Source: Parcubacteria group bacterium
Lineage (GTDB): Bacteria > Patescibacteriota > Minisyncoccia > SW-4-49-11
DNA length: 31,777 nucleotides
Reading direction: 5' to 3'
Assembly (NCBI GenBank): GCA_003565105.1
Contig: PXDG01000050.1
Span: forward strand, 1-31,777
Numbering within the stretch: the stretch's first letter is position 1; every line of letters starts with the position of its first letter. This document shows positions 1 to 31,777 of this stretch, one piece after another. The notes under the pieces were generated by a model. That model did not search any database. It was given only the letters and a program-made list of their open reading frames with translations, and was not told where the DNA came from. A program made the position numbers and the translations under genes.

Positions 1-87
1 TACATACTCTACTTTGTAAAAAATTTATTGCGCTAAATGCGTTGTGTCTGAGCGTCTCATATCCATTACTTGGAGTTGTCGTCTGGA

Positions 88-1212
88 TTATTTTTTACTA
101 GTATTGCGATATTTTGTGATATTAGCGACAATTCCAAAGGCAATAAAGAGTCCCCATAATGAAGAGCTTCCATAACTAATAAAGGGCAATGGCATACCTG
201 TTAAGGGAATTAATCGTAAGGTTGATCCGATATTAAAGAAACTTTGAATCACAAACCAGGTTATGACTCCAATAATAATATATTGGGCATAGGGTTCATT
301 CATTGGCATAGCAATTTGGATTAATCGTATAACAATACTAGAAAATAACGTCAGCAGTAAAACTACTCCAAGAAATCCTGCTTCTTCTGCAAATACAGCA
401 AAAACGGAGTCTCCAATGGGTTCTGGTACGTAGTTAAATTTTTGTCTGCTCTGATTCCACCCTACTCCAAAGAGACCTCCTGAACCTACAGCAATCAGAT
501 TTTGTCGAGAATGATATCCTGAATCAAGAATGTCGGTATCTACATCTTCCTGTAAAAAGGTGATAATTCGAGTCATTCGAAAGGGTTCCGCAAACGCAAA
601 TGATACCGCTCCTATTAATATGATTCCACTCACCAATACAATCCAGCGCAATTTTATCGGGGATTGAATAACCATACTCCCAATAATTGTCATAATCAAT
701 ACAGCTGTACTTAAATCTCGTTGAATAAACGCTACTACAAATCCTGTAAGAGCAGTAATTGTCAAAATACTAAATACGACGCCTTTTTGTACTTTTAATT
801 TCCCTAGTTTAACGAGAAGCGTCCCAATATAGAGAATAATAGAAATTTTCATAAATTCTGAGGGTTGTACAGATATAACGCCTAAATCAATCCATCGAGT
901 AGCTCCAAGTCGTTCTACTCCGATTCCTGGAACAAGCACTATGGTATTCAATATGAGAATAAAGAGAAATATAAGCGGAGACCATTTTTTCCAAAACAGG
1001 TATGGAATCGAGGAAAAAAGTGCAAAGGTAAAAATCCCAGGAAAAACACCACGCGTTAATTGCCGAGCAAAGTAAAAATAACCATTAGACGTTTCATTAA
1101 ATGAAGCAATACTACTAGCACTTTGAAGGATAATTAATCCCCAAACAACCAATATCGAAAAGCTTATGAGAAAAAATGAATCAATTCCGTCTAAAATAGT
1201 TAACCGTTTCAT
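88..1212 (-). CDS. ftsW: Cell division peptidoglycan polymerase FtsW (SEDS family)
   Basis: Multi-TM protein with SEDS motifs GATRWIDLG, VQPSEFMK, QRDLST, GSGGLFGVG, PEPIGDSVFAVFAEEAG and PLTGMPLPFISYGSSS; overlaps the murD stop (ATGA) in a dcw-type cluster. Confidence 0.92.
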   Translation of the reverse strand: MKRLTILDGIDSFFLISFSILVVWGLIILQSASSIASFNETSNGYFYFARQLTRGVFPGIFTFALFSSIPYLFWKKWSPLIFLFILILNTIVLVPGIGVERLGATRWIDLGVISVQPSEFMKISIILYIGTLLVKLGKLKVQKGVVFSILTITALTGFVVAFIQRDLSTAVLIMTIIGSMVIQSPIKLRWIVLVSGIILIGAVSFAFAEPFRMTRIITFLQEDVDTDILDSGYHSRQNLIAVGSGGLFGVGWNQSRQKFNYVPEPIGDSVFAVFAEEAGFLGVVLLLTLFSSIVIRLIQIAMPMNEPYAQYIIIGVITWFVIQSFFNIGSTLRLIPLTGMPLPFISYGSSSLWGLFIAFGIVANITKYRNTSKK

Positions 1213-2618
1213 ACTTGATAGTATTTCTTAACTAATTCCACAAACGTATCCCCCCTATCAAATTCATTTTGAAATTGACCAAAGCTGGTAGCTCCTGGAG
1301 AAAATAAAACTCTATCACCTGCTTGAGACTGCTGTGCGACAAAGTCGATTGCATCAGCAAGTGTTTCAACCTCTTCGACAATCTCTAATAATTGAGCTTT
1401 TGCAAGGCTTTCCTTTATCGCTTGACTGGCTTCTCCTGGTAATAGCACGATTGATTGTACCTTAGAATGAATTGCTTGAGCAAGATTCTCATAGGTGAGT
1501 CGCTTATTTTCTCCTCCACAGATGAGATGAAGTGGCTTATCTTGATAGGTCTTCAGAGCGGTAATCAGAGCTACTGGCATCGTACTAGTAGTATCATTAA
1601 TATACTCTACCTGTTCAAATTCTCCCAGTGATTCTTGCCTTCCAGAGACACCTTGAAAATTTTGTAATCCTTTCTGGATATCTATAGGTTGAATACCCAA
1701 AGAATGTGCCACAGCTATAGCCATACTTGCATTGAGTTGGTTGTGCTCTCCTCGAAGAGCAATATCATCAAATGTTGCTAACCCTTGAGTGCCTCCATAT
1801 ATAGCTCTATTACGGATGGTTATATCAGCAGTCGTGATGTTATCGTTGGTTACTGACACGCGAACAACATTCCCTGGAGCTTCATCAGCAAATTGAGCTC
1901 CATATTCTGGCTGATCAATCCAAAAAAATGCTGTATCATTTGAAGTTTGAAATTGATAAATATGCTGTTTATCAGCAACATATGCTTTCATAGAATCATA
2001 ACGATTCAAATGATCAGGGTAAATATTAGTAATGACGGCGTACTCAGGACTAATTGTCACATCAGCCAACTGAAAACTGGAGAGTTCTAGGACAATGTAA
2101 TCGAGCTCTTCAAACTGAGGTAAAATATCAAGGACGGATTTACGTACATTACCTGCTAAAGCTACTCGTTTACCCGACATTCGCAGAATTTCTGCAATCA
2201 AACTACTAGTGGTTGTCTTGCCTCGCGTCCCTGTTATTCCAATGATGGGGGGAGCCGTTGGTATCCCACGATGATACTCCAAAAATATTTGAAGATCTGT
2301 CTGGATAGAAACATTTGCTTTGTGAGCCAATTGCAGGTAAGGAGAGTCTGAAGGAATGGCAGGGTTCTTAATTACAACGTCAGCATTAGTAAAATCTTCT
2401 TTTCTATGTTCTCCCAAGACAAACCGCACGGAGCTACCCCGTGGATGAGTCTGTAGAGATTGAACACTGGACAATAAATCTTCTGCAGATTTTAGATCGG
2501 TAATAGTCACTATAGCTCCTCGATCCAGAAGATATTGAGATACGCCAAGCCCTCCTCCATTTAATCCAAATCCCATTACGGTAACATTCTTATTGGTCCA
2601 ATCCATAGTATGTATCAA
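1209..2618 (-). CDS. murD: UDP-N-acetylmuramoyl-L-alanine:D-glutamate ligase
   Basis: N-terminal Rossmann VMGFGLNGGG, P-loop GITGTRGKTTT, LELSSFQL, TNIYPDHLNRY, HNQLN, YINDTTST, and C-terminal LFSPGATSFGQFQNEFDRG typical of MurD. Confidence 0.95.
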   Translation of the reverse strand: MIHTMDWTNKNVTVMGFGLNGGGLGVSQYLLDRGAIVTITDLKSAEDLLSSVQSLQTHPRGSSVRFVLGEHRKEDFTNADVVIKNPAIPSDSPYLQLAHKANVSIQTDLQIFLEYHRGIPTAPPIIGITGTRGKTTTSSLIAEILRMSGKRVALAGNVRKSVLDILPQFEELDYIVLELSSFQLADVTISPEYAVITNIYPDHLNRYDSMKAYVADKQHIYQFQTSNDTAFFWIDQPEYGAQFADEAPGNVVRVSVTNDNITTADITIRNRAIYGGTQGLATFDDIALRGEHNQLNASMAIAVAHSLGIQPIDIQKGLQNFQGVSGRQESLGEFEQVEYINDTTSTMPVALITALKTYQDKPLHLICGGENKRLTYENLAQAIHSKVQSIVLLPGEASQAIKESLAKAQLLEIVEEVETLADAIDFVAQQSQAGDRVLFSPGATSFGQFQNEFDRGDTFVELVKKYYQV

Positions 2619-2620
2619 GG

Positions 2621-4198
2621 TTAATCTCGTGTAATAATACGCCCAGTGGACAATTTCCCTGTAAAAGCTCCTTCATTCCATACGAGATGACCATTTACAA
2701 AGACTGTTGATACTCCCTGAGCTAACTGTGATGGATGTATATAATTTGCTGATGAAGATACTTTTTCAGGATCAAATAAGACTAAATCCGCACAATATCC
2801 TTCCTTGATGAAGCCTTGATCTGAAAGTTGGTATCGTTGTGCTGGAACACTGGTAATGCGAGCGATGCTTTCTTCCCAGGATAGCTTCCCTGGTACTGGG
2901 TAAGCACCAAGAAATTGAGGAAAAGCTCCAAAGGATCTCGGATGATCAAACCTATGAGAATCAATAGATTTCTGTCCGTATCCAATTCCATCTGAACCAA
3001 TCATAGCACCCGCTTTCATAATCAAAGTATCTAAATGATCTTCGTTAATTGCCTGAACAATTACTCTCGCTTGACCGTGAGTGGCTCGTATTAAATAAAT
3101 CAAGGCCTCTTCGATACCAACACCCTGATTTTTAGCAATTTGCAAAATATTTGAACCCACAACAGTAGGCAGTGTCTCTGCCGATGAAACAATGATTCTA
3201 TGATAATCATATCCATTCGCTTTCATTTCTGCTATAACAGATTCTCGCACACTTGGTTCTTGTAACTGTTGAAGCATTTCATTTCGTCCATGCTTGGTAA
3301 TCCAAGAAGGAAGCATTACATATAAGAAGGGGTTACTTGCAACATACGGAAACGTGTCAAAAGAAATATTAATATCTGGGTTAGATTGAGCACCTGTTAA
3401 TCGCTCCAGAAAATCATCAAAAAACCGCCAATTTTTTTGTCCCATTACTTTCAAATGACTCAAATGTAACCGAACGCCTGTTTCTGCTGCTAGTTGAATA
3501 CATTCGTCTAACGCATATAATACCTCATCTCCATCATGACGCATATGGACCACGAGAATTTTATCTTTTTCATAGATTAATTCAGCCAAGTCTTTTAGTT
3601 CAGCATTCGAAACCAAGTTCATCCGACTGTAAGCAAGTCCCAAAGAGACTCCGAGGGCTCCTTGATCTAAGGCACTACTGCATATTTGTAAACTTTGTTG
3701 AACCTCCTCTGGGGTAAAGGGACGTTCTTCTGTAACCAGTGTCCGATGGATAGTAGAATATCCAACCAATGAGCCAAAGTTTATGGTTAATTGAGAAGAT
3801 CCAAGCATTGTAAAAAAATCAGCCATTGTATTCCAATTTCGATTTAAGCGATCAGTTCCTTCCCACTTACTCAATCCTTTAATTGCTTCTGTAGAAAAAA
3901 GTGGTGCAACAGAGGTCCCACAATTCCCCCCAATAATCGTAGTAACTCCTTGTGCTAATAATACGGTCATATCTGGTTCTTCGAACAATGAGCCAAATGT
4001 ATCTGCATGATTCGATATATCTATAAAGCCAGGAGTAAGATACAGTCCAGTCCCATCGATTATGGTTTTTGCAGAAATGTCTCCGCTTTCGCGAAATATT
4101 TTCGATATTCGAGACTCTTTTACTCCTACGGATCCAGTGTACCGAGGAGAACCAGTCCCATCAATTATGTGTGCATTTTTAATTAGATAGTCGTACAT
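2621..4198 (-). CDS. Amidohydrolase, N-acyl-D-amino-acid deacylase (D-aminoacylase)-like
   Basis: IKNAHIIDGTGS start, PGFID-x-x-x-H, QGVTTIIGGNCG, VHMRH, LSHLK, IGSDG, HPRSFGAFP, G-I-EGY-ADLVLFDP; 525 aa fits the family. Confidence 0.85.
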   Translation of the reverse strand: MYDYLIKNAHIIDGTGSPRYTGSVGVKESRISKIFRESGDISAKTIIDGTGLYLTPGFIDISNHADTFGSLFEEPDMTVLLAQGVTTIIGGNCGTSVAPLFSTEAIKGLSKWEGTDRLNRNWNTMADFFTMLGSSQLTINFGSLVGYSTIHRTLVTEERPFTPEEVQQSLQICSSALDQGALGVSLGLAYSRMNLVSNAELKDLAELIYEKDKILVVHMRHDGDEVLYALDECIQLAAETGVRLHLSHLKVMGQKNWRFFDDFLERLTGAQSNPDINISFDTFPYVASNPFLYVMLPSWITKHGRNEMLQQLQEPSVRESVIAEMKANGYDYHRIIVSSAETLPTVVGSNILQIAKNQGVGIEEALIYLIRATHGQARVIVQAINEDHLDTLIMKAGAMIGSDGIGYGQKSIDSHRFDHPRSFGAFPQFLGAYPVPGKLSWEESIARITSVPAQRYQLSDQGFIKEGYCADLVLFDPEKVSSSANYIHPSQLAQGVSTVFVNGHLVWNEGAFTGKLSTGRIITRD

Positions 4199-4236
4199 AC
4201 AGACGGTATTACTTAATATTCGTTTTTATTGCTATT

Positions 4237-5301
4237 TTACAACCCAATCAACCCAATACTTAATCCTATTATACTGGTAACAATAGAAATAATCCAGAAC
4301 CTCATTACTATTTTGGGTTCAGACCACCCAATTGCTTGAAAATGATGATGGATGGGAGCAGATAGAAAAATTTTTCGCTTGAACACTTTTTTTGAAAGCA
4401 TCTGTGCAATAGAGGACCCTCCCTCGAGAAAAAAGAGAAACCCAATAATCGGTAGCAATACCATACTATTCGTCAACAAAGCAACTACAGCTAATACGGC
4501 TCCAAGAGCAAAAGCGCCTGTCCCTCCCATAAAAAATCGAGCTGGATGAATATTGAACCATAAGAATGATAACAAAGCCCCAATTAGTGTTGACATAAAA
4601 ATAGTGAGAAAGTATTTTTCTTGAGCAAAAGCTAATGTAGCCAAAGCAGCATATGGGGGGATAATGGACCCTGCTAAGAGACCGTCAAGTCCATCCGTAA
4701 TATCTACGGCATTCATAATAAAGATTACTAAGAGAATAAATATCGGGACATACCAGTATCCTACCTGAATATAGGCAGGTAGATTAAAGAGACTACTACC
4801 TGGAAGCCGAAATGAAGTCCACTCCAGACGAAAAGTAAACCAATATGCACCGAAACTAGCAATCAAAAACTGCAATCCGAGTTTGAGCTTCACTCCAAGA
4901 CCTTTAATCTTTCCAATACCTCGTATATTAGCAATGTCATCTACCATCCCAAGGAGTCCTGCGCTGACCAAAAAAAAGAGGGGTAACCACGTTTCTTCCC
5001 TGCTCCAGTTAAACACTGTTAACCCAGCAGTGATCCCCCAAAATAAAATACCTGCCATAGTAGGGGTACCTTTTTTATGCTTGTGCATTTCAGAATAGAT
5101 TGGAGAGCCAGTATTATCCCAGGACTCATCACGAATATTCTTTCCCAGCTTATTTTTATATAAAAAATCTGTTAAAAAAGGAGTTAAAGCCATTCCTAAA
5201 AAAAAGGCTAAAATAGAAAATCCAAATACTTTGCCCAAGGCAAATACCATCTCAATATCTCTGATATTACTTAAATTCATATTTTCTGCTATTATTACCA
5301 T
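4237..5301 (-). CDS. mraY: Phospho-N-acetylmuramoyl-pentapeptide transferase
   Basis: KKGTPTMAG, GMVDD, NAVDITDGLDGL, PARFFMGGTGA and APIHHHFQAIGWSEPKIVMRFWI motifs; start codon uncertain (5301, 5280 or 5250). Confidence 0.95.
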   Translation of the reverse strand: MVIIAENMNLSNIRDIEMVFALGKVFGFSILAFFLGMALTPFLTDFLYKNKLGKNIRDESWDNTGSPIYSEMHKHKKGTPTMAGILFWGITAGLTVFNWSREETWLPLFFLVSAGLLGMVDDIANIRGIGKIKGLGVKLKLGLQFLIASFGAYWFTFRLEWTSFRLPGSSLFNLPAYIQVGYWYVPIFILLVIFIMNAVDITDGLDGLLAGSIIPPYAALATLAFAQEKYFLTIFMSTLIGALLSFLWFNIHPARFFMGGTGAFALGAVLAVVALLTNSMVLLPIIGFLFFLEGGSSIAQMLSKKVFKRKIFLSAPIHHHFQAIGWSEPKIVMRFWIISIVTSIIGLSIGLIGL

Positions 5302-5309
5302 CTTTCATA

Positions 5310-5318
5310 ATTATAGCA
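5310..5318 (-). promoter_or_regulatory. Extended -10 promoter element for mraY-amidohydrolase-murD-ftsW
   Basis: TGcTATAAT on the minus strand, 8 nt before the first ATG of mraY. Confidence 0.55.
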
Positions 5319-5364
5319 TTTTTTTATATTTTTTTCATCTTTTTTACACCTTGTTAAGATGTGA

Positions 5365-5386
5365 CAGACTGTGAGAACACAGTCTG
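5365..5386. repeat. Perfect 9-bp inverted repeat in the divergent mraY/pyrH intergenic region
   Basis: CAGACTGTG-agaa-CACAGTCTG read directly. Confidence 0.7.
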
Positions 5387-5409
5387 CAATCAGTATATAT
5401 ACACAGAAA

Positions 5410-5438
5410 TTGAAAAAAGATTCATCATATGGTATACT
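5410..5438 (+). promoter_or_regulatory. Sigma70-type promoter of pyrH
   Basis: TTGAAA-N17-TATACT with a TG at the extended -10 position (TGgTATACT), 30 nt before the ATG. Confidence 0.6.
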
Positions 5439-5468
5439 CTCTCCTAGTAATCACATAAAGACTATTAT

Positions 5469-6170
5469 ATGAGTACAGACCGTCCATACATTATTTCATT
5501 GGGAGGATCACTGATTATTCCTCAAGCAACGCAACAAATCAACATTGATTATCTTGTGCAATTCAAACAATTGCTCAGCTCACACATCGCTCAAGGAAAG
5601 CGATTTTTTATTATCACTGGAGGAGGATACACTGCCCGACAGTACCAAAATGCAGGAAAACCACTAGCAGAGCTAAGTAACAGTGATCTTGATTGGCTTG
5701 GGATATATTCAACTCATCTCAATGCGCAATTTATCCGAACCATACTCAAGGAATGGAGTTATCCACACATACTCGATCGAGCAGATCAAAATTTCACTGA
5801 CATAGATCAATATCCAGTCGTGGTCTCAGGAGGATGGCATCCTGGAAACTCAACTGATTATATTGCGGTCAAAATTGCTGAAAAATACGGCGCTCAAAAA
5901 CTGATTAATCTTTCCAACATTGACTATGTCTATACCGCTGATCCAAAAGTAGATCCTGAAGCTACGCCCATTGAAACAATGACCTGGTCAGAATTTCGTA
6001 CGATGGTTGGAGATACTTGGGATCCAGGAGCTTCCGCCCCATTTGATCCCATTGCTTCCAAGGAAGCTGAACAGCAATGCATTGAGGTTGCGATTCTTAA
6101 TGGAGAGAATTTGGAGAATCTGAGCAAGTATCTTGATGAGGATGAGTTTGTTGGGACAGTAATTTCGTAA
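5469..6170 (+). CDS. pyrH: UMP kinase, archaeal/CPR-type
   Basis: IISLGGSLI, IITGGGYTARQYQ, DWLGI, SGGWHPGNSTD, NLSNIDYVYTADPK and PFDPIA match the short archaeal-type UMP kinase subfamily. Confidence 0.88.
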   Translation: MSTDRPYIISLGGSLIIPQATQQINIDYLVQFKQLLSSHIAQGKRFFIITGGGYTARQYQNAGKPLAELSNSDLDWLGIYSTHLNAQFIRTILKEWSYPHILDRADQNFTDIDQYPVVVSGGWHPGNSTDYIAVKIAEKYGAQKLINLSNIDYVYTADPKVDPEATPIETMTWSEFRTMVGDTWDPGASAPFDPIASKEAEQQCIEVAILNGENLENLSKYLDEDEFVGTVIS

Positions 6171-6175
6171 GATAT

Positions 6176-6217
6176 AAAAAGGACCCGAGTACGTTTGAGA
6201 TATCGGTTTCTTTTTGT
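6176..6217. terminator. Probable bidirectional intrinsic terminator between convergent pyrH and pilin genes
   Basis: AAAAAGGACCCGA...TCGGTTTCTTTTTG imperfect stem flanked by A and T tracts. Confidence 0.5.
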
Positions 6218-7312
6218 TTAATGAATTTCTTTGAATGAAATGTAGTTAGCTTTCACTTCTGACTCATTGAGTTCCCTATCATAAATAAGAATTTGAGAAA
6301 GGAGTCCATCCATATAGCTATGCCCTCTTCCGTCTCGACCAATATCCATATTTGACGAATTCAGATTTAGGTTTTGTGTAGTATTTGATGTTATTTGATC
6401 TTGAAGAGCTCCATCAAAATAAATTCTCATTCGTTTGATTGAATTATCAAACGTGATGGTTACTTGAGTCCATTTATTGTGGTATCCTTGCCAAGATGTA
6501 TTTAAATTCATATTATTAGTAATACGAAAGTTACTAATTCCACTTTGTCGGGCAAAGATATATGTTGCATTTGTCACATTAGATGATGGTACAAACCCAA
6601 TTATCGTTTCTTCTCTATCAGAGCGATTGACCCAAAAAGAAATACTAAAGTCTGCTGACGATAATTCTGAACGTAGTAAATCATTCAAGCGTATGAATCC
6701 ATCCGTACCATTAAAAGAAAAGACGTTTTGATTGGTGTCAAAGGTAACTCCATTTACCAAAGAAGCATGATAGTTATTATTTGTAAGATCGAACCATTCT
6801 TGACCTGTTCCAGGATATGATTCAGCTTCTTTGGGATCAAGATGAGTAATGAGACCCTCTGTAACCAGTGACTGTGTATGATTTATTCCAATCCCATTGG
6901 AATCGGTAGTATCAGCATAGACTGCAACTTGATCATTCTCAGAATGAATCCATGCAAATATTCCTGTTTCTCCTGACTCAAAAGGAGATTCAGGAATAGC
7001 TGCTAAGTACTGAGGAACGAGAGGACGAAGATCAACACAATCACTTGCTACACTTCCTTCTCCAGATGATGATGACTCTGTAGCACAGACTTCTTGGATA
7101 TCCGAAGAAAGAGTCTCTGGATATCCACCGTGATCAATCAGATATTGTTGTATGGCCTTGTGCACGGTATTTAGGTTGTTCTGAACTTCAGCGGTCCTGA
7201 CTTGGTCTAGCTGTCTCTGAGGATTAATCGCCACAATCACAATGGCAGCAAGTATTCCTATAGCTGCAATAACGAGAAGTATTTCGAGAAGAGTGAAAGC
7301 TTTTTGTTTCAT
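6218..7312 (-). CDS. Type IV pilin-like protein with C-terminal LamG/concanavalin A-like domain
   Basis: Class III signal MKQKA|FTLLEILLVIAAIGILAAIVIVAINP with Glu5; C-terminal GLITHLDP..SYPGTGQEWFDL..NGVTF..FSFNG, SISFWVN, WTQVTITFD, YFDGAL, IGRDG and ILIYDRELNESEV typical of LamG jelly-rolls. Confidence 0.85.
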   Translation of the reverse strand: MKQKAFTLLEILLVIAAIGILAAIVIVAINPQRQLDQVRTAEVQNNLNTVHKAIQQYLIDHGGYPETLSSDIQEVCATESSSSGEGSVASDCVDLRPLVPQYLAAIPESPFESGETGIFAWIHSENDQVAVYADTTDSNGIGINHTQSLVTEGLITHLDPKEAESYPGTGQEWFDLTNNNYHASLVNGVTFDTNQNVFSFNGTDGFIRLNDLLRSELSSADFSISFWVNRSDREETIIGFVPSSNVTNATYIFARQSGISNFRITNNMNLNTSWQGYHNKWTQVTITFDNSIKRMRIYFDGALQDQITSNTTQNLNLNSSNMDIGRDGRGHSYMDGLLSQILIYDRELNESEVKANYISFKEIH

Positions 7313-7344
7313 AGTTGTATGCTAATAATATTGTTTATATTATT

Positions 7345-7380
7345 ATTGTATCATACTTCTGTATCAGACATTGTGGATAA
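7345..7380 (-). promoter_or_regulatory. Extended -10 promoter of the pilin gene with a DnaA-box 9-mer at its -35 region
   Basis: TGaTACAAT at 7353-7345; TTATCCACA (minus strand) at 7380-7372. Confidence 0.45.
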
Positions 7381-7382
7381 CG

Positions 7383-8513
7383 CTAGCCAAAAATATCATA
7401 TTGCTCTCTCATAAATACTGTGCCCTCTGATTGGCGATGTTTTTTAATAGATAATATTAATCCTATCAGAAGAAATACACTAATCATTGAACTTCCTCCA
7501 TAACTCATAAAAGGTAATGGACTTCCCGTAATAGGGAGTATACCAATGTTCATCCCAATATTAATTATAATTTGTACACTTAATACAATAATTGTTCCCA
7601 CTATTATCATTCTACTAAATACATCCTGCATCTCATTCGCTAAGAAAAAAAGACGAGAAAAAAGAAGCCCTAAGATAATAAAATAGATGGATACACCTAA
7701 AAATCCCCATTCTTGAGCAAATCCTGAAAAAATAAAGTCAGTATGAACTTCTGGAACATAAGTAGCTTGAACTCCTGTGCCTACTCCCTCTCCCATCCAA
7801 CCTCCAGCTGATACAGATCGTATCGACTGTAATGTATTATACCCTGAGCCTAATGGATCTGCCATTGGATTAAAAAATGTTAAAACTCTCTGTTTTTGGT
7901 ATGGTCTTAAGACCATAGTCCAGGCAAGAAGGCTGGATACTCCTCCCATTAATAAAAGATACAACATATGAATCAGGCGAATCCCTCCTAAAACAGTCAT
8001 TCCAATCCAAATCATCATTAAAATCATAGCTGATCCAAAATCTGGTTGAATTATGATAAGTCCCACAAAAATAAATGAAGGGACTCCCGAGAAAAGAATT
8101 GACCAGAAAGAAGCCATTTTCCTATGATATGTGGCTAAATATTTAGCCATTAAAATAATACTTACAATTTTGACAAATTCAACTGGCTGGACTCCTACCC
8201 CAAAAAGAGAAATCCAGCGAGTCGCTCCTTTACTACTCTCTCCAATAGTAAGAACAAGAATTAAGCTAATTAATGCTATCCAAAAGAGCTTTCGAGAAAG
8301 ACCATGTAGGAGTCGATAGTCAAACTGAGCAATCACTAAAGCTAATCCGATTCCAAGGAGAGAGAATGTGATATGTCGCGTTACTAACCCTTGAGTGACT
8401 AATCTAACCCCAGCTGTATGAAAAGATATTAAAGTGATAGAACTCATTACTACTAATAAGCTCGCAGGAGTTAATAACATCCAATCTATGTTAGAAAAGG
8501 TTTTACGAATCAT
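7383..8513 (-). CDS. rodA: Rod shape-determining protein RodA (SEDS family)
   Basis: IDWMLL start, GATRWISLFGVGVQPVEFVK, QPDFGSA, LRPYQKQRVLTFFNPMADPLGSGYN, PEVHTDFIFS and PITGSPLPFMSYGGSS. Confidence 0.92.
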   Translation of the reverse strand: MIRKTFSNIDWMLLTPASLLVVMSSITLISFHTAGVRLVTQGLVTRHITFSLLGIGLALVIAQFDYRLLHGLSRKLFWIALISLILVLTIGESSKGATRWISLFGVGVQPVEFVKIVSIILMAKYLATYHRKMASFWSILFSGVPSFIFVGLIIIQPDFGSAMILMMIWIGMTVLGGIRLIHMLYLLLMGGVSSLLAWTMVLRPYQKQRVLTFFNPMADPLGSGYNTLQSIRSVSAGGWMGEGVGTGVQATYVPEVHTDFIFSGFAQEWGFLGVSIYFIILGLLFSRLFFLANEMQDVFSRMIIVGTIIVLSVQIIINIGMNIGILPITGSPLPFMSYGGSSMISVFLLIGLILSIKKHRQSEGTVFMREQYDIFG

Positions 8514-8528
8514 ACTTTAGGATACCTA

Positions 8529-9299
8529 TTAAAACCTGTCTATTGGGCCATCTGTTTCTCTTATAATGAATTGTCGTTGATCTAGAGTATTGGTATAGGC
8601 ATATATTGAAGTTCTTCCAATTTCGGTAAGGGGAATTTCTTCATTCCAGGCCATTTCAAATTCACGAGAGGTTCCCGTTAACACATCTCTTACAAAGGTT
8701 TGATTTACCGCAATAATATCTCCTGAGTTATCCTCAATTACCGCAATCAAATCAATAACTCTGAGTCCATATGGACTTTGATTACTCACAATACCATTAG
8801 CAGTAAAAAATTGGCCTACTCTACTTGAAGATCCTACTTGTACATTACGGACAATCAATTCTGGAAGATCAAAACGCGATAATTGTCCCCATTGATACCC
8901 TTCTTGAATCTGAAAGTCAACGAGCTGATAATCTAATATCGGATAATTTAGAGATAATATAAACTTCTCTCGATTTCCAGGTAGTATATATGAAATTCCT
9001 GAAACTGTTTGTTCCTGACCGTCAGGATTCTCTAGTATAAAATTATATCGAAACTCTTGAACCCCAAATTGATCATTGGGATTAGAAATTCTGGCAATAA
9101 GATCAGCCTGACCATTGTCAAGAATAAGCATCTGAGTATCTAAAATCTGCAAGGGATTTGGATTTACTACAACCTCTGGTTCTTCTTCTGGAACTGCAGG
9201 CCATAAAGCAAAGCTTAATGTTCCCACAAAAAAGAGAGCTATTAAAATGTATACGCTAGCGATAATGGTTTGCTTTGTTTTCCGTTGAGATGTAGTCAT
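8529..9299 (-). CDS. Membrane-anchored protein with two tandem Ig-like/FxLYD-like domains
   Basis: One N-terminal TM helix followed by two similar beta-rich units (ARISNPND..F.YNFILENPDG and NGIVSNQSPY..DLIAVIEDNSGDIIA); own TGaTATAAT at 9332-9324. Confidence 0.6.
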   Translation of the reverse strand: MTTSQRKTKQTIIASVYILIALFFVGTLSFALWPAVPEEEPEVVVNPNPLQILDTQMLILDNGQADLIARISNPNDQFGVQEFRYNFILENPDGQEQTVSGISYILPGNREKFILSLNYPILDYQLVDFQIQEGYQWGQLSRFDLPELIVRNVQVGSSSRVGQFFTANGIVSNQSPYGLRVIDLIAVIEDNSGDIIAVNQTFVRDVLTGTSREFEMAWNEEIPLTEIGRTSIYAYTNTLDQRQFIIRETDGPIDRF

Positions 9300-9511
9300 A
9301 ATATATGCTATGCTATTTCATTTATTATATCATATTTTGGGAGAGTATTTATCGTTTTGAAGACAAAAGGTGTTCTGTATCGAAACCTTTACGGTTAGAT
9401 AATATATCTTACAATATGATTGATATACCTTCCGCCCAGAGGACAAGTGAGGTTCCATGTATTTGTAACGGCGACTACCGTGTCGCCAGTATTTTTTAAT
9501 AGTAACATAAA

Positions 9512-9539
9512 CCAAAAAGCAGCTTTTTACGGCTGCTTC
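9512..9539 (-). terminator. Intrinsic terminator of the 23S-5S transcript
   Basis: Minus strand AAGCAGC-cgtaaaaa-GCTGCTT followed by TTTGGTTT, directly after the 5S. Confidence 0.65.
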
Positions 9540-9557
9540 TTACTTTGGAACAAAAGT

Positions 9558-9667
9558 GTCCTTGCGAAAATCTACTTTCCCCATAAAGAGTATCATCGAC
9601 TTGCAAAGGCTTAACTTCTGAGTTCGGAATGTATCAGGTGGACCCCTTTACAACGAATCACAAGGAC
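9558..9667 (-). rRNA. rrf: 5S rRNA
   Basis: Minus strand contains CACCTGATACATTCCGAACTCAGAAGTTAAGC and CGATGATACT..GGGAAAGTAG; ends enclosed by a 22-bp stem (9543-9564 with 9661-9682). Ends approximate. Confidence 0.92.
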
Positions 9668-9694
9668 GCTTTTGTTCCAAAGTGTTGGTTGAGC

Positions 9695-12815
<3,121 letters not shown>

Positions 12816-12952
12816 CTTGTGAAAGTTCCCTCACTGATACAGATGATGAATATCTTCCTTTTCAGGAGAGGCTCATCTCTACACCATATGACTTTTTAAA
12901 ATGTTCTGAATTTGGCTTGTCTGTGCTCTGTTCTCTCTTGGTTACGTTTTCT

Positions 12953-12981
12953 AGTTTACATTATATTCTCATCAGTGTCAA
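12953..12981 (-). promoter_or_regulatory. Dedicated sigma70 promoter of the 23S-5S unit
   Basis: TTGACA (12981-12976)-N17-TAAACT (12958-12953), preceded by a very AT-rich UP-element-like tract. Confidence 0.7.
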
Positions 12982-13144
12982 GGGTTTTTGTGACCATTTG
13001 TTTGGTGTTATTTGTCGTGAAAAATAAATAGTTTATATTCATAGCATATTTATGCTTTTTTAAGGTATATAAGGAATTGTTTTTTATTTTTTTATAACAT
13101 TTCATAGTATGAAATAAAGGAACATCATTCGTATAATACTGGAT

Positions 13145-13176
13145 CAAAAAAGTGGTCTGTTACAACCACTTTTTTG
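13145..13176 (-). terminator. Intrinsic terminator of tig
   Basis: CAAAAAAGTGGT-ctgttaca-ACCACTTTTTTG perfect 12-bp inverted repeat 10 nt after the tig stop. Confidence 0.8.
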
Positions 13177-13185
13177 TGTATATGA

Positions 13186-14463
13186 TTATTCAGCAAATGT
13201 CGCAAGCAAATCAAGGGCCATTTTATCTAACATTTCTCCTTCTACCATCAATCTGAGTCGGTCTTGATCGATTTGTTCAATTTGCTCTTTTGGATACTGA
13301 GACAAAATATTCATCATTTGCGTGGATACTTGTCCTGCATCTGGTTGCAACTCCTCAGCATCAGCAATCTTGCGTAGACATAACATCAGAAGCACTCGAG
13401 ATTCTGCTTGAGGAGTAGATTCAGTAAGAAACTCTTCTCGGGTCTTCCCTGCTCGCTCTAAGGCAGCTTCAAAGCTGTCTCCAGAGTAAGATGCTCGTTG
13501 CTCCATTTCTTGAATAATACGCTCCTTTTCTGAATCAACAAGAACATTCGGAAGCTCTACTGAAATCTCTGCCATAATAGCATCCATAATCGCTTGCTTT
13601 TGTTGAGTTTCTGCTTCTTGCTCTTTTTCTTTCATCAACCCTTCTCGAATAGTGGTTTCCATTTCTGCTACTGTTGGAGTTTTCCCCCCAGTAAGTTCAT
13701 TAATAAATTCATCGGTCCATTCGGGTAATTCTATTTGCTCAACACGTTTTACGGTAATAGCAAAGGTTCCTTTTTTACCTACCAAATCAGCACTATGATA
13801 TTCATCAGGGAAAGGAACATCAAAAGTCTTTGTATCTCCTGCAGCAAGTCCGATCACTTCTTCTTCAAATCCAGGGATAAATCGTCCTCCTCCAATCTCT
13901 ACTGGCATCTCTTCTGATTTGTCTTTTTCTACACCATCTACGGTCAAAGTATACTCTACAACTACGATATCTCCGTTCTCAGCTTTTTTAGAAACTTCTT
14001 TTTGTTCTCCTCGTGACTTTAAGAGATATTGTTTCGCTTCTTCAACTTCTTCTTCTGTAACTTCAGTAACTTCTTTTTTCACTTTCTTAGCAATCTTTTG
14101 ATAATCAGGAAGTTCAAACTGAGGCATAACATCTACTGTAGCAGTAAATTCCACTCCAGTTTCATCTTGTTGATCTCCTAATTCAACAGATGCTTGTGCT
14201 AATGGAGTAATATCTTCTTGAAGAAGAGCTTTTTTATAAGATTCATTCACTGCATATTCAATAGCTTCAGCAAATAAGGTTGCTTGTCCTACATGCTTTT
14301 CAATAAGTGCTTTCGGAGCTTCTCCTTTTCGAAATCCTGGCACTGTTACATTTTTCCCAATCTTTTTGGTTGTTACCTCTACATAAGTAAGCATCTCATC
14401 TTTATCAATTGTAATTGAGAGCTCAATTCGAGATTTAGGAAGTTCTTTTCGAGTTACGTTCAT
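13186..14463 (-). CDS. tig: Trigger factor
   Basis: Ribosome-binding motif VPGFRKGEAP, FKBP domain FIPGFEEEVIG..FPDEYHSADLVGK, and C-terminal domain; promoter TTGAAG-N17-TATACT at 14526-14498. Confidence 0.96.
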   Translation of the reverse strand: MNVTRKELPKSRIELSITIDKDEMLTYVEVTTKKIGKNVTVPGFRKGEAPKALIEKHVGQATLFAEAIEYAVNESYKKALLQEDITPLAQASVELGDQQDETGVEFTATVDVMPQFELPDYQKIAKKVKKEVTEVTEEEVEEAKQYLLKSRGEQKEVSKKAENGDIVVVEYTLTVDGVEKDKSEEMPVEIGGGRFIPGFEEEVIGLAAGDTKTFDVPFPDEYHSADLVGKKGTFAITVKRVEQIELPEWTDEFINELTGGKTPTVAEMETTIREGLMKEKEQEAETQQKQAIMDAIMAEISVELPNVLVDSEKERIIQEMEQRASYSGDSFEAALERAGKTREEFLTESTPQAESRVLLMLCLRKIADAEELQPDAGQVSTQMMNILSQYPKEQIEQIDQDRLRLMVEGEMLDKMALDLLATFAE

Positions 14464-14656
14464 TTAACTGTAGGTTATACTTTATACAATCTTTCTTAGT
14501 ATATATTATTTTGTCAGTATCTTCAAGCTGTATACAAGGTCTATGGTATAATTGTTTCCAGTTCTACACTGATGATACAGAAGGTCGATATTCAGAATAT
14601 TTCTCTCCCTACCATTATAGGTTTTAACTAATTATCATTGGGAAACTATGATAATC

Positions 14657-15601
14657 TTAATTCCTTACCTTGATTCTCCAACGATACATAAATATCAGAA
14701 ATGGAGCAGCAATAAATAAGGAAGAATACGTTCCGAACACCACTCCAATTGCCAAAGCTAATGCAAAGAGCTGAATAGTGGGTCCACCAAATAAGACAAT
14801 TGAACCTAAGACAACAAAGAGCGTCAAGGATGTATTAATAGATCTCATTAAGGTTTGGGAGATACTCTTTCCTACTACATCTTCAAAATCATTAGCTTTT
14901 CCTTTCCTCAAATTTTCTTGAACTCGATCAAAAACAACAATCGTATCATTTACTGATGTTCCGAGAATAGATAATAAAGCGACCACAAAAAGCAAGTCGA
15001 TCGTGAGAATATCTAATGCAGATAACACCGCGAATATTCCGACAGGTATCAAAACATCATGAATCAAAGCTACAATAGCTGCAAGACCATAATAGAAAGA
15101 GGGTACTGGTTTCGAATTCTTACGAAAAACATAGGTAATAAACAATACTATAACCAAAATAACCATTGCAATTGCCCAGAGAGAGCGATCTCTTAACTCC
15201 GCTCCTACGATAGGACTAATAGTTGAACGAGAAACAACAGTCACTGTTTCATCTGCATCATCCAATGATTCAACTAAGGCATCTAAAATACGATCTTCTA
15301 CGGACACTTCTTCGTCTTCTTCGAATGGAGGGAATTCCAATCGAAAGGTTGAATCACCTGTTCGTGATATAATATTTGGCTGAACTTCTTGATCAACCAA
15401 TGCTTCGGAAATATCTTCTCTCAAAACATTTTCAGGAAAAGCAATCTCCAACACCTCACCTCCTGTAAAGTCTGGTCCTAATCGAAGTCCAAATACAGAT
15501 ATACTTATAATCGAACCTATCATAAAAAGGATTCCTAAACCAAACCAGAGTTTTGCATATTTTACTACAAACATATATGTACGTTTATCGATTAGTGTCA
15601 T
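14657..15601 (-). CDS. secF: Protein translocase subunit SecF
   Basis: LRLGPDFTGG, ISPIVGAEL, ALIHDVL, GTSVNDTIVVFDRVQEN, SISQTLMRSINTS and GTYSSLFIA; true start may be the downstream ATG (MFVVKY). Confidence 0.95.
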   Translation of the reverse strand: MTLIDKRTYMFVVKYAKLWFGLGILFMIGSIISISVFGLRLGPDFTGGEVLEIAFPENVLREDISEALVDQEVQPNIISRTGDSTFRLEFPPFEEDEEVSVEDRILDALVESLDDADETVTVVSRSTISPIVGAELRDRSLWAIAMVILVIVLFITYVFRKNSKPVPSFYYGLAAIVALIHDVLIPVGIFAVLSALDILTIDLLFVVALLSILGTSVNDTIVVFDRVQENLRKGKANDFEDVVGKSISQTLMRSINTSLTLFVVLGSIVLFGGPTIQLFALALAIGVVFGTYSSLFIAAPFLIFMYRWRIKVRN

Positions 15602-17216
15602 TCATAAAGAGCAGCCAATTCCCCAAACGGTGCTTCATTAACCAGTTTTGTGTAACAAGTAGGATAATAATCATTCGGGTAACAGTGACTGCCGTAAACA
15701 TACTTACAATCACTCCAAGAGCCAAGCTGACCGCAAAACCTTGCACTATCCCCGATGCCAAATAAAACAATATCAAAGCAGAAATAAATGTTGAAACTTG
15801 AGAATCTCGAATAGATATCCAGGCTCTACGGAACCCTTCTTTTACAGAATATTCAAAGGTGTGCTGATTTTTCAACTCTTCTTTAATCCGTTCAAAAATA
15901 AGAATGTTTCCATCTACCGCCAATCCAATACTGACAATAAAACCAGTAATTCCTGCTAATGTTAGAGTAAATCCTAGTAGTTTAATCAGGGTCATTACAA
16001 AAATTGAATATAATATTAAAGCAATTAACGCAACGAATCCAAATCCTCGATACATAAGTAGCATATATACAGCTACTAATGCTAATCCTAATATAGCTGC
16101 TTGGATACTTTGTTCCAGGGCACTAACTCCAAGTGAGGCCTCCACTGTCTGAAGAGAAGCAATAATGATCGGTAAAGGAAGAGCCCCTGCGTTTAATGAA
16201 TCGACAAGTGTTCGAGATTCTTCGATTGAGAACTGACCAGAAATAAGAGCCTGTCCAGTAGGTATTTCTTCATTAATAGTGGGACCACTAATGACTTCAC
16301 CATCCAATACGATAAACAATTGTTCACCTAGGTTATCACGAGTAAATTCGGCAAAAGTGCGGCGACCTTCAGAATCAAAAATAACAGATACTTGTGGAGC
16401 TCCAGTTGTAGGGTCAAACACTACGGATGCGCGAGAAACATCTGAACCTTCCAAGATTAAATCTTCTTCTTCATAAAAAGGATTCTCCAACGGAATATCT
16501 TCTTCGTCCATAGTTGAGAGGTCTAACTCCCCTGATTGGAGCTGATCAAAAAATTCCTGATTAGAGTTAAGAATTCGTTCTTGATCTATGGCTGGCCTTC
16601 CCTTAAAAAATTGTAAGAGAGGAGTTTGCCCAATTTGTTCCACTGCTTGTTCTGGATTATCAATACCTGCCAACTCAACTACGAGTCTAGTGGTATCCCC
16701 TTCTTCAATAAAAATTCGAGGTTCACTCACTCCAAACGTATTGACTCTCATTCCTACAACTTGTCGGAGACTATCAAGTGCAGCATCGATATTGACGTTA
16801 CTCACATTTTCAACATCAACATCATACACAATACGCACTCCCCCTTGTAAATCAAGACCAAGAATAAATGATGATTCTGGTATCTCTGGAATAGCGATAC
16901 TTTGTAATATAGGTGTGATCTCCACACCACCAGGAAGTTGATCGAGTTGTTCCAAGCCTCCTAGATCTTCTTGTATAATCGCATTTAATCCTCGAATCGG
17001 TTGATTAATAACACCTGGAGATATATAGGCAAGGCCAATCAAGGATACTCCAAGAATCACTAAAAACTGACGCGTAACACGACCATAGTGTGTCTGCCCC
17101 TTCACTAAGAAGACAATCTTTTTACCTAACCAGATGACTATTGTTCCTATCATTGCAAACGGTATCAACAATATGGAGATCAGTCGTTTCAGAATACCAA
17201 GAATTTTCTGCTTCAC
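15585..17216 (-). CDS. secD: Protein translocase subunit SecD
   Basis: LGLDLQGG, RVNTFGVSEP, LNAGALPL, TLTLAGITGFIVSIGLAVDGNILIFERIKEE and IRDSQVST; GTG start. Confidence 0.95.
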   Translation of the reverse strand: MKQKILGILKRLISILLIPFAMIGTIVIWLGKKIVFLVKGQTHYGRVTRQFLVILGVSLIGLAYISPGVINQPIRGLNAIIQEDLGGLEQLDQLPGGVEITPILQSIAIPEIPESSFILGLDLQGGVRIVYDVDVENVSNVNIDAALDSLRQVVGMRVNTFGVSEPRIFIEEGDTTRLVVELAGIDNPEQAVEQIGQTPLLQFFKGRPAIDQERILNSNQEFFDQLQSGELDLSTMDEEDIPLENPFYEEEDLILEGSDVSRASVVFDPTTGAPQVSVIFDSEGRRTFAEFTRDNLGEQLFIVLDGEVISGPTINEEIPTGQALISGQFSIEESRTLVDSLNAGALPLPIIIASLQTVEASLGVSALEQSIQAAILGLALVAVYMLLMYRGFGFVALIALILYSIFVMTLIKLLGFTLTLAGITGFIVSIGLAVDGNILIFERIKEELKNQHTFEYSVKEGFRRAWISIRDSQVSTFISALILFYLASGIVQGFAVSLALGVIVSMFTAVTVTRMIIILLVTQNWLMKHRLGNWLLFMNDTNR

Positions 17217-17256
17217 AGTTTCTATTTGCTTATCTTATATAATCAGTAAGGTATTA

Positions 17257-17535
17257 TTACATCCCCATACCCATTTCAGAGGCAATGGATCGTTGTAATT
17301 CTGATTTTGCAGCTTCAATACATTCTACTACAGCTTTTTCTAATTGTTTTTTATCTTTCAGTAACTCTTCAGAAACCTCAAATGACTTAATAGACTGAGT
17401 TCCATCCATCGTTACCGTCACTCCTTTATGCTCTTTCGTATGTCTCATTTTCGCTAATTTCTTTTGCATTTTTTGAAGCTCTGACATTTGACTAAGCATT
17501 TCTTTTCCTTGTTTAAAGCTATCAAACATTCCCAT
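17257..17535 (-). CDS. ybaB: YbaB/EbfC family nucleoid-associated protein
   Basis: Small helical protein with Q-KMQKKL, GVTVTMDG.Q.I and LE-AV-ECI-AA pattern. Confidence 0.8.
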   Translation of the reverse strand: MGMFDSFKQGKEMLSQMSELQKMQKKLAKMRHTKEHKGVTVTMDGTQSIKSFEVSEELLKDKKQLEKAVVECIEAAKSELQRSIASEMGMGM

Positions 17536-17592
17536 AGTTTTCTTCGTTATATTAAGTAATGTATTCTTTGTCCAAGAATTATATTTAGTATA

Positions 17593-18114
17593 TCAAACAT
17601 TTATAATTTTGTCTTGGGTAAAAGATGTTTGTATGTCTGCATAAACCTCATCCAAGACATATTGGTCTTCTAGTGAGATCTTACGAAGGACAAAGTCGTG
17701 AGCTTTGTCTTTACCAAAGCGTTCGGCACGAATACCAATACGTATGCGTCTCATCTGCTTTCCTCCACATTGTTGAATAATAGATTGAATGCCTCGGTGC
17801 CCACCACTCCCTCGATTGACCTGAATCTTATACGATCCTAAAGAAATATCTGAATCATCATGTAACACAACAACTTGTTCTAAAGGAATTTTATAATATT
17901 GCATAACTGCATACACAGCTTTCCCCGAAAGGTTCATAAATGTAGTGGGTTTCATAAAAATATAGTCTCCTACTTTTGCTATATATGAATGAAAAGAATC
18001 ATTTTTACGAAGCTCAATTCCAGGAATAAGATAATCCAAGCAATCAAATCCTACGTTATGATACGTGTGTTGATATTGATTTCCACTATTTCCCAGTCCA
18101 ACAATAATATACAT
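17593..18114 (-). CDS. pth: Peptidyl-tRNA hydrolase
   Basis: IIVGLGN..QY..TYHNVGF, KPTTFMNLSG, VLHDDSDI, GSGGHRGIQSI, RIRIGI and FVLRK. Confidence 0.95.
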   Translation of the reverse strand: MYIIVGLGNSGNQYQHTYHNVGFDCLDYLIPGIELRKNDSFHSYIAKVGDYIFMKPTTFMNLSGKAVYAVMQYYKIPLEQVVVLHDDSDISLGSYKIQVNRGSGGHRGIQSIIQQCGGKQMRRIRIGIRAERFGKDKAHDFVLRKISLEDQYVLDEVYADIQTSFTQDKIINV

Positions 18115-18120
18115 ACTTTG

Positions 18121-19458
18121 TTATGATTGAATATATATCAGTATATCATACCCCATATCAATGTGAGATTGTTCAAGTCTTTCTGGCTGAGCATCCAGTT
18201 CAGTTGCCTCTAAATAATTTTTAAGATAATGGTAGGTCTGTTCAATTTGTGGCATTTGAGTGGGATTTGATACATATATGCCATTTTCTTCATATGATTT
18301 CTCTGATCGAGTACCGATGATGTTAACATTCACTCCATGCACACGAAAGAGCTCGATAATCTCTTGAGTTAATTGAGATGGTTCTCCATCAAAGATTATC
18401 CCGACATTAGATTTTTCTTGACGAACGCTGTGTATTTCTTCAAGATAATCTGCTCGACGATACATATTGTGAACCTCTTCATGAATCTGGGTGTAATTTT
18501 GACTTCCAGCACGAGGCTCTAATACAAAACCTCGACTTCTCCCAAACATTCGATAATTTTCTTTGATTGGCCCCCTAGCTAAATCTTCTCCAACAACCAA
18601 ATTATAAATTTGATATTCATCAATATTTTGATAGGTAGTATAGAGTTCTCTCAAACGAGTAATAGAAAGATCTGTAGCTGAGTACTCTCCAATAATTCGA
18701 ATGACACCTGGAATGAGGGTCACTTGTCGTAAAGGATTTGTGCGAGCTAATTTTTCTTTGATAGCTTCAACAATTTGTTGCTGTCTCCGTGCCCGATCCA
18801 AATCTCCTCCTTGAGAAACATAGCGACTCCGAGCATACCTCAAGGCGGTAGCTCCATCAACTTCTTGTACCCCGGCATCAATAACAAACCTATCATAGCT
18901 ATAATTTGGACCTGGAAAAAACGGGTCATCGATAGATTCTGTAACATCTACCGTAACTCCACCAATATGATCAACTAACTTTTCAAACCCTTCAAAGTCT
19001 ATCTTAATATAATTATCAATCTCTATACTAGTAATTCGACTCACATATTGAGCCATCAAACGCAAGGCCTGATCATCTGAGTCTCCTCGTCGTTTTGCTC
19101 GAGCATACACAGAATTAATCTTGGCATAATTACCATTATCATCAAAAATCAAAAAGTCGCGTGGCAAAGAAACAATCTGAATTTCTTTAAACCTATTCTC
19201 AATACGCACAACCATAATTGAATCAATCAATTCACCACTCTCATCTGCTCCTAGGAAAAGAAAACTTCTATTTTCTTCAACATCGACAGCATTAACAGTG
19301 GTATTTTCTGCAACCGTTCCATCCCCCATCACAAGCTGGGCTCCTAACAAATAATATTCTGCTTGCGTTTGCCCAATAGTAAAAATCGCAATAAGACTAA
19401 GAACAAACGTTAAGCAAAATGCTGAAACAAGAGCGACTATATGACGGGGAATATTCAT
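18121..19458 (-). CDS. LCP (LytR-CpsA-Psr) family glycopolymer transferase
   Basis: N-terminal TM, FLFLGAD, DSIMVV, SLPRD, KINSVY, IDFEGFEKLVDHIGGVTV, DGATALRYARSRY and GDLDRARRQQQ. Confidence 0.9.
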   Translation of the reverse strand: MNIPRHIVALVSAFCLTFVLSLIAIFTIGQTQAEYYLLGAQLVMGDGTVAENTTVNAVDVEENRSFLFLGADESGELIDSIMVVRIENRFKEIQIVSLPRDFLIFDDNGNYAKINSVYARAKRRGDSDDQALRLMAQYVSRITSIEIDNYIKIDFEGFEKLVDHIGGVTVDVTESIDDPFFPGPNYSYDRFVIDAGVQEVDGATALRYARSRYVSQGGDLDRARRQQQIVEAIKEKLARTNPLRQVTLIPGVIRIIGEYSATDLSITRLRELYTTYQNIDEYQIYNLVVGEDLARGPIKENYRMFGRSRGFVLEPRAGSQNYTQIHEEVHNMYRRADYLEEIHSVRQEKSNVGIIFDGEPSQLTQEIIELFRVHGVNVNIIGTRSEKSYEENGIYVSNPTQMPQIEQTYHYLKNYLEATELDAQPERLEQSHIDMGYDILIYIQS

Positions 19459-19464
19459 ATCAAA

Positions 19465-22029
19465 TTAATTTGGATTCACGACTTCAAAGGTCAGTCCTTC
19501 TGAACTTTTTGCAACCTTGATACTATCTCCTGCGGTTAATTCACTATCTAACAACTTCAAGGCTAACGGATCTTCAATTTCACGGGTAATAATTCGCTTC
19601 AACGGACGCGCTCCCATCACAGGATCAAATCCACGCTGAGCCAGATACTCCTTCGCTTCACTGGTAAGATCAAGCGTAATACTTTGCTCTGATAATCGTT
19701 GGTGGAGTCTAGAAAGTTGAATATCCACAATCGCAATCAATTGTTGTTGAGTTAAGCCGTGAAAAATGGTAATGTCATCAAGCCTATTCAAAAACTCTGG
19801 TCGAAAGAAGTTTTGTAGTTCTTTCCGAACTATCTGCTCTATCTCCTGAACAGAAGTCTCATCTGAGTGTTCTAAAATTTTATCAGACGCAAGATTAGAC
19901 GTCATAATAATGACTGTATTTCGAAAATCCACGGTACGTCCCTGACCATCAGTAAGACGCCCATCATCCAATACCTGAAGTAACGTGTGAAACACGTCTG
20001 AGTGCGCTTTCTCTATCTCATCAAGAAGAATCACACTATATGGATTACGACGAACAATTTCAGTCAACTGTCCTCCTTCTTCATATCCTACATATCCTGG
20101 AGGAGCTCCAATCAATCGAGCTACTGAATGTTTTTCCATATATTCAGACATATCAATCCGTCGTAGACTATCTGGCGTTGTGAACAAAATCTCAGTCAAT
20201 GACTTCGCTAACTCAGTTTTCCCAACTCCTGTAGGACCTAAGAACAAAAAACTACCAATTGGTCGATCAGGATCTTTCAACCCACTACGTGAACGACGTA
20301 TTGCTCGTGCAACGGACTCTACTGCCTCTTCTTGTCCAATAACTCTTTTATGTAACTCTTCTTCTAAATGCATTAATCGTTCCTTCTCCCCTTCTAACAG
20401 CTTATCCACTGGAATATGAGTCCATCGAGAAATTACTTCCGCAATATGCTCTTCTGTAACTTCTAAGGTCACAAATCGTGCTTGAGCTAAAGACTGTTCG
20501 GTGGCTTGAAGTTTTGCTTCTTGATCAGGAAGAGTTTTGTATTTCAATTCTGCAGCTCTATTAAGGTCATACTCTCGTTCAGCTCGATCAATTTCAACTC
20601 TGATATTATCTAATTCCGTTTGAGTACTTCGTAGCGATTGTAATATCTCTCGTTCTTTTTCCCAATCAGTTTTGAGAGTAGATACTTGGTCAGTAAGTTC
20701 TTTTAATTCTGTATTAATTTCTTCCCTTCGACTCTTTGATTTTGCATCTCTTTCTTTTGATAAAGCTTGTTTTTCTATCTCAAGCTGCATTGTACGTCGT
20801 TGCAAAAAATCAATTTCTTCAGGAGCGGATTCTAACTGCATTCTCAGTTTTGCGGCAGCTTCATCGACTAAATCAATCGCCTTATCAGGTAGTTGCCTAT
20901 CTGAAATATACCGTTGAGATAATTGAGTAGCCGAAATCAATGCAGGATCAGTAATTCGCACTCCGTGATGTAACTCATACCGTTCCTTAATCCCCCGCAA
21001 AATACTAATAGTATCCTCTGTACTTGGTTCTGCTACAGTTACTGGTTGAAATCGTCGTTCTAAAGCAGCATCTTTTTCAATTTCCCGATATTCTTTTAAG
21101 GTTGTGGCACCAATCATATGAAGTTCTCCACGAGCTAAAGCAGGCTTCAACATATTTCCCGCATCTACCGATCCTTCACTCTTTCCAGCACCGACAATGG
21201 TATGAAGTTCATCAATGAACAAAATCACTTCTCCTGCAGCTTGCGTCACTTCTTGAATAATAGCTTTCAGTCGTTCTTCAAAATCCCCACGAAACTTTGC
21301 ACCAGCAAGTAAGGCACTCACTTCTAAGGAAACAATACGCTTATCTTTTAAGCCATCAGGAACATCTCCATTAATAACTCTCAGAGCAAGTCCTTCTATT
21401 ACAGCTGTTTTTCCTACACCAGGTTCTCCAATCAAAACAGGATTATTTTTCGTCCGTCGAAGTAAAATTTGCATAATACGTCGAATTTCTTCATCTCGTC
21501 CAATGACTGGATCAAGTTTTCCAGAACGAGCTCGCTCGGTAAAATCAGTACCATATTTCAAAAGAGCATCCATAGTTTGTTCTGCATTTTGAGAATGAAT
21601 TGGATTTGATTGTCTTTGTTGTTTCATATGTTTCATTACAGTTTCTAATGATACGTGAGCGGTAAGGCTCGGAAGATATTCTAAACAGGCTACAAATAGT
21701 GTATCAGCTCCGATAAAAGAATCCTGAAAGGACTCCTGGAGGTCTTTCGCTTTCTGAAAAACCTGTGAAGTTTTAGCACTCATATACTGCCCTGCTTCTG
21801 CTTGAGATGAATGAGACATATCTTGCAGTTCAGCGTACAATACCGATACCAATTGCTGATAATCTTGATCAATCGATCTCATTAGGGATTGGGTCACCCC
21901 CTCAGGGAGTCGTAATAGTTCATAGGCAATATGTTCTGGTTCAATGGCCTGATGTCGAAGCTCTCGAGCAAGTTGCTGGGCTGACTGAATAGCCTGTAGT
22001 GATTGGTGAGTAAAATCATTTGGATTCAT
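19465..22029 (-). CDS. clpB: AAA+ disaggregase ClpB
   Basis: N-domain, Walker A GEPGVGKT and [15 protein letters not shown] and LLDEIEKAH, coiled-coil M-domain, [18 protein letters not shown] and GARPLKR; no IGF/IGL ClpP-docking loop visible. Confidence 0.96.
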
Positions 22030-22046
22030 AAAGATATGTATAATTA

Positions 22047-22631
22047 TTATACTCCTTCTCGACCTAATCGTCGAACTGTTGAAAAATAAGACTCCTTCTT
22101 TGTATCGTCGATATTTTGGACATTAAAAACGGTACGCTGAATCGGGTGAAACCCAACAAACGCAAGTACTCCGTGCTTCAATCCTTGATAAAAGGAATCC
22201 TTTCTTACCCAATAAGAATACCACTGAGGAATCGTCTGGGTATAAATAACCCGTGCAGATCGACCAGAGAGGCGTTTTTCCCACCCGGGAATAAACCTAT
22301 CCATATGCATATTAAAAGCAAATCCAGGGAGCAAAATTCGATCAAAGAGCCCTTTTAATTTTGCAGGGACAGATTCCCACCATACGGGGGTAACAATAAC
22401 CCAGTGATCACACCACTCTAGGTTCTGTTGTTGTTCTATTAAATCGGGTTCAAGTTCTTGTATAGATTTGTAGCCATTCTTAAGTACTGGATCAAACGAC
22501 AGTGATCGCAAATGAACCAATCGAACGGTATGTCCCGCCTCACGAGCTTCTTGAGCATATATTTTCGCTAAATCAGTACCAAACACTGATTTATAGGGAC
22601 TCGCATCTAAAACGTAAATTTGTTTTGCCAT
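22047..22631 (-). CDS. Flavodoxin-fold NAD(P)H-dependent oxidoreductase (MdaB/KefF-like)
   Basis: DL..QQQNLEWCDHWVIVTPVWWESVPAKLKGLFDRILLPGFAF; start reassigned to MAKQIYVLD (22631) because TGgTATACT lies at 22668-22660, inside the longer ORF call. Confidence 0.85.
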   Translation of the reverse strand: MAKQIYVLDASPYKSVFGTDLAKIYAQEAREAGHTVRLVHLRSLSFDPVLKNGYKSIQELEPDLIEQQQNLEWCDHWVIVTPVWWESVPAKLKGLFDRILLPGFAFNMHMDRFIPGWEKRLSGRSARVIYTQTIPQWYSYWVRKDSFYQGLKHGVLAFVGFHPIQRTVFNVQNIDDTKKESYFSTVRRLGREGV

Positions 22632-22668
22632 ACAGAATTTATTGCAAATATATATACTTAGTATACCA

Positions 22669-22701
22669 CAAAAGAAGACCCTCAGCACGATGCAAAGGAT
22701 C
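22669..22701 (-). terminator. Probable intrinsic terminator of the nblA-like gene
   Basis: Minus strand GATCCTTTGCA-tcg-TGCTGAGGGTC hairpin (G-U pairs, one mismatch) followed by TTCTTTTG, 12 nt after the stop. Confidence 0.5.
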
Positions 22702-22713
22702 TAGTGGTAAAGT

Positions 22714-22902
22714 TTACACATTTCTATTGATATTCCAACCCTGTCTGATAAGATTCTTGTAAGTATTTTCTCGTACCAACATATTTTCGTATAGTTTTAC
22801 GAGAATTTCCTGAGCTTGTTCGTGGCTCATTTTTCCTACTTCATGTTCAAACAACGTTAAATTGAATTGTTGCTCTAAAGTCAAATGAGTATTGTCCATC
22901 AT
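22714..22902 (-). CDS. nblA: NblA-like phycobilisome degradation adaptor protein (62 aa)
   Basis: MMDNTHLTLEQQFNLTLFEHEVGKMSHEQAQEILVKLYENMLVRENTYKNLIRQGW aligns without gaps to the NblA pattern L(S/T)LEQQF..F..V..MSH.QA..LVKLYE.M.VRE.TY..L.K..W as I recall it from Nostoc PCC 7120; GGAGG 8 nt before the ATG at 22902. Confidence 0.88.
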   Translation of the reverse strand: MMDNTHLTLEQQFNLTLFEHEVGKMSHEQAQEILVKLYENMLVRENTYKNLIRQGWNINRNV

Positions 22903-22910
22903 AGTGATAC

Positions 22911-22975
22911 CCTCCATCACTAAACTACCTAAACCATATCAAAATTACGAGTAAATGTAAAGTAGGTTATCCACA
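22911..22975 (-). promoter_or_regulatory. nblA promoter, Shine-Dalgarno site and upstream DnaA-box 9-mer
   Basis: TTTACA (22961-22956)-N17-TATGGT (22938-22933) with TG extension; GGAGG at 22915-22911; TTATCCACA on the + strand at 22967-22975. Confidence 0.55.
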
Positions 22976-22992
22976 TTAGACAGGATTATAGC

Positions 22993-23184
22993 CTACCCAC
23001 CTTCTGATTCACTTCTTAATTTGCGAATAGAAAAGGATTGTATCATTTTTTTTGATACTTTACCATGTTGCTCAAAAAAAATATGCCGTGCTTTGGTATC
23101 CATATATTTATCTTCAAATACAGTACCATCTCGAAGTTTAACTCGAACAGTCTTACCTTTATATGTTGAGGAATGAGTTGACAT
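22993..23184 (-). CDS. Small basic hypothetical protein, possible Sm/Hfq-like beta fold (63 aa)
   Basis: MSTHSSTYKGKTVRVKLRDGTVFEDKY..HIFFE..KV.KKMIQSFSIRK; fills the pepA-nblA gap on the coding strand. Start at 23184 preferred over 23217. Confidence 0.6.
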   Translation of the reverse strand: MSTHSSTYKGKTVRVKLRDGTVFEDKYMDTKARHIFFEQHGKVSKKMIQSFSIRKLRSESEGG

Positions 23185-23259
23185 AAAAGAAACGTATCTC
23201 GTTATCACAGAAGCCAATTAGTATAGAATCAGTAATCAGCTTCTGTAGAAAATGAGATA

Positions 23260-24777
23260 TTATATATCTTGCTGGTCAATTTTTTGCACAAAGCGTACTA
23301 ATGATCGTACTGTTTGACCAGTAGCTCCATCAACACCTATGGCATTTTTCTTTTTGTTATAAGCTGATCCTGCAATGTCTAGATGAGCCCATTTATAAGC
23401 TTTTGGTGATTGAATATCGAGATTAGTATTTCTAAATAAATTCTGATCTACAAAATGAGATAAGAATAATCCAGCAGTAATATGCCCTCCCATTCCAGCT
23501 TCTTTTCCAAGATTCAAAAGATCTGCAACATCCCCTTGTACTTGCTCTCGAAGAACTTCTGCCATAGGAACATATATTGTTTTTTCTTGTTGCTCAAGGA
23601 AAGTTTCTTGCAAGAGCTCAATCAACTCTCGATCGTTTCCCATCAAAGCAGTGAAGTGTTCTGTAAGAGCCCGAACACAAGCCCCAGTCAAAGTTGCTGC
23701 ATCAATAATATAATCAGGATCTTGGAGCGTAGCGTATGTTAAAGCATCTGCCAAAGTTAATCTTCCTTCTGCATCGGTATTGATAACTTCAATCGTTTGA
23801 CCTGAATAGGAAGTCAGAATGTCATCCGACTTATAGGCATTTCCTCCCACCATATTCTCTGCAAAGGCAGAAATCCAATGAACTTCTGTATGATCTAAAT
23901 CAAGAAGTGATAATGTTTTCATTACTCCAAACATTGTAGCGGATCCCCCCATATCCATTTTCATCGTTTTCATATGTCCTCCAACTTTGATATCCAATCC
24001 TCCAGAATCATAGGTCAAGCCCTTTCCGACCAAAGCAATACGATTTTTGACATCGCCTTCTGGCTTCATAACTACATGCACTAACACTGGCGGATTTATA
24101 CTCGCCCTCCCAACTGCTAGAAAAGCTCCCATACCCATTTCTTCTAATGCATCTTTATGGATAATTGAGACTTCAACTTGAGACTTCCCTTCAAATTCAG
24201 TACGAATTCGATCTACCACAGTAGCTGGGTTAAAAGTATTTGGTGGTAAATCAATTACTTCTCTGGTCAAAGTAATTCCTTTTGCTAACGCAGCTAACTC
24301 ACGCTCTACTTTCAAGGTTTTCAATGAAGTATCTTCTTCTGACAATGACAAAGTCAAGGTTTTAGATTGTTTTTTATCTGGAGCTAAATAGGTGTCTAAC
24401 TTCCAAGCTGCTTGATACATTCCTAATGCAAATCTCAATAGGGCATCTTGCTTTGAGTCATCTGAACCTTCTCCGTCACAAAACCCGTGTAAGGTAAAAG
24501 TATCAATATTCGTTTTTGACAGACTATGAATAACTGAGCTTCCTAACTCATAAAAGTCAACCTCATCCCATACATCAGTAGATTTTATCGATGACTCTTT
24601 AGTAACCCCTATATATACAGCATTAGATTCAGGAAGATAAGCTATCTGCTTATATGCTCCAGTAAACTTCATACACTCTCTTAATTCTTCAGTCAGAACT
24701 GATTTCACTGATTCTTTCCTAACTAAATACACGTGTGTAGCGGTTGTAAGTGGAATGGGCGAAAACGTATAATTCAT
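23260..24777 (-). CDS. pepA: M17 leucyl aminopeptidase
   Basis: Metal and catalytic motifs VGKGLTYDSGGLDIK, MKMDMGGSA, NTDAEGRLTLADAL and WAHLDIAG; TGgTATAAT promoter at 24809-24801. Confidence 0.95.
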   Translation of the reverse strand: MNYTFSPIPLTTATHVYLVRKESVKSVLTEELRECMKFTGAYKQIAYLPESNAVYIGVTKESSIKSTDVWDEVDFYELGSSVIHSLSKTNIDTFTLHGFCDGEGSDDSKQDALLRFALGMYQAAWKLDTYLAPDKKQSKTLTLSLSEEDTSLKTLKVERELAALAKGITLTREVIDLPPNTFNPATVVDRIRTEFEGKSQVEVSIIHKDALEEMGMGAFLAVGRASINPPVLVHVVMKPEGDVKNRIALVGKGLTYDSGGLDIKVGGHMKTMKMDMGGSATMFGVMKTLSLLDLDHTEVHWISAFAENMVGGNAYKSDDILTSYSGQTIEVINTDAEGRLTLADALTYATLQDPDYIIDAATLTGACVRALTEHFTALMGNDRELIELLQETFLEQQEKTIYVPMAEVLREQVQGDVADLLNLGKEAGMGGHITAGLFLSHFVDQNLFRNTNLDIQSPKAYKWAHLDIAGSAYNKKKNAIGVDGATGQTVRSLVRFVQKIDQQDI

Positions 24778-24852
24778 AGTATATATCTTAATATATCTTT
24801 ATTATACCATAAAGAGCTAAAAATTGAACAATTTCTCTTACCATCCCCTTTC

Positions 24853-24884
24853 AAAAAAATCGAACAAACCTGAGAGGGCTTGTT
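24853..24884 (-). terminator. Intrinsic terminator after dus
   Basis: Minus strand AACAAGCC-ctctca-GGTTTGTT-CGATTTTTTT. Confidence 0.6.
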
Positions 24885-24903
24885 AAGAATACGTATCGCC
24901 AAA

Positions 24904-25890
24904 CTATTGCTCCGCGATGTCTTTTCGTAACACCTCGTAGATATATGCAAGAACTTCTTTTGCAGTAGTACATTGAACTAACTCTGATCTTAAAACCTGA
25001 GCTCCTGGAAATCCTTGAAGATACACCTTGAAAAACTTTTTCATAATAGCAAAGTTTTTGTTCGTTCCCCAGGTTTGATCAAATAACGTAACGTGTTTCG
25101 CTAAAAGCTCCAAGCGATCTTGCACAGATTTTTGCGTAGGATCAATATTTTTATCAAAAATCCACGGATTTGAAAATACTCCTCGACCAATCATTACCCC
25201 ATCCATTCCGTAAGCAGCTACCAAGTCTAGCCCATGCTGATATGAGCTCACATCTCCGTTACCGATAATCAATGTCTCGGGTGATTCTGATTCACGAAGT
25301 GCAATAATTCGAGACATTTCTTCCCATCGTGCAGGTACATCAGAGAGATCACGAACAGTCCTCATATGAATAGCCAGTGCAGGAAGATTGAACGCTAATA
25401 AATGACCAATCCACTCCTCAGTTTGAATTTCTTTAAAGCCTAAACGAGTCTTGACGGTGACAGGCATTTCCCCTGCCCCCTCCTGAGCAGCTTGAATAAT
25501 ATCTGTAGCCAAAGAAGGTGTTTTGATCAAAGCAGAACAAGCTCCTTGCTTAATAACTTTCTTTACAGGGCACCCCATATTAATATCTAATCCATCAAAG
25601 CCTTTCTCTCTCGCTAGTTTTGCTGCCTGGTAATAATGTTCGGGTGTTACACCCCAAATCTGGGCTACGAGCGGACGTTCTTGTTCTGTATATTGCAATC
25701 TATGAACAACCTTAGAATGTCCATACTCCGAAGCGAGCCCTTCAACACTCGTAAACTCCGTTACCATAACATCAGGTTGTCCACACTCTGCAACAATTCT
25801 CCGAAATACAGTGTCCGTTACATCTTCCATTGGAGCTAATACAAAAAACGGTCGAGGAAGGTGATGCCAAAAAGAATTCTGTATATTCAT
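24904..25890 (-). CDS. dus: tRNA-dihydrouridine synthase (DusB/C-like)
   Basis: LAPMEDVTD, DINMGCP, GACSALIK, VTVKTRLG, IIGNGDV and GVMIGRG. Confidence 0.93.
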   Translation of the reverse strand: MNIQNSFWHHLPRPFFVLAPMEDVTDTVFRRIVAECGQPDVMVTEFTSVEGLASEYGHSKVVHRLQYTEQERPLVAQIWGVTPEHYYQAAKLAREKGFDGLDINMGCPVKKVIKQGACSALIKTPSLATDIIQAAQEGAGEMPVTVKTRLGFKEIQTEEWIGHLLAFNLPALAIHMRTVRDLSDVPARWEEMSRIIALRESESPETLIIGNGDVSSYQHGLDLVAAYGMDGVMIGRGVFSNPWIFDKNIDPTQKSVQDRLELLAKHVTLFDQTWGTNKNFAIMKKFFKVYLQGFPGAQVLRSELVQCTTAKEVLAYIYEVLRKDIAEQ

Positions 25891-25932
25891 CTCTCTATGA
25901 TTGTTTAATTATTATCATTACTTGTATAAAAC

Positions 25933-25972
25933 CAAACGCACACTCTATTATAGAAATGTGCGTTTGTATCAA
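25933..25972 (-). terminator. Hairpin after hsp20, likely terminator
   Basis: CAAACGCACA (25933-25942)/TGTGCGTTTG (25957-25966) 10-bp inverted repeat, followed on the minus strand by GTTTTAT. Confidence 0.55.
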
Positions 25973-25987
25973 AGGGTTGTAACCAAT

Positions 25988-26503
25988 TTATTTAATCGGA
26001 ATCTTCTTTGATTTAACTTTTTCAGATTTTGGTAATGTGACACTGAGGACACCATCTTTGAGTTCAGCAGATGCTTTCTCTGCATCAACATCAATCGGAA
26101 GGATGACTGAGCGAGAGAATCCTCCCCAATAACACTCTTGATAAAAGTAATTTTCTTGCTTAACTCGAGCAGAATTTCGTCGTTGCCCTGATATGGTTAC
26201 CATATCATTTGTAATAGACACGTCCAGATCCTTAGAAGTCACTCCTGCAATAGTTGAGACAATGACAATATCGTTTTCCGTTTGAAACACGTCAATCGTT
26301 AGAGCTCCTTCTACTGATTCGTCATCTTCTTCATCTGAGATAGACTGCATTACTGGTTGTTCAACCTCTTCTTCAACTTCTTCGATTACTTCTTCCTCTG
26401 CAAAGCGACTTCGCAAGCTCTCTCTGAGATCCTGCTCTTCTACCAAGGCATCGTTATCATCAAAGTCCACGGCTCCTGTTAATTTTCGTAAGATGCTAGA
26501 CAT
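25988..26503 (-). CDS. Hsp20/alpha-crystallin small heat-shock protein
   Basis: IDVFQT..IVIVSTIAGV..DLDVSI..VTISGQR, ECYWGGFSRSVILP..VD..A.LKDGVLSVTLPK; acidic N-terminal extension. Confidence 0.93.
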   Translation of the reverse strand: MSSILRKLTGAVDFDDNDALVEEQDLRESLRSRFAEEEVIEEVEEEVEQPVMQSISDEEDDESVEGALTIDVFQTENDIVIVSTIAGVTSKDLDVSITNDMVTISGQRRNSARVKQENYFYQECYWGGFSRSVILPIDVDAEKASAELKDGVLSVTLPKSEKVKSKKIPIK

Positions 26504-26577
26504 ACATTTTGGTTAAATTAGTATTACCTTCTTGTATTGATTTTATCATACCAAACCATTGCAAAAAAGGCAAGAAT

Positions 26578-27276
26578 TTATTGCGAATCTGTTTGCAGTT
26601 CTTTCACTAAATGCAACATATACAAAAAACTCGGGATAAACACAACCAAATAAAACACTTGGAACATTTCAAGGTTCCCTTCACTCATCTGGATGGAGTA
26701 ATTGTAGAGTCCATGGAAACCGATACTAGCCAAAGCACCTGTGAGTAAAATGAATACATTTCGATTATTGCGGTATATAGCTAAAGCGTAACCAAAGAAA
26801 AAGGTACTCATAATATGCACTAATACTGCAGTAATTGATCGAACCAGTAATAATTGCTCTAACCCATTTCCCATAGAATCAAAGCGAGCGAGTACTAACA
26901 CAAAATTCTCAATTCCTGCAAATCCAAGTGCTATTGTTGCTGCATAAATAAATATATCTATTGGTTCATCCCAAAATTGAGCTGTCATAGCGAAAAAGTA
27001 AAGTAACAGGACTTTCATAACCTCTTCGTTGACAGCTCCAGTGAGAAAAGAAAGAAGTACTGGATTGAATTCTTGTCCTGAACTCACCAGTGCGGATTGA
27101 ATAAAGTAGCCTATCATTAGAATCGGTATTGCAGACAGTATTCCAATAATGAAAACAAAGCTTATATCACGAATGCGTTCAGGATGAATATCCTTTTTCA
27201 ATACAAAGTAAAGCCAAGCCAGACTTGGCGCAAACGCAATAAACAATGAATATACAATGAGCAGAATGTTCTGCAT
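26578..27276 (-). CDS. PrsW family intramembrane metalloprotease
   Basis: DIHPE, GAVNEEVMK (EExxK), GFAGIEN, VHIMST and HGLYN motifs in a multi-TM protein. Confidence 0.9.
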   Translation of the reverse strand: MQNILLIVYSLFIAFAPSLAWLYFVLKKDIHPERIRDISFVFIIGILSAIPILMIGYFIQSALVSSGQEFNPVLLSFLTGAVNEEVMKVLLLYFFAMTAQFWDEPIDIFIYAATIALGFAGIENFVLVLARFDSMGNGLEQLLLVRSITAVLVHIMSTFFFGYALAIYRNNRNVFILLTGALASIGFHGLYNYSIQMSEGNLEMFQVFYLVVFIPSFLYMLHLVKELQTDSQ

Positions 27277-27282
27277 AGAAAG

Positions 27283-27627
27283 TTATTCTACCATTTCTTT
27301 TAATTGACTTTTGACTTTTCGGGCGTATTCTCGATCAAGTTTTGAACGTTTTTCCTTTGACCTCCGAACTTCTTGTAATAAATTATCTATCGCCAAATCC
27401 GTTGCTGTAATAACATTTTCTGCACCCCCTTCACTAATCCAATATTGATCAGGTTCGATACATTTTACTGATACAGATACTTGACTATCAGGCAGCTCGC
27501 CTTCTATTCTGCACTCTAACCAAGCTTCCACACCAGCTACTTTGGAAAGTTTCGAACATTTCTCTTGAATAGTATTTTGAATATCTACTGGAACAGTAAT
27601 ATGTTTAAAAAAGAAATCTATTTTCAT
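27283..27627 (-). CDS. hpf: Ribosome hibernation promoting factor (HPF/RaiA family)
   Basis: Size and pattern (I.EKCSKLSK, V.V.., A.N..TATDLAIDNL.QEVRR.KEK) match short HPF. Confidence 0.7.
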   Translation of the reverse strand: MKIDFFFKHITVPVDIQNTIQEKCSKLSKVAGVEAWLECRIEGELPDSQVSVSVKCIEPDQYWISEGGAENVITATDLAIDNLLQEVRRSKEKRSKLDREYARKVKSQLKEMVE

Positions 27628-27688
27628 ATCTTTGTATAATTATCCTACTATTCTATTATACCTCATTTTAGAAAATTTGTCTTATCCA

Positions 27689-28639
27689 TTAACGGTATCG
27701 TAAATATTGATCTAAATACACAGCCTCCTCCTTAATACAAACTCCAAACACTTCTTTCACTCGATCTTGTATCTTAGTAATTAACGCCTGAACATCTGCA
27801 AAAGTTGCATCATTATTGGGGTTTATAATATAATTAGCATGCTTAGAACTCACTTCTACACCTCCTACTTTTGTTCCTTTTAAGCCTGCCTGTTCAATAA
27901 GATATCCTGATGGGATAATCCCCTGCTTATTAAACTCTACTAATTGAGGATACTGGTTCAATAATTTCTGCTCTGTTATCTTACGCTCATCATAGTTTTG
28001 AAAAATACACCCTGAACAAGCGACTCCAACTGGTTGATTCTGTTGCTTTCGCTGAATAAATTCTCGTACTTGCGTTCGCGCTTCCTCAACGTCTCCAGGC
28101 TGCAGAGTAAATAGACCTGAAAGAATAATATCCGTATTTTCTGAGTCCTTAAACATTGAGTATCGATACGCAAACTCAATGTCATCTTTTGGTATCTCAC
28201 AAACAAGACCATCTCTCAACACTCTCACAGAAGTTAATAAATCTTTCGTCTCTCCTCCAAAAGCCCCAGCATTTCCCCGTATAGCGCCCCCAACACTCGC
28301 GGGCACTGATGGACACCACTCCAGACCAACAAGGCCTGCTTGATGCGTTTTTGCAGTCAAAGCACTAAAGGAAACTCCTGCTTCTGCGTATACTTCATTT
28401 CCTTCAATAGAAACACCTTGGGTCGCAATCTTAATAATCACTGCATCGATCACTTGATCATCCCGAATAATCAAATTACATCCTGCACCAATAAGCCCTA
28501 CTGGCAATTGATGTTCACGAGCAAAAGCCACAGCCTCAATAATTTCAGCTTCTGTCTTGGCGATCACAAAGTACCGTGCATTCCCGCCAATACGGAATGT
28601 TGTATATGGTTTCAGGGAAATATGTTCTTGTAAATTCAT
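27689..28639 (-). CDS. murB: UDP-N-acetylenolpyruvoylglucosamine reductase
   Basis: LKPYTTFRIGGNARYF, IGAGCNL, GLEW..SVPASVGGAIRGNAGAFGGE, FAYRYSMFK, SGCIFQN, LIEQAGLKG and SSKHANYIIN. Confidence 0.95.
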   Translation of the reverse strand: MNLQEHISLKPYTTFRIGGNARYFVIAKTEAEIIEAVAFAREHQLPVGLIGAGCNLIIRDDQVIDAVIIKIATQGVSIEGNEVYAEAGVSFSALTAKTHQAGLVGLEWCPSVPASVGGAIRGNAGAFGGETKDLLTSVRVLRDGLVCEIPKDDIEFAYRYSMFKDSENTDIILSGLFTLQPGDVEEARTQVREFIQRKQQNQPVGVACSGCIFQNYDERKITEQKLLNQYPQLVEFNKQGIIPSGYLIEQAGLKGTKVGGVEVSSKHANYIINPNNDATFADVQALITKIQDRVKEVFGVCIKEEAVYLDQYLRYR

Positions 28640-28649
28640 AGAATTATCA

Positions 28650-31115
28650 TTATCTTAATCGTAATCCGAAGTACTGATCTTGTCTCATCACACCTTCATA
28701 CTGTAGCGAATAAGGGGTCTTTTGGTCAATTTCTTGAGAAGATACCTGCCAATCAATATTCCATTGAGGAGGAACATTGATTCTATGTTCAAATTGCCCT
28801 CCGACAACTCCAGATTGTTTTTGATGTAAAAAAGTGTAGATTTGGTGGGGTTTAACCCGAAATGGGAGCTCATACGTAACGGAAATTTCTGAAGTATCTT
28901 GAGGAGGGGTCACTCGCCATCCAGCAAAGACTGTTTTGCCTGACTCCACACTCTCCGTCACATTCCATTCCGAGTAATGTTGCTCTGTCTGTTCTACCGA
29001 TCGCAAGATTGGATCTCTATCATACGCAGCGATATTTTCTCCCCACTCAAAGGGTTGTTGTCGATCTTCAAATCCAGTTGAACCAATCAAAGTTGATCCT
29101 TTTGGAACATATATCCGCATATAATTAATATGTGGGCGGTTCCACCACTCAAACTCTGTTTCTCCTCCCTTATGATGTCTCCTGACCGTAACGGTATTTG
29201 TCACTCTCCCATCTTCAGCAATCTGTGTGTTAATAGTAAAGTCATCCTCTATCACTCCATCGGTCTTAAATCCACCAATATTAGAATGATTCACTTGCAA
29301 ATAATCCTTATCTGTCTGATACAAATGCCCTCCGATATTTAATTTTTCTACACGTTGTTGCAACTGAGTATCTAAAAAGTATAACAATATATGACGTTCT
29401 TGAAACGAACTCATAATTGACTCCAATACCTCAGGGAATTGCTCTTGTCCTGCGTTTAATAAGCGAGAAATCAACTCTGGAGCCAAATCATCAATAAACT
29501 GTTTCGGCCGATTTTCTTCAATATCATAGGCTTCACCAGTCTGATACTGAGTAATACGCACAAAGTTATCCGCATTAACAATGGTATCATACTCTTCCAT
29601 CTCAATAGGCCCTGTAATACGTAATAACCGCTCAATAACGGTAGGAGTCAGAGAAATCACTCCATCAGGAGTAGCTCCCCCCGTTTTTTCATAAAAGTTC
29701 ATTATTCGTTCTGCACTCGTTGGGAAATCAGCAAACCAATTCACATCTCGTAAAAACCATTGTGGTGTTAATTCTTGTAATGGTTTTGGTGGTTGAATTT
29801 GTCGGGTAAGTTGTCCATCTGGACGATAAATTTCCTCAATTGATAAGGATTCAACCACACCTTGATCGATATTCATTACTCCATAACTCCCGATAAACCC
29901 TCCCGTAGCCCGTAGCTCTTGATTATTTTGAAAAATAAAGAGATACCTTCGGCCATAATCATATCCTACAAAAGTCAAGAACACATCAATAATCTGATCA
30001 AAATCTTGCAACAAATCTAACGTCACAGGAAGTGCCTTTTGCACAAATACAAGATCGTTTCGAACACTCCCAGGAACGATCCGAGAAGGAATAGCTTGAA
30101 TATCTTTTTCTATTTCACGTATAATAGGATACATCTTTCGTGTAACATCTTGAATGTCTTTCATACTTTCCGTAAGATTTTTTTCAGAAGCTGGATCAAA
30201 TGGATTTACTTTATTTTCAGAAAATGGCTCCAGAGTTTGTAATAGTTCAGCAGATAAGATACTAAGTTCCGCAGTATTTTGTGTTAATCGTTCAATACGA
30301 AAACCTAAAGACAACCCTGGTATATGACGAGTAATCAGCCCAATATTTCCTTGAAGTGAAGATATTTCAGATGAAGCATTGCTCAAACCAAATGAAACAT
30401 CCTCCAAATGTTCCGCAATAGCAAATAACCCCAGCTCTTCATCTGTTCTTACCAACTTTTCAGCAGCAGCTACTTGCAGAGAAATATTATCTTTTACTCT
30501 CACACCTCGATTGAGAAAGAAAAAACTCGGAAGTACAAGGTTGGACAGAATAATCAAGATAGAAAAAGCAATAAAAGCAGGTTTCAGTTCAGGATACCAC
30601 TTGAGTCTTGGAATAGATATTTCTGGAAATTGAATCTCAGGAAATTGAATTTCTGGTAAACTGACATCAGTTACAAACGAGCCTATTTGTTTTCTCCATT
30701 TTTCAAAGTGAGCATTCTCAAACAGTCTGTGAGTAGGAGGAACCTCTCCTCTTACAGAGTTTTTCTGGTTCTGAGGAACAAATTGTACTGGATTAATATC
30801 CAATGGTAAACCCTGATATGTTGATGGAAGAGCCTCCTCCTTCGACAAAAACAACTCCAATGAATCAGTAGCTAAGCATCTTGATGAGGATGAATCTGAG
30901 GAGGGTAATTCTCTTAAATCATCAAAATAATCTACATAATCACCTTTTTTCACATCAGAATATTCTTTTGTAAAACTTGGACCTAAATCTAAATCAAAGT
31001 CCATCCAATGAGTCGTTGAATGAGAATCGGTATTTGAAGAAGACTGATAATTACGCTCAGTGGAGCGAGACACTATTTGTTTTAGATCAACCACTGATGG
31101 CGATTTTCGAGACAT
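28650..31115 (-). CDS. DUF4012 domain membrane-anchored protein
   Basis: Disordered N-terminus, one TM, helical region, then RRYLFIFQNNQELRATGGFIGSYG, RDVNWFADFPTSA, DGVISLTP, LLRITGPI and YMRIYVPKGS. Confidence 0.85.
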   Translation of the reverse strand: MSRKSPSVVDLKQIVSRSTERNYQSSSNTDSHSTTHWMDFDLDLGPSFTKEYSDVKKGDYVDYFDDLRELPSSDSSSSRCLATDSLELFLSKEEALPSTYQGLPLDINPVQFVPQNQKNSVRGEVPPTHRLFENAHFEKWRKQIGSFVTDVSLPEIQFPEIQFPEISIPRLKWYPELKPAFIAFSILIILSNLVLPSFFFLNRGVRVKDNISLQVAAAEKLVRTDEELGLFAIAEHLEDVSFGLSNASSEISSLQGNIGLITRHIPGLSLGFRIERLTQNTAELSILSAELLQTLEPFSENKVNPFDPASEKNLTESMKDIQDVTRKMYPIIREIEKDIQAIPSRIVPGSVRNDLVFVQKALPVTLDLLQDFDQIIDVFLTFVGYDYGRRYLFIFQNNQELRATGGFIGSYGVMNIDQGVVESLSIEEIYRPDGQLTRQIQPPKPLQELTPQWFLRDVNWFADFPTSAERIMNFYEKTGGATPDGVISLTPTVIERLLRITGPIEMEEYDTIVNADNFVRITQYQTGEAYDIEENRPKQFIDDLAPELISRLLNAGQEQFPEVLESIMSSFQERHILLYFLDTQLQQRVEKLNIGGHLYQTDKDYLQVNHSNIGGFKTDGVIEDDFTINTQIAEDGRVTNTVTVRRHHKGGETEFEWWNRPHINYMRIYVPKGSTLIGSTGFEDRQQPFEWGENIAAYDRDPILRSVEQTEQHYSEWNVTESVESGKTVFAGWRVTPPQDTSEISVTYELPFRVKPHQIYTFLHQKQSGVVGGQFEHRINVPPQWNIDWQVSSQEIDQKTPYSLQYEGVMRQDQYFGLRLR
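30621..30656. repeat. Short 15-bp tandem repeat encoding PEIQF-PEIQF-PEI
   Basis: GGAAATTGAATCTCA / GGAAATTGAATTTCT adjacent copies inside the DUF4012 gene. Confidence 0.5.
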
Positions 31116-31129
31116 ATGAGCAATGCTAT

Positions 31130-31777
31130 TTATTTAATACTATCATTATACAGGTCTCTAGTCTTTTTGGCCATATCTGACCAAGAATATTTTGTTAATA
31201 ATTGTGGTGTAATGAGATTCTGACGCTCTCTAATATGATTGTCTTGAAGTACTCTCTTCATTGCCAAATACATATCTCTCTCATCATGTGGATTCATATA
31301 ATCAAGGTCTGGTCCAAAAATTTCGGGTAAACAGGTTGCATTTGAGAGAAGTACTGGTGCCCCCATAGCAATAGCTTCTAATGGAGGTAATCCGAAACCT
31401 TCATGAAAACTTGGAAAAACATAACATACACAATCTTCATATAACTGTAATAACTCTTTATCAGGCACAAAACCTGGGAACACAACTCTGTCGGAAAGAC
31501 CTAATTCGTGAGCTAATGCAATTACTCTCTCAAAAAAATAGTCTGTTTTTCCTACTATGACTAAGCGAATATCATCATCAATATCTTTATCACAAATGAC
31601 GTATTGAAATGCACGTAATAACCCTTCAATATTTTTATGAGGATAGACATTTCCTACATATAAAAGAAATTTTCCTGGTTGAATATTATCATACGAAGAG
31701 TAATCCAGACTCTCTTTATTCACAGGATGAAATAGTTCAAGATCAATACCATTATAAATTCGAGTGATGTTTTGAGA
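31130..31777 (-). CDS. GT4 (GT-B) glycosyltransferase, 5'-truncated by the window edge
   Basis: The frame stays open to 31777 (ITRIYNGIDL..); LYVGNVYPHKNIEGL, FPGFVPD, YVFPSFHEGFGLPPLEAIAMGAPV. Confidence 0.92.
   Translation of the reverse strand, partial: SQNITRIYNGIDLELFHPVNKESLDYSSYDNIQPGKFLLYVGNVYPHKNIEGLLRAFQYVICDKDIDDDIRLVIVGKTDYFFERVIALAHELGLSDRVVFPGFVPDKELLQLYEDCVCYVFPSFHEGFGLPPLEAIAMGAPVLLSNATCLPEIFGPDLDYMNPHDERDMYLAMKRVLQDNHIRERQNLITPQLLTKYSWSDMAKKTRDLYNDSIK

Follow-up and report, generated by a model that had tools for sequence, protein, structure and literature searches.

NblA has so far been regarded as confined to organisms that bear phycobilisomes and to their viruses. The NblA dimer binds phycobiliprotein subunits and ClpC, recruiting the Clp protease (10.1101/494369, PMC12695635). 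The stretch of DNA analysed in this study (the window, 31,777 nucleotides, the whole of one contig from a Patescibacteria genome) carries a short ORF that the first-pass annotation read as a cyanobacterial-type nblA in a genome of the CPR kind. This raised the question of whether the gene is a genuine nblA, whether it belongs to the chromosome into which it was assembled, and what it could do there. No paper on a verified nblA in a cellular non-cyanobacterium was found, and nothing relevant was found in the literature on nblA together with CPR. Nadel et al. reported that NblA assemblies labelled as other bacteria were all cyanophage fragments, apart from one case that was cyanobacterial (10.1101/494369).

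Identity of the NblA protein and its expression signals

The gene and the elements around it were located as follows:

22714..22902, minus strand: nblA coding sequence (NblA/Ycf18 family), 62 aa plus stop, assigned from the PF04485 profile, the 1OJH match, the kept family columns and an AlphaFold2 model
22911..22915, minus strand: Shine-Dalgarno site GGAGG, 8 nt before the nblA ATG, read from the sequence
22933..22961, minus strand: promoter-like site (TTTACA, 17 nt, TG-extended TATGGT) from a consensus scan, unproven
22670..22702, minus strand: intrinsic-terminator-like hairpin (22676-22702) with the U-rich tail UCUUUU (22670-22675), from RNA folding

The nblA frame starts with an ATG at 22902, codes down to 22717 and ends with a stop codon at 22714-22716 (minus strand); an upstream GTG is an alternative start and would give a product of 68 aa. 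The HMMER search proposed in the first-pass annotation matched the ORF product to the Pfam NblA profile (PF04485) at 78.9 bits (E 3.8e-22, profile positions 2-49 of 50), far over the curated gathering threshold of 25 bits, and the ORF scored 78.5 bits when the genome was searched with this profile in six frames. The NblAs of a Spirulina genome reached 82.1, 81.1 and 50.4 bits with the same scoring, which places the window protein within their range. Phmmer against the PDB sequences returned NblA of Nostoc PCC 7120 (1OJH) as the best match (E 5e-14), and residues 5-59 of the window protein aligned to residues 5-59 of 1OJH without a single gap. In the first-pass annotation, 27 of the 50 positions between L7 and W56 had been counted as identical in the same numbering, and a recount on the 1OJH alignment gave exactly this figure.

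Conservation was analysed in a 178-sequence family alignment. All the columns conserved in at least 80% of the sequences were kept in the window protein (L7, E10, Q11, F13, F18, V22, Q29, A30, L34, L37, Y38, Y48 and W56), and G57N was the sole deviation from the 70% consensus. The N-terminal motif L-[ST]-L-E-Q-x-F, conserved at 76-98% per column across 177 family members, was present (L7, L9, E10, Q11, Q12 and F13); in the form L-x-L-E-Q-Q-F, we take it to be the ClpC-binding part of NblA. L51 was kept and arginine was found instead of K53, these two being presumably the phycobiliprotein-binding residues. Motif, L51 and R53 had all been noticed earlier, and they were seen in the 1OJH and family alignments alike. 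Arginine at position 53 is present in 11% of the family members, including copies on phage contigs and cyanobacterial copies. Compared to Nostoc NblA, the window protein is alike in family, length, numbering, core identity, N-terminal motif, L51, W56 and predicted helix-loop-helix fold, and it differs in K53R, G57N and a changed 16-21 segment.

The AlphaFold2 model of the window protein (75-homologue alignment) was a helix-loop-helix with helices at 9-23 and 27-55 (pLDDT 89.4). Foldseek of this model against the PDB gave no significant match, which we read as a limit of the method with so tiny a hairpin. The only NCBIfam family matched was the NblA equivalog NF045916, at 26.4 bits and under its cut-off of 100; the PDB match of the window protein to S. 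elongatus NblA (3CS5) was similarly weak (29.5 bits), suggesting that NF045916 is a narrow model. The predicted complex of two window NblA copies with Nostoc CpcB scored 0.19 (mark 0.34), a score that is neutral on binding either way. Judged from its sequence, the window ORF is well supported as an NblA of the canonical rather than the divergent sort, and it adds to a known family a member whose carrier is of a new kind.

The earlier description of nblA as a self-contained unit was borne out for the GGAGG ribosome-binding site and for the terminator. The 94 nt past the stop codon (22632-22725, minus strand) folded at -26.3 kcal/mol (z -4.3), and none of 200 shuffles was as stable; a simple terminator scan returned nothing on the minus strand near nblA. 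The promoter is the part of that description that did not hold up in full: the promoter-like site is present, and the consensus scan found seven such sites where 5.2 were expected in shuffles, a frequency not above chance. No NtcA-type box was seen in the nblA leader when it was read by eye.

Native chromosomal location

The contig is the longest of a 189-contig, 1.16-Mb genome, estimated as 92% complete with 2.5% contamination. Its GC content is 38.6% (39.7% in the genome) and of all contigs it lies nearest to the tetranucleotide centroid of the bin, as long contigs tend to do anyway. Complete 23S and 5S rRNA genes and 25 housekeeping genes were found in its 31.8 kb. Among the genes of the contig are ftsW/rodA, murD, an MraY-like transferase gene, pyrH, a pilin-LamG fusion, tig, secD/secF and ybaB, and further pth, an LCP protein gene, clpB, a flavodoxin-like oxidoreductase gene, pepA, dus, hsp20, prsW, hpf, murB and a DUF4012 protein gene. 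No phage-type gene was found among its ORFs. Over its full length, the 23S gene is 89-93% identical to those of genomes in the same GTDB family, and insertions interrupt the 23S genes of several of these. Split 23S genes of this kind have been described as a CPR trait (PMC11270868). Whether sampled at the level of family, class or phylum (more than 140 families), the genomes are all listed at 0.5-1.2 Mb. Pilins, DUF4012, LCP, VirB4-like and T4CP genes were present in the genome; ribosomal protein L30 was not found in it, nor in the cyanobacterial control. The size of the genome, the family-matching 23S and these CPR-type features agree with the small CPR-like genome proposed in the first-pass annotation.

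The genes on both sides of nblA were compared to their counterparts in the sister genus (genome G002):

19465..22029, minus strand: clpB (disaggregase, not ClpC), native; TIGR03346 equivalog at 1246 bits, 66% identical to the syntenic G002 gene fragment
22047..22631, minus strand: flavodoxin-like NAD(P)H oxidoreductase, native downstream neighbour; Flavodoxin_2 at 110 bits, 65% identical to the syntenic G002 gene
22993..23217, minus strand: conserved small ORF, native upstream neighbour; 84% identical to the syntenic G002 ORF, no Pfam or NCBIfam match
23260..24777, minus strand: pepA (M17 leucyl aminopeptidase), native; Peptidase_M17 at 338 bits, 68% identical to the syntenic G002 gene

The NCBIfam cut-off of the ClpB model TIGR03346 is 1232 bits. 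PepA was 68%, 61% and 51% identical to its counterparts in genomes of the same family. A contig scan with ClpB returned matches of 50-56% across all phyla and no informative gene order.

In G002, clpB and the oxidoreductase gene are followed by three unrelated genes (404, 202 and 206 aa) and then by the small ORF and pepA; in the window, nblA alone sits in place of these three. Since G002 keeps the same block with other cargo, the flanks are ancestral, and what lies between the oxidoreductase and the small ORF is a slot of variable content. A functional "protein-harvesting" cluster of clpB, nblA and pepA was also considered and ruled out, as the block exists in the sister genus without nblA. 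The direct and inverted repeats around nblA were short, chance-like matches, none of them suggesting an integration site.

The junctions were also seen in independent assemblies. An ENA contig of 1082 bp is 99.63% identical to window positions 22510-23591 and extends from the oxidoreductase into pepA, with nblA and the small ORF in between, thus spanning both nblA junctions. Of the four SNPs in these 1082 nt, one changes the tail of nblA (I58S, non-synonymous), and the others are in pepA, an intergenic spacer and the small ORF. A Logan contig from a soda-lake run matches positions 22816-23212 with 0 differences and bridges nblA and the small ORF. In the reads, the organism was at low depth (word depth about 3-5); nblA had no coverage in a 2012 run, to which we attach no weight.

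Because the contig carries rRNA and housekeeping genes, is syntenic with G002 on both sides of nblA and is matched by independent assemblies over the junctions, it is well supported that nblA is native to the chromosome of this bacterium. An artefact, whether by chimeric assembly or by misbinning of cyanophage or cyanobacterial DNA, is highly unlikely. Misassigned NblA records are a precedent for it (bioRxiv 10.1101/494369) and the contamination estimate of the bin leaves some room for it, but the rRNA and the 25 housekeeping genes stand on a contig with zero phage genes, the 23S and the proteins match genomes of the same family with gene order conserved on either side of nblA, two independent assemblies cover the junctions, and contig composition is central to the bin. 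The chimera, the binning contamination and the cyanobacterial or prophage contig that the first-pass annotation had named as dangers to its reading were thus not encountered. The window resembles the records of Nadel et al. in that NblA is found in a non-cyanobacterial metagenome-assembled genome, but it differs from them in the syntenic, rRNA-bearing contig and its confirmation by independent assemblies.

Origin of the gene and NblA-like proteins in related genomes

The best non-self NblAs in a library of 1.8 billion representative proteins were 55-64% identical to the window protein, and no donor closer than 64% was found among 15 billion proteins, 400 cyanobacterial genomes and IMG/VR. An NblA match was obtained in 139 of the 400 cyanobacterial genomes (best identity 58-60%), and 69 NblA-bearing viral contigs were found in IMG/VR with the window protein as query (best identity 55%). 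The NblAs of cultured Microcystis phages were only 33% identical. The JGI metagenomes gave no NblA match and nothing closer than 53% for PepA. The nearest NblAs with long contexts were mostly on phage-like contigs (four of them), with terminase, Bro-N, pRha, RNR, Thy1 and tail proteins, or long runs of small ORFs, as neighbours; one near relative (P0003) clusters with a low-GC cyanobacterial genome.

A tree was built from 97 NblAs over 65 columns, as the first-pass annotation had proposed. The window protein stands on a long stem (1.17 substitutions per site) in a weakly supported group (SH-aLRT 83) whose members include two phage-contig copies and zero sequences from cyanobacterial genomes. 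The tree is largely poorly resolved and long-branch attraction is possible, so this grouping is a hint and not a result, and we claim no donor from it. In codon usage, nblA falls within the ordinary range of the genome (35th percentile), and its GC3 of 0.37 is closer to that of the genome (0.33) and of the viral copies (0.39) than to that of the cyanobacterial copies (0.48).

The leader adds to this picture. GGAGG is found upstream of 1.7% of the long ORFs in the genome, which is the background rate, while a GGAG-type site at the same spacing precedes nearly all the cyanobacterial and phage nblA genes inspected; the 3' end of the 16S rRNA of the genome carries CCUCC. Because the site is rare in this genome but near-universal before cyanobacterial and phage nblA, the GGAGG leader probably came along with the gene from its donor.

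We consider it very probable that this is a genuine nblA, which reached the bacterium by horizontal transfer from a cyanophage or a cyanobacterium, Shine-Dalgarno leader included, and is now a one-gene unit in a variable chromosomal slot of a soda-lake member of the Patescibacteria. A phage-type lineage is the more likely donor. The distance to all sequences sampled is read as a transfer that was either not very recent or from an unsampled donor. The family-type conservation, kept despite 36-45% divergence from all known NblAs, would reflect constraint, which could have acted in the donor. Like the cyanophage genes (Ma-LMM01, T7-like marine cyanophages and uncultured phage contigs), the window gene has a non-cyanobacterial carrier, a long, fast-evolving branch and a strong Shine-Dalgarno site; unlike them, it stands in a cellular chromosome, on a contig devoid of phage genes. 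Red-algal plastid Ycf18 and the nuclear NblA-like genes of red algae are comparable in family and in residing in a genome that is not that of a free-living cyanobacterium, but red algae own phycobilisomes and the window organism has none.

The gene was found in one species only, in two near-identical strains. In six-frame scans, the NblA cut-off was exceeded in none of 60 relatives, in none of 400 further genomes of the phylum and in none of 40 genomes from the phylum of a named Patescibacteria MAG. Among the approximately 520 sampled genomes of what is likely the same phylum there was one other match, in an aquifer organism of the same family but another genus (G003, a 100%-complete genome). 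A broader NblA profile likewise retrieved only the window genome and G003 among 81 relatives, the G003 match being by construction, as its repeats are in the profile. The search of other Patescibacteria genomes proposed earlier thus yielded no syntenic copy of nblA and, as the only relative, the divergent tandem ORF of G003.

This G003 ORF (125 aa, between pgk and rsmA) consists of two NblA-like units in tandem. It scored 30.5 bits as a whole on Pfam NblA, while its halves scored 22.1 and 14.1, each below the cut-off; hhalign gave E values of 5e-5 and 4e-5, with probabilities of 67-72%. Homology of the tandem protein to NblA is moderately supported by these comparisons. At least 24 contigs carry the protein unchanged; they come from many samples, labelled as aquifer, groundwater and hot-spring metagenomes. 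Its single-sequence AlphaFold2 model had a pLDDT of 50.9, too low to be informative, and no homologue of the tandem gene was found near pgk or rsmA in the window genome. Should this homology be real, the NblA-like proteins of the family extend beyond sunlit habitats and need not be tied to phycobilisomes. Since two of the five genera in the family have such a gene, compared to no other sampled genome of the phylum, these genes are less likely to be mere accidents there, and G003 hints at a longer family history with the NblA adaptor fold.

Possible roles in a cell that has no phycobilisomes

Neither a phycobiliprotein (PF00502) nor a reaction-centre protein (PF00124) was found in six-frame searches of the genome, while the Synechococcus control was positive for both; the genome is non-photosynthetic and free of phycobilisomes, as the first-pass annotation had proposed. 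No ClpC was found in the 92%-complete genome, the sole Clp_N-bearing protein being the ClpB on the contig. A ClpP candidate, the only ClpP-family match in the genome, turned out to be an NfeD1b membrane protease. In this respect the window organism differs from the cyanobacterial carriers of NblA, lacking the genes for phycobilisome, photosystem, ClpC and ClpP. Because the genome, allowing for its 8% incompleteness, is devoid of phycobilisomes, ClpC and ClpP, the canonical NblA pathway could run only in another cell.

Since the biochemistry of NblA can run only in another cell, a host-directed use is the most likely one. Our best reading, which we hold tentatively, is that nblA is used as a translocated effector against the phycobilisomes of a cyanobacterial host. 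We infer that an expressed NblA would act in the following way. The bacterium would attach to a cyanobacterium as an epibiont, with type IV pili, including the pilin-LamG fusion of the contig, as candidate adhesins. NblA would then be transferred into the host cytoplasm, for which a patescibacterial type IV secretion system is the candidate route; type IV secretion genes of the kind present here (VirB4-like ATPase and coupling protein) are reported to be widespread in Patescibacteria (PMC12102498). There it would make the host's own Clp protease degrade the antenna, the largest protein store of the host, and the amino acids set free would benefit the auxotrophic parasite. Phycobilisomes can hold up to half of the cellular nitrogen (10.1101/2020.06.14.150680), and with viral NblA the infection cycle of cyanophages is about threefold shorter (PMC12695635). 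A cyanophage expresses nblA from within its host; a cell, by contrast, would have to export the product. The window NblA has no signal peptide, as already noticed in the first pass, and no known secretion signal. The only ecological link to cyanobacteria is the finding of the organism in soda-lake and salt-lake metagenomes. CPR have been documented in soda lakes (PMC6146748), and no pairing of a cyanobacterium with CPR was found in the literature.

Foreign DNA is taken up by Patescibacteria, and such uptake could have put a cyanophage or cyanobacterial nblA cassette into a permissive slot, where it has no function and has not yet decayed. Such a neutral passenger fits a gene found in a single species, in a slot that holds unrelated cargo in the sister genus, with a Shine-Dalgarno site of foreign type still intact; an ORF of 186 nt is seldom hit by disrupting mutations, selection in the donor could account for the conserved residues, for example if the transfer was a recent one from an unsampled phage, and no delivery signal is visible. 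However, reduced genomes tend to shed useless DNA, and here every element, from promoter-like site and Shine-Dalgarno site to ORF and terminator, is intact and nblA is kept in both strains. The closest possible donor is only 64% identical, which argues against a very recent transfer, and the codon usage matches that of the recipient. On balance, we regard a functionless passenger as somewhat unlikely.

NblA might also be functional and directed at something other than phycobilisomes, for example as an adaptor that steers the ClpC-ClpP of a cyanobacterial host, or of another host with ClpC, to other proteins, or in a role inside the CPR cell. The tandem NblA-like ORF that the relative from aquifers and groundwater keeps unchanged, and the long stem on which the window protein stands, are both in keeping with such a role, although the G003 homology is only moderate, its halves falling below the cut-off. 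The window protein itself is canonical, with L51 and R/K53 kept at what are presumably the phycobiliprotein-binding positions, and for a role inside the cell the genome supplies neither ClpC nor ClpP. In favour of other targets, nblA is also present in Prochlorococcus, which has no phycobilisomes, and expression of viral NblA leads to the cleavage of many non-antenna proteins (PMC12695635). We judge a function of this kind to be unlikely.

A verified chromosomal nblA in CPR would be the first cellular exception found to the distribution of this family. If the tentative reading of NblA as an effector against host phycobilisomes is true, this bacterium would be the first cellular organism known to use the cyanophage nblA strategy, and the logic of the cyanophage "auxiliary gene" would extend to cellular parasites, the window gene being a cellular counterpart of cyanophage nblA. 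A CPR parasite would then extract nutrients by turning its host's own protease on the largest nitrogen store of that host. The gene would also point, for the first time at the molecular level, to the host of this uncultured CPR lineage from soda lakes, and it provides a testable host hypothesis.

Cargo slot flanked by the oxidoreductase gene and the small ORF

A sister-genus genome (G002) retains the clpB, oxidoreductase, small ORF and pepA block. The space that holds nblA in the window is occupied there by three genes unrelated to it.

L101:1733-4260 (an extracted locus from G002, contig C34): three genes in the nblA-equivalent slot.
Window 22993-23217, minus strand: small ORF encoding a basic protein of about 60-74 aa, 84% identical to its sister-genus counterpart.

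The three G002 genes encode a 404-aa secreted beta-propeller-like protein, a 202-aa membrane protein and a 206-aa hypothetical protein. The stretch separating the small ORF from the oxidoreductase gene, with nblA in the window vs. these unrelated genes in G002, is thus a site of variable cargo. The small ORF always lies just 3' of pepA, and it had no match in Pfam and NCBIfam scans.

Tandem NblA-like protein in another genus

Two divergent NblA-like units in tandem make up a 125-aa ORF in G003, a 100%-complete genome from the same family as the window genome (source samples aquifer and groundwater).

L276:1498-1875 (G003:C6:78432-78806), minus strand: tandem NblA-like ORF, assigned by Pfam NblA and hhalign.

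The ORF is flanked by pgk and rsmA, and pilin genes adjoin. The Pfam NblA score of the protein was 30.5 bits in total (22.1 and 14.1 for the two halves), and hhalign gave an E-value of about 4-5e-5 for each half. Identical copies were present on at least 24 contigs from many samples. AlphaFold2, run from the single sequence, reached a pLDDT of 50.9, too low to be informative. The protein may be an NblA pseudo-dimer formed by fusion.

A second tandem two-unit NblA-like protein, the metagenomic relative P0114, lies on a 1.9 kb contig. Another metagenomic relative, P0122 (230 aa), has an NblA N-terminus followed by a region that, judged by eye, is HNH/AP2-type endonuclease-like; it may represent a phage nblA into which a homing endonuclease has inserted.

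rRNA genes and translation initiation

Window 9559-12748: 23S and 5S rRNA genes, adjacent to each other.
G000:C122:1182-2680 (G000, the genome carrying the window): 16S rRNA gene.

The 16S gene is on a different contig from 23S/5S and the protein gene tig takes its expected place beside them, so the rRNA operon is unlinked. In several family relatives (G004, G007, G011 and G012) the 23S gene is interrupted by insertions of about 85-290 nt.

The anti-Shine-Dalgarno CCUCC is present at the G000 16S rRNA end (L209:2660-2680). GGAGG-type sites 5' of long ORFs were not enriched in G000 (1.7% vs. 1.8% background, a crude estimate taking the first ATG of each ORF as the start). Translation initiation in this genome seems to proceed largely without Shine-Dalgarno pairing.

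Candidate adhesin and secretion genes

Window 6218-7312, minus strand: fusion of a type IV pilin, which has the N_methyl motif, with a Laminin_G_3/LamG domain.
G000:C120:11877-15395: VirB4-like ATPase (P-loop_TraG, 81 bits).
G000:C172:11123-13453: VirD4-type coupling protein (TrwB_AAD_bind, 41 bits).

The pilin-LamG fusion, encoded between rodA and pyrH, is a candidate host-recognition adhesin. A related pilin adjoins the NblA-like gene of G003. The VirB4-like gene (neighbours, a 226-aa ORF and rsmA) and the VirD4-type gene are on different contigs; judged by their domains, their products are components of a patescibacterial type IV secretion system, a possible export route in G000.
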